A DNA stretch of 63,541 nt, filler included, from Globobulimina sp. (Eukaryota): NCBI GenBank assembly GCA_003354225.1. It is 8 parts of 8 records of this genome, joined end to end, with 100 filler letters (N's around TTAATTAATTAA, not from the genome) between each part and the next. Parts side by side here need not be neighbours in the genome. Positions count along the whole stretch, not along the records: positions 23,961 to 31,821 come from PIVH01000114.1; 7 more parts are not named here. One strand, written 5' to 3'. A program made the translations under genes and the position numbers. Below, piece after piece: positions 1 through 63,541 of this stretch. The number at the start of each line of letters is the position of its first letter. Within the stretch, counting starts at the first letter, position 1. The notes under the pieces were generated by a model. That model worked only from the letters and a program-made list of their open reading frames with translations, made no database searches and was not told the DNA's origin.

Positions 1-626
1 CGGAGACTGATTCGATTGGAGGCACAGCGACCATCACTTTGTTGGCTATGACATTTAGTATTATTGCCATTATATTTGGCGCAATGACGATGGCCGGAAG
101 ATTGGTGAATGGATTTGTTGCTATCATGGCACATTGCCTTCGTGATGCTGGCGATTTACGTACAATGTCGGTGGCATTCGTTATATTGGGGGTCGGCAAA
201 GATGGCGCTATCGAAGACCGTCATGTCCATACAAATAAATTGTTGTCGGATGCATTGCGGTTAGCGTTATTTATTCAGAAATCTCAGATCAAAGTTAAAA
301 ATATCGTGAGAGTGAGTGATGGGATTAAGGTGGAAGCGAGGTTTCGATATTTAAATGTTGAGAATGTAAATCATATCAAAAGAGTATTGGAGACTGATAC
401 TGTCCAATTACGGAAGGAAATTGCGCGTAAATTAGAATTGCCAGATGTTGTGTTGACGGGACTTAGGTTGGATTTTGAGAGTGGAGCGGATCATAAACCT
501 GTTTTGAATGAGGTGGACGTATTAAGTCCATCGATAGAAATGGCACCGCCAGAAATTCATCGCTATAAAACTCGCGAAGATGAATTGGAAGTCGTTGAGT
601 CTGCGAGTGATGATGTAAATAAATGA
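1..626 (+). CDS. 3' part of a membrane protein of unknown function (5' end outside window)
   Basis: ORF with a hydrophobic segment near the window edge, ending at TGA 626; no family recognised. Confidence 0.5.
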   Translation, partial: ETDSIGGTATITLLAMTFSIIAIIFGAMTMAGRLVNGFVAIMAHCLRDAGDLRTMSVAFVILGVGKDGAIEDRHVHTNKLLSDALRLALFIQKSQIKVKNIVRVSDGIKVEARFRYLNVENVNHIKRVLETDTVQLRKEIARKLELPDVVLTGLRLDFESGADHKPVLNEVDVLSPSIEMAPPEIHRYKTREDELEVVESASDDVNK

Positions 627-1016
627 TACAATTAATGCATATGTGCTATTATTAAATATTCGTCTTTTTCTTTTATATATTATCGTTGTAATTTTATTTG
701 TTTATTTTCAGTATAACATAAATTTTTGTTTTGTTTTGTTTAATTAATACTTTTTTTTCTCTTTATTTGATTTGTTTTGTTTTGTTTAATTAATAATAAT
801 TTGTTTCTTGTAGTCGTGATATAAAATTGAATCAGGGCGTAAGTCAGATTCCAGACATCAATGAAAAAGCGGCGCCACAAAAATTGATTTCTTAGTATTT
901 TGAAGAAGAAAATTGGAAAAGTGCGACGCCGAAGATGTGGCGTCACAATGTTGCGCTTTTAGTCTCACTGCTATGTACAAAACCTTTTCTCTGACTCATT
1001 CTAAGTTAAATAAAAG

Positions 1017-2618
1017 ATGTCTGCTGTGTACAGGTGGAAAATACCTGTTTTGAGCATCACAAAATTAAAATATTTGTGTTATGGCTATATTCGAGAACAT
1101 GGCATGAAATCATGTATACCAAAACGTATAGCTATTGCATGCATGGATTATTTCTGTGATGGCAATATTGTCTCCAAAATAAAGAATTTATCACAATGTC
1201 AACTTATCAGCAATATACTTGAGATCGGGCCGTACAAACTTCAAATGCGATTATTACAAAATTTATTCAACGAAGCATCAATTACTCTCAATATTACTTT
1301 AGCATCGGGACCGATAACAAATGCACCGACAATAAATGCATTCAGACCGTCATTTGTCGTACGAATATTAGAGACAAACACCATTGCCAAGCCAATCCAT
1401 ATCAGTCTTGATTTGTGTGGATTGAGTAAAGAAGACCAAAAATGTCAATTTTGGTATGATTTTGGTCCAATAAAAAATCTAAAATCAATGCTCAAAAATA
1501 AAATAACCATTGAGTTAGAAATCAGCGCATTATCTGCTTTAAATGCGGAAAGCAATATTATTCACAGCAAATCTGTTGAATGTGATCATTTATCGACGAA
1601 ATTAAATGAAGTTATGGTGCCATCAGGTGGTTATTACTGGGCTTTATGTCATGGTTTTGATATCACGCACTTTAAAAATGCATCAAATGGACAGTATTTT
1701 TGTAGTCCAATGTTTGACATTGCTGCGTTTAATTGGATGATGAAAATATTTCCAAATGGCGACTTCGCAGAAGATGAAGGCAACGTTGATTTGTATTTAT
1801 TTGTAACATCTTTGCCAGCAAATATTGACACACTTTATATTGAATACAGATTTATCATTCATGATAATCATAAAAATAAAACATTTCTCTGTGAGGGATT
1901 TCATGCATTCAATCACAGTGAGCTATCTCTTTGGATTTCTACTTTGAAAACAACGCAGATTCAGCAGTTGGAGGGGATTGTGGTCAAAGTAGAGATTGCT
2001 GTGTTAGATATATTTGATAAGAATGGACGTTCAATAGATTTGGGTGGTTTTCACCACATATTTTATGCACAGACTAATGCTGATAAATTATCATTGGATA
2101 CTTTTGTTAGTTTTGTATGGAATATAAATGAGGAGGAAATGATTGAGAATATGCAAGCGGCGCTAAATGGTTATTGTATTGAATCAGTTGTTTTTGGGTT
2201 GAATGGATTTGAATGGGTTTTAAAAGTATACCCAAATGGATATGATATGGACAGTGTTGGTTTTGTTGATTTAGATATCTGTTTGGTGTCATTACCAATG
2301 GATGTTAAGCAGATATCGTGTTATTATGAGTTATGTTTGAGTGAGATTGATAGTTTTAAGGATTGTGGTTTTATTGAATTTTCAAAAAGTGAAATGAAGA
2401 CAGGTTGGACGACGAATAAATTTCCTTTTGTTAAGTTGAAGGAGATAAACATGTTAACATTCAAAGTCACAATGCGTGTAATTAATGTTTATGATGTAAA
2501 TGAAGATTTCATTTGTAAATATGTGCAACATGATGGAGCGAAAATATATTCTGATTTTAATTTTGATTCAAATTGTACTGTAGCAATGATTGATCATTTG
2601 ATTGATATATTTACTTGA
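1017..2618 (+). CDS. Tandem MATH/TRAF-domain protein with N-terminal F-box-like helical motif
   Basis: Two MATH signatures (FCSPMFDIAAFNWMMKIFPNG...GNVDLYL; ESVVFGLNGFEWVLKVYPNG...GFVDLDI); N-terminal LCYGYIRE...IPKRIA motif. Confidence 0.8.
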   Translation: MSAVYRWKIPVLSITKLKYLCYGYIREHGMKSCIPKRIAIACMDYFCDGNIVSKIKNLSQCQLISNILEIGPYKLQMRLLQNLFNEASITLNITLASGPITNAPTINAFRPSFVVRILETNTIAKPIHISLDLCGLSKEDQKCQFWYDFGPIKNLKSMLKNKITIELEISALSALNAESNIIHSKSVECDHLSTKLNEVMVPSGGYYWALCHGFDITHFKNASNGQYFCSPMFDIAAFNWMMKIFPNGDFAEDEGNVDLYLFVTSLPANIDTLYIEYRFIIHDNHKNKTFLCEGFHAFNHSELSLWISTLKTTQIQQLEGIVVKVEIAVLDIFDKNGRSIDLGGFHHIFYAQTNADKLSLDTFVSFVWNINEEEMIENMQAALNGYCIESVVFGLNGFEWVLKVYPNGYDMDSVGFVDLDICLVSLPMDVKQISCYYELCLSEIDSFKDCGFIEFSKSEMKTGWTTNKFPFVKLKEINMLTFKVTMRVINVYDVNEDFICKYVQHDGAKIYSDFNFDSNCTVAMIDHLIDIFT

Positions 2619-2791
2619 TTTGTGTCAGTGTTGTTTGGTTCTAAAAGTCCTGGAATTCCTAAAAACGACATGTACAATGATTTTGAAAATTAGTTTAATT
2701 TTAATATTACACACTGCGTTTACTTTGTTCATTTTGTAACTGTACGTACCTAAAAGTTTTTGTTTCTACTCTACATCTGACATTTGCGACC

Positions 2792-5230
2792 ATGTCGTCG
2801 GGTAGTTTCCCCGATGTGTTGCCTGAAATGAACATCCACGAATCAAACGGTGAAGTATCAGCATCGATTCAAGAAACAAACCGTGTCCGAGCCTTATTAG
2901 GATTAAAACCATTAAATGTATGTAGCAAATCCTTACACCACTCATTAATCCATACATTCACTAACACACTAAACAAAAAACAGGTTGGTTCTGCATCTTC
3001 CTCTCATTCAAAATCGAAACATAACAATAATGCCGCACAAGACACTCCAAATAGTAACAAAGTAAACAAACCACGCTCAAATGTGGATGAATTAGAAAAA
3101 TTACACTTAAAATTATCAACCAAACACAAATTAGAGAGCACAATGCGAGGTATCAGTTTAGCGCAAGAGTTACAAACAAATAGTTTAGAAAACTATTCTG
3201 CTGCGGATTGGGTCAAAAAATCCAGGCAATTGGAAAAAAAACAGAAAAAAGAAAAGAAACTGCAGTTATATGAGGAGGAGGAGGAGGATGACATTGTGAT
3301 TGATGACATTGACAGTGAGGACAGGAAACACTTAAAAGGTAAGATTGTGAATCATGACTTGTCCTCTTTTAAAAAGGGCGAAACAAAGATATTAATTCTG
3401 AAAGATTCAAAGATTTTAGACTCAAATTTAGATCTCAACCAAGAAGAGGACGAATTGATAAATGTTGAAATGTATGAAAACGAAGTCAGACAAAAAAAGG
3501 CCAATCAAATTGAAAATATTAAACGAAACAGAAAATATGACCCCTTTGACGAGCAGAATAATGATGAATTATTACCGCAGTATAAAGAAAAGAATGATAT
3601 CACCAAAAATCTAAATGCATTTACTTTGAACGAACAAGGAAACATCGATAAAAATGCGCGAAATAATAAGATTTTGGCAGAGTTGAATGATTTGGATGGA
3701 AATGAAAAGAAAAGAAAGTTCATTTCGTATGATTTGAGCGATTTGAGTGCCAACACAAGAATCGAGAGTGATTATATTGTGACATTTAAAAAGAAAAAGA
3801 AAAGAAAGAAGAAAAAAAGAAAAAGGCAACGTGAGCATGGCAATGATAGCAAGCGTGCAAAAAAAAGGAAAATTGAGATTGACGGCGATATTCCCATCGA
3901 GTTAGCCGACGAATATAAAGGAAAAAAATATGCATTTTTAGATTCAGCTGAAGTTGCTACAAATAAATCCTTTGGAAAACGAGATGAGATATTAAATGCA
4001 TTGAAGTTATCAGAGATGGAAGAGGCCAAAGAAAGGGAAAGAATGAAGAGGTACAATACGGCGTTATCCAAAGCAAACAAATCAATGATTGCGAACTTAG
4101 CAATGAATGAGATATTGGCGGAATTTGCGAAGGGGGAAGAAAGTGAAGAGGATGAAATATTTAATAATACATTGCAGCGGGCACAGATATTAGGCGCTAA
4201 ACAATTGAATGACGACGGCACTCAAACAAATACAGAGAAAATATTGGAGGAAAACGAAAATGAAAATAACAAAATGATGATAGATGACGAGGACGGCATC
4301 ACTGTGAATATAACGAGTCAATTCAGTGATGGTTTAAATAATGTCATTAATGAAATGAATGAGTATGAAAACGACATGATTCTGCAACAGCAGCAACAGC
4401 GAGAAAGTGAGCAATACGACATTGAGCATGCAATGATCGTCGACAATGAGCATGGCAATGATAAGGACCATGCGGAGGATGGTGGATGGATTGAATGCGA
4501 TAATGACGAGAATAGAAATAAAATCAAAGCGAAGGAGACTGGAAAGGCAGAGTCGGAGCCGGAGCCGGAGGCTTTGGATGCGTCCATATTGGAGCGAGAG
4601 CCGCTTGTTTGTCACAGTATGGCGGAGACCATGTTGCATATTAAAAGGAGGGGCTATTTGGAGAACGAAGGTGGCGAAGAGAGTGTCGATGGTGTTTCGA
4701 GACTGAGCTCCGCAAATATTGGTATTTCGAAACAGAAGAAAGAAGAAATAAAGAAATGGAGTGTGGAGAAAGTGCTTAAATGGTTGAAAAAGAGTGACAA
4801 TTATTTATATCAGAAGTTCCGAGAGAACTTCTTATTGAAAAGAATTGATGGTTTGCAATTGTTGAATTCTTGCAGCAGTTCCTCTTTTTTGCGAGGCGTC
4901 ATTGGAATGGGCAACAATGAGTATGATATCAGTAAATTTTTTAAGATTTTAGGGGAATTATGTGGCGATCCGGCACCAGATATTAATTTAACTCACAATG
5001 ATGATTATGGACAACCGATGACTGCAAAGGAAGCGTTCAGGAAATTATCGCATAAATTTCATGGCAAAAAGTCTGGTCCGAAAAAGGAAGAAAAAAGAAT
5101 TAAGAAAAGAAATATTGAGTTACAAAGGAAGATTAATAATTATATTGATACTCCTTTGCAAACCTTAACAAAATTGAAACAAACTACGGAAACGTTGAAT
5201 AAACCATTTGTTGTTTTAGATAAACATTGA
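2792..5230 (+). CDS. SART1: U4/U6.U5 tri-snRNP protein SART1/Snu66; probable in-frame 66-nt intron 2918-2983
   Basis: HIND motif SIQETNRVRALLGLKPL; C-terminal DDYGQPMTAKEAFRKLSHKFHGKKSG; GTATGT...AAACAG intron. Confidence 0.9.
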   Translation: MSSGSFPDVLPEMNIHESNGEVSASIQETNRVRALLGLKPLNVCSKSLHHSLIHTFTNTLNKKQVGSASSSHSKSKHNNNAAQDTPNSNKVNKPRSNVDELEKLHLKLSTKHKLESTMRGISLAQELQTNSLENYSAADWVKKSRQLEKKQKKEKKLQLYEEEEEDDIVIDDIDSEDRKHLKGKIVNHDLSSFKKGETKILILKDSKILDSNLDLNQEEDELINVEMYENEVRQKKANQIENIKRNRKYDPFDEQNNDELLPQYKEKNDITKNLNAFTLNEQGNIDKNARNNKILAELNDLDGNEKKRKFISYDLSDLSANTRIESDYIVTFKKKKKRKKKKRKRQREHGNDSKRAKKRKIEIDGDIPIELADEYKGKKYAFLDSAEVATNKSFGKRDEILNALKLSEMEEAKERERMKRYNTALSKANKSMIANLAMNEILAEFAKGEESEEDEIFNNTLQRAQILGAKQLNDDGTQTNTEKILEENENENNKMMIDDEDGITVNITSQFSDGLNNVINEMNEYENDMILQQQQQRESEQYDIEHAMIVDNEHGNDKDHAEDGGWIECDNDENRNKIKAKETGKAESEPEPEALDASILEREPLVCHSMAETMLHIKRRGYLENEGGEESVDGVSRLSSANIGISKQKKEEIKKWSVEKVLKWLKKSDNYLYQKFRENFLLKRIDGLQLLNSCSSSSFLRGVIGMGNNEYDISKFFKILGELCGDPAPDINLTHNDDYGQPMTAKEAFRKLSHKFHGKKSGPKKEEKRIKKRNIELQRKINNYIDTPLQTLTKLKQTTETLNKPFVVLDKH

Positions 5231-5488
5231 ACTTTGGGTTAGAAAAACAGCTTAACCCTCTTTTGGTGTCGAAAATACTCGAAATAATAAACACAATTTG
5301 TTGCTATGTGATGTGTATTCTCGTCAACTTCACAAAAACGTTTTACAACCGATTAAATTCCGAAAAACTCAGGAGTCAGTCAGCTAGATTGAATGGCAGC
5401 TGCTTGGCGGAGATATAATTATTCCGGAAATACGCAAATGAATTTCAAAAAACATAACCAAATCAGCAACAAACAACGAATAATTTAA

Positions 5489-6466
5489 ATGACAACAGAA
5501 ACAGCACAAGGGACTATTTTGGAGATTACATCACAAACTTACAACACCTATGAAATGGAGATGGAGCAACAAGATGCGAAATGTTGCAGAATCTGTTATG
5601 AATCGAACAATCCCAAAACAATGATTGCTCCGTGTTTATGCAAAAGTGATTTAAAATGGATTCACCGAACCTGTTTAGATGAATATCGGGCATTCAATAT
5701 CGCACATCCATCATTTACAAAATGTACAACCTGTAATTTTGACTATATAATGGCGAAAAAAGCCAATAGTTGCTGCAGATCACCACATACAATATTTCGA
5801 ATGAGAGTGACTTTGGACGTTCTCAAAATTGTATTATGTTTCTGTGCATCATTGTCATTCATTGCATTGTGTTGGTATCAAGCCATAATTCAAGGCAGTG
5901 CGGCTGGTGGGGACCAATGGGAAGCTTTGCAAACAGCATTTCTTTATGCAACACCTACATTGCTCATAATATTAGGCATTGTTGGTATATTTCATGGTTG
6001 TTTTTATGCTTTTTGTTCAAAAAAAAGCCATTCATACAATGATAACAATTATTATCGAGGACATAATGGATGCTGTGATGGAGGGGGCTGTATATACATT
6101 GGCAACGTCAATAATTGCGGAAATAGCAGTAATTGCGGGAATTGTGGTTCTGGCAGTTCTGGCAATGATGATGGGGTTGCTGTTATTCTGGCGGTTCTTG
6201 CAATTTTCCTGCTCATTGTTGGTATTATTTATTTTTTGGTGGTAAGTTGTGTGTTAATTAGTAGAATATCGGCGAAACATTATGCGAAATTAAATGCAAA
6301 GTTGATGACAATGGAGTATGTTGTCAAAGATTTACAAAAGTATTCTATTGACAAAATATTAAAAATGAAAGATGAACAAGAATTTGTCAAAGAAAAAGAA
6401 AATCCGATTCCAAGTGCACCCGAAGAAGTGGAATCGAAACACTGTAAAAGTATCACAATTATGTGA
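5489..6466 (+). CDS. RING-CH (RINGv/MARCH-type) membrane E3 ubiquitin ligase
   Basis: CRIC...APCLCK...WIHRTCL...CTTC followed by about three hydrophobic helices. Confidence 0.85.
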   Translation: MTTETAQGTILEITSQTYNTYEMEMEQQDAKCCRICYESNNPKTMIAPCLCKSDLKWIHRTCLDEYRAFNIAHPSFTKCTTCNFDYIMAKKANSCCRSPHTIFRMRVTLDVLKIVLCFCASLSFIALCWYQAIIQGSAAGGDQWEALQTAFLYATPTLLIILGIVGIFHGCFYAFCSKKSHSYNDNNYYRGHNGCCDGGGCIYIGNVNNCGNSSNCGNCGSGSSGNDDGVAVILAVLAIFLLIVGIIYFLVVSCVLISRISAKHYAKLNAKLMTMEYVVKDLQKYSIDKILKMKDEQEFVKEKENPIPSAPEEVESKHCKSITIM

Positions 6467-6627
6467 TCACTGTGATGGAGTGTTGACAAATAAACGTTCC
6501 AATCCGTGTAAACTTGCAATTGAGACTTCCATAAAGAGTTAAAAAAATAAAAGAGTTTTTTACCGCGCTGATCTAACTTGTCTCATCCTTTCGTTTTCAA
6601 ACTTTAGTATACGCATTTACGCAAAAC

Positions 6628-7297
6628 ATGGAAACCACATCAGGATATCCGGGAGGAGATGCAAAAGAAGAATGGAGACGTTTATCGGCAGAGAAATGTT
6701 GTTGTAATACTAGCTGCAGTTGTTGCACCTTATCATGCTGCGGTTTATTCATATTAATTCTATGGATAATATTTGGTGCATTCGGCGCATATTCAGCCTA
6801 TGTCACTTTAGGTTTAGTAAATGATTCATTTGTTTCGGGTTCTTGTTGTCAAGGAACTATTTGTTGGGATGAATGTTGTGTTGGTACTATTGAAAGTTTC
6901 GGGTATCAGATTGCCACACAATTCCAAGGAATGACATGTGAAGAAGTTGAGCCCGCTTATACAATAACAATGATTGATAATATTCTTGCGGTAATTGCTG
7001 GCATATGTGGTGTTGTTGGTATTTGCGCCTTTATTTGGTGTATGTTACTCGTTCCTTTCGCTTACTCCATAATTACAATCATTATCGCCGCCATAATTAT
7101 GTTTGTTTTGAGTGACTATGAGAATATTACGAATTATTTTGGTTTTATATTTGCTGGTTTGATCGCATATTTATTTTTTATGAATTTTAAAATTGTTAAG
7201 TTTTTATGTATATACGTATTTGATAGGTAATTTATCAGCTATTCTCTCAATAATTTATTATATACAGATGCGAGATGCTGTAAAAGGGAATCCTTAA
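6628..7297 (+). CDS. Cys-rich multi-pass membrane protein; exons 6628-7194 and 7268-7297
   Basis: About four hydrophobic segments with Cys clusters; phase-0 GTTAAG...TACAG intron. Confidence 0.6.
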
Positions 7298-7545
7298 ATG
7301 TAAAATATGTAAAAATTATACTGTTTTTAGGATTGTTTTGCCATTTTTGGTTGTGTTTGTTTTTTGTTGTTGTTTTTTTAGGCTTAAGTAACAAAATTTA
7401 ATTAATAATTTCAGTATTTTATCATGTAAAAAAATGATCACAAGTCAATAAAATCGTTTCTGGGAACACAAGACGATCTATGTTCAAGTACTTTCAAATA
7501 TCTAAAAGTGATTTTTTGTTGTGTACCGAGTATGAAGAAGGAGCT

Positions 7546-7696
7546 GCAAAATATGGATCTCTACTGTAGGTAAACAACATACCTGCAAACAATGTTATTT
7601 ATACATATTATTTAGACATCACCATACAATCGAACATGTATAAATACTGCTTCTTTATATCATTGATAAACTCATGGGATATAATATTTCCATATC
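7546..7696. repeat. About 150-bp dispersed repeat, copy 1 (copy 2 at about 34485-34634)
   Basis: Visual alignment: GCAAAATATGGATCTCTACTG...AACATACCTGCAAACAATGTTATTTATACATATTATT...ATGTATAAATACTGCTT...ATTGATAAACT shared, with scattered substitutions. Confidence 0.9.
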
Positions 7697-7911
7697 TAAA
7701 CTTTGCATATGTTGATCGCTAACTGAAAAGGGAAAATAGATGTTATCATTACTGAAACTTAGTGGAATTATTAAAGAATTTTACCCAATTACTGCCGCAC
7801 GATGTTTTTCCCAAAAATATCTTGCGCGATCTCACGGTTGACAAACAAAGTTTGCGACCTTATCGAAAGCTGAAAGTTTTCGAGTGAGGTTCTTCGGACA
7901 AACTTTTACAT

Positions 7912-8011
7912 NNNNNNNNNNNNNNNNNNNNNNNNNNNNNNNNNNNNNNNNNNNNTTAATTAATTAANNNNNNNNNNNNNNNNNNNNNNNNNNNNNNNNN
8001 NNNNNNNNNNN
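7912..8011. other. Artificial contig linker (also 15900-15999, 23861-23960, 31822-31921, 39774-39873, 47715-47814, 55640-55739)
   Basis: N44-TTAATTAATTAA-N44, stops in all six frames, recurring about every 7.9 kb. Confidence 0.99.
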
Positions 8012-8143
8012 GATTACGAGCGATTAATAAATGCATGTATGAGGGAAGAAAAACAAAATGGTACAATTGCACGCACTGCAAACAGATTAAATTCTGATCA
8101 GAATTTCAAAAAACAAATCAAAACAACATATTGAAACAGGTTT

Positions 8144-8812
8144 GTGTCGATGGTTAATAGAGAAATAATAAAATGGGGGCAGTTATACAATAAAACGTAT
8201 TTAAATCAAGATTTGTTACAACATTTGGAAATTGCTGACCATGCAATTAAAATTCCACCACGGTGTACCTGTATTTGCTTAGGAGCTAATAATTTAGATT
8301 CATTGCAAAAGTTTTTATTTGATCGAAGTATTGACAGTATTGTATTGTTATCAATTGTTGATAATAAGTTTAGACGGTTAGATGCTGAAACATTCGGTAC
8401 ACGGTTAAATAATTTGCAGTATGTTGATGTTTCTGAAAATCCAATTCAAGGAGTTATTGATTTCAATGCGTGTAATTCTACTCTTACAAAGACAGTGGAC
8501 TTTCTTATGGCAGGATGCAAATTTGTAACAAGACTCGTAAACATACCCGAAACAGTAAAAACTCTGAACATTGTTAATTCAGGAATTACATCGCCAAATC
8601 AATTAGAATTTGAGAATGAAATTAGATTAATCGGCATTACAATGAGTAGTAATCAAATAAAACAGCGTAGAAGTGCGTGGGAAACGTTTTTCCGTCAAAA
8701 TCACATAACTTCTGTGTATATTCAAAATGACGCCGAAGATTATGATGGTCAAAACAAGAGGAGGTATCATATGAGGAAGAGAAAAGCAAATATTTGCAGA
8801 ATGCAACGTTAA
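8144..8812 (+). CDS. Leucine-rich-repeat-like protein (5' end uncertain, near contig edge)
   Basis: LRR-like segments ICLGANNLDSL, LQYVDVSENPIQG, VKTLNIVNSGITS. Confidence 0.55.
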   Translation: MSMVNREIIKWGQLYNKTYLNQDLLQHLEIADHAIKIPPRCTCICLGANNLDSLQKFLFDRSIDSIVLLSIVDNKFRRLDAETFGTRLNNLQYVDVSENPIQGVIDFNACNSTLTKTVDFLMAGCKFVTRLVNIPETVKTLNIVNSGITSPNQLEFENEIRLIGITMSSNQIKQRRSAWETFFRQNHITSVYIQNDAEDYDGQNKRRYHMRKRKANICRMQR

Positions 8813-9143
8813 TAATTATTGTGTTGAAAGTGTCGATCCATAACATATTTGATATTTCAATTTTGTATTTTTTGTTGTCGATTTTATAATAATATACACT
8901 GTTACATGGCAAACCAAAGGCAAATCCAACACAAATTAAATAAAAGCTAGACTACTTACAAATTCATTAAGTACTCAAATCATTTGATGTCTTGTTTTTA
9001 ATGGGAAAAAGTGATGAGATGAATTAAGACTATTTGCAGTGCTGGCTAGCGTCATTGGTGAAAAAATAAAAACTATATACTTTATAATAAAAACATTTTA
9101 AGCAAGGAAATTATAGTTTTGATGCTGAAAATAAAAATACGAA

Positions 9144-12100
9144 TCATTCAAACAACTGCGAGATTTCGTAAGTTTGCAATTTTGAATTGCTGTCATTTCG
9201 AATATTGCCAGCAACAGCAATTGAATTTGAATTTGAATTTCCATTAATTTTCTTTTTGTTTATGTTCCATATCTTTTCTTCGATGCTTTGTTTCATGATT
9301 AAAGTGTGAATGTAGACTTTTTTAGTTTGTCCCAAGCGGTAAACCCGATTAATAGCTTGCAGATAGAGAGCCGGATTGAACTGCGGCTCCATCATAAACA
9401 CATGATTTGCACTCGTCAGAGTAATGCCGACTGCGCCACTTCGCACTGTCAACACAAACACTTTGATCTCGCCATCGTCGGCAAAGGACTGCAACGCTTT
9501 TTTGCGCGCATTCATAGTCATCGAACCAGTCAACGTCTTATATTTAAATCCATTCTTTTCCAATTCACAGCATATCCAATCCAATGAGGAAGAAAATGAG
9601 GTAAAAATTAATGATTTATCTGACGCTTTCTCGGTGGACAACTTTTTTAATTCGCACATTAATCGAATCAGTTTCGAGTCAAATTTAATCATTTCATCAT
9701 CATCGCCACTCTCAATTATCTCTTCTTTTTTTGTCTCCTCTTTCTCTCTTTCTTTTCCTTTTTCTTTTGGCGGTTTTCGCAGTTCTTTCATGCCGCATTT
9801 CTCTCTACACATTGGACATTCTGCCTTTTCGCTCAATATCGCTTTTATGCATTCTGCGCAGAAAATGTGTCTACAAACTGTCTGCAACGGATCATCCAAC
9901 GGAGTCTCGTAACAAATTGGACACTCCGCATCAGCCACATTATAAGCTTCAAAGTGCGCCAATTCAAACAATTCCTGCGCAGATTTATTTTTATTGCGCC
10001 AATCGTTGACCATTTCGCGTACTCGAAGCGTCCGCGTCTGCGCCGCACATAACTCCTCCTCAATTTCTTCTGTTTTATAAATGTGTCCGCTGCACGCTCG
10101 CCGGCACCACGTCAGCGAGGACAGAATGGAGATGCTGCCCCGGCCGATATTGCCCGTCGACGCATATATGGAATACCGCTCTTTCGCCGTCGCGTATAAC
10201 TTATTATAATATTTACGTTGTTGCTCGCTGGCAAAAGCAATAAAAATCACATTTTCCTCTTTCTCGGGCAACCAAACAATTTCCTCGTCATTAAACTTTT
10301 GCGATTTCCTGTGTCGCATAACCAGATATTTCATGATTTTCAACATTGCAACGCAGTGAGTCTCGGTCTTCCAACCTCGCGCTTTCGGGTTGAAATTGCG
10401 CGACGACACTTTTCCAACATCGATTTGCGACAAATGCGCTGCAGTAAAACCTAAAAATTTCAGTTGATTGTGAATATCAAACAACTTTGTGCCAAATGGC
10501 GTGCCCGTCAACAGCCATTTATTTATGCCACGCAATTTATTGATATTCTTACTGCACTCAGTCGCTCCATTTTTAATACAATGACTTTCGCCCAAAATGA
10601 TGCGAAACCACTCAATGCAGTGCAAAATATGTTTGCTGCGATTGTCCCCCTTTTCTTTCCCCAAAATGCCGTACGTAGTATATACAATATCGCAGTTCAA
10701 ATAAAATGCCGCCGCCCTCTTCCGATTGGAGCCGTAATACCGAACCACTTGCAACTTTTTGCCGCATTTCTCCGCCGTTTCCTTCTCCCATTGTCCCACC
10801 AAACTGACCGGCGCAATAATCAGTGTTGCGGCCGATTTATAATATTTATACTCTTCGTTTTCAACCATTTCCGAACAAGAAACTTCCAATTCGGCGTTGA
10901 AATATTGCCTTTTATTGCAAGTTATCAATGAAAGCATTTCCACTGTTTTGCCCAAACCCATTTCCTCGCATAAAAAGCCTCCGTGCACACTCGGCAAATG
11001 TTTATTTACTACAATTTCTCCAAAAACTTTGCTGATGTAAAAAAAGCCAGAATCGCACTCTCCAAATTGATAGAAATGTCGATAAAAACCAACCGCATCG
11101 TTTTCCTCCGCCAGCATCCATTCAATGCTCTGACATTGATAGGGATACAAAGCCACAGAAATGCCATATTTGCACTGTTTAATACTTGAATAGGCCTCGA
11201 ATTTATACTTACAAGCATAGTCCAACAAATTCGGCAAAGTCCAGTCATAGCCCGCATGCTTATAATCTGCCACTAACTGCGTAGTCTCCATGTAATCATC
11301 GTAGATCGCCCGGTTATCACAGCAAAATGCAATGGCTTTACTCATAGAAATATCAAAACTGTCATGCTGTGCCAGCACTGCGTCCATGCCATCAGTTTCG
11401 ATCTGGCGCGTCACATAAATCTCAAATACAGATTCATACAAACCTGCAGTGGTATTGTTAATGGCCGCATCTTCACTGCCAAAGCCCCAAAAAGAACGTG
11501 TATGTTTCTGTGAAAATGGCATCACCACTTCGGACACCTCAACAGTGGCAGTTTTATCCTCTAATCCAAGCAATGTGGTGCTGTTTACGCGTACTTTGAT
11601 ATAAGTCCCTATCATATTTGATATGTTTGACATACTTTTAATAGCAAATAATGAGTACAATACCTTGGTTATTCATTTGGGAGATAATATGGCCATAAAA
11701 TTCCTTGATTTGCTCAGCATCGCTACCAAACCAAGCATGTTCTGACGGATATTGGATGGAAATGCCACCGTCAGACTGCCACCATAAGTCATGTATGGAG
11801 TTGATTTTAGCTCCATTGCGTACGCTGTATTTTATGGTTATAGTCCCAAACGATAACCGTTTCCATGTTAGATGGTTAACGGGTAATTTTGGTAAGACAT
11901 TGGCTCGTTTTTCTTCTATTTCTGGTTGGATGTTATCTGATTCTTCCTCAGTATCTCGCTCTGCTTTCATCTTAATCAGAATATAATATATATATTAATT
12001 TAAATTGAGATAAAAAAGAAATTAATAACTGATGAATTTGCATTGGTGGCAATTTGCCGGATTTTGCGTCTTTTAGTTTGTGGTTGATTGGTATTGGTAG

Positions 12101-12974
12101 GATTTGAGGATTGAACATGTTTTCGTTTTTTACTTTTATTGTTTGGTTGGGATTGGGCTGGAATATATTCTTCAGATTCCTCATCAGCATAAATATTATC
12201 TTGTGAATCGTCGTCGGATAATTTAAACGATTTATATTTATGTGATATTATATTTTTTTGTCTTTGTGAGCGTCGTTTATTTGGTTTATTTGTTTTATTT
12301 GGTTTATTTTGGTTGTTATTGTTGTCATTGTTGTCATTGTCATCGATATCCATTTCTTGGACTTGGACAGAATCGTTTGATTTTTGCTCATTCTTAATTG
12401 GCAAATGTAATTTTAATGTATCTTTTTTTAATTTTTTCATCAATTTCATATTTTGTAAGGTGAAAGGTAATATTTTGTCAGTTTGAAGCCATTCAATTTG
12501 TCCGTCACAATCAACATTATAAATATATCCATTTTGAGTCAATTTCCTATCCAAAACTTTTGATTTATACAATAAATTTTGCCGGTAAATTAAAACAATT
12601 TCATTTATTGTAAATTCAAATAAGTTTGAATCATTTGATGTATTCATCGAAATCCCATTATTATTGTTGTTGTGGTTGTTGTTATTTGTTGTACTATGTG
12701 ATGGCGATGGTGATGGTGATAATGAACGTGAGAAATGATAATTTATTGCGGATTCAATATTTAAATCACATTTTTTTAAATAATCCAATAAAATAATATC
12801 GGATACATTGTTAATTATTGATGACAATGATGATAATTTCTGGGTAATATCTGAGATTGGAATACCTTAATTATTGTATAATATGCATTATCCACATTAC
12901 AGTGCGTGTAACATACCCCATAATTCAGCTATTTCTTGTTTTTTAGACTCTACCGCAGGGCTAACCGTCGCCAT
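9144..12974 (-). CDS. RAD5/RAD16-like SNF2 helicase with RING finger and N-terminal UBA-like and Tudor-knot-like domains; 4 exons joining the ORFs at 12974, 12000-12827, 11638-11970 and 9144-11660
   Basis: GGFLCEEMGLGKT, TLIIAPVSLVGQW, WLLTGTP, C3HC4 RING (CPICYE...CRHIFCAEC...CPMCR), QAINRVYRLGQ; three phase-compatible GT-AG introns. Confidence 0.85.
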
Positions 12975-13042
12975 TATAATTTTTTTTTTCACAAAAACTT
13001 CACAAAAAATCTTATAAAAACTGGTATTTTGTAAGTGTAACA

Positions 13043-13747
13043 ATGGCAGAGGAAAAACAGACAAACGAGGTTCACCCAGCAACTCACAAGACAGTGATTG
13101 TATTATTCCGCGGATGCATTGAACCACAAAAAGATATGGGAGCATGTAATCGAAACAATGATAACGAAGATGCAGATTATTTGACTGATATTAAATTGAT
13201 AACAGAATACGTTCAACTTAACAAAAGATACTATTATTTACATAAAATATGTAACATCAATAAATCGAATGATATGAAATGTGATGAATCATTACAAGAA
13301 ATTGAAAATGCCGCTAAATTCACCAAAGAAAACAATGGTATGATGCTACGGATATATTATACAGGTTTTGGTGAAATAAATACTGGAAATTGGTGTTTTA
13401 TGGATGGTGCAATCTCATTTGATCAAATCATGAATGTTGTAATTAAATATTGGAAGAAATCATGTTTCAGTTTAATGTCAGATTGTAGTTTCAGTGGAAA
13501 TTGGGCTATTCAGTTATTTAAATATAACAAACAACTCGATTTGGTGTACGTTCATTGTGCAACATATCCATATAAACCAGCACATTCACATAAAAATGGT
13601 AAAGGTGGCATATTTACATTATGGTGGACCGAGGAATTGGACAGAGGGAAAACAAAATTATTGCGGGATTGTAAAGCAAAAATTGAAGATAATCGCTATT
13701 CCATCGATTATTTTTCACCCAAAAGCAACGATGCACAATTTCATTGA
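13043..13747 (+). CDS. Caspase/metacaspase-fold protein, probably catalytically inactive
   Basis: LRIYYTGFG...GNWCF and LMSDCSFSGNW resemble the YYxGHG and DxCxSG clan CD motifs, with His and Cys replaced. Confidence 0.6.
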   Translation: MAEEKQTNEVHPATHKTVIVLFRGCIEPQKDMGACNRNNDNEDADYLTDIKLITEYVQLNKRYYYLHKICNINKSNDMKCDESLQEIENAAKFTKENNGMMLRIYYTGFGEINTGNWCFMDGAISFDQIMNVVIKYWKKSCFSLMSDCSFSGNWAIQLFKYNKQLDLVYVHCATYPYKPAHSHKNGKGGIFTLWWTEELDRGKTKLLRDCKAKIEDNRYSIDYFSPKSNDAQFH

Positions 13748-13810
13748 CATTAAATTGTGTATTTTGTACATAAACAAAAACGTAGAATGTTGTTTTGTGA
13801 TTGGCTGTAT

Positions 13811-14629
13811 TTATAATGAGTACGTTTGGTATATCTGAGCGTCAAACAGTGTCCGAGTTGCATAATTAACCAATTTCATTTCAGACAACTCGAATGGCTC
13901 ATATTCAACAATTTGTTTCCGGCATTCAAATAAAACATTTTCTATTTGCTTTCTTATCAGAAACTTATTATTCACATTGTTACATTCATAGAAATATCCA
14001 ACTACCACCTTTAAACTGTGCAGGTTTTCTTTTTCAAAATTCTTGATTTCAATAACATCGCTGTAGTTTGACAATGAGTGCTTGATTCGAATGAACAATT
14101 CTTTGCATGCTTCATTTTCAGGAACAAATTCAACGAAAATATTTCCAGATTCTCGAATTTTAATGTCACCCAATCTGACATTCACAGCATTTGTTTTCTT
14201 AAATTCTCCTATTTTTGTCAAAATGTAATTGGTTGCACTTAATATATCTTGTTTCTTAGTTAACCATTGTCCATTGAATTCCATTTCGGAATTTTTCGGT
14301 AAAATACTTGATATGAATGTGGCGTGAATATTATGCCTCTGAGGAATAAAATCATTTCCACTCAATATTGCTTCCAATTTGTTGATTGTATCTAATAAAA
14401 TCGAATGAAGCTTAGAATTTGGATGTTGTGCATCTATCATAAACACCAATGTTTGTCCAAATTGTCCATATTCTTTACTTTCTACATTTTTAATCATTTT
14501 GTTTTCGTCAATTGGAGTTTTATAGTTTTGATATAGTTCCTGTCTTAATTGACGTTGATAACCTTTGTACATCATCACAGTGCCAATTAATCCAACGGAA
14601 ACCGTAGCAAATCGTTTTAAAGCAGTCAT
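13811..14629 (-). CDS. Hypothetical protein with N-terminal membrane anchor; possible 2H-phosphoesterase-like fold
   Basis: 272-aa ORF; hydrophobic N-terminus; one HxT motif (IHATF). Confidence 0.5.
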   Translation of the reverse strand: MTALKRFATVSVGLIGTVMMYKGYQRQLRQELYQNYKTPIDENKMIKNVESKEYGQFGQTLVFMIDAQHPNSKLHSILLDTINKLEAILSGNDFIPQRHNIHATFISSILPKNSEMEFNGQWLTKKQDILSATNYILTKIGEFKKTNAVNVRLGDIKIRESGNIFVEFVPENEACKELFIRIKHSLSNYSDVIEIKNFEKENLHSLKVVVGYFYECNNVNNKFLIRKQIENVLFECRKQIVEYEPFELSEMKLVNYATRTLFDAQIYQTYSL

Positions 14630-14733
14630 GATCTCATATGTTCTATTTTAGCATATCCTTGCACTCCACCCACAATTTGAAGGGAGGCGCCGAAGGCCAC
14701 CTTTATGTGCGAGGATAGAAAGAATGCTCAAAT

Positions 14734-15630
14734 TTACAGTAATTGGAGCTTATCTTTTGCATACATTCCCAATATCAGTCTGTATTCTCTCTTACAATCA
14801 ACGTTATCAAAACAGATAATTTGCGGATCAAATCTCCAATAACCAGCGAATGAGTAATGTAATATTTTTCCATCTCTCTCCACAAAGTATTTCAAAATTC
14901 CATTTTTACTCCGCCTAACACCGCCACGTAAGTCCAAATGCATTGTAATGATATCATTTTTTTGAAATGCTGAATTTTCTCTCTTCTCTATTATATACCT
15001 TGCAAAATTAACAGATTTCAGTTTGTTATTCTGTGCAATTTTGAGAAATCTGGTACAAAATATAAATCCATATTTGTTTCCAAATTGCGCTGTTACATCA
15101 GCAAAATGACAGTGATTCGCTTTGATGATATCAATATTTTTGTTTTCAATAATACCAATAAATATTTGTGCGGTGTCAAATTCAGTTTCAGTGATTTTTA
15201 TTCTCCATGTCATTGACTCTCCGAATTCTACTCTGGTTTTCCCAAATAAATAATAATAGTCACCATTCGTTGCATTTACTCTCTCAACACATTGACTGTT
15301 GATTGGGTCCAGAATAAATTGTGCTTTATTACATTCACAGAAAGCATCTTTTCTGCATAGCCAATCTACAATCAATTGGGTGATATCTTGAGGCAATCTT
15401 TGTTTATAAAAACATCGAATGTATCCAAACACCAATACATGACTATTATCGCTGCTTTGTTTCAATAATGATAGCCTTTGTTGACTTATGTTACGCAGTG
15501 TTTGTCCAAATGAAGTATTGCATTTACGGCATATACCTTTCGTTGCAAATACTGTCGACACAATGGAGTCGATTCGCGTCAGTGTTTTGTTACTTAATTG
15601 GGATGGATGCAGGTTTATGCACAAATTCAT
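14734..15630 (-). CDS. F-box-like motif plus SPRY/B30.2-like domain protein
   Basis: LVFGYIR...LPQDITQLI motif; WRIKI...IFIGII...NDIITMHLDL...GILKYF beta-rich pattern. Confidence 0.6.
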   Translation of the reverse strand: MNLCINLHPSQLSNKTLTRIDSIVSTVFATKGICRKCNTSFGQTLRNISQQRLSLLKQSSDNSHVLVFGYIRCFYKQRLPQDITQLIVDWLCRKDAFCECNKAQFILDPINSQCVERVNATNGDYYYLFGKTRVEFGESMTWRIKITETEFDTAQIFIGIIENKNIDIIKANHCHFADVTAQFGNKYGFIFCTRFLKIAQNNKLKSVNFARYIIEKRENSAFQKNDIITMHLDLRGGVRRSKNGILKYFVERDGKILHYSFAGYWRFDPQIICFDNVDCKREYRLILGMYAKDKLQLL

Positions 15631-15999
15631 TTAATTGAAGAAATGTACATACCAAAAGTTGCAATAATACTCATCAAATGAAGCCGAGCTGTCTTGTCCC
15701 ATGAGACCAAGGTAGAATTGGTGTTAGTATTACTGAAAATTAATGCTAATTAACGTATTTTTAGAATAAAATTACGGAATTATGAAATTATAAACAAACT
15801 ATATTTGAAAGTGCTACTGCATGGAGGCGAATTTGAAACTTTCGAAAGTGAACAACAAAGTACAAAAAAAGTCAAAACTTAAATTCTACTCTTTGCTTAN
15901 NNNNNNNNNNNNNNNNNNNNNNNNNNNNNNNNNNNNNNNNNNNTTAATTAATTAANNNNNNNNNNNNNNNNNNNNNNNNNNNNNNNNNNNNNNNNNNNN

Positions 16000-16233
16000 A
16001 ACATCAGTTGTAAATGGTGATAAAATATCAAATAATAATATTAATATAAATAAATATAAGATATATTTGAATCGTGGTGAATATAAATGTTGTTGTTGTG
16101 TCCAAGTTGATAGCGATGATTCTGAAAAACTGAGCTTTGGAGATTGTTTATCGTTATGATTGTTTGTCTGATTTAATGACACGTTTCCATCAGAAACAAA
16201 CCTATTTACCTTACTATCTTTTTGAAACGACAT
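16000..16233 (-). CDS. N-terminal fragment of a type II membrane protein, truncated by the contig end
   Basis: ATG at 16233, then a hydrophobic helix YILYLFILILLF running into the linker. Confidence 0.45.
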
Positions 16234-16272
16234 GATCAAAACGAAAACGAAAAGAAAAACCTCGATTTGAAC

Positions 16273-17357
16273 ATGCCATGGACACAGGTAAACAAGTAAT
16301 ATATCTACAAATTAAAAAATAGAATACTGTAATATAAATAATACGCACAGCTTCATCCCTTCTATGGCTGGTTTATTGTACGTAGTTGGTTTAGCGGAAA
16401 TCTACATTCTTCTGCAGGTTTGCACACTGTTTATATCTATTAACAGAATGTATGATTTTATCTGCCAACCATACTGCAGTTTATTGGACCATTCTGTTTG
16501 GCTCAGTTTTCCCAGACCTGCCGCGACATTTGTTCCTATTGTACCGTATTTTTATATGCGATGAAGCATATTTCACCAATTTTGGGTGTAACGGTCAATT
16601 CATATATTTTGCAGAAAATTGGGTTCACTCCTTTCCACTCTCAATGGTTGGAACAATTGTTTCATATTTTATTTATTGTCGGATATCACACAAAACCTTG
16701 GCCCAGACATTTTATCCGTGTTTTCAAATCAAACGACATCATTCAAACTCATCAATTCCAATTCCAATAATGCATCCAACCGCAACTTTACTGCGAATTG
16801 ACGAAGAAGAAAAGCATAAATTGACAAATGAGGAAAGTATTTTATTGAAGCCGGCGGCATCAAATGTCGATATTCTCTCAGTCAAAACCTACAGTACGAT
16901 TCCCTCATTGACTCACAATAAATTGATAGGTCGCAGAGCAAATAGTTTTGAATATAAATTTGGCCATTGGTTAACATGTAAGAATTGTTGGTGCGATGCG
17001 CCGAGTTTGTGGAGAATGCTTACATACTTTTTTTTATCTGTGTTGATTCATTCATTGATAGATTTTCCACTCCATCATAGCAATGCGCATCAGCAATTTT
17101 TACCGTTTTCCACATTGGTTTGGAAATCACCACTCAGTTATTATGAATATAAATATTACGGTTATATTGTTGGTCCAATACTGTGTGGCATAGCCATGGT
17201 GCTATCGATTTGGATCTTTATTCATAAAAAAAATGATTGGAAAATTTATCATTTGAGTTATTATTATTTTTGGATGGTATTATTTGTGGCAAATGATATC
17301 TGGTGTTGTTATATAATTGTTGAATGCATCATGTTTGGATACAAAAAAGAAGAATAA
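16273..17357 (+). CDS. YdjM-like membrane-bound metal-dependent hydrolase; exons 16273-16287, 16351-16417, 16447-17357
   Basis: Spliced start MPWTQLHPFYG; motifs GSVFPDL, WVHSF, LIHSLIDFPLHHSNAH..FLPFS...SPLSYY. Confidence 0.7.
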
Positions 17358-17692
17358 TTTTGTATGCATATGATTGTGCAAAGTGTTAACATTTAGCAGT
17401 TAGCATTAACAGATTGTAAAGCAACACTTTCAATGCAGTGTCGTAATTCGGTTTATTTCTGTTTGATTTGGTCAGATGGACTATTTGGAGATTAGTGCAG
17501 TAAAGTTGTGATTTGTAAAATATCCACTCTATATATCATAACTTTGTCGTATTGATTTGCAAAGTTGTCTGTGATTGTACCTCACAAATAATATTATTGC
17601 GTGCACTTTTTTTTTCTACACTTTTTTTGTCAACTTTTTTCATTATGCAATTTTCAAAAAGCTAGTTTTGTCAACATTTTCTCTTCATTCCT

Positions 17693-19087
17693 ATGGATAA
17701 TGTTTGCTTGCCACAGCGCAATCAACTAACAAATCAATATCAAAGTAAAAAATTTAAAAATAAGCACGCACGCAGTAAATGGAGACATCACAGCCACAAG
17801 AAATATTATAAAAAACGTTTGTCAAATAAGAAAAGCAGAGCAGCTCTTACACATTTGACAATGGATTACGATGATGTATTATCTGAATCTCAACAGCAAT
17901 TAGAAGATAAATTCGGTAATATTGATTATTTCGAAAGGCCCGACAAAATATCTACGTATAAAAAGAGACAACAAAAATATCTTGTAACAAAAGACAAACT
18001 GATACAATTTGTGTCTGACGTAACATCCTCTGAGAAATCCAGTGATAATTGTTTTTTATGGGATTTGCAGCTACAAAATCACGTACAAAATTGTGATGGC
18101 AAGTTTCTTGATTGTAAAAATTGGGCAATCTATAAACTAAAATCAAAGTCATATATTGAACTATGTCGTACATTCGGCGAACATTTTGTAACCGGTATAC
18201 GTGCATTCTCATTCTCATTCCATCGATATCATTTTCTGAGCGATGATTATTATGAAACACTGAGTAAAACTTATTATATGGCACAATTGAAAGATACACC
18301 AACAGCGCGCTCTCCATCTTTGAATTATAAACAACAACGCAAATGTATCGAATTAAAGAATATGCATTGTCAACTAATATTTGGTCGGATTTATGCATTG
18401 GCTCAAACAGCAATAAATAAAACATTGCTGGCATTGTATGATTCAGTCCCTGTATTCCCTGCAGCGGTTTGTAACATAATTATTGATTTTATGAAGCCAT
18501 TTCCTCAAATCCCACCGAAGCCAAGCAATACATTTTATGATTCATGGTTCCATGCTAGAAACGATCAGTTTTATATGGTCTCTTATCCGATGAAATGGTA
18601 TTTGTCGAATATAGAATTACTTTATCCGTTGGAGTTTAACATTGGAGATTCATTTGGCGAGGCATGTACACGTATTATATTTGATGATGGCGATGTTTAT
18701 CGTAAGTTTGAGTTTGAGGATATTGGGATTGAGACTTCTGATGAATGTTTAAAAACATATTTATTAAAAGATGTATATCATTCATATAGACCGTCCTATG
18801 CGTATATGACAAAATTTGTTCTCGTTTGCAAACTGGTCCAAGTGGAACATAATAATGATTCATTGTTTATGTATGTTGATTTTGATGAACATGGAAGTAA
18901 AACAATTATTCTATCTAGATTTTGGATGGATTTATGGAGCAAAATTGAGTCGGATTGTATCAAAGCAGATTGTTACAATAACATAAAACTCTCTGCAAAA
19001 TATGGATATGGTTACGATAATTGTTGTAAGAATGAAGATGGATTGGCAATGGATTCAGAAGTTAACGTTGTGTATGAATATGACTGA
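17693..19087 (+). CDS. Hypothetical protein (464 aa), basic N-terminus
   Basis: Long ORF in AT-rich DNA; no family recognised. Confidence 0.6.
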   Translation: MDNVCLPQRNQLTNQYQSKKFKNKHARSKWRHHSHKKYYKKRLSNKKSRAALTHLTMDYDDVLSESQQQLEDKFGNIDYFERPDKISTYKKRQQKYLVTKDKLIQFVSDVTSSEKSSDNCFLWDLQLQNHVQNCDGKFLDCKNWAIYKLKSKSYIELCRTFGEHFVTGIRAFSFSFHRYHFLSDDYYETLSKTYYMAQLKDTPTARSPSLNYKQQRKCIELKNMHCQLIFGRIYALAQTAINKTLLALYDSVPVFPAAVCNIIIDFMKPFPQIPPKPSNTFYDSWFHARNDQFYMVSYPMKWYLSNIELLYPLEFNIGDSFGEACTRIIFDDGDVYRKFEFEDIGIETSDECLKTYLLKDVYHSYRPSYAYMTKFVLVCKLVQVEHNNDSLFMYVDFDEHGSKTIILSRFWMDLWSKIESDCIKADCYNNIKLSAKYGYGYDNCCKNEDGLAMDSEVNVVYEYD

Positions 19088-19459
19088 ATACATTTATGTA
19101 CAACGTACCAAATTTGAGTTCTTTAATTGCCACTAATAGTATCAACCAGAATTTTTTTTCTCATGCTCATTAGAGAATGTCCAACTAGCAGATTTTTACA
19201 ACCGTTACATTTAATTGCTTGCCAACAGCGCGGATTAATAATCTCGGTGGGTGTTAACAGTGTGCCTCATATGTATACCATGAAAAAACCTAAATTACCA
19301 AATTGAAAAATGTAATAATATATAGTTTCGACTTTAGAAAGATATTAATAACAATATAGCTATTAAAATAATTCAATATCATATGATGGTGTTGTGTTAC
19401 TAGTGTGAAACTGACTGACGTGTACTATCAGTTATTATGAGATAACAAAGTCACATTAA

Positions 19460-21211
19460 ATGAAAGAAGCATTGCAATCACTTGCTCGCAGAGCATCAAT
19501 CAACTCCTCGTCGTCATCCGTTTTAGAACCGATTTCTGATGAATTGGAATCAACCACTGATGAAATAGCAACGTTGTATGAAAGCGTTCGTAAATCACAT
19601 GCATTGTATCAATTAGGTCTCAATGAAGAAGGTGATAATCTTGAAAAGGAAAGCAGATATTTTAAATGTATACCTCCAGTGGTATCCGAATGTAGTCTCT
19701 TCTCAAAATGTGCGCAGCCGAACCTGGATTCTCGTCTATTTACCGGCGGCTCGGCCAAAGGTTCCATGATCAGACAATCACAGCGAAGGAGCACCAAAGC
19801 ACAGCGGAGAGCATCCAATTTACACTCATACAAAGCGAGAACAGATAGGTTTTCACAAAAATATGCAAAATTAGTATCCAATCAAACCTATAAATTAATA
19901 TCAATGTTCATATCGGTGGGCGCATTGTACACAAGAGATATCGTATACGCAATGATACCAAAGTCCGGCGATTTTATTGCATTGGATATAGTTTTATCCA
20001 TCGTATTTTTTTGGTTATTTCTAGAATTAGTATTATATTCTTTAACTCATTCAAATTAGTTTTTTACATTCTTTTTTTGGTTGGATTTAGTTGGTACTGC
20101 CTCCATTTTGATTGACATTCCATGGATTATGCTTGGAATTGGGTTGAATAACAATATATTTTTAATCGTGAAAGGTGGTAGGATGGGGAGAGCCGCTCGC
20201 GGTGCCGGATCAGTGCGATTTATAAAACTGATTAAAATGATTCGAATGATTAAACTATTTCGAATTGTACAATTATTTCGGAAGAAAAAATCAAAAAAAA
20301 AGCAAAGATCATCTGACTCGGACATAAATGCGATGATTTCCACCGAGGATGAAAGTGATAACCAGTTTGGGAATAACAGCAATGAAATTAAACCAACAAA
20401 AATGGGATCGTTATTGGCAGATCGTGTGACACAAAAAGTGATCTTAGGCGTTTTGCTATCTTTTCTAATATTGCCTGTATTTGATGTCGGTACAATGGAT
20501 CAAGGCGAGAAAACTTTCATTGCTTTGGAAGATTTGGAATATATTTATTCAAATCATCATAATATCACAAACGGAGTTGTAGCACAATCACATGTTACTG
20601 ATTACGATCATTCATTCGATACATTTACCAGTTATCATCCACAAATAATACGTTTGATGGTTGGGAGTAATGCCGGTGACGGATGGCAACAAATTGAAAT
20701 AGATTCGCCAAATAACAATTTACGTATTGAGGAAAAAGCGGAATTTTATACAGATTCCGGGGCATCAGTGGTTATTTTGAATGTACGTTCAAATGTTCAG
20801 GAAGAAGCCATATTAAATATATGTTTGACTACATTTATAATGTCAATATTTGCTATCGGCTCCTTTGTCATATCGGTGGATGCATTTATGTTGGTCTATC
20901 CGTTGGAATATTTAGTAATTGTTTTAAAGCGATTAACGTCAATTACTGTACATATGTACGAAGAGAATAATATTGAAAATAAGAAACATAATGCTCTACT
21001 TTCGCAAACTGATTTATTTAGCTCCATTATGCAATCTATGACTGATATATTTTATTCTGGCAAAAGAGAAAAATTATTTCTCGATTCATTGGAAACAACA
21101 GAACCACCAAATAATTGTGATGGAAAGCCAATAGTCGGACCGGTTGGTGTTACTTCTCATAATTGTATCACTATCGAAGAGAGTCAAGAAACGGAAAGCG
21201 ATGGTATTTGA
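19460..21211 (+). pseudogene. Voltage-sensor/ion-channel module resembling the N-terminus of channel-type adenylate cyclases; one in-frame TAG at 20057-20059; no cyclase domain
   Basis: Both ORFs share a frame; N*FFTFFFWLDLVGT, S4-like RMGRAARGAGSVRFIKLIKMIRMIKLFR, TKMGSLLADRVTQKVILGVL. Confidence 0.65.
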
Positions 21212-21352
21212 GTGATAGTTTTATTGTTTTATTTAATTAATAATAATTTTATTGTTTTACTTGTAACTTGTGAGATGTATATCAGACTATATCTTTTTAG
21301 ATCTGTTGGCTGAAGTTACTTGCCTCAGTTGCATGTCAACCTAAAAATAGAA

Positions 21353-23173
21353 ATGAAAAGCGCACACTTAGGATACAATAACATCTACGAACTTGTGTTT
21401 GCGTATATTTACTCGTGGGGACTAACCTTTGTCCAGGCACAATATCTTTATGAAGCGTCATTACCAATGAGAGAAAACCTCCGGGCATACAAAAATTGGC
21501 GTGTTTTTTTACCAAAAAGATGGTTCGGAATGCGGATCGATTTAAGCGATTGGCAATGGATAACATTTGATTATCATTTTCCAAAACAAATCATATTTTC
21601 AATTATTTACGTAATAATAATGCAGCTCTTTAAACGTTTTATAAAATGGACATTTAAAAAAAGATTAACGAATGAAAATCGATATCAAAACTTAACCAAA
21701 ATTATCAAAAATATCACCGATCTATACACAATAATCAACATTTTGTTTTGTTTTTATATGCATGGCACATCCACATTTTTTATGTTATTCATAATGTTGA
21801 TCACATATTTTATATCCATCAAAACGTACACTTTCTATTATTCAAATTTAATTTCATGGATTTGGAATCTATGCATTGCTGTTATTGTTGCCAAATATGA
21901 CCATTCTTATTTTGCATTTAAAGTCTTATTTCATCCGTCTTTGTCATGGATTGATGTTTGGATCCCTGTGAATATGCGATGGAATCAGACCTATCGTTTG
22001 ACAATGTTGAGATGCATTAGTTTTCAGATGGACTTAAGATCAAAATATTTGAATAACAAATTGTATAAATGTCCGTATAATGACAAGGAATATAAAGATT
22101 ACATTGAATTGGATGATTTTTCTTTAGTCAATTTTTTTGCATTCACTCTGTATACTCCCTTATTAATATCTGGCCCAATTATGTCATTTTATGATTTTAT
22201 AAATCAGTTAAAATGCAATCTATCATACGATAATCAGTCACCATTTTATGGGCGAGAATTATCATATAAATATATGATTATTTATGTGTTACGTTTTATA
22301 TTTTGTTGGTTTGTGTTTCAAGTCTGGCTACATTTCATATGGACGGCGGCCTTTATTAAATATGGATTTCCGGTGAAATACGAAGACTTAAACACAATCG
22401 AGGATTATAAGACGTATATGATTGTGTTATGCAGCTTTGGTTTCTTGCATTTAGCATTTATTTGGTTAAAGTTTTTAATCATTTGGAGGTATGCCAGGAT
22501 GTGGTGTTTATTTGATAGCATTGTGCCGGTGGAAAACATGCAATCCTGCTATGTAGCAACGACTTCAATCAGTCAGTTTTGGAAGAATTGGCATTCATCC
22601 TTTTATCTGTGGAATAAAAGATATATTTATATCCCTTTAGGTGGTTCCAAATATTCTGTAATCTTTGGTGGTAAACCTGGACAATCACATCCATTGTTAA
22701 AATATTTAAAATATGTGAATATTTTGGTTGTATTTGCATTTACTGCATTGTGGCATGGCGATTTTGGGGCGGCATTGTTAGTGTGGGGCAGTTTAATGGG
22801 CCTTGGAATGATACCGGAAATAGTAATACATCATTGGTATTGGACTACAAAGTTATCTGTTATTGTGTCAATACGAAGTAATTCATATTTAAACAGATAT
22901 ATTCATGCATTTTTTGGTGGAGTGAACGATATCATGTTAATAAGTGCCAATATGATTGGTTATGGTCCTGGATTTTATGCAATAATCGATATTTGGAAAA
23001 CATTGCTGTCGACTTCTTCAGGATGGTATGTTTTACTGTGGGGAGTTTCGTGGGCGAGCATTGGAAATCTTATGATTATTCACATGAAATATATGCAGTC
23101 CAAGAAACTATTTACATCAATATCCATCACGGACTTTCAGCCTGATGAAAAAGAGAAGAATTTGCAGGATTAA
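21353..23173 (+). CDS. GUP1: MBOAT O-acyltransferase, GUP1/HHAT family
   Basis: LTMLRCISFQMD, YTPLLISGPIMSF, WLKFLIIWRYARMW, FWKNWHSSF, ALWHG (catalytic His). Confidence 0.9.
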   Translation: MKSAHLGYNNIYELVFAYIYSWGLTFVQAQYLYEASLPMRENLRAYKNWRVFLPKRWFGMRIDLSDWQWITFDYHFPKQIIFSIIYVIIMQLFKRFIKWTFKKRLTNENRYQNLTKIIKNITDLYTIINILFCFYMHGTSTFFMLFIMLITYFISIKTYTFYYSNLISWIWNLCIAVIVAKYDHSYFAFKVLFHPSLSWIDVWIPVNMRWNQTYRLTMLRCISFQMDLRSKYLNNKLYKCPYNDKEYKDYIELDDFSLVNFFAFTLYTPLLISGPIMSFYDFINQLKCNLSYDNQSPFYGRELSYKYMIIYVLRFIFCWFVFQVWLHFIWTAAFIKYGFPVKYEDLNTIEDYKTYMIVLCSFGFLHLAFIWLKFLIIWRYARMWCLFDSIVPVENMQSCYVATTSISQFWKNWHSSFYLWNKRYIYIPLGGSKYSVIFGGKPGQSHPLLKYLKYVNILVVFAFTALWHGDFGAALLVWGSLMGLGMIPEIVIHHWYWTTKLSVIVSIRSNSYLNRYIHAFFGGVNDIMLISANMIGYGPGFYAIIDIWKTLLSTSSGWYVLLWGVSWASIGNLMIIHMKYMQSKKLFTSISITDFQPDEKEKNLQD

Positions 23174-23230
23174 TGACAAAAGACTTGCACTTTAAATACT
23201 TTATAAACAATGTGTTATTGTGCTGAAGAA

Positions 23231-23749
23231 TCATGCCAAATCTTGCACTTTTTGCTCTAAAATTTGCATTGATTTTCGTAAAATCATTCTTATGGATTGA
23301 TAAACTATATTCACTTCCGAGTGTTTCAACTCATTTTCAGCAATTAACATCTCATTTTTATACCCACTCCATAATATATTTAAACTTGCCTGCAAACTGC
23401 GCAACACATTCAATTCGATAATCTTTAATTTATTTATTTGATCCGCCACAATAAGTTGTTTCATTGAATTTAAATTCTTATTTTTATTACTTTGATTTTT
23501 TAATATCACTCTGTCCATAAACGCAATCTGTTGCACTGATAATTGATTCAATTGTTCATCACTTAAAGCTTTTATCCTATTCGCACTTAATAGTACCTGC
23601 GGACACGCATCGCTTAGAGTTAATGCAATGGCCAATGAATATTTCTCCTTTCTTCTTATAAATGATGATATGCCCATTTTATTTAATAGCTGTAACTCGC
23701 GAGATAATCTCTGTATTTTTATGTATATATAATCATTAATCAACAACAA
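23231..23749 (-). CDS. Hypothetical protein, probably 5'-truncated at the contig end
   Basis: 172-aa ORF; no recognisable motif. Confidence 0.4.
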   Translation of the reverse strand: MLLINDYIYIKIQRLSRELQLLNKMGISSFIRRKEKYSLAIALTLSDACPQVLLSANRIKALSDEQLNQLSVQQIAFMDRVILKNQSNKNKNLNSMKQLIVADQINKLKIIELNVLRSLQASLNILWSGYKNEMLIAENELKHSEVNIVYQSIRMILRKSMQILEQKVQDLA

Positions 23750-24212
23750 ATTTAATATAATTTATATAATTAACTTTTTCATCCTCATCATCAAATGTTA
23801 CATTAACAATGACTCGGTCATAGGGATTAAATGGCACTGCAAAACCAAAATTTTGGAGCANNNNNNNNNNNNNNNNNNNNNNNNNNNNNNNNNNNNNNNN
23901 NNNNTTAATTAATTAANNNNNNNNNNNNNNNNNNNNNNNNNNNNNNNNNNNNNNNNNNNNCAAACGGGGAGAAATAAAATCTATTCAATTTAATTTAAAT
24001 TAATGGTAAACAAATAGAATACCAATCAATAACAATTAATTTATGGTACAATAATCCATAAATAATTAATAAAACCCCCCGTTACCCGTAGGTTTGTATT
24101 TTTATTTTAAAAACCTGTGGCCGTTAAAGGAATTTTGAAATGAGCGTAGTGGATAAAAATGCTATTTAATAATTTAAATTAATTAATTTAATTTGTTGTA
24201 TACCGCTCCATA

Positions 24213-25415
24213 TTACCAGTTTTTATAATTTATTTTTGTGGCCCAAGGATCATACACTTGGCCAACAATTTTATTTGCATCATTAACAGAATTTAAATGT
24301 GGATGAAGCAATTCACAAACAAATATAATAAAATGCTTATCTTTGTATCGCATATATCTATAAGATACATGTGGTAAATTTGCCGGTTTCCATCCTACAT
24401 ATTTTAAGATTTTAGGATGCGGAATGCGGTTATTATTGGCCAAAGAGGCTCCGCCAATTCTAAATGAGTATGATGTATATCTTTTTGCTTCTGATAATTT
24501 ATTTAATTTAGTTATTTCTTTTGGTATAGCTGCAAATAATTTGGTTGTCATATTGACATTATTAGTGAACCTAAAAACGTTTGAATTTGGCGTTAAATCA
24601 AAATGAGGATTATTTGCAGCATATATCTTTTGACGAATTAAAAATACTTTAAGTAATAAATATGGATTGAAATAATTACATGGACATATTTTGGTAGTGC
24701 CTGGAATATATTTATGGTAACACCTGGAATCACCAACGATTACTTTTTTTATTACTTTTTTATGTTTTTGATTTTTGTAAGATAAGATAAATAAAACAAA
24801 GTGGTTTTTCTTCTTCTCTTTTGGGTGTCTAACATGCAAAATATGTTTTAACTTAAGTCCGAATTTGGTTTTGCCGGTGGAACATACGATAAACTCACAC
24901 GGTCTTACCATTGTAGCAAAGTATAATTGCGCCAAAGTTACTTTCATTAAATTATTTAAATTTATCGTATTAAGATGTTTTCCATATGCTTTATAATAAT
25001 GTGTATATTTAATTATATCTTTTAATTCATATGGCAGTCTGCTGTCTGACTCTGTACCATATTCTTTTTTCAAACCTGATTTAAATTTACTAAAATCTCT
25101 ATTTTGCGTCCAATTTATAGGGCTATTTTTTAAATCGCATAACCAAATTAATGTCGATTGCCACATATCAATTGATGCTACACTTCCTAATTGGAGTGTT
25201 CTTTCAGAAAACCAATATGTTGCTAATAAAGGATCCAATGGCATTTCCAATGGGTCTTCATCAATTAATACACAATATTTTGCCCAATTTCTTAAATTTG
25301 ATACATAGTGTGTTTTGGTTAAAATACATTTATCAATTTTTCTAATTTTTACAATATGATTTGTATTTTTTGGATCTTTTGGTGCGATCCTATTATTTGA
25401 TAATCTAACTCGCAT
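24213..25415 (-). CDS. Tyrosine recombinase of the retroelement
   Basis: LYFATMVRPCEF (catalytic Arg), SYKN (Lys), RYTSYSFRIGGASLA, KYVGWK...SYRYMR (Tyr nucleophile). Confidence 0.9.
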   Translation of the reverse strand: MRVRLSNNRIAPKDPKNTNHIVKIRKIDKCILTKTHYVSNLRNWAKYCVLIDEDPLEMPLDPLLATYWFSERTLQLGSVASIDMWQSTLIWLCDLKNSPINWTQNRDFSKFKSGLKKEYGTESDSRLPYELKDIIKYTHYYKAYGKHLNTINLNNLMKVTLAQLYFATMVRPCEFIVCSTGKTKFGLKLKHILHVRHPKEKKKNHFVLFILSYKNQKHKKVIKKVIVGDSRCYHKYIPGTTKICPCNYFNPYLLLKVFLIRQKIYAANNPHFDLTPNSNVFRFTNNVNMTTKLFAAIPKEITKLNKLSEAKRYTSYSFRIGGASLANNNRIPHPKILKYVGWKPANLPHVSYRYMRYKDKHFIIFVCELLHPHLNSVNDANKIVGQVYDPWATKINYKNW

Positions 25416-26152
25416 AAATTCTAATATTGATAATATATATTTGTAAAAATTACATTTTTAAAACAAAAGTGATTGGTTGAAAATAACAAACAAATATAAC
25501 ATAATACAATAACGCCTTATGCGATTAGTAAATGACAATAATATATTGTAAAACTAAAGGCTTTTTAGGTTTCGTTAGAGTGTAACAGTTTTTTTTTCAA
25601 AATTAAAGATAAAAAACAACTTAGTCAGTTTCTTCAATAAAGAAGGGAAACTTGACAAAGCTGAAAGAGACGGGGCACATAAACCCTTTGTTAACATAAA
25701 TCGATCATCAACTATTATTTGAATGAGATGATTTTTAGAAGATTGCAATTAAATAGATACTATTTATATGCTTAGTGATAGATTTATAAATAAATGGACA
25801 TTTTAAACAATTTAAATGGCAAAGAACTATTTAAACAAATTTATAAACACATTTTACTGAAGATTTAAGAATTATAAATAACATAAAATTGAGTAACATT
25901 TTAGGGAATGTTGACACAATAAAATGGAATAAATGACTCAAATTAAACATTTTTTAATGATCAATAATAAGAATCAACTCAAATAAGACATAATTATGTG
26001 AATTTCACGTTAATTAAACATTAAATTCCGCGACAAAAAGACTATTTTAAATGATAAACAATGATTAAAATGATCAAATTATTGATAATAATGATTGTTT
26101 TTAAATGAATTTTATATTAATTATATACCAAAAACATTAAAATTGTATACTC

Positions 26153-27994
26153 TCATACATGCATATAATATTTATACGGAGAATTTGCACGAATATTTAA
26201 TGGTTTTTTAAGCCAATTAATGAAATTTTTGTATTCAATCATGTCATTTTTATAATGCATTGCTTTATTTTTCAGAAATTGATAACGACCAAAATATTCA
26301 GGTCTAATTTCATTTAATTTTAAATTAAATGTCTTACATAATTTATTAAAATCATTCATATCAAAACGTGATAATCTGTCTGCTAAATAATTAAATGACG
26401 AAGGAATCCATTCAAATCTTATAAATATTTTATATTTAATCATTAATAAACACATTTCAAATACAAAAATCATTAAATTATACGAAGGAGCCCATTTACG
26501 TACCATTGTGTAATAACACGTTGAATTATCAATATATAATTGTAAGGATTTACCTGTTAACAAATGTTTATGTGTCTCGATTAATGTTAATACGCAATGG
26601 GCTTCTTTCTGATTTATGGATAATTTCATATCATTGCTGTTAAATTTATATTTCGCGAATACTGAATCTACGACGTATCCAGCTCCATAATCACATGCAT
26701 CTGTCGCAGCGTATACATTTATTGATGGATTATTTAAAATTGTATACATTGACACAATTTTTATATTATCAATATATTTTAACCAGAAACGTAAATCATT
26801 TATGACTGAAATTGGCAGAATTATCCACCACGATTTTTTAAGACGACCATTTCTTACATTTTTATGAATGTACGCCAAAGAACGATATGCCAATGCTTTT
26901 GTGGCACGATTTAATTGACTCCAATGCATAATTTTTCCTGTTAAGGACTCAAGAGCTCGACCAGTGGCTATTCGATATTTTATCACCAATTTTATGAAAT
27001 ATTTTAACTCTTTCAAGGCCTTTTGAGGTATGGCCAATGTCTTATTCTCTAAATTCCAATAAATTCCATGTAACTGTGCTTTTGTAACACAATCAATGGA
27101 TTTATGCTTTGATACTTTAACTTTTAATTCATCCAATAAATCATCGAATAATTTTGTTAATAAAAAACACTCAGATTTCGACTTTGCTGCAATTACAAAA
27201 TCGTCAATATGTACTAACACGCAATTAATTAAATGCTGCTGTTTTTCGTTTAAAATGCAATTATTTAATATCCAGATCAAAATAGTTGAAAAATATTGGG
27301 AATTTCCAGGGGCTGAAGAAACACCATATGGTTGACTCCGATCCCTAAATCGAAGACAAAATATGGAGTAACCAACAAAATCAGCATCGTTTTCAGGTAA
27401 TTTAATCTGTCTAAAAAAGTCAGATAAATCTCTTAACGAAATATATCTATGATTTATAAGCAATTTTGTGTAGGTTTTCAAATTTGGCAAATCACGCATT
27501 CCACATTTTTCCTTTCGAATATACTCATTTATGGAGGCTTTGCCGCTACATTTATACGAACCATTTCTTATGACTCTAATTTTTGTATATAATCCAAATT
27601 GATCTTTTTTAGGAATGCCGAAGATCATTAATACATATTTTGGATTATAATTTATTGGCTCTATCTGACCATTTTTACATTCTTCCGTCAATTTGTCAAT
27701 ATAAGCAGTGACATCTTCGACAGAATTGACCAAATTATGAACTTGTGTTGAAAGGTCAGAGGGCTCCCACCCTTTATTGTGGAAGGTTTTCCATAAAGGA
27801 AAGCCATTTTCGATAAAATGGATTTCCAAATTTCCATTTTTTTTTGTTTTTAAGTATTTTTTAAACGCTTTTATATTGAATTTTTTCTGTTTTTTAAAGC
27901 CTTCAGAATGTAATTTTTGTAATATTTTTACTTTTGAGGCAATTACAGTGTCGATTTCTATATTTAAAATGTACTGAAAAGTAAGAATGTGCAT
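26153..27994 (-). CDS. Reverse transcriptase-RNase H of the retroelement
   Basis: RDLSDFFRQI, QPYGVSSAP, VHIDDF, LESLTGKI, DLRFW; RNase H motifs ATDAC, INQKE, IDNST, WIPSSFNYLADRLSR. Confidence 0.93.
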   Translation of the reverse strand: MHILTFQYILNIEIDTVIASKVKILQKLHSEGFKKQKKFNIKAFKKYLKTKKNGNLEIHFIENGFPLWKTFHNKGWEPSDLSTQVHNLVNSVEDVTAYIDKLTEECKNGQIEPINYNPKYVLMIFGIPKKDQFGLYTKIRVIRNGSYKCSGKASINEYIRKEKCGMRDLPNLKTYTKLLINHRYISLRDLSDFFRQIKLPENDADFVGYSIFCLRFRDRSQPYGVSSAPGNSQYFSTILIWILNNCILNEKQQHLINCVLVHIDDFVIAAKSKSECFLLTKLFDDLLDELKVKVSKHKSIDCVTKAQLHGIYWNLENKTLAIPQKALKELKYFIKLVIKYRIATGRALESLTGKIMHWSQLNRATKALAYRSLAYIHKNVRNGRLKKSWWIILPISVINDLRFWLKYIDNIKIVSMYTILNNPSINVYAATDACDYGAGYVVDSVFAKYKFNSNDMKLSINQKEAHCVLTLIETHKHLLTGKSLQLYIDNSTCYYTMVRKWAPSYNLMIFVFEMCLLMIKYKIFIRFEWIPSSFNYLADRLSRFDMNDFNKLCKTFNLKLNEIRPEYFGRYQFLKNKAMHYKNDMIEYKNFINWLKKPLNIRANSPYKYYMHV

Positions 27995-28329
27995 TAAATT
28001 TAAATAAAAACAACATTAAAAGCAACATAATATGATACATATTATGTACACAATATTTAGATTACACGTAAACGAATACGGTATTTAAAAGGTAAAAATT
28101 TAAAGAAAGAATATTAAAAATGCAATTTTAGTACGAATACATGGCATTACTTAGCCTTTTTTAATCAAATTCAAATATATTTATTAATCCAAATCAATTT
28201 TATACATTAATATAAATATTAATATTAACGGAATGAAGAATCAATTGATTGACAATAACATTTAATAAAATGAGCAGAAATGATAAGGTATTAATAAATA
28301 ATCAGTGAATACTCATAATAATAATACAG

Positions 28330-29390
28330 TCATTTTAAATCGCAATTTATTAGCGGATGGTCTTTATCTGGATGTAAAACACAAGTATGCTCTTTGGCAC
28401 ATTCCTTTTTTGCCGCTTTTTTGCAATAATTATATGCATTGAAAAAAGAGCAATGTTTTCCACTCACTTCGAACTGTACTCCTTTTTTCTTACATATATC
28501 AATACATATTTTATTTGCATGATACAGTGATTTGTTTCTATCTTTATTTGGCGGTCTGCGATTTTGTCTGTTATATGATGGATAAATTTGTTTTTGTTGT
28601 TGTGGATTGTTCCAATTTTGGTGATAATTTTGATTATTTGCATAATTAAAATTTGTGTTATTAGGATGTTGGGGATAATTATTCTGATTATTATGATTTG
28701 TATTTGTTGGGAAATTTGTTGGCGTAGCTGTTGGTTTTTGCGTTGGTTTGGATAATTTATGGAATTCCTCTGAATCAAAACTGTTAAATTGCGATGATAA
28801 CAGTGAACATAACGAAGTATTTGAATACAAGCTAGATTTTGCTTGCATGAAATTTGAAGAAAATACAACAAAATAAGAATGATTTATTGATATCGCGTGT
28901 TTAAATCCTGAATTCATCCAAATATACATCGATGATGATGATATTTTTGGATTTTTAATTTGAATCAATATTAATTCGGCACATTTATTTAAATCAAATG
29001 ATTTATACGCACAAAAAGTGCGTATTGTACGATGTAATAATGACTCTTTTCTATTTTTAGGTATTATGGTATTTAAATTATCCGTTATCTGTTTAATAAA
29101 ATGAATTATAAATTTAATGATATTAAATGCATTCCATTTATTTTTAAATAATGATTTTAATTCTAACGTTGCTGATTTATGATCGATATTTTTAATGTCC
29201 GGATTCAAATATTTCATTATTTTATAAGCTAAGTCATAAAATGTGAATGTATCATATACGAAGCCACAAATAAATAAAATCAATTCAATTTTTATGGAAG
29301 TTTTATCTGATTTCGATATTATTTGATGTAACTTACTCGAATTTGATGGAGAAAGTATTTTTATTAATTTTGATAAATTGAAATTTGAAT
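28330..29390 (-). CDS. Gag-like region with C-terminal Cys/His zinc finger; predicted second exon spliced to ORF1
   Basis: Frame open from 29400 with no early ATG; C-terminal CSFFN...C...C..EHTCVLH...HPLINC resembles Ngaro-type gag fingers. Confidence 0.7.
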
Positions 29391-29703
29391 CTAAACATTT
29401 TTAACAGCAAATATTGGTTTTTATACAGACACCAAATATTTTTAGATTAAAAAACCGCATTGGTATTAATCTTAAAAACTTTTTTAAAATGAACCAGCAG
29501 AATAACCCATTACCACATTGGCGGATGTTATAAATATGGCATGTTGTTTGAATGTATAATGTTATAAAAAAGTATACAAACAAACAAAACAATCAATCGT
29601 AAGAAGTGGGGTCCGCCCACAGACTCAGCGCCAGAAAGTAAAGTGAGTAATGTACAAAATTTGTAACATAGAATAGAAACAAAGTATGTACACAACAAAA
29701 TAC

Positions 29704-31573
29704 CTTCTAATTCTCTTACAATATCTTCACCTGTTTTTCTCTTTCCTTGTTCGTCGAACGTTTCATTTATTAAAGTATTTAACATTTGAATATTTTTATT
29801 TTTCTCTTTTTTTAGGGCCAAATCGATCATACACAGAATTGGATCCTGCTTTTTTTCTTTATCGACACCGAAACCAATGATATTATTTGTATTAACATAT
29901 TGAATACATTCGAGAGTATTTGGATCGTCGTTATCGTAATCAAAACGTGGTTTGTTTGAATACTGCTTCTTATCTTCAATTTTTTTATTTGATTTGAATT
30001 TATCATTAATCTCTTTTGTCATATCTTGTCTCAAAACTTGTAAATCATCGATGGTCACTGGCTGCGCTCCTTTATGGTTATGGTTGCGCTTAAATTGACG
30101 ACCTTTATTATCATAATTGTCTGGTTGATGAGCAGCTGGTTCATCTAAGAAAGTGATTGTACGCCTTTTCTTTTTTGGTGGCGAGTCAGCGTAAATGGAG
30201 GAAATATTACGTTTATTACTTAAATCTGGCGACAAATCTGACATTAAATCTGGCGATAAATTATCAACGAGTTTCGATGGAATTATTCTATTTAAGAGCG
30301 ATGTTCTGTATTTTCTTAAATTGATAACATTTTCATGATTATCAATGATTTTTGCCTGAAATAAATTCTTTTTTATAGTGATTCGCATATCTTTGTAAAT
30401 ATTATCAAACATTTTTGGAGGTATTGCTGCGAATGCAATGATATAAGATTTGATTGGATTATTTGGGGGAGTTTCAATTGAAAAATTGAACATTATTATA
30501 TTTGCTATTATTGCTGATATGACGCTGGATCGTTTTACTTCGGAATGATACGCTTGAACTGTATCTAAATTATATTTTTCATATTTTAATGCATTAACAA
30601 AGTTATCAAAGTTTGTATTATGTGATTTATTGTTATCAAATTTATGGATGTTCATCATATTAATTATATTTGACGATTGTTGGGAGATATTATCTAAGTC
30701 CATTTGTTGCGGCAATTGTTGAACGTCTGGCGAATTAGAATTTGATTTGGGGACTAATTTAAAATCATTCTTAACTGGTTTTGGTTTCTTAACTGGTTTT
30801 GGTTTGATAATATTATCATTTTTTAACATATGCGAAAATGTCTGAGAATACGATGGGGATAAATTTGAAGGCAATGAATAAGACATGCCATTGTATAAAT
30901 TATCTAAATTATCAACTTCAACAAAGTATTCGCTATCTGAGATTTGAAGATTGTTTACATTTTTATTCGAATTACTATCACCCCCTTTATCTATAAAGGT
31001 TAACCAATCATATTTTCGTACGTGTTTATATGCTTTATATTGATTTGATTCTTTATATTTATCAAATTTATCTTGTTTAAACTCCGAACAGCATAAATAT
31101 ACTAAATCGGAAATACAACGCACTGTCATGGCTTCATTTGATATGGCTCTTTTTGTAGTGATTAAAGCGAATAATTTTAAAGAATCGATTGGAGTGCGGG
31201 CTGAAGTGGCTAGAAAATAAATAAAATTATTCTCCATTTGCGCATAATTTAATAACAGGGCAATTTCATATTTGTTAAAATATAACTCCGGTTTGGACGA
31301 CTCGGAATTTTTCAAATTATTTTTGGCGAAGTTAATACGCCAATTCTTTTGACTTAATGTTGCAATTTCTGTTGGATTTACTATGGTAATATAATTTTCA
31401 ATATTTATGTCACCATATTTAAAGGAAGATTGTTTTTCCTCTTTATCTTGTTTTTCTTCTTTTTTATTCTCTTCGGATTTAGGATTATTTTTATTTTCAT
31501 TATGTGTATTATTCCTGCTTTTTACTTTTAATTTTTGTTTTTTAGAAGCAACTTGATTTGAATCATCTTCCAT
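29704..31573 (-). CDS. ORF1 / shared 5' exon of the retroelement (623 codons plus 1 nt); the unspliced frame runs on to 29528
   Basis: ATG at 31573 (MEDDSNQ); Asn/Lys-rich; donor GAAG|GTATTT at 29703, after which the composition becomes intron-like. Confidence 0.65.
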
Positions 31574-31921
31574 ATTGCTATTTGATTGGAAGCGACTTAG
31601 GTTATGCTGTTTAGGCAAGCTTGTGATATTTGCGTTTTTTGTTTGTTAATATAACGTTTAGTTTTGTGTTGTTTCTTTTTTGCAGAGTCTAGGCGTTAGG
31701 CGAGGGTTAGCAAAAAAGTTTTGTTGTTTTTTATAAAGATACTTAAAAAACACACACTTGCACACTTTGACACAACTCAAAATAAACAGATCATCTGCAT
31801 TACATTTGATGATATGATGTANNNNNNNNNNNNNNNNNNNNNNNNNNNNNNNNNNNNNNNNNNNNTTAATTAATTAANNNNNNNNNNNNNNNNNNNNNNN
31901 NNNNNNNNNNNNNNNNNNNNN

Positions 31922-33898
31922 ATTCTAGTTTCAGTGTGATTGATATCGAATGTAATGACCAATATGCATGTTATGCTTCTGACTGGAAATATATCACTGT
32001 GTCAAATATGACTGTCAGATGCAATGTTGACAGCAGTTAAACGTTTCCATACAATCAGTACATATATTTGATGTATAAATACAGAATATATATATATAGA
32101 TTCCTGTCGTCATCTCGAGGTCATGGCCACTATTAATACTTTATTGACAATCACCGCACCCAATGCACAAGCCCTCTATGATAGCAGTCTTTGGGTATCC
32201 TGCAGTTCAGGTTGTATGAACACACTCAATTGTATGGAAAATGTAACCTTCAGCTGTGGATCAATGGTCCCAGTCATACCTAATGATCAATGCAGAAATT
32301 GTATTTGTAATGTACCACAAAATCAAATCCAATACACACAATTTATTACCAATCAGGGATGGGATTACTGTGCGCCGACAGCATTTCCAACTGTTAACCC
32401 AACGAATCCAACCACAGAACCAACAAATGATCCAACAAATGATCCAACATTCAGTCCTTCTGTAGCTCCATCTGATTATCCATCCCTACCACCTACTACA
32501 GCACCATCAAATATTCCCAGCAGTGCACCAACAACATCGCCAAGTACTGCGCCAACAGTTAGTCCAACATACATTAAAGGGTTTGAGTATGGTTTTTGTT
32601 TGGATTTACAGAATCATACAAAAGTATTGCATCAAACGGAGCAATTCCAATGCATTAATTATTGCAAATCAAATGAAGAATGTAGAATGATTAATCATTT
32701 TCAATATCTCAAAACAACAAATGATTCAAGATGCTACATATTTGGTACAATGTGCAAATTATCATATAACGCAATTAATAGTCCGTCATCAACTGTGTGG
32801 TTCAAAGAAATATTAAATAAACAAGAAGATATATGTAATAATTATCCATTGTATTGGAAAGATATTGTTGGTGATACATGTGAGCAATATCAACAATTCC
32901 GATGGTGTAAAAATAAAGCTATCCTATCTCCACATAATATTAATGATGTACAATTATTGAAAGATGGCGTTTATGATTTAAATGCAGCCGATGTTTGTTG
33001 TGATTGTTCAAAGTATGGTGGTGTGTATACAATAAATAATAATACAAATTTTGTGTATAAAAATCATGAATTTAATGATAATATATTATGTGATTGGAAA
33101 CACGGAAAATATAATCATACACAATGGCAAACATGGGATAATTTAATATTATATGAATGGTGTCTTGATGTTGAAACAAGGTTTAATTTAACTGCAGATA
33201 ATGATTTTTCATGCAATTATTTAATTGATTATGATGATGAATATGATTTGGATAATATGAATCAAGTAAATATTAATTTATGTGATTGGAATAATAATTC
33301 AAATATTTATAATAATACATATTATTTTATGTTATTATGGACATTAAATAAAGAAAGAAATATTTTGTCAACTTATATTAATGCGCAATGGTTTGAAATT
33401 AATTTGGATTTATTTTCATTACAAATAAGTACTGAGGCAATTATATCATTTGAAGAGTGTGAAAAACAAATATATTTTAATAATAATAATAGTATTTATG
33501 GCATTTATCCATGTTCAGTTACTTCAGTATTGGATACAACAATGAATCCGACATATTATCCATCCATTAACCCATCGATATTTCCAAGTATTATACCTAC
33601 AAATTTACTAACAATACAACCTACATTTTATAATCGTTACCACGCAAAAGATGAAAATGTTAATACATTATTAATTATATTACTTTGTGTCTTTGGTATT
33701 GTTATCATCATTTTATTTATTGTTATAATAATACAAAAGAAGAGAATGAATAAAAAAGAGATTGATAATAAAATGGAAATGGAAATGCAAAAACGAAAAC
33801 GAAAATATATGCCTGTTGCAAATGAGCAAAAAGACGAAGAAGAACATAATGAAACGGATGATCAACAAACCATGGCCAGTTGGCCACTAAAGCATTAA
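31922..33898 (+). CDS. Cys-rich type I cell-surface protein with PT/PS repeats and a PAN/apple-like domain (5' truncated)
   Basis: PTNPTTEPTNDPTNDPT repeats, QCINYCKSNEECRMI...RCY, C-terminal transmembrane helix and basic tail. Confidence 0.7.
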
Positions 33899-34235
33899 TA
33901 TAAAGTATTAATTTAGTCTTTCTTTTTTCTGGGGAGGGGGAGGGTGTTTGTGTTTGTGTTAGTTTGCTACTAAGTTTACGTTTTTCTTGTTATTAAAAAG
34001 ATCTCAGTTTACGTTTGTTGGAACGCAGCATTGAAGATAAAATACAGTGCTCGTTGGGATGCATTGAGTTGGCGCGTTAAAATGCAGACGGACCTAGCCG
34101 TAGAAAAAAAAGTAGATATTAAAAAAGTAGATATTAATTAAACAATCTGAAAAATTTCTATACGTTTGATAAATTCAACAAAGTTACGTCGATTGTATTC
34201 TGTTGATTGATCATTCTCCAATTTACATCTAACCA

Positions 34236-34761
34236 CTATGGAGAATCGTTTTGTTGTATTGTAATTTGCATCTCTTGATCGTCAACTTCTTGATGCAAAA
34301 TAATTTCATCAAATGAAAAAAAAAATTGATCAGGCAACTCCTTATATGTTTTGTGAATATGACGTTGTCCAATAATAACATTACTGTCCAAAGCTAATAT
34401 GTATTCAAAATACTTACCATTTCTATCAATGAAATATGAACCATCGTCATCCATCAAACATTTGACACTGTCCGTAAACCTCAAGCAAAATATGGATCTC
34501 TACTGAAGCAAATAACATACCTGCAAACAATGTTATTTATACATATTATTATGACATCATCATACAATCGAAGATGTATAAATACTGCTTGTTTATATTA
34601 TTGATAAACTTATGGGGTATAATATTACCATACCGTATACAATAAAAAATCAGGATTGGTGCTTGAGGTTTACGGACGTTGCCATATCTTTGTTTCTTTG
34701 AATTATTATTTATATCGTCCAATGTTTCATGAAATGATCTCTTCATATTTATATCGTCCAA
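34236..34761 (-). pseudogene. Degenerate KCTD-type BTB/POZ gene fragment interrupted by a TIR-bounded insert
   Basis: DDDGSYFIDRNGKYFEYIL is the T1-type BTB signature; the first half of the domain is missing. Confidence 0.55.
34470..34677. mobile_element. 208-bp MITE-like insert with perfect 18-bp terminal inverted repeats
   Basis: GTCCGTAAACCTCAAGCA (34470-34487) and TGCTTGAGGTTTACGGAC (34660-34677); interior matches 7546-7696. Confidence 0.6.
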
Positions 34762-35040
34762 TGTGTAACAGTACTTAAAACTGCGTTTTTTGAAACACGT
34801 CTTCGCTCATTTTATGATAAAGTTCATGATAACTTTAGGATTACCATATTCTGGTTGGGCTAAACACAAAATAATTAATTCATGATAAAAAAATAATTCA
34901 TGATACAAAAAAAAATCATGATAAAGTCATGATGACAAAGTGCTTTCAGACAAACGGATATATATAATATAATATATTAATATTAAAAAAAAATATAAAA
35001 ACAGTATTCGTAAACCTTGCAATTAATATAATATGATTAA

Positions 35041-36740
35041 TTACTGATTACTGTCAGCTGATAATGTATAGTTCAACAGAAATGAAGGAACATTCTTCAA
35101 TTGAAGCAAAGGTTTGACTGCTTCCGAATCATTCACATTGCAGTTATTAGTAACAAATCTATCAAATGACATTTGCATTAAATGATACATTTCATCAATA
35201 ATCGGATCAAAATATTCAAACAGCTCAATATTTGTCATATCTTTATTTTTCTCAACAAAGTCCAGAAAGTTTAGATTTGAATGACCGACATACATTGCTC
35301 TTAATTCACCAGATATATTTATTGAAAATATTTGTATTTTTTTAGCATTAATATATTTCTCATATAACTTATAAATAATTAGTAAAATATCTTCAATCTC
35401 ACAGTTTCCTGCTAATTCATAAATAATCGATGAATTTGGAATTGATTTAATATTTTTCAAATTACTTATATTATAATCAAATATTAACATTTCCCCATCA
35501 GTTTCCATTGCTATTGTATCTGAATTGGACTTTACTTTTATCATTTTTTGACTCTTCTTGTTATTACCAAAATTATCACTAATTAAATTTTTAAATTGAA
35601 CCATTTCACAAAAACACAATAATATTTCGATACTGACCTCATTGCATAAATGTAATGCAAACAGTTCCAAAATATATCCGTCGATATCACTCAATAACGC
35701 TTCTCTTAATTATTGATGTTAAGATTACTGTTTTTAGCTTTCAGATTTATTCAAAATTCTCAGATGAAAGCTGAAAACAGTAATTTTAAGTACCTTAATG
35801 TTTTTGTTATAATTATTGTTTTCTGACACTCCGATTCTGATTCTGATTCTGATGCAAGTTTGGCCGCAGCAGCTAGCAATTTCAATGATTTGTCCTTCTT
35901 TAAAACAAAGCAAGTTATCAACAACATATACACATTTAAACCAATAATTGATACATATGTTGCAGATATTGTACGTATTAAATGATAATTCCTGGAACAA
36001 TAATAAAATAATAAAATATCAAATACAATAAATATAATCATAAAGAACGAGGAAAGTATCAAACTGCATCGCAACTCGTAACGTAAATGATATTTATCTA
36101 AATTATATTTATATGGTGATTTTAGATACAGTACAGACAGAATGATAATACATATTAGTAATTGTATATATATGTTGATAAAATCAATAAAAATATATTC
36201 AATGTGGTAGAGATCTGTAAATACATATATCAGACAATAGATTATGGTTAATATTATACATATAATTGCTGATATTTTTAACATATACGTGCGATTTCCA
36301 AATCTTTTTTTATTTTTTAGCCAAAAATCTGTTTCCGTTAAATTGCGATTGATCATTGTTTTCCATTGTTGGTGTTTACAGGAATGGCGGTGATGTATAT
36401 CATAATACATTAACCAGTATCGAGTAAATGCTAATATTATAATTGTATATAACAATAATTCATAGAAATAACGTAATGTTTTATGCAATTGTGGATAAGT
36501 TGCGGTTAATGGTGATACTAAACAAAAAACATACAATGGATACAACAATGAACACAACAGGATACCCAATATGTTGATGCATTTAACAATGCGGACGTAT
36601 CTATGTGGTATAATTGAATGAGTGTTCATTGTCTCTAATAACGCAACAACACAAAATTTGTGTGTGTAATAAATTTGGATTGGTATCAGGATACATATCG
36701 AACAAACAGTAGTCAGAGCTGTAACACGTAACGCTGCCAT
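35041..36740 (-). CDS. Multi-TM (7TM-like) RGS protein; intron 35705-35793
   Basis: Hydrophobic helices, then RGS motifs LFALHLCNEVSIEILLCF, LYEKYI...SINIS, MQMSFDRF; phase-2 GT-AG intron joins the two ORFs. Confidence 0.8.
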
Positions 36741-36852
36741 GTAGAGATTTTAGTGCTGGGGTTTAGTTTTTGTGACAAAAAATGTTTTATCCACAAAACG
36801 AGGTTTTACACTGCTTTTTCCGAAACAATATAACAATTTTGTCTTATAGATT

Positions 36853-37719
36853 TTATGTGTTTCTTGGTTTCATATTTCTAAATGTTAAGCTAACTCGAAC
36901 CTTTTTAACCGTTGCCCTCTTTGGAATTGAATGATACCAAAATGAATTTGTTGGATATCTCATAACAACCAAACTTCCATTTTGTAACGCAACTTTAACA
37001 GATTTTACTTGTTCAACATCCGTGGTCATAGAATTGTCCTTCTTTTTATTTTTATTTTGATTTCTAACAATATCTTTATGTTTAAATATGATATCTCGGA
37101 CAGCACCAAATGATACGTCTGCAATGCTTGAAGTTGTAATCAAATCATGTTCATCATCTTTATGAAAACCAATTTTATCATTTCCATCCTTGTATCGATT
37201 TACTAAACAAAAATTAAATTCGTTTCCAATGTTATTACTTTGTTTACTTTCCGATTTATTGTTTTTATTTTCATTATTCGCGGAAGATAACTTTGTTTCT
37301 ATTTTCTTTTTAATATCATAAATTAATGGCAATTTGTTCCAATGTTTTGCTTTTACATCATTTCCGGAGAATTTATATGATGTCCAATCATCGCCAAATG
37401 CGGTTTGTTTGCGCGGAATTTTGTGCTTTTTACCAAATACAATCACCGACGATTCTTCATCATTATTATATTCTATACATTTTTCTAATTTATCCAATAT
37501 TTCTGTTGATTCTTTGGATGAATAAAAATTTGGGAAATATTGCAAATATAAATTATTTTCCCTTATCTCAATACAATAATCACTTGCTGTTGATTTGATA
37601 TCCATAGTACCGACGACTCGCGTACGAAATCTGCTTTTCTTTGATACATTTGATGTATTTAACTTCCTGCGTTTTAATGGAGGGTTCCCTGTTTTAAGAG
37701 AGTGGATAGTCCTCTTCAT
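36853..37719 (-). CDS. ALKBH2: AlkB-family 2OG-Fe(II) DNA demethylase, ALKBH2-like
   Basis: VFGKKHKIPRKQTAFGD, FNFCLVNRYKDGNDKIGFHKDDE, WYHSIPKR, RVSLTFR. Confidence 0.9.
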   Translation of the reverse strand: MKRTIHSLKTGNPPLKRRKLNTSNVSKKSRFRTRVVGTMDIKSTASDYCIEIRENNLYLQYFPNFYSSKESTEILDKLEKCIEYNNDEESSVIVFGKKHKIPRKQTAFGDDWTSYKFSGNDVKAKHWNKLPLIYDIKKKIETKLSSANNENKNNKSESKQSNNIGNEFNFCLVNRYKDGNDKIGFHKDDEHDLITTSSIADVSFGAVRDIIFKHKDIVRNQNKNKKKDNSMTTDVEQVKSVKVALQNGSLVVMRYPTNSFWYHSIPKRATVKKVRVSLTFRNMKPRNT

Positions 37720-37873
37720 GAGTTTGGGAGTTGTTTGTGGAATGTGGATGTCGCACAAAGAAATGTAAATGGATGGGAGTTGTTTGTGGATGAAAAACTT
37801 TAACTAGTAGAGTTGGCGAGATATTACTGAATTAATGTAATATTATGCATTGATGATATACATTTTAGCCTGA

Positions 37874-39429
37874 CTATAATTTTGCTGTTGTCAGTTTACA
37901 TTTTTTTTCCAAAATTTTTGCAATATTTAAAATTTTTTCTTCTTGATGTAATCCGGACATAATTAACATTCCAAGAGGCATTCTTTTATTCTTTTTCATC
38001 TTCAAATACTTGATTGGCACTGATAAGCCAGGAATCGCAGTCACTGTCGATAGTGTAGTAAATGCTGCATTTGAATGATAGCAATCTGTCCATAATTTTG
38101 TTGTTCCATCAACTTTATCCTTTAAAAATCCATCAATTCGATAATCTGTTTGTTTGGGTGTCAATATTGGCACTGTTGGTGTAATTAAAATATCATATTT
38201 ACTAAAACATTTATAAATTATTTTACAAAAACTTTCTCTGTTTTTAATACATTGTATAATATCCATTCCATTTATTTTATTTTTACCGTCAAACATCATT
38301 TGTTGAATATTTAAATCAATTTTATCTAAAAACGTTTTATTATCCTTGAAATAATTTGGATATTCAACACACATTATACATTTTTTCATTTTATTCCATA
38401 CATCCATATGATGTCCATTTATTCGATCGATTGAATTATAAATTGGTGGATCAATAAATTCAATGTTATCTACAAAATTCGTCAAATATTCCATTTTGTT
38501 TAATACTGCATTCCATATTTCAACATCAATATAATTAACTGCACCATCTAAATCTTTAGAAACTGCAATTCGATAATTTTTGATGTTGTCTTTTCGTTTT
38601 ATTCTTTTATGAACATCTTCAATTTCACTTTTTGCATAATTAAAATTATCAGGCATTTGTTTCAAATATAACTCAATGTCTTCAATCCGGCGACACATTG
38701 GTCCAACAGTTGTCCAGTTAGGGAATGGAGCATATACTCCAAGTCCAACAGTTGGGCGCAATCCATAAACACCACAAATCGACGAAGGAATTCGAACTGA
38801 TCCTCCAGCATCACTTCCAACATTCAAACATCCAATTCCTATCATTAATTGCTATGAAATTACACATTTAAAACAAAAAATGCATGCAAAGACATACCGA
38901 GAGCTGTGAGGGTTGCAGCCCCTCCTGAACTTCCACCAGTAATCAAGCTTAAATTATGTGGATTATTTGTATGGCCATGGAGATAAGAAGAAGTGACAGT
39001 TTTTTGTGACATTTCAGGACATGTGGTTTGACATAAAATAATTGCACCTTGAGACACTAAAGCATGAATTGCTGGATTTGATTGGGTCGGAGTGCGGTGA
39101 TATTGCGGATTAAAAATGCCGTTTGTATATGGAACACCCTCCAATGCATTGCTGGAAACATCTTTAATTGTTATAGGAATACCATCAAATGGTCCTAATG
39201 TTGCACCAGTTTCATATCGAATTGTTGATTCTTTTGCATTTTGTAAAATGGAATCTGTAGCAAAGCGTTTTGCAATTGCATTTACTTTTGGGTTAACTTT
39301 ATCTAATTCTTGCAATTGCCATTCAACAACTTGCAATGGTGTAATCGCTCCGATTCTGTAATAATTGGTGATTTCTGCAATTGATAGGGTTGGAATTCGA
39401 GAAAGAATTACAGAAACTGACGTTGACAT
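37874..39429 (-). CDS. Amidase-signature family enzyme, 2 exons, with C-terminal AKL (PTS1-like)
   Basis: GIPITIKD, GGSSGG, GSDAGGSVRIPS; phase-1 GTATGT...ATAG intron. Confidence 0.9.
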
Positions 39430-39873
39430 GTTTTACTTAATGTTATTAAATTCGAAAACGTTTTTATTCGATCGTGAATCATTTTTATTAAAAGCGTATA
39501 ATATTATGTTAACAGCCGAATGAATGAAACGGAAAGTAGACGAAATTTCAGATTATTGTACTTATATTGTAAACGATTTGATTTGTCAATCATCAAAAAC
39601 TAAACTAAAATATAAATTAAAATTACATTGACATTAGCATAGACATAGAGCTAAATAAATTATAAAACAATACAAAAACAAATATAAAAATATATATATT
39701 TTTTATATCAGCAAATTCAGAAGAAAGCAAATTAAATTATTAATTTATTGACCCAATTGATGCAATAATTGCTNNNNNNNNNNNNNNNNNNNNNNNNNNN
39801 NNNNNNNNNNNNNNNNNTTAATTAATTAANNNNNNNNNNNNNNNNNNNNNNNNNNNNNNNNNNNNNNNNNNNN

Positions 39874-40280
39874 TCCATTTGAAATTAGGATAAAACCTAA
39901 ATTCTCATCACCGCTGTAATACATATCAGCCAACAAGCCGTAGGCATTGCCATGGTGCCCAACAAAAGAGAGGCCTTTCATAATGTAATCACTATCAACA
40001 ACTTGGGTTGTTCTCTGTAATCCTAAACCCCAACTTAAAAAATGATTATGATAAGTATTTCCATTAGATCCATTGCTATGCCATTGCATTAACTCCATTT
40101 TAGACATTGTGCTTTCTTCTAATATCCGAATTCCATTAAAGTTTCCCTTATGCATTAAAACATGAAGAATTTTGGCCAAATCATTAACTGTAATCCGTAA
40201 ACCACCTTGCGGGCTATAATACAAACCATTTATACCAAGTGGATAATCTCTATCTTTTGGATAAACATTGTGGTAATTCA
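39874..40280 (-). CDS. Internal fragment of a beta-lactamase-family serine hydrolase (N-terminal half absent)
   Basis: GINGLYYSPQGGLRITVNDLAK, GIRILEESTM, WGLG, GHHGNAYGL; no SxxK region upstream. Confidence 0.7.
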
Positions 40281-41260
40281 GTATGTTCGTCTTTGTTTTC
40301 ATCATCGCTAAAAAGTGAGAAATCAGAATCCGATGCACTTTTGCACATTGTAGGTGCTTCACTCAATACTGTACAATTTGTGGTATCATCAATGTGGCTC
40401 TCTGCAATTACTATTGGCGCGTCCGTAGTATTATTGGTATGGATTATGTTTTGTATCACAGTGTGCCAATCATTCTTAATTTTGTGTGTGTTTATGTTAT
40501 CAAAAACGTTTTATATTTTCTTGTATATATTGCAGTTAACTCGTTGCTGAAGCTCTTTTGCACACAAATGCCAGGTTCGATCTTTTGTAACTAAATGAAA
40601 CACAAATTTATTTTTATTTTCCTTTTCTGTGCCATGATGTATTGCAGTTGCTTTATTTAATGCTATTACGCCGCACAAAGATTTCTTATTAAAATCTTTA
40701 TAATATTTTATTTGTTTGAAAACATTGCAAACAAAATATCTCCTTTTCCATGCTTTATTGGCATGGCCTCGCTTTTTTAGCCATCCTTGTTTTACGATGC
40801 CGCCATATAGCAATTGGTCAAAGATACGGATCCATTTCAAAAATGCCTGCTCGTCCACTGCAGAAAACATATACTTTCGTTTTGTTGTTTTAATTCTGAA
40901 AGAATACAATTTATCAGATTTTATATCTTCTTTTATTAGTATATTATCGGGAATTTGTTGAATTAATGATATAACGGATGCGTTGGCAATTATATCCACG
41001 CCATACGCTTGCGAGAGTTCGATCGTTCCACATAATTTACGATTAAATTTTACATATTTTCCATTATCTGTCAACAAAAAATTATAGTCATCAGTGGCGA
41101 AAGAGATAATGGCTTCGGTTGATATAAAAATTAACATACAGTATTCGAATATAATATTATCATTTAGGTTTCGCAAAACACACCATCTATGTTTCCATCC
41201 CTTACTTATTTTACCTTTTTTCAATAATTTTTCTTCAAACAAAACAGATGAGGACGACAT
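40250..41260 (-). CDS. Tandem PH-domain protein (at least 3 exons; 3' end possibly chimeric)
   Basis: LLKKGKISKGWKHRWCVL and KQGWLKKRGHANKAWKRRYF PH signatures. Confidence 0.85.
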
Positions 41261-41567
41261 TAGAGTTCTTGCAAATTTATTAAACGATGCGTTTTTTTAC
41301 ATAACCCCGCCACTAGTTAGATAACCACCCCTTTGTATACATAGCGATCAATATACGGTTTGCATTACTTGTTTTGCAAAAGCAATTGCAAATGTACGGT
41401 TTGCATTCACTTTGTAAACCCAATGCAAATATACTTTGATCAAATCATATACAAAAAATGGTTGTAAAAGTCATTGAGCTACGTGAGATTGGTTTGAGAA
41501 TGATGAAGAAAAAATCTTTTCAAAATTGAAAACACTATTTAAAATCTGCACTTATCGATTAGTCATA

Positions 41568-43370
41568 ATGTCTGAGTCATTGACAGCGCGGCCAAAATCA
41601 GTACAAACTGCAGAATGTGGGTTTCATGATATTGAAAATTTTTATTTATATAATCATTTCCAATCAACTGAAGACCTGTCTGATTATTCAACAAACACGG
41701 AAAAATGTTCTGGAATACTAGATTCAAAAAAAAATCCTTGTTATTCTTCAAATGACGAGCAATCTGAAGATAGCAGTCTGAATCCAGACGTAATAGATTT
41801 AGATAAATCTAAGTTTGAAGCATTCGGTATTGACCTCATTGAAGAATATTCCTTAACACCCTCACCCACTGTATCATGTATTACTCCTTTTACCGAGGAT
41901 TGTGTACATAATCAGCCGCCGCCGCTACAACTTCCGATATCAATGCATCAATACAATGCTCTATATGCATGCCCTCAAAATGTTACTTTTGGTGAAGAAT
42001 ATTTCGCAACTCAGTTCCCTCCAAAGTTTACCGTATTACCAAGCTTTGAAGGAGCACAGTTTAACCAGATGGATATTGGCAGCATTTTAGAATTAAAATT
42101 CGGAATAAAAGAACTAGTTCGATGCAACTTAATTTATAGGCTCATGAAAGACCAATGCGGCTCGCGATATTTGCAGGATCTGTTAAAATCATATATTTCT
42201 ATTTCAGATTCACGAGAATGCGAAAATGTTATAACCTCATTGGTCAATCATTTGATATCAACTAATATTGATTTAACAGCAATGTCTGAACATGTTTATG
42301 GCAATCATTTAATTTCACTGCTTTTTGTTCATGGAAGCGACCTTCACCATGAAATATTGCTGAATTATTTTGTATACCCTTCGACATTGCGACTATGTCA
42401 AGCAAAACATGGATGTCGTGTAATAGGCAAAATATTATCGTCCGTCCAAAATCTTAACAGATTGATGCAATTGGTCGAATGTTTTAGGAAACAAGCAAAT
42501 ATTCGTAGTAATTGCAATTCTATTCACGAGTATTTGCTTTGTTGCAATACCAGCCATATTATTCGGACAATGATTGAATTAAAGTTACCGTACGAAGCGG
42601 TACAATTTATAGGAAATGCATTAGAAAACAATCTGAGTATGTACAGTGCAACGAGAACAACGTATTAAATTTGTATATATTTGTTTTTTGTTTTTGTTTT
42701 TGTTATATGTTCAGTTTGTTATTCCGAAAATGTTTATGCCTGTCGTGCGGTTCAAGCATTTGTTCGTTGTTACGCTGATAAATTGGATGTAAATAAATTG
42801 TTTTTAAATGCAGGGCATATCTATTTATCCCAAGTGAAATTTGGGAATTATGTGATTCAATGTATAATTAAGAAAGATGAATGGTACTCTAATTTATCGG
42901 AAATACGAAAATTCCGTAATCAATTAATTGACCATGTATTTAAGAATGGGAATATTTTATATTTAAGCAAAGACAAACACGGTTCGAACGTGATTGAAAC
43001 GTGCATTAAAGTGGCAAATGAAAAACAAATCGAGACTCTGACAAACATTATTTGCGCCAAACAAGGCTTTTTATTAAAAGAAATGCTCGCGGATAAATTT
43101 GGCAATTATATCCCCAAAACATTATTAGAACATTGCCAAACAAGACAAAGAATAATATTGGTCAACACCCTGCATTCGCATATTACAGATCTGTATCAAA
43201 ATTATCATATCTTTCGATATTGTGCTTATTTTATAAAACAATGCCAACGAATAAAATATAGTATGGATACAAAAACTAATAATCGACATAATACGCATAG
43301 CAATGTTGCAACACACAACAAACAAACTGATAATTATAATAAACGCAATATGTATACGCGTAATAGATAG
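41568..43370 (+). CDS. Pumilio/PUF-repeat RNA-binding protein, 2 exons
   Basis: KDQCGSRYLQ, EHVYGNHLI, KHGCRVI, KFGNYVIQ, KDKHGSNVIE, DKFGNYI repeats; phase-1 intron. Confidence 0.88.
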
Positions 43371-44245
43371 CTAATAATATTAGTAATTGATAATAATTAT
43401 TTAATTAACGATCGACAAAACTAGTAAATAATATATTTATTTATAATTAACAAACTTTATTTATTTATATTTCCATATTTCCTGTGGTTAGAAGTGGCGA
43501 ATAGTATGATATAAGCAGCCATTCTGTAATTAATTTGCGCATCGCTGCTATTTGTACAAGCTTCAACATCACATTATAATGTTTATATTTTTTCATATAT
43601 TTAAATTTTGTCTTATATGTTAGATTTAACTTTGGCTTACAAATACATTGACGTTAAGAGTTAAGTTTTTTGTTGGAATTAGTTTTTGTACGTATGGGTA
43701 ATTTTAGATTTTGTATTGATTAGTTTTTATAAAAATATATGATTATAGTTTTGTATACACTTTGTATCGATTAATTTTTATAAAAAATATGATTTTCATA
43801 TAATCTCAAAACAAGAAAGATTTATATATATATTTATATAAATATTATGTAGATTTTGTCATATCAGTTTTATTCGAAAATTTGTTGGATTGTCTATTGT
43901 TCATTGTTATTGAAATAATTAATTTAATTTATGATTTTAATAGTTCTTTTTTTTTGTTTTAGTAATTTAGTTGCTGCCTAAAATATATATATATATAAAT
44001 AATTTAGATTTGGTTTGCAATCGGGTTTTTTCTGATTTGTTACGTTTGGTGGTTACATGCAGTGAAGTTCAGAAAACATATATATGCTAAACACATGAAA
44101 ACTTCTCGACTGCTCTAGTTCGCAATTATGTTTGCATGCATGATATGACAAATAAATTCGATACATTAGTTAACAATGTACTTTTTTCTGCATTTCAAAA
44201 CAAAATGTTAAATATCTAGCTCATTTAACACGTATTCCATGAAAA

Positions 44246-44746
44246 ATGGAGGCATCAATCTCACTGACAACGTCTGTGTCAAACGAACGTGAATATGATA
44301 CAGAAGATGAATATTATGATAACATAGAAAATGGTTTGGTGGCAGATTATGATCCATTAAAACCATTGCAACCATTAATTCCATTAAAATATACACAATC
44401 AATATCGGAATATTATGATGAGTCCGATGAGTGTGATGAGTCCGATGTATTTGAATTTTTTTTCAACACCTTTCTTGATCAGGAATTGAATGGAGAGATT
44501 ACAATCTGTCAATTTGTATCATTAACGGAAATATCAGCATTAACAGAGAAAGATATTTATAAAATATTTAATTATATTGATGAGGATAAATCGGGCCACT
44601 TAGACTCTGTTGATTTTGTACAATTCTGTACAGCAAAATGTTTTGACAAGAATATTAATACGGATTTTAATATGAAAACATTACAATTTACAATTATATC
44701 ATGCATCAGAAACCAACCTTTAATGGCAAGTTTATTGTGTGCATAA
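44246..44746 (+). CDS. EF-hand protein
   Basis: DEDKSGHLDSVDF loop plus a degenerate partner DQELNGEITICQF. Confidence 0.7.
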   Translation: MEASISLTTSVSNEREYDTEDEYYDNIENGLVADYDPLKPLQPLIPLKYTQSISEYYDESDECDESDVFEFFFNTFLDQELNGEITICQFVSLTEISALTEKDIYKIFNYIDEDKSGHLDSVDFVQFCTAKCFDKNINTDFNMKTLQFTIISCIRNQPLMASLLCA

Positions 44747-45099
44747 ATTATATGTTTTGAATTAGAACGTGCTTTTTTTCTTTCTTTGTTTGTTTTTGCG
44801 GAAAATATTGTTTTTTATTTTTGCGGGAAATATATTTTTGTTTGATTATAAATACAATTGCAACCTTATATTGTTTTTCTTAATTTGCCAACATTTCTAT
44901 TTATTTGTTAATTTAATTTTAGTGTGTTTACTTTTTTTGTTGTTGTAGGTATTGCATGCATGATACTATAAGTGTTAGTATCATGATTCGTCGATCACCA
45001 AACATTTAATTTAATTATATTCATCGGTGCCTGGCAATTGCTTACTCTTTTTGTACATATCGTGTTTTGTTTTTCAATTTCAAAGTTTTTAATAAAAAC

Positions 45100-47714
45100 A
45101 TGGAACGTGCATTTGCTTGTTGTGCAAGTATCGCTTGTTGTCGAAACGCTGAAAATGACGCGAATGATAGAGAAGCATCAAATAAATGTTCCACATGCGG
45201 TCTGAGTCAGAGCAAAATGAAAAAGGTGAACAATACATAAACTCATCACAAAAATTATTAAACTATCATTTATTCATACTTATAAATATAAATACAGTTA
45301 GAATCAGCATTGCAAAAACGAACGAATGAATTAAAAAAGACATTAAAACAGTTGGCCAACACACACAAAATAACTAAACAACAAATACTCAAATTCGCAG
45401 AATTCCATCAAGAGTCCCTTGCCAATATCAAACAAAAACTGTGTAAACATCAGCTTGTTGTAAAAGAGAGAGATAATTTGAAAATTGAAAACGAAGAACT
45501 CCACACTGAAATCGATGAATTCCAACAAGTCATTCACGAATTAGAACTGTCAAATGTATGCCATTATAATTATACCAATACTACAGTAATATAAATAAAA
45601 CAATACATGAAATTGCAAAAAAACACAGGTGCAAATTCAATCAAAATATGATTTATCAGAAGAACGTAGAAAATACCACCTAAAAGTTTCTCACTTACAA
45701 TCACAAATTGATTCACGTCCCAACATCAGCAGAGTCAACAAACAACACTTTGAGGATGACAATAAGTCTCCGAGTGCTCCGATTGCAGCACCAATCCCCG
45801 TACAATCCGCCCCGATGGCGATGGCAGCGCCGCTACCACCACAAATGAGCACCATTCTACAAAACAGATTATCTCTCGAACGGCAACAGAGTCAGCAACA
45901 AATTGCCGAGTTGGAGACTACAATCAAGAACTTAGAAAGACAGAGTTCTATCTTGAATATGCAAGTTGGTGAGTTCCGCAGACGTGACAGTCGACGCAGT
46001 TTGTTAGCATTCCACCCCATTGCCATAGGTCCACATTTTGCTGCTTCGTCAATGCCTCGCAAGCCGCAAATAAAACCCTCCATAGCCATGAAAACATTGC
46101 ATTGGAAACACATCCCTGACAATAAAATAAAGCATACGGTTTGGGAGCAAATATCCAAAATTGAGGATGACATCGTCAGTAAAGATATTGGTCAGAAGCA
46201 AGCGGCGGATGCTCCATTTTTGGATGCTTTGTTTGAGGATTTGGAAACCAACGAGTTTGTTAGCAAGCGGCTAATAAAAGAAATGCAACACTTTCTCATT
46301 GCGAATGAATATGATTCCGATGCTTTGGAGCAGGACGTCGCGGATTATGCTGTTGGTAGTAATGTGTATGCAGCAAATGAAGAGTTTGTGCATTTAATCA
46401 AACAACACACAAAGAAGCAGCACACACAAACCAGTCTGCGTAGTTTGGAGCAGTTGTTTCCGCGGAAAGAAAAGGCAAAGAAAGGCCCGAAAAGGCTCTG
46501 GAGGCAAAGGGTTCGCGTCCAGATGTTTGAGACTAAGCGCGCGAGAAATGTGGCCATTGGGTTGGGCGGATTGAAGATGCGCATTGAAGACATTAAGTGG
46601 GCCATTTTACGCATGAATGAGGAGATTATGACCGTGGAATTTTTGGGCAAACTCATCCCTTTGGCTCCCTCGCCCGAAGAGATCCGCATTGTGCAGAGCT
46701 ACAGCGGCAAAGTGAAGGAGTTGGGAGAATGCGAGCAGTTCTTTCTGCAGTTCCGGAATATGGAAAATGTCAAAGCTAGGCTGGAAGTGTGGTTATTTAA
46801 GCGAGATTTTGAGGAGAAATACACTCATCGCATGCAGCAAGTGTTGGCTTTGACATTCATGCAAGAAACCATTCGAAACTCACAGCATTTCAAACAAGTC
46901 TTAGCCGCGTTGTTGGCCGCTGGCAATTTTATCAATGGCGGCACTGCGAAAGGAGGGAAACACGGATTTGTGTTGAAAACGTTGCAGAAAGTTGGTGCGT
47001 ATCGGAGCACTGATAATAAAATGAGTATTTTGGGCTATTTGTATAAATATTTACGGGATAATTATCCAGCGGCGCTAGAATGGATTGATGAGTTTGATGA
47101 TTTGCCGGAAGTGGTACGCATTGAATCGGATCAGTTGGATCAAGACATCACAGCAATCAGCAATGAGCTGCGTAAACTTGGTGCAATGTTACGGGGCACA
47201 CAGGAGTCGAAAGAGAGAGATGATCGGTTTGAGAAAGCAATGGATGAGTTTTATAATGAAACTGTAGCAAAACTGGAGGATTTGCAGCAAGGTTGGTTTG
47301 ACTGCATGGTGGATATACAGGATCTGGCTGCTTTTTTTGGTGAGGAAGTGAAAGCAGCAAAGTTTACAACGGAAGAGTTTTTCGGAATTTTTAATGTTTT
47401 TAGAAATGAGTTTATGGAGCATCGGGATAAAATTATTAAAGCGGAGCAGCAGAAGGAAAGAAGGGAAATAAGACAAGAGAGGAAATTGAAGCGATTGACG
47501 GAGTTGAAGGAAATGATGCGATCGACAGAGGATATTGATGGGAAACGGCGGCGAAGATTTAGGAGAAAGAAGCGAAGGAGAAAAGGTGTTAAAGCTAAGG
47601 GTGGAGAAAGAAAACAGAAATATTTACAAGTCGATGATACAGGAATATCGGGTATTGATTCTGAGCTTGGATCTGGATATTATACATCAAATATACAGAC
47701 GGGTCATGATAATG
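45100..47714 (+). CDS. Formin (FH2 domain); exons 45100-45225, 45298-45555 and 45629 onward; 3' truncated
   Basis: MKTLHWKHI...TVW, KRARNVAIGL, LAAGNFINGGTAKGGKHGF, EEFFGIFNVF. Confidence 0.9.
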
Positions 47715-47814
47715 NNNNNNNNNNNNNNNNNNNNNNNNNNNNNNNNNNNNNNNNNNNNTTAATTAATTAANNNNNNNNNNNNNNNNNNNNNNNNNNNNNN
47801 NNNNNNNNNNNNNN

Positions 47815-49628
47815 TTCCTAATGCTTCTGCTAATTTCATGGCGACCACCACTGCAGAGAACGAATCATTGCATTGTCCCAAATCCAATATCCGTGGTATT
47901 CCACCAACGTCTCCTAACTCCAAATCCCGTAACCGATATTTCCCACATCCTAAAGTTAAAATTATTGAGGAATCGGGAGTTGCTGCAGCCAAATCAGTGA
48001 AATACGATCGGTTATCTTCCGATCCATCACATCCTCCAATCACAAATATATCCGTCAATGCGCCGCCTTTAATCGCATCTAAAATCACATCAGCTTTCGA
48101 CAACAACGTTGCATGGCCAAATCCAGTCAAATAAGGCTTTTCCACTTTTAATTTCGCAATGGATTTAGCATCAAAACCACCACATTGCACCGCTTTATTT
48201 AGCAACACATCCAAATCATCTTCATTTCCTAAGTCAAGATGAGGAATATCATCATAACCGACCGCATGCGTCGTAAACAAGCGATGCTTATATCCCTTTC
48301 TTGGCGGCATCAAACAGTTCGATGTCAACACAACCGGACCAGGGAACTTCTTAAAATCCATATATTGATCTTGCCTAAATACCACATTATTTTTCCAGTG
48401 TTAATTTAAATTATGGCCCATAGCAATAAAACAAAATAAAACCATACCATGCTTGGCCAAAATGCCCCTTCAAAGCAGGATATTGCTGCAAGTCTGGGTA
48501 AGAGTGCGCATTCAATAATTCTCCATGTGTATACAGATTAATATCCAAGCCTCGGCTCGTAATGCCATTCAACACACGCTTCACATCCAATATGTCATGG
48601 CCTGACATTAAAATCGCGTTTCCCTCCACAGGCGTGGTAGTCACCTCCGTCGGCACTGGAGTTCCAAAGCATTTATTATGCGCTGTGTCCAATAACTCTA
48701 ACACTTTGACGTTGGTCTCGCCAATTTGCATACAAGCACCTAGCCAGAAATTCAAATCTTTGCTGGTTGAACACAAATCATTCATAATGTTATAGCAAAC
48801 GGAGTAAATTTGATCACGCTCCGTTTCGGAGTAACAGGTCGTGCCACTTTCAAGCTGCATTGTTTCCGCGTGGTCGAAGTATGCCATCATTCCTTTTAAG
48901 CCATATTGAGCGCACTCACGTAAACCAAAACAATTTGCATCTCCGATGTTTTCCTTCGTGGCGTGCAAACCGGCTAATTTAAGAGCGTCTGTCTGTAAGT
49001 CATCCTCGTCGACAATGTCATAATTACAGGGACTGTTGGCTGCTAATTCAAATTCTTGTTTCTGCGGTCTGTATACAATGCAAAGGGGTTTACATATTTA
49101 TTCTGAATGTGCGTTGCTTAACTTTTGTACACGAAATGCGGCGATTATTTCATGTCGAAGACCGATGCTTTTTGTAATATAATCAATGATGGCGTCTTCG
49201 GAGAAATTAACATTGGTTAAGGTGGAGAAGGTTGATTCTTTTAAATGTGCTCTGGTTTTCTCTTTTAAGCTTGGCTCTAATTTAGATTCGTCCATATTTG
49301 CGAGATATTGACAGACTCCGTTGTTAACATAGAGCAACAGGTCTTGCATTACTGCTGTTTCTGGGAATTTGCCGCAAATCCCTTGGGAAACACAGCCTGT
49401 TCCGCCTGAGGTTTGTTCACATTGGAAGCTGTAAGTTAATGCATATCAGACGTGTGTTTGAGTGAAGTGATGTATGCAAATGTGGGGTGAATTGTAAACT
49501 TACCAGAACATTGGCGTTGCTGCGTTTGTTGTGAATCGTTTGACGAATGTTACCCTGACGATTACTTGGGAATACACAGGTTTTAATCGCCGTCCGCGAC
49601 GTAGAATTTGTTGAACTCTGGAAAGCAT
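47815..49628 (-). CDS. hcp: Hybrid cluster protein (prismane; hydroxylamine/NO reductase), at least 4 exons, with N-terminal presequence; 3' truncated
   Basis: Spliced MFCFQCEQTSGGTGCVSQGICGK; YGLKGMMAY, ILMSGHD, YTHGELLNAHSYP, TSNC, GGCDG, GCGKYR, GQCNDS. Confidence 0.95.
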
Positions 49629-49698
49629 GGTTTTGTGTGTTGGTATACCGCGATCTGAACTTGTCTGCTTGCTTGAAAACTGTCCTAAAAACAAAATC

Positions 49699-51077
49699 AT
49701 GTCTGGTTTTTGTCCGTCTTTATCGCCAGTATTGATATCTCATGATAATAGTTCATGTGACAATGGAATTGAAGATCTCATCTACAACGACGACTGTAAG
49801 CCAATATATTCGCGCATTCGGTTTCTTGGACAAGGAACATATGGCATTGTTTATTTGGCGCAAAATATATCCACCTCACAATTATGTGTCATTAAACAAA
49901 TGAAAAAATTGCCAGATGATGAACCAGGACAAGGCGTGCAACCAACTCAATTGCGCGAAGCCTCATTATTGAAAAATCTCAAACATAAACATATCGTAGA
50001 AATAAAGGACATCTTTTTTACACACAACAAAGATTTTTGTTTAGTTTTTGAACACTGCGAAATGGATTTATTCCAATATATTAATAATAATAAACGTAAT
50101 GGGATTAAATTGCAATTAATCAAAGTTATTTTATATTCATTATTTTATTAAATCTATATATATATTTTGATTGATGAATAAATACAGAAATGGAGTTATC
50201 AAATGATTTCGGGAATATCGCATATGCATTCTCGAAGAATATTGCATCGCGACCTAAAGCCTCAAAATATATTTTTAACACACGATATGAATATAAAGAT
50301 AGGTGATTTTGGACTGTCGCGAGAACACCAAATACCAATCAAGCATTTAAGCACAAATGTCATTACTTTATGGTACCGATCACCTGAATTAATATTAGGC
50401 ACTGACTGTTATGCGGGAAAAGTGGACATTTGGAGCGCCGGCTGCATCATCTCTGAAATGGCAAGAAATGGCAAGATAATGTTTCCTGGACTCTGTGAAT
50501 GGGAAGTTTTAATGAGAATTTTTAGTTTTTTTGGAACTCCAACAAATGATAATTGGTGCAGAGATTTGCCTTATTTCACCACTGCATTTCCTAAATTTGA
50601 AGGAGTGGCATTTGAGAACGAAATTGGACTTTTACGAAATGATAAATTTGCGTGTGATTTACTTAAAGTTTGGTGTCGTAGTTTTATGATATTTGTATAT
50701 TAAAAGTTGAATATTTTATTAATATGTATTGTATACAGAAAATGTTGAATATGGATTGTGTGAAAAGAATGAATGCGATCCGATTGTTGAAACATCCATG
50801 GTTTGATATGGAAACTAAAGAGTGTGATGCTGATGATGTAAATAATAATAATAATAATTTGTGTAAAACAGGAACGGTTTCTGATGAGTTTGCAGATTGT
50901 AAAGTGAACAATGGGTCTTTGATAAGATGTGATGAGACAATAAAAGATGAGCAGGATACGGATGAAGTAATGTGTCTGATAAACAATCACAATAAAAATA
51001 TAGTGAGTTATCGAGAGAGACATAGACCAAATGATTATGACAGAAATATAAACATATCTTCATCTCCTACATTTTGA
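49699..51077 (+). CDS. Cyclin-dependent kinase-like protein; exons 49699-50124, 50188-50667, 50739-51077
   Basis: GQGTYG, GVQPTQLREASLLK, HRDLKPQN, DFGLSR, VITLWYRSPE. Confidence 0.9.
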
Positions 51078-51222
51078 AGTTTTGACAGTTTAATTATTAA
51101 CAATACAAATCAAACTATTTATAATAGAGCAAGTAGGTAAGTTCTGCTTGCATTGGAATATGAAAAAGCAAATCCATTGTTGATAATTATGCATTTAAGA
51201 GAAAATGTGGATTATTTTACAA

Positions 51223-51680
51223 TTAAAAATTTTTTAATTCATACGGTTGTCCATTTATGATTGAAATGGCTTTCAATGTTCTCTTATATTCATATACATT
51301 TTTCGATTTATAATATCTAACTTCATATTGTCCATCTTCCATTTTTTTTAATTTATTTGAATAATCCACAATTATTGCACCACCAATCTTTTTTGTGGTT
51401 TTCTCCCATGTCGTATTTTCATCAACAATTAATGCCAATTCTTTTGATTTTGATTTAAGAGGAGCCATATAACAATATCCCCATTTTGTTCTTTTCAGAG
51501 CAGCAATAGTTTTCCACTCTTTTTCATTTGCTGGAGAAATAACAAAAGATCACCAGGATTGATTTGAAAATCATGAGGAATTGCGACAGAATGTTCAGGT
51601 AATTTAAATTTATTATTATCATTTTCTATTTCTTGCTTGCCTTCCGCTTCTGACGTTTTATTCTCATCTTTCTGAGCCAT
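51223..51680 (-). CDS. Small hypothetical protein with an apparent frameshift near 51540
   Basis: The second frame is open from about 51540 (ISPANEKEWKTIAALK...) and overlaps the first; no clear intron. Confidence 0.4.
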
Positions 51681-52647
51681 TTATTTCAAATTTCACGACT
51701 TCGTTCTCGTCGAAAGGTTTTGTTCAGCCTGAAAACTTCACAACCATTTTTAAAATGGCCAACTATAATTGTTCATTATTGTTGTACATCAGGTAAAAGC
51801 AAAATAGCTCAATTGCAGCGATGTAATCAAAAGCTGCCTATGAAAGAGATAAAATCAGTTAACAAAAAATGCAGTTAATACTTTTTTAAGCATGTCAACA
51901 GTTTAAAATTGCCTGAGCTGTATTTTTGGATCAATTGGGTGCTGTTCAATTATACAATGCATGCATAAAACCAGCAAAATGTTTAATTTAATATCTAAAT
52001 TACACCAACTGCAACCGGATCAATTTGATTTTTACCCAAAGGACTTAGGAGATTGTATGGTTTATTTACTTCCATACAACATATTAATGGATCATGCATG
52101 TATCTATGTTCTCCTTTTGATAATCACATGTTGTTAACGAATACAATGAATACATGGCTATAAATCATATATATTTCATCCGGAGCTTACCAGCATAGCA
52201 TTTTTCCGTTCACGTACAAGTATTTCAAAGAAAGACACTAATGGCAACGTAAACATTTCATCTGGGTTTATAGATTTCGGTATTAACTATTAACATGATT
52301 ATGGATCAAAAAAATCAAGTTTATATCGTTGCATGTTATATAGTTGCATTTCATGCCTCAAATCAACAATCACTTCATAGCTATAGCTGAATATAAAAAA
52401 TATGAATGGTTAAAATGCAAGTTAAGCAATATATGTATCGTACATTTTTTGATGATTTTTAAGTGAAGTCAAGTCAAATAAAAAAAACTTTTTTTAGTTC
52501 TTTCATGGGCTGTTCGGACAACAGCCAAGATCATGAATCGTACATCACAACTTGGTACCTTACATTTACCTCATTCCTTCTATCTCCTCCACACTGCAAA
52601 CCCATCAGAACTGAAATTGAATCAAAAAAAAACACATTAATTTAGAA

Positions 52648-55419
52648 ATGCAAACCGACAACAACAAGAAAACAATGTCACCAATAATACAATGCGACAT
52701 ATCAGGCAAGATGACCATCACTAGCTTCAGACACAAGAACAAATTGCGACGGCCCAACACCGAGAATGAGAGCATCAACGATGAACCACTTGAATTAAAC
52801 GAAAGCAACTCTTCTCGCAAAATCGCTAAAATCATAAATGAAACAGAAGATAATATCCAGCAAATATTCAAATTCACGCCCAACCATCACAGCCACCACA
52901 TCCATCACGACAACGCCCAGCCATTCCACACTCGATACCATCGATCCTCTCATCGCAAAATGTCACGATATCATCGCTCTTCTCACGCTAATTCGCATAC
53001 TAATAATGACAACAATTGCCATTCATACAACAATTATAAGCACCACACACCGCCAAATGCGCACAACACACACAATTCAGGTATAACACATCACATTTTT
53101 TTGCTTATTTATTCTTTTGATTAGCTGTATTAATTAATTAAGACAAACGAAGAGGGAAGAAAAGAAAACGAGATATAGGCAGCGACTCTGATGACACGTT
53201 GTCATCGCACACTCATTCACACACAACGCAGCCTAGAAAACGACGCAAAAAGTCCATAGACGACCGGGACAAAAAAAGAACGCATTCACATAGCCATAGC
53301 AGCGGACATAGCGCACACAGTTCATCCTCAAACAGCGACTCATCGCAGTCCTCATATCACAGGAAATCCAGACGTAGGAAAAAAGAGAAAATCGACAGAA
53401 ATAAAAAGAAAAAAAAACGAGAGTCCGACAGTGACGATAATCGCAAAAAAGAAAAACATAAACCACATAAGGTATATAATACACTTTTTGTTTAATGTAA
53501 AGTGTAAACAATCGGTGTATAAAAACGTTTTGATGCATACATTTCTATACATACAGGACCTAGAAATAGAGGAAAAAACGCAACATATCGACGCAGAAAT
53601 ATCCCCATCACCCTCACTGTCCATATCCTCATTAAGCATCACTAAGAAACACAACCACTCCAAATCCCGCTCGCGATCCCGTTCACGCTCGAAAAACCCG
53701 CATATGCATAGCCGACGCAGCAGAGACCGCGACCGGGACCGGGACCGCGACACACATTCGCATTCTCGCTCCCGTTCCCGTTCCCATTCGCCTTCCTCCA
53801 GCAACACGCCATCCACATCCACCTCCTCCACCGACAGCGATGTGCCCGCCGCCATGCACAAACGGCGCAAAATCATCCGCTACGATTATGAGTGCCACAG
53901 TGGTCATAATCCAGAAGGCGACAGCAGCAGCAGTGACAGTGAGAGTTGCAGCCAAAGCGACAGCGAATCATCGACGAGCAGCTCCAGTTCATCCAGCGAA
54001 GACCACACAGACAATACACCCATGGCAGCGCCAGAACGCAGTGGCAGAGCCGCCAAATACAGGAAATTGCCCACAACGAGGAACCTATTGCTCACTGGGC
54101 ACTTTTACTTTGCTCGGATGAGCGAAGCGGAGATTACCCGCGAGATCAAGGAGCAATTCGCGACACAGTCATTAGAGCTGGAATTTTGGAAATACGCAGT
54201 GTGGCATGGCGGGCAATGGTATTGCAAACATCTGCAATGTATCAGTATCACGTTTAGTACGTCGCAATTGTGCCAGGACGCATTGAGTAAGTTTGTGTGC
54301 GGCGTGGTGGATTTGGCGGAGATTGGCCAAGGGATTAATGCGTCGTTGGACCAGTACAAGAATCGCGCCAAGAGGTACCATGAAAAGCATATGAAGAAAA
54401 CGCGCGAATTGGCGGAGAATGTGTTGGGGAAACACGTGGCCGCTGACAGGCAGTGTGGGGGCGGCGAGGAGGAGATGGTCTGTGTGGGGAGGTACTATTC
54501 GTTGCCGTTGCTGACGAAGCCATTGCAGTACTTCACCCGGCCGGACTTACATAATACGGATTGCAATGCCCCTTCGCAGGATAAGGTGGCATGTACCGCT
54601 CCCATACAGCTACATGTACAACACGTACAAGCCCCGCTATCGCCTAAATGTACGGCGCCCACTGCCGTTGCCGTTGCCACTGTGGCTGAGGAGAAAGTGC
54701 ATGATTTGGCGTCGAGTAAAGGCATATTGCACTTAGTGGGCAAGATAGAGAAGAAAACGACGCATCAATGCATGGATATTTCCTCGCGGATGAAACATAA
54801 GAAGAAAGCGGCCATTATACAGTCTAAGAAAATGATTGAAAAACATCAGCATTCGTTGAGTTTGAAGACTGCGGCGATTAAAGTAAAGACGTCCAAGCAT
54901 CATAAGGACGTACACGTACAGGTTCAGGTCGCTACCACGGTGCCGGTGCCGATGCCGGTTACGAAGAAGAGGAAACATTCGGAGATTGCAGTGGTGCCGG
55001 CAGTGGATGGTGGTGCGGCAGTGAGTAACGTGCCCACTCCGACGAAGAAGATGAAAGTTGCCAAGGCCGTGTGTGTCCGTACGGGGACATGGACGGATTA
55101 TATGGCTTTGTATGAAGGGAAGGAGTCGTTGGCCACGGTGCATTTTGAATGTATGGCGCTGTTTAAACAGGAAGTGATTTCGCGCTGTGTGCAGGAGGAA
55201 TATATTCGCATTATGCAGTTGCAAGGCCGCGGCGATGAGGTTGGCGATGGAGAGGTGGTCAGAATACGCAGTAAAAGAAAGTTTGGCAGTTCTTGCGAGA
55301 GTACACCGGATAAGGCGGTTAAAGTGAAATTGCGTACGAAAAAGAAGCAAGTTATTGCACAGAAATCAACGGGAATAAACACTCAGCTTAATGGCCGGAT
55401 TTATTCCTTTGGAGGGTGA
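52648..55419 (+). CDS. Low-complexity Ser/Arg/His-rich protein, probably nuclear; 3 exons
   Basis: RS/RD dipeptide tracts and basic clusters; two phase-compatible GT-AG introns join three ORFs. Confidence 0.65.
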
Positions 55420-55450
55420 GATGTAGAGATTGACAGGAGTGCCCACCAAC

Positions 55451-55490
55451 TTAAAAAACCAAAGGCCCAGTCATTTCTGACCGGGCCTTT
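55451..55490 (-). terminator. Rho-independent-type terminator downstream of the tRNA
   Basis: AAAGGCCCGGTCA-GAAA-TGACTGGGCCTTT hairpin followed by GGTTTTTT on the minus strand. Confidence 0.75.
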
Positions 55491-55496
55491 ACAATA

Positions 55497-55586
55497 TGGC
55501 GGAGGGGGTGGGATTTGAACCCACGGTACGCGTAAACGTACAACAGATTTCGAGTCTGTCACCTTCGGCCGCTCGGACACCCCTCC
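55497..55586 (-). tRNA. trnS: tRNA-Ser(CGA), bacterial type with encoded CCA
   Basis: Acceptor stem GGAGGGG/CCCCTCC-G-CCA; anticodon arm ACAGA-CTCGAAA-TCTGT; long variable arm; GGTTCAAATCC T-loop. Confidence 0.95.
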
Positions 55587-55739
55587 GTGGGTGTTCTGTT
55601 TGGGAGAACCTTTATAAAGTCTTTTGCGCTTTTTTTGCANNNNNNNNNNNNNNNNNNNNNNNNNNNNNNNNNNNNNNNNNNNNTTAATTAATTAANNNNN
55701 NNNNNNNNNNNNNNNNNNNNNNNNNNNNNNNNNNNNNNN

Positions 55740-56695
55740 ATATAACGCAGATTCGGACATGCTAATAATATTACATCCAACCAGTGATAGACAGCATGTC
55801 CCCCATTTTTCAATGAATGTTGAACCACTAACTTTGTAATGTTTTTCATGGATAGTTGTGTTGTAGCTGCACTTTGTGCTAATTTATTGAATGTTGAACC
55901 TGAAATACATGACAAATCCAGTTCGTCCAAGGTTTGTATGCCACACAAACCAATCCATAAATTTTTACAATCAGCAACTTCTTCAAAATTCCTATGCGAT
56001 AATTTTAAAACACGAATGTTTGCGCAGCTCGAGACAATGAAAAGTAAGTTAATGATTCCATTTGTAGTAAACCTACATTTATCGGATAAATCTAATACTT
56101 CCAATGACTCTATTTCATGTTTGCTGCACTTTATCCTTTGGCTAATTACCGCTAAATCATCGCTTGATATTGAACATGACCCTAGATATAATTCACGCAA
56201 ATGTTTGGCGTTTACAATAAAGGATGATAACAATTTTACACATTTTGGGGATTCGCCGATGATTGGATTTCCAGATAAGTTCAAAACTTTTAAGGTGAGA
56301 CATAATTTATCATTGTTTGCTATGCTTGAAATTAGTCGAATTGCAAACTCTGACTGAATTGCAACATTCTTCAGATCTAAAACTTGTAAATTTTGGACTT
56401 TAGAAATTAGATTTGATATAAAATATTTTTTTTGATTGGCTGCATAATAAAGTGTGTCACGGATAGATGAATCGACAGAAAAAACTCTTAAATTAACAAA
56501 ATTGCATGATATTGCTGCTAATAAAATGTCTAATGCTTTATATTGAAAATGAACTGATTTGATGTAGATCTCGTCCCAGGTATCCATTCTTGATTGTAAC
56601 CATTTTGAAATAGCGTTGGCTCCTTGAATACTTATAGTATGTGATAGGATGTATATTTTGTTATCATTTATTTCAAGTAACGATTTATTGTCCAT
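55740..56695 (-). CDS. RNI-like leucine-rich-repeat protein (3' truncated)
   Basis: LQVLDLKNV, LKVLNLSGNP, LRELYLGSCSI, LEVLDLS repeats. Confidence 0.8.
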
Positions 56696-56991
56696 ATTTT
56701 ATTTCTATTTTTGTGATGCGCACTAAAAATATCATATCATATGTTATGATTATGAAGATGTGGAGGTTATTGTTCCATGTTTTGAATTTACGACTCTATT
56801 TTTGTATTGTCTATCGATATTCAATTGTAAATCTGTCAATTGTACATTTTGATCGATAGACAGAATCATCTTTCGTCGAGACAGAATCAAGAATCAACTT
56901 TAGTAAAAGCAACAGTCAAGTTTTCGAAAATCAAGAATCAAAAATCAACAATTTCATAATCTAAAAATAATCTTTAATATATCGTTGTGTG

Positions 56992-59144
56992 TCAAGTGAT
57001 TGTTATTTCGTTGTGTGGCTCCACACCTTTCTCTTTTAGCATTTTATAATGTAGCTTCATTTTAAAATCTTTCAATCCGCTGTCCATTTTATTCAGCCTT
57101 CTCATTTTATCAACCATTGATTCTGAATTGTCAGTTTCCTTATTTTCTACAATATTTTTATCCTCGATATTCTTTGTTTTGACACAAAATAAATCCTCAT
57201 ATATTGTATCAAACTGTACATTATCTTTTGCTTTGCTTTTTGCTTTGGCTTTCAACACTTTTCGAGACTCTTTGAATGTGACTCCGCGTGGTTTTCCCTG
57301 CGTTTCTCTTAACAATTTCTTCATATTTCCCCACACCTCATTTGCGTGCTCATTGTCCAAATGATCAAATATTATTTCTTTCAACACGTCACGTCTTAAA
57401 ATAGAAAATTCGCACCAAGTCTCACAAATTAATGTGCTACTTCGCGTTGCCGAAATCAAACAATTTTCACCCGTTAAATCACCGCGTTTGAGTAACTTTG
57501 AGCCAATATGTTTCTGTGTGCTCTTTTCTCCATAAATCAACCTAGCACATCCTACGCGTAATACATATATCTCAGAGGACGACTCATTTTCTTCAAATAC
57601 GCGATATCCAGCATTGCATCCAACAGACTCCAGCGCAATGATCAGATTTCCCATTATCGCATCAGGCAAACCGGCAAAAAGCTCAATACTTCGAACTGAG
57701 CGTTGAGACATTTCTGTTTCAACCTTTGTCCGTAAGTGTTGTGGGAGTGATTTGACGAATGCATTCGCATCCGATGCCACATAATTCTTTGTACAGTGAT
57801 ATTCAATGTGTGCTGTAATCGCACGGATTAATTCATTCGATAAACCAAAATGAGCTCCAAATGAATATGCTTCATCCATCTTTTCCTCCGTGTATTGCGA
57901 TTGTTTGTCGCCTTCGAATGCCAAAACAGTTAATGTTCCCACTAAATACGCAGTCATTATGCTTCCAACAACAACGACAAACATTGCTACCCATTTCTCG
58001 CTCGTATTATGCGCCACAATGTCACCATATCCTGTGGTAAATCTGTAGTTATCATAGATGTGAATATATTGTACATTTTCGAAGTATATGCATCAGCATT
58101 ATCCACTTAACAATGTGACTATGCTCCAATATAAACATGTTGTATATGCCTCTACGACATCAAAATCTTCTCCGTCAAAATCAAAGTCCGCAAAATCCTA
58201 AAACAACAAAACAATTAATATAAAATAATAAGTAAATAATACAATATATACCAGCCAAGATTGCTGACCATCCTTTTGATTTGCTATAGCAATGTATTTG
58301 AAACATATATAACAAACAACAAACATGCAAATATAGGAAGGAGAAACGACATACATTTGCCAACACCAAACCAAATACATCCAAAATAATGAGCAACGAA
58401 CAGCATACAAACCATAACCTGTGAAATGCCGAGCCATTTTTTAAGCGTTGGGAATAATCGATTCATTTCTCGCATAATGCCCATCATTTTATATATTCGA
58501 AATACACGCAATAATCTCAATAAACGCACTAAACGAAGCACTCCAATTCCTACTGTGCTATCATTCACATCGCCATTGTTGAATCCGCTAAACATAAAAC
58601 TTAATGGTAATGAGGTTAAAAGGTCGAATGCAAACCACCCCTTCACATATCTGAGTGCGATGAGATTTGGAACCTCAATTAATTGCAATGGATCCCATTT
58701 ATCATAATACGCGGTTCGAAATGTTACACATATGTCACAGCATAAAAATATATCGATGCAAAAAGACAGTATACCAACACTGGTGCTAAAATCAACAGGA
58801 ATCTCAAAGGCCATTGTTAACTAAGTAATATATTTTAAATTGTGGTTAGAAATAGGAAACGTTTCTTATAGTACTTATACACATCATACCGGAATCTCAA
58901 TGGCTGAGATAACAATTACAAGTGAAACAAATATATCCCATACAATTTTGAAACCTCCTTGAGGATGGAGTAGCGTTTGCGGACCACAACAAGTGCGTTC
59001 TTTCGTTTTCGTATTGTTTTCAATAGGATTTACGTTTTTGTTTTCGTCGACGTCAATGGATATCGACTTTTGTTCTTCATTGGTGCTTTGGGTTAATGGC
59101 TGTTGTTCTAATTGTATGAAGCCATGGTTTGAATTAGAAGTCAT
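56992..59144 (-). CDS. Cyclic-nucleotide-binding-domain K+ channel (EAG/CNG-like), about 5 exons
   Basis: S4 LRLVRLLRLLRVFR; spliced pore YWSIVTL-FTTGYGD; cNMP domain GDLTGENCL...TRSST. Confidence 0.9.
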
Positions 59145-59217
59145 TGAGTTTTTTGTTATTTGAATTAGAAGCAAAAATCCTAAAAATAGAAACCAGACAA
59201 AAAAAAGAGAGATTTTG

Positions 59218-59847
59218 TTATATTGTTGATTGTTGTCCTTCTCTAACAATTTTTATGTAAATATTATCCAAGATATTGTGTGGATTTGCAGCTCCCATCC
59301 TATAAACGATAACAAATGATTTTGGAACTCCTTGCCAAGAATCACCAAACGTTTCATTTGTCGCATTCACTGTTACATTATGATTCTGTACCATTTGTTG
59401 CACAGAGTGTGAATGATCTTGCAAGCCATAAACAGCACCCAATACATTGATTTTTCCATAATAATTTGTTGGGACAAATTTTGACGCAAATTTTGATTCA
59501 TCAATATTTAATGTGGAGCCTTCTGTGACAATGGAAACCTGAATGCTTGAGCCTTCTGTTCCAAATCCCCAAACCACAATCAATGTTTTCTTAACATTAA
59601 CCCACGAATCGCCAAATATTTGATTGACAGCTGGTATCGATAATGATTGTGTTTTATTATCGATTATTTTTCGAACAGCATTTGTAACATCAGATAAACC
59701 ATACACCGCAGCATAAACTATTAATTTTGAAATGTAATCGTAATCATTTTGATCGGAACTGGCATCTGGAGCACGCCCTTTGGTTTCTGATGAATAATTT
59801 TCATCGTTTTTGCCTTCTATTCCGCTTTCCAAGGAATTTTGCTTCAT
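59218..59847 (-). CDS. Protein with two copies of a small AVYG...FGDSW..V.K domain (DUF3395/lectin-like)
   Basis: Internal duplication: AAVYGL...NQIFGDSWVNVKKT and GAVYGL...NETFGDSWQGVPKS. Confidence 0.6.
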   Translation of the reverse strand: MKQNSLESGIEGKNDENYSSETKGRAPDASSDQNDYDYISKLIVYAAVYGLSDVTNAVRKIIDNKTQSLSIPAVNQIFGDSWVNVKKTLIVVWGFGTEGSSIQVSIVTEGSTLNIDESKFASKFVPTNYYGKINVLGAVYGLQDHSHSVQQMVQNHNVTVNATNETFGDSWQGVPKSFVIVYRMGAANPHNILDNIYIKIVREGQQSTI

Positions 59848-59914
59848 CGTCTTTATAAATATGTATTAAATAATTTACTTTAGCTAGCTGAGAATTGAGT
59901 TTTAAATTTTGAAC

Positions 59915-60612
59915 ATGTCATCAGATTCGTACAGACGCGATAATTCGTCATATGGGTCCTCATCAACGAGCATATTCGATTTATTCTGTGGATGTTGCAA
60001 AACCTCATCACAAAAAGCAGAGATCCTTTTGGAAGAATCAAGCTCGCAACATTTGGAAAGGAAAGTCTATACAATAATGTTTGGTCAATGCCCAAAAGGC
60101 ATTGGAATCAAAGTAGAGTCTACTTTGCAAGGACCAAAAGTTACAAAAGTTCAAGAGAACCTATGGTATAAACTCGAAGAAGCAGATAAAATATTATCAT
60201 TAAATAATGAGAACTGCGTAGATTCGTCACCTGAAGTTGTCCAATTTTTGTTAATGAACTTGTACGAAAAAAACGAGGCAATATTTGAAATCGAAAGAGG
60301 AGGTAAATATTTTATATAAATATATATCTGATATGCAAAATATGTGTCTACACAGTGGAGACATTTAAGGTCGGTGTACGTCGTGAAAAAGGTGGATTTG
60401 GTTTTGATTTTAAAAAAAGTTCAGAAAATTCAAATTATATTGTTGTGAATACCATACATTCTGAAAATAGTAATGATGTTCAAATTGGAGACAAGATATT
60501 GTCAATAAATAATATCGATGCTGGCATGATAAATACGGACGATTTACAATCAATGTTAGATACACCTGGCAATAAAACAAAATTAATCGTTGAGCGACTT
60601 GTTGAGCGTTAA
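59915..60612 (+). CDS. Tandem PDZ-domain protein, 2 exons
   Basis: KGIGIKV...DKILSLNN and GGFGFDF...VQIGDKILSINN. Confidence 0.8.
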
Positions 60613-60795
60613 TAACAAATCATCCTCGCACTCATCTTCACATCTGACCTCTTTTGTGTTTTGAATCAATTTTTATGGACGTAGTAGCCATCATATTTAC
60701 ACATATTTACTCCAAATTGTTGTTAATGTTAGAAAATAAAACCATGACTCAAAACATCTTTCCACTGAATTAGCAGTCAGCCGCTCAGAGTCAAC

Positions 60796-62697
60796 ATGTC
60801 AACGATGCTTTCACTGCTTTTCATATTTTCTGTGAATAAATTGCAATCTGCAGACGCAAAAAATTATCCATGCAGATGGGAAACAGTGAACTCAACATTT
60901 GATTTATGTGAAATGCAATTACGAGCTATAGGGGATGATAGAACATATTACGAAGTATTTGACAATCGCGCATCAACACTTTTTAATTTTACCTATATCT
61001 TCAATGTATGCAATGATATCGAATCGCGACCGCCAGACGAGATATGTTGGAACAACACATTACGAGCTCGACCCGACAAATTGATGCCAACTGGATATTG
61101 CACAGAGAAGAACGAAACAAATGGCGAATGTCTTGAGATTGAAGACATTGTTGACAACACCGCGGCATATCAAGTCCATCGTGGTCGGGACACCGAGTCG
61201 CGAATTCATGATTGTTACAGAATGCATAATGGCGTGGACGCGCCGCTCTTTTCCTACATCGATGCCACCGATCCTTCATTAGGAGTCCGTATCACTTATA
61301 TCAACGGCGATTACTGTCCAGACGGACAACGAAATCGCGAATTTAGTTTAGAATTTTATTGCAGTGAAATCCTCGAAAATATACCCGACAAAAAAGAAGA
61401 AATCATCTATGAAAATGAGATCTGTTCCTATGTCCTACCAATATATACCTCCTATGGCTGTCCTACGCAATGCCCAATCTCCACAAACACAAATAAATTA
61501 TGCGACGGGCACGGTATCTGCGAATATGATTACACCAACAACCTGTATGTATGTGTTGCAATTGTGTGAAAAATCTACCTATATAACAAAACCAGGCCAA
61601 AATGTTACTGCTATTATGGTTATTGCGGCGCAGATTGCTCTCATAGCGGAGATGCGTGCAGTGCCGACTCACAACAATTGTACAACATCACTGCACCCAA
61701 CGACGACGAAACCTGTTTATTTGCCTTAACTGACTCGTTTGGCACGAACTCATATTATAATTTATCGTATTTTAACTTAAAAGGTGAGAATTTCCAAGTC
61801 GATGACGCATTGGATCGGGAATACGTATACAAGTTCAACATCTGTGGCGATATGGAACTGTTTGAGGATGAGAGTGAGGTTCCAGCCGTTTGCCGCAATT
61901 ATAACCATGGGCCGTGTACACATTTCACAGAGAGTGACAATGGCAATTTTACGTCGCGAGTTTGTGCCAATACCTATGATACATTTGATAGCGACTCCGC
62001 AGCAAAAGCGGTACAGATATATTATCCGAAAAACAACAAATCCGACCCGCTGTGCTATTGGTTAGGGATGGATTTGCCGGACGGATTTGATATGGTCTCT
62101 TACGACGTTGCCTTAATCGATCAGAATGATACCGGCCGCGGAGTGATATTCAAAATCATGAATGGCGAATATTGCGAGGAAGGGGACACCAATCGAGAGT
62201 TGAATGTGATATTAAGGTGTCCGGATACCAGGGGGTGGATTTTTGATCCTTATGTTGAGGCAAAAACGATTTTGAATGAAACCATACTGGAGTCTGACGT
62301 TTGTGTCTATGAAATTGAATTTGAGTCGCCATTGGCTTGTCCAATGAATTGTATTTCGCGAGGCAGTGGCAAGGAGGCGAAGGAATTTTCGGTGTGTAGC
62401 AGTCATGGGATCTGTGCGTCTGACCCGGAAGCACAACAAATCAGATGTTTGTGCGACGAGGGATATACGGGCATTGTGTGTCAATTGAATGCGGCCTTTA
62501 GCACTACATCGAGTGGGGGTGATAGCGGAGGTGGCGGTGGCAAAGGATTGTCGATTGGGGTGGGTGTGGCTGTGGCGTTGTTGGTGTTGATAGTGGCTGG
62601 CTCGTTCGCTTATTTACAAAGAAAGAAGCGGCTGGCGGTCGGGCAATATGAGTTGCAGGGCGACAGTGGACTCATGAGTGAGGAAACTGGCATATAA
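60796..62697 (+). CDS. Mannose-6-phosphate-receptor-homology (MRH/ATG27-like) type I membrane protein with EGF-like domains, 2 exons
   Basis: Signal peptide; two YxFNxC...GV.....NGxYC...C...CxY......CP modules, each followed by an EGF-like Cys cluster; TM helix and short tail. Confidence 0.8.
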
Positions 62698-62915
62698 GCT
62701 GGACTTTAAATTATTTTTATTTTTTTTGTTTAATCATCTTTATTATTGCACTAAATAGCTTTTTTTTGGATTAATACGTATAATTATTATTATTTATTAT
62801 AACATTTGTTTGTAATTATCACTCTCGAAATGCAACTAATAAATCAGTAGAAGAGTAGACACAAACAAGATATTTTTGCGAAATCATGATGTCAAAAAGT
62901 TATAGTTAAATGGTA

Positions 62916-63420
62916 TTATAGTTTTGGTGTAGCATGGAACATAGGCAATGATATACCACCATCCAGAACAATATCTTGACCAGTCAACCACCCACTTTTT
63001 TTATAATCCGTCAAAAATAGTATAAATTCAACACAATCATGGACGGTGCCACATTTCTGTAATGGTGTTACTTTTGACATGCTTTTCCAAAAACGTTCAG
63101 ATTGTTTATCAGTGATATTTGCATTGCTTTGAGTTAGGATGTCTGTTCGAACAAAGCCTAATTCTAAATTATTTACGCGAACATTTTTTTTATGTTTTCT
63201 GGCCAACTCAAAAGCTAAACATTTAGTTAATCCTTGAACTGCAGACTTTGCGATTTGATAATGTACACCGGCTCCTTTTGCTGCATAGTGCGCCGCTAAA
63301 CTGCCAACATTGATTACTGCTGCATTGTAATTAAATAAATTGTCCATTGATAAATATGTGGTTAATAAATATGGAGCAGTGACCATCAAAGCAATATGCC
63401 AATTAAATGATGGTAGTAAC
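62916..63420 (-). CDS. Short-chain dehydrogenase/reductase, C-terminal part (5' outside window); ends in PKL
   Basis: VINVGS, YQIAK (YxxxK), VRVNNL..G.VRT, WLTGQDIVLDGG. Confidence 0.85.
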
Positions 63421-63541
63421 TTATTTATCCCCCTGGAAAATATTACGAAGTTATTTTCTCTCTGGGGTTTTGTAAGAGTTATTGTAGAGCTAGCTGCTTT
63501 TATTGGAAGGGAAGGGAAGGGAGGGACAAAAAGTTCTTTAA

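Follow-up and report, generated by a model that had tools for sequence, protein, structure and literature searches.

How might a retroelement translate a row of separate ORFs that do not all open with a start codon of their own? The question is raised by a minus-strand element that sits alone on one contig (23961..31821, 7,861 nt) of the window analyzed here, a 63,541-nt stretch of DNA in which eight contigs of ~7.8-7.9 kb are chained by N44-TTAATTAATTAA-N44 linkers. Since such linkers, present on both sides, tie the element's contig to unrelated contigs, its neighbors in the window are not genomic context. We propose, with a probability of roughly 0.6, that the element, which looks intact, belongs to a family of Ngaro-type tyrosine recombinase (YR) retrotransposons whose expression plan includes spliceosomal introns. 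All features of the element described below lie on the minus strand.

An ORF scan placed four ORFs, delimited from stop to stop, at 29528-31645 (ORF1, with an ATG at 31573), 28330-29400 (gag-like), 26153-28015 (reverse transcriptase, RT, with a putative RNase H) and 24213-25457 (YR), in agreement with an earlier note on this DNA. They are separated by spacers of 0.3-0.7 kb, and the RT-YR spacer (0.7 kb) is free of any ORF. Stops are present in all frames of the spacers, and therefore read-through or frameshifting cannot connect the ORFs. The contig stops ~250 nt beyond the ORFs on each side; its ends cut both the 5' non-coding leader upstream of the ORF1 ATG (31574..31821), presumed to be a promoter or terminal region, and the 3' non-coding end (23961..24212). 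The leader has no similarity to the 3' end or to the relatives described below, neither terminal direct or inverted repeats nor an end overlap were found on the contig or against these relatives, and no second copy of the element occurs elsewhere in the window.

Relatives were collected as 19 loci from a metagenome scan with the RT alignment A1; a metagenome scan with a single RT protein as query returned nothing, nor did scans of viral contigs and genome contigs with A1. The sister element, L002, has an RT that is 76-78% identical; this copy is decayed, its RT and YR carrying frameshifts. Five of the loci (L001, L002, L003, L005 and L017) sit on PJEL01-named contigs, which carry at least six diverged lineages, counting the window copy if it is of that assembly.

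The RT domain (27077-27616) matches Pfam RVT_1 with an E-value of 8.7e-9 and 35.8 bits (cut-off 29.6); it includes a HIDD motif (27200-27211) and has 33 invariant columns across 24 relatives. The RNase H-like region (26498-26707) scores 21 bits with RT_RNaseH, under the cut-off of 24.8; precomputed annotation of relatives gives PF17917 in 8/36 and PF13456 in 1/36, and the D..E..D..ADxLSR pattern is conserved across relatives. Only 70 residues follow the ADRLSR motif at the RNase H end, leaving no room for a methyltransferase, and no Pfam match to this family was found in the ORFs. Likewise, no aspartic protease family of Pfam was detected in the four ORFs at E <= 0.1. Toward its end, the gag-like exon (28330..29390) carries a C-x8-C-x7-C-x3-H zinc finger (28387-28452), followed by another C/H cluster (28342-28383) and the stop.

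The last ORF contains the catalytic-type motifs RPCE (24894-24905), SFRIGG (24450-24467), GW (24384-24395) and SYRY (24354-24365), and the R, E, K, W, Y and H columns of the YR alignment are invariant. No recombinase family of Pfam was matched by the YR protein, queried alone and as nine members. Its AlphaFold model (9-sequence alignment, pLDDT 76) gives Foldseek matches to Cre, XerH and lambda Int, with an E-value of 1.7e-7 and a TM-score of 0.52-0.65 against Cre, and the YR profile matches the PDB integrase 3nkh over the box II region (E 0.011). As modeled, the product of this ORF is a tyrosine recombinase with a Cre-like fold. These matches, together with RVT_1 above its cut-off and the gene order, bear out the DIRS/Ngaro-like identity given to the element in the earlier note. 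The order gag, RT/RH, YR in separate ORFs is that of Ngaro elements, and since it comes without a methyltransferase, the element, with its termini cut by the contig ends, is on sequence grounds assigned to the Ngaro type and not to the DIRS1 type.

The first ORF is less easily placed. The coding part of exon 1 (29704..31573) comprises 623 codons plus one nucleotide (1870 nt) and encodes a basic, hydrophilic protein with an NLS-like PPKKKRR (30161-30181). It has no Pfam match and no Atlas match, and a single homologue (731 aa, unfused) was found among 1.84 billion representatives; 240 of the 621 residues aligned with ORF1 of L002 are identical. At the end of this exon lies the candidate shared 5' splice site GAAG|GTATTT (29696..29709), at the position and in the phase (phase 1) that had been reported previously, such that 29704 is the last exon base and 29703 the first intron base. 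Candidate intron 1 (29391..29703) spans 313 nt. Reading through it would add a 58-residue hydrophobic tail that stops at 29528-29530, for an unspliced product of 681 aa; the charged fraction of this tail is 0.05 versus 0.28 in exon 1, and the matching stretch of L002 contains three in-frame stops. A block inside the intron (29591..29638) is conserved in the comparison with L002 and is, speculatively, a cis element present in unspliced RNA only.

Three phase-1 candidate acceptors, TGTTTAG|AT (gag-like exon, 29390), AAATATAG|AA (RT-RNase H exon, 26153..27957) and TCAATATTAG|AA (YR exon, 24213..25420), each place a G at codon position 1. The acceptors and their in-frame joins to ORF1, as previously described, were reproduced in silico: with implied introns of 313, 1746 and 4283 nt, the joins give products of 976, 1224 and 1025 aa that have a common 623-residue N-terminus and a single terminal stop each. 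Taken alone, the window copy would not carry this scheme far. Between frame opening and the start of conservation, its gag, RT and YR intervals contain only 1, 2 and 1 AGs, and no other kind of AG is as common in these frames as that with its G at codon position 1; in-phase sites in this copy would hardly exceed chance. Such counts are in line with a chance reading, namely that in AT-rich DNA frames open near the coding start and an in-phase AG nearby is to be expected. The excess over chance comes from the relatives only.

For the YR frame, a MAFFT alignment of 14 frames has a phase-1 AG in one column in 14/14, whereas the next-best column reaches 7/14 and the per-codon background of such AG codons is 5.9% (259/4362). 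The residue at the acceptor column varies (E, A, G or D), and the preceding base is always A; in L017, this A closes a TAA stop. Upstream of the acceptors, the 20-30 nt are mostly rich in pyrimidines or in AT and finish with YAG; the YR acceptor of L012, read by eye, fits too. Judged by these comparative counts and by a donor conserved at the exact end of ORF1 homology, the chance reading is already contradicted, and we regard it as very improbable.

In each of the 13 RT frames, a phase-1 AG stands at one of two aligned positions, seven at -26/-28 from the conserved anchor and ten at -30 to -36 (-44 in L013). This statistic is weaker than that of YR as a sign of a conserved acceptor, as it is not unique: columns of the RT body reach 9/13 and 8/13 because of conserved K-E/K-D pairs. 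A competing phase-0 TTTTCAG before RT (27971..27977, ending at 27972), which the earlier note had pointed out, is indeed present in the window copy and absent from L002. It was rejected as a conserved RT acceptor, as the L002 interval has an AG of no other phase. Among the gag frames, 7/7 have a phase-1 AG 0-17 codons after the frame opens. Similarity between the gag-like exons of the window copy and L002 begins exactly at the split codon, and the first 61 codons of the gag frame are free of ATG, consistent with the lack of an early start noted before.

The RT and YR frames of the window copy have ATGs of their own, at 27992..27994 (lying 12 codons before the acceptor codon, with no counterpart in L002) and 25413..25415 (two codons past the acceptor, kept in L001 and lost in L002), as had been cautioned. 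No fusion is forced in this copy. These ATGs favor an alternative in which only the ORF1-gag intron is real, while RT and YR are translated from their own starts, on full-length RNA or separate transcripts, with the AGs unused or unneeded. It is also favored by an ATG near the start in 5/13 RT and 4/14 YR frames, by the non-unique RT column statistic and by intron length. In-frame candidate host introns on the other contigs of the window (not RNA-validated) have GTATGT/GTATTT donors and YAG acceptors, signals that count in favor of splicing in the element. They span 51-147 nt, however, and the implied introns of 1746 and 4283 nt far exceed them, a discrepancy raised earlier that holds. Yet the YR AG occupies a single aligned codon in all 14 elements while the encoded residue varies, the 23 codons that follow this AG are free of ATG in 10/14 YR frames, 8/13 RT frames have none before the conserved anchor, and the spacer stops bar any link by read-through or frameshifting. 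L002 has no near ATG in any of the three frames, the first M being at codon 131 in gag, 84 codons past the anchor in RT and 59 codons on in YR. We consider translation of RT and YR from their own starts unlikely.

The donor side was compared in fewer elements. The donor GT and all three AGs keep their position and phase in L002: its donor GAAA|GTTAAT stands at the same codon position as in the window copy, and a stop is the next codon. That this donor is weak and L002 a decayed copy tells against the scheme. Donors at this codon position were also found in L003 (GAAG|GTTTAT) and L009 (CAAG|GTACGT). Four of five upstream ORFs end in ...E/Q-(G/S) with a phase-1 GT at a distance of 0-3 codons from the stop (58 in the window copy). 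The exception is L005: the final 60 codons of its upstream ORF contain no phase-1 GT, and GTC|GTGAGC, the best donor of this element, is in phase 0, which matches a phase-0 AG ahead of gag but no AG ahead of RT. The earlier note had named relatives without phase-1 AG/GT sites as the observation that would tell against splicing; apart from the L005 donor, the sites and their phase are kept in the relatives compared, and the splicing reading passed this check.

Conserved acceptors at every ORF start would also be expected if the AGs were true acceptors joined to some other 5' exon, supplied by an upstream donor in the leader or ORF1 or by a trans-spliced leader that resolves a polycistronic transcript, in which case there would be no 623-residue fusion. 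The 4/14 YR frames with an ATG within two codons after the AG are as expected for a leader-type splice, and phase-1 GTs shared by the window copy and L002 occupy two aligned ORF1 columns only, a terminal column and that at codon 455, which reads AAAC|GTAATATT in the window. However, a non-coding leader needs no fixed acceptor phase, whereas phase 1 is seen everywhere examined; in most frames there is no ATG past the AG; in four of the five elements, the upstream ORF ends with a cis donor whose phase matches; and the context of the codon-455 GT is poor in L002. Another 5' exon seems somewhat less probable than own starts and is, in our estimate, quite unlikely.

Joining of the ORFs in series, as a four-exon ORF1-gag-RT-YR polyprotein, was rejected, because a stop, and no conserved phase-1 donor, is found at the ends of the gag and RT exons. 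The gag-like exon has no donor at its 3' end; only L005, L010, L011 and L014 have a phase-1 GT that lies 13 nt ahead of the final RT coding base, and those at the RT end of L001 and L002 stand at non-aligned codons.

Retained introns could also mean that the family moves or persists as DNA, using its recombinase in a Crypton-like manner, or that it represents a domesticated multi-exon gene cluster; either way, introns would only be tolerated and would carry no information on how a retroelement is expressed. L009 has four further short phase-1 GT..AG introns (52-64 nt) and a 222-nt ORF0-gag intron, making up to five upstream of RT, an arrangement that also counts in favor of the proposed scheme. 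The absence of terminal repeats from the element's contig would fit as well, as would the L003 contig, which closes on itself through a 119-nt identical overlap, an observation that fits any terminal-repeat or tandem arrangement. Against this reading, the RT and RNase H frames are intact and conserved, diverged lineages occur together with decayed copies such as L002, in a pattern typical of proliferating elements, and passive intron gain would not give uniform phase 1. We hold DNA-based persistence or domestication to be improbable.

The analysis supports both halves of the earlier reading, the YR retroelement identity and the alternative-splicing scheme, the GT/AG sites being conserved in position and phase in relatives, and leaves splicing itself as a prediction. 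In-frame splicing is very likely on this evidence; the ORF1-gag intron is real with high probability, and RT and YR are probably reached through their conserved AGs. We infer from phase that both would use the donor of gag, and the complete three-way scheme with a shared donor has, in our estimate, a somewhat better than even chance of being correct. Queries with RT or YR returned no long fusion proteins, and ORF1 returned only its unfused 731-aa homologue; this is weak evidence against the scheme because most database proteins stem from intron-blind gene calling.

In this scheme, one primary transcript would start upstream of ORF1, and its single phase-1 5' splice site (29704|29703) would be joined to one of three phase-1 3' splice sites. 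The three resulting mRNAs would fuse the common 623-residue N-terminal module to Gag (976 aa), RT-RNase H (1224 aa) or YR (1025 aa). With host candidate introns of ~50-150 nt, the nearest acceptor (313 nt) should be the most used, use of the two distant acceptors (1.7 and 4.3 kb) should be lowest, and this distance bias would set the protein ratios. Other retroelements tether Pol to Gag by frameshifting or read-through; here splicing would take over that function. The unspliced RNA would serve as the template for reverse transcription, which may explain why the introns persist. Retention of introns requires a means of sparing the template RNA from splicing, and such a means is hypothetical here. 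The ORFs, the domain identities and the GT/AG conservation in position and phase among relatives are direct observations; splicing, use of the ORF1-end donor by RT and YR, the role of the shared module and the unspliced template are all parts of the scheme that we infer from sequence.

A wider proposal, on which we are evenly divided, is that a lineage of YR retrotransposons in AT-rich and marine protists has introns that are all phase 1, such that any donor joins any acceptor in frame; Gag, RT-RNase H and YR would be made as fusions to a shared N-terminal module via alternative 3' splice sites, and only unspliced RNA would be copied, perhaps through a signal in the first intron. If true, this would explain how separate ATG-less ORFs are translated in these recombinase retroelements and would add a third route, beside frameshifting and read-through, that ties replication enzymes to the structural protein. 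It would also mean that retroelements can keep several spliceosomal introns, raising the question of how template RNA escapes splicing. Intron-blind gene callers would split such elements into orphan ORFs, for which the conserved phase-1 AG would offer a simple annotation rule.

Among known systems, Ngaro elements are described in passages of PMC8547959 and PMC13465315 as having the order gag-like, RT/RNase H, YR in separate ORFs, without a protease, DDE integrase or methyltransferase. The element, with its putative RNase H, resembles them in these respects. It differs in an extra 623-codon ORF ahead of gag, joined to gag by a candidate intron, in conserved phase-1 splice sites before every ORF and in its long spacers; the split direct repeats (A1...B1A2B2) that define Ngaro concern termini that are here cut by the contig ends. 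Full-text searches, which did not reach the papers that founded Ngaro (Goodwin and Poulter 2004; Poulter and Butler 2015), returned no description of natural splicing in DIRS/Ngaro elements. According to parts of PMC13465315 and PMC6681497, DIRS1-like and PAT-like elements have a methyltransferase after RNase H, and DIRS1 has overlapping ORFs, inverted terminal repeats and an internal complementary region. RT/RH and a tyrosine recombinase are common to DIRS1-like, PAT-like and VIPER elements and, with RNase H as a candidate, to the element studied here. Unlike DIRS1-like elements, it has no methyltransferase, no inverted terminal repeats within the limits set by the contig ends, and ORFs 0.3-0.7 kb apart. 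In VIPER, YR lies ahead of RT/RH, whereas it is the last ORF here.

With respect to splicing, PMC10309623, on Cer1, states that the genomic RNA of retroelements has to be exported unspliced although it carries splice sites, and a separate spliced RNA for Gag is described for BARE in part of PMC3735527. The proposed scheme follows the logic of retroviral-type splicing, in which a single donor serves alternative acceptors and introns survive because unspliced RNA is the template. The retroviral-type donor is as a rule found in the leader or within the first few codons of gag, with Gag-Pol made by frameshifting or read-through; the candidate donor of the element, in contrast, follows 623 codons and would create a long shared N-terminal module, in an element of the YR and not the LTR class. 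ORF IV of the pararetrovirus RTBV and foamy-virus Pol are expressed from spliced RNAs, in RTBV by an in-frame join of a short 5' ORF to ORF IV. Both resemble the proposed scheme in that a downstream ORF becomes accessible through removal of a long intron, and both differ from it in belonging to other element classes, in using a single splice each and in having no large coding exon common to all enzymes.

Sequence comparisons support the view that the element on contig 23961-31821 is a Ngaro-type tyrosine recombinase (YR) retrotransposon with a predicted splicing-based, shared-exon expression scheme. An ORF search recovered the four minus-strand stop-to-stop ORFs of the earlier note (ORF1, gag, RT-RNase H and YR, from 5' to 3'). 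ORF1 starts with an ATG at 31573 on the minus strand, and the proposed donor GT at 29703 (GAAG|GTATTT) is indeed preceded by 623 codons and one base of this frame. The three acceptor AGs end at 29391 (gag), 27958 (RT) and 25421 (YR), in each case with the G as first base of a codon (phase 1), and in-silico joining reproduced the implied introns of 313, 1746 and 4283 nt and products of 976, 1224 and 1025 aa, each with a single terminal stop. The gag frame lacks an ATG over its first 61 codons, and the RT acceptor has a competing phase-0 TTTTCAG 14 nt upstream. The sequence observation in the window copy is thus confirmed. Reading ORF1 through the donor adds 58 residues of abruptly different composition, with a charged fraction of 0.05 against 0.28 in the exon part and a hydrophobic fraction of 0.60 against 0.29. 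Judged alone, the in-phase sites of this copy are weak evidence, since few AGs lie between frame opening and the start of conservation (one, two and one for gag, RT and YR) and phase-1 AGs form the commonest AG class in these frames.

The window comprises eight contigs in falling length order, from 7911 down to 7802 nt, separated by 100-nt linkers, each N44-TTAATTAATTAA-N44 (7912-8011, 15900-15999, 23861-23960, 31822-31921, 39774-39873, 47715-47814 and 55640-55739); adjacency across a linker means nothing for the genome. The 7,861-nt contig 23961-31821 holds the element alone, and no second copy was found in the window. Genes on the other contigs are of ordinary eukaryotic kinds, encode a formin FH2 protein, an SNF2/RING helicase, SART-1, an MBOAT protein and a MATH-domain protein, and inform on host style, not on the element's neighbourhood; the sole Rfam match in the window is a tRNA gene (55500-55586, minus strand). 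The homologue of SART-1, a tri-snRNP protein (2705-5230, plus strand, on a separate contig from the element), shows that the host has a spliceosome. Host introns predicted from these contigs are of the GT..AG type, span 51-147 nt and join adjacent ORFs in frame, with donors GTATGT, GTATTT or GTATGG and acceptors YAG. GTATTT, the donor in the element, belongs to this type, and the implied introns of the element exceed the host candidates in length by a factor of two to thirty or more.

A metagenome scan with the RT alignment as query returned 19 related loci (L001-L019), of which L001, L002, L003, L005 and L017 lie on PJEL01-series contigs and the remainder in other assemblies. The sister element L002 has all four ORFs in the order of the window copy, with identities of 76-78% in RT, 47% in gag and 34-48% in ORF1. 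This copy has decayed: its RT and YR carry frameshifts, and a 35-nt unit forms two exact repeats (L002:7185-7256) where its YR frame breaks off. Its ORF1 frame ends in ELES and a stop, the donor GAAA|GTTAAT has its GT at the codon position matching the window's, and the counterpart of the window's ORF1 tail contains three stops. Phase-1 GTs are common to the two ORF1s in only two aligned columns, codon 455 and the terminal one. In gag, the split codon behind ATCAG|AT is precisely where similarity sets in; one codon ahead of it the frame opens, and 131 codons pass without an ATG. The RT acceptor CCAG|TG lies at a codon identical in position to the window's, and no AG in any other phase occurs before RT. 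The YR acceptor GTTAG|AA likewise occupies the window's codon. A rival explanation is that RT and YR of the window copy are translated from their own ATGs, which are present at 27994 and 25415 as the earlier note had cautioned; in L002 the first RT ATG follows 84 codons past the conserved anchor, and the window's YR ATG is replaced.

Across the family, related copies were found to retain the phase-1 AG/GT sites, the lack of which the earlier note had set against its scheme. MAFFT alignment of the first YR codons (window copy, L001-L005, L007, L009-L011 and L014-L017) revealed one column with a phase-1 AG in 14 of 14 frames, the next-best column reaching 7/14; the background of such codons in YR bodies is 259/4362 (5.9%). 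A full-length alignment of nine of these YRs gave identities of 22-54% between the window's YR and those of the eight relatives included. At the acceptor column the residue varies among E, A, G and D, and the base before it is always A, which in L017 is the final base of a TAA stop. The YR of L012 fits by eye, outside the alignment, and YR is absent from the contigs of L006, L008, L013, L018 and L019. An ATG occurs no more than two codons after the AG in four of the 14 frames, and the next ATG lies 23-116 codons on in the other ten.

The RT count covers the 13 loci with an RT start on the contig (L001, L004, L012, L014 and L016 are cut there, and L018 and L019 are omitted). A phase-1 AG is present in every one of the 13, at one or other of two aligned places, seven at anchor -26/-28 and ten at -30 to -36, with that of L013 at -44, where this locus has an insertion; eight have no ATG ahead of the anchor. 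The RT signal is less clean than that of YR: MAFFT distributes the second place across adjacent columns, and RT-body columns reach 9/13 and 8/13 because of conserved Lys-Glu/Asp pairs. In gag, all seven frames (window, L002, L003, L005, L006, L009 and L017) have a phase-1 AG 0-17 codons after opening. A chance origin of the in-phase sites is excluded by these counts.

Five upstream ORF ends were available for a donor census, and in four (window, L002, L003 and L009) a phase-1 GT stands just ahead of the stop. The stop follows three codons on in L003 (GAAG|GTTTAT) and as the next codon in L009 (CAAG|GTACGT). The exception is L005, whose sole good donor at this ORF end, GTC|GTGAGC, is in phase 0 and would fit a phase-0 AG before gag but nothing before RT. 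The marine-metagenome locus L009 has, in addition to a 222-nt ORF0-gag intron, four short predicted GT..AG introns in the upstream ORF and gag (L009:350-2085), all phase 1 and 52-64 nt long, with donors GTATGT or GTTAAG and CACAG-type acceptors; the third donor was read as the GT two bases downstream of that initially listed.

A serially spliced single polyprotein is unlikely, as both the gag and the RT exon terminate in a stop and lack a conserved phase-1 donor. The RT ORF ends in Val-stop in the window (GTATGA, 26153-26160, minus strand) and in L002 (GTATAA, L002:6196-6204); this terminal GT is donor-like and lies at the very end of the exon in phase 0; an in-frame join with the YR acceptor, which is in phase 1, is not possible from it. 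In L005, L010, L011 and L014, an Arg codon near the RT C-terminus (C|GTAAAT, C|GTGAAG) contains a phase-1 GT, 13 nt short of the last coding base of RT, and an in-frame RT-to-YR splice would be possible in these four lineages. Conservation of this GT does not extend to the window, L003, L007 or L017.

The comparative test across relatives supports the shared-exon interpretation. The conserved phase-1 donor ending ORF1, the stop-ended gag, RT and YR exons and the missing ATGs suggest one donor with alternative acceptors as the simplest reading of the uniform phase 1; the rival is that the acceptors are joined to a different 5' exon or a trans-spliced leader. With one donor, three mRNAs would each fuse the shared 623-residue module to Gag, RT-RNase H or recombinase, tethering the enzymes to a structural or nuclear-targeting module, and product ratios may be set by distance to the acceptor. 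A block in intron 1 (29591-29638, minus strand) is conserved with L002 while the surrounding intron has diverged; it would be confined to unspliced RNA and might, speculatively, mark it. Similar conserved blocks occur in the RT-YR spacer. Unspliced RNA would serve as template, and hence introns would be kept; mobility of the family at the DNA level is a further rival explanation.

The RT ORF matches Pfam RVT_1 above the cut-off and scores just under it for RT_RNaseH, and the protein collection contains 36 of its relatives. The 70 residues that remain behind the RNase H region leave no room for a methyltransferase. The YR ORF has no Pfam match. A YR model built from nine family members (pLDDT 76) matches Cre recombinase across both domains (Foldseek E 1.7e-7, TM 0.52-0.65), followed by XerH, lambda integrase and Flp; the nine-member profile matches a solved integrase across the box II region (E 0.011), and columns of the expected catalytic set (Arg, Glu, Lys, Trp and Tyr) are retained in the alignment. 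The second ORF fits a nucleic-acid-binding Gag by its C-terminal finger C-x8-C-x7-C-x3-H (28387-28452, minus strand), which is C-x8-C-x5-C-x3-H in L002 and is replaced by C-x-C-x4-H-x4-C knuckles in more distant relatives. The ORF1 protein is basic and carries PPKKKRR (30161-30181, minus strand), resembling a classical nuclear localisation signal; it has no Pfam or Atlas match and one homologue among 1.84 billion representatives.

Neither repeats nor end overlap were found on the element's contig, which stops about 250 nt beyond the ORFs. The first 119 nt of the 8,133-nt L003 contig are identical to L003:8015-8133, closing it into an 8,014-nt unit that could reflect tandem copies, collapsed terminal repeats or a circular form. 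From YR stop to ORF0 start it has about 0.5 kb of non-coding sequence, equal to the sum of the two non-coding ends of the element's contig.

Natural splicing of DIRS or Ngaro elements is not described in the passages of full-text literature covered, with the founding Ngaro papers outside this scope, and the same holds for passages of PMC8547959, PMC13465315, PMC7192593, PMC6681497, PMC3783388, PMC9940879 and PMC5890265; an earlier description with priority is conceivable. An artificial intron serves as a retrotransposition marker in PMC7192593, and abstracts report splicing in the LTR elements Cer1 and BARE. The Ngaro arrangement, according to passages of PMC8547959 and PMC13465315, is gag, RT/RH and YR without a methyltransferase. 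The element is the same in this order and in the absence of a methyltransferase, and is classed as Ngaro-type on these two features, its termini, where the defining split direct repeats of Ngaro would lie, being cut. The predicted fusion of its enzymes to the ORF1 module can be likened to Gag-Pol elsewhere, in which enzymes are tethered by fusion.
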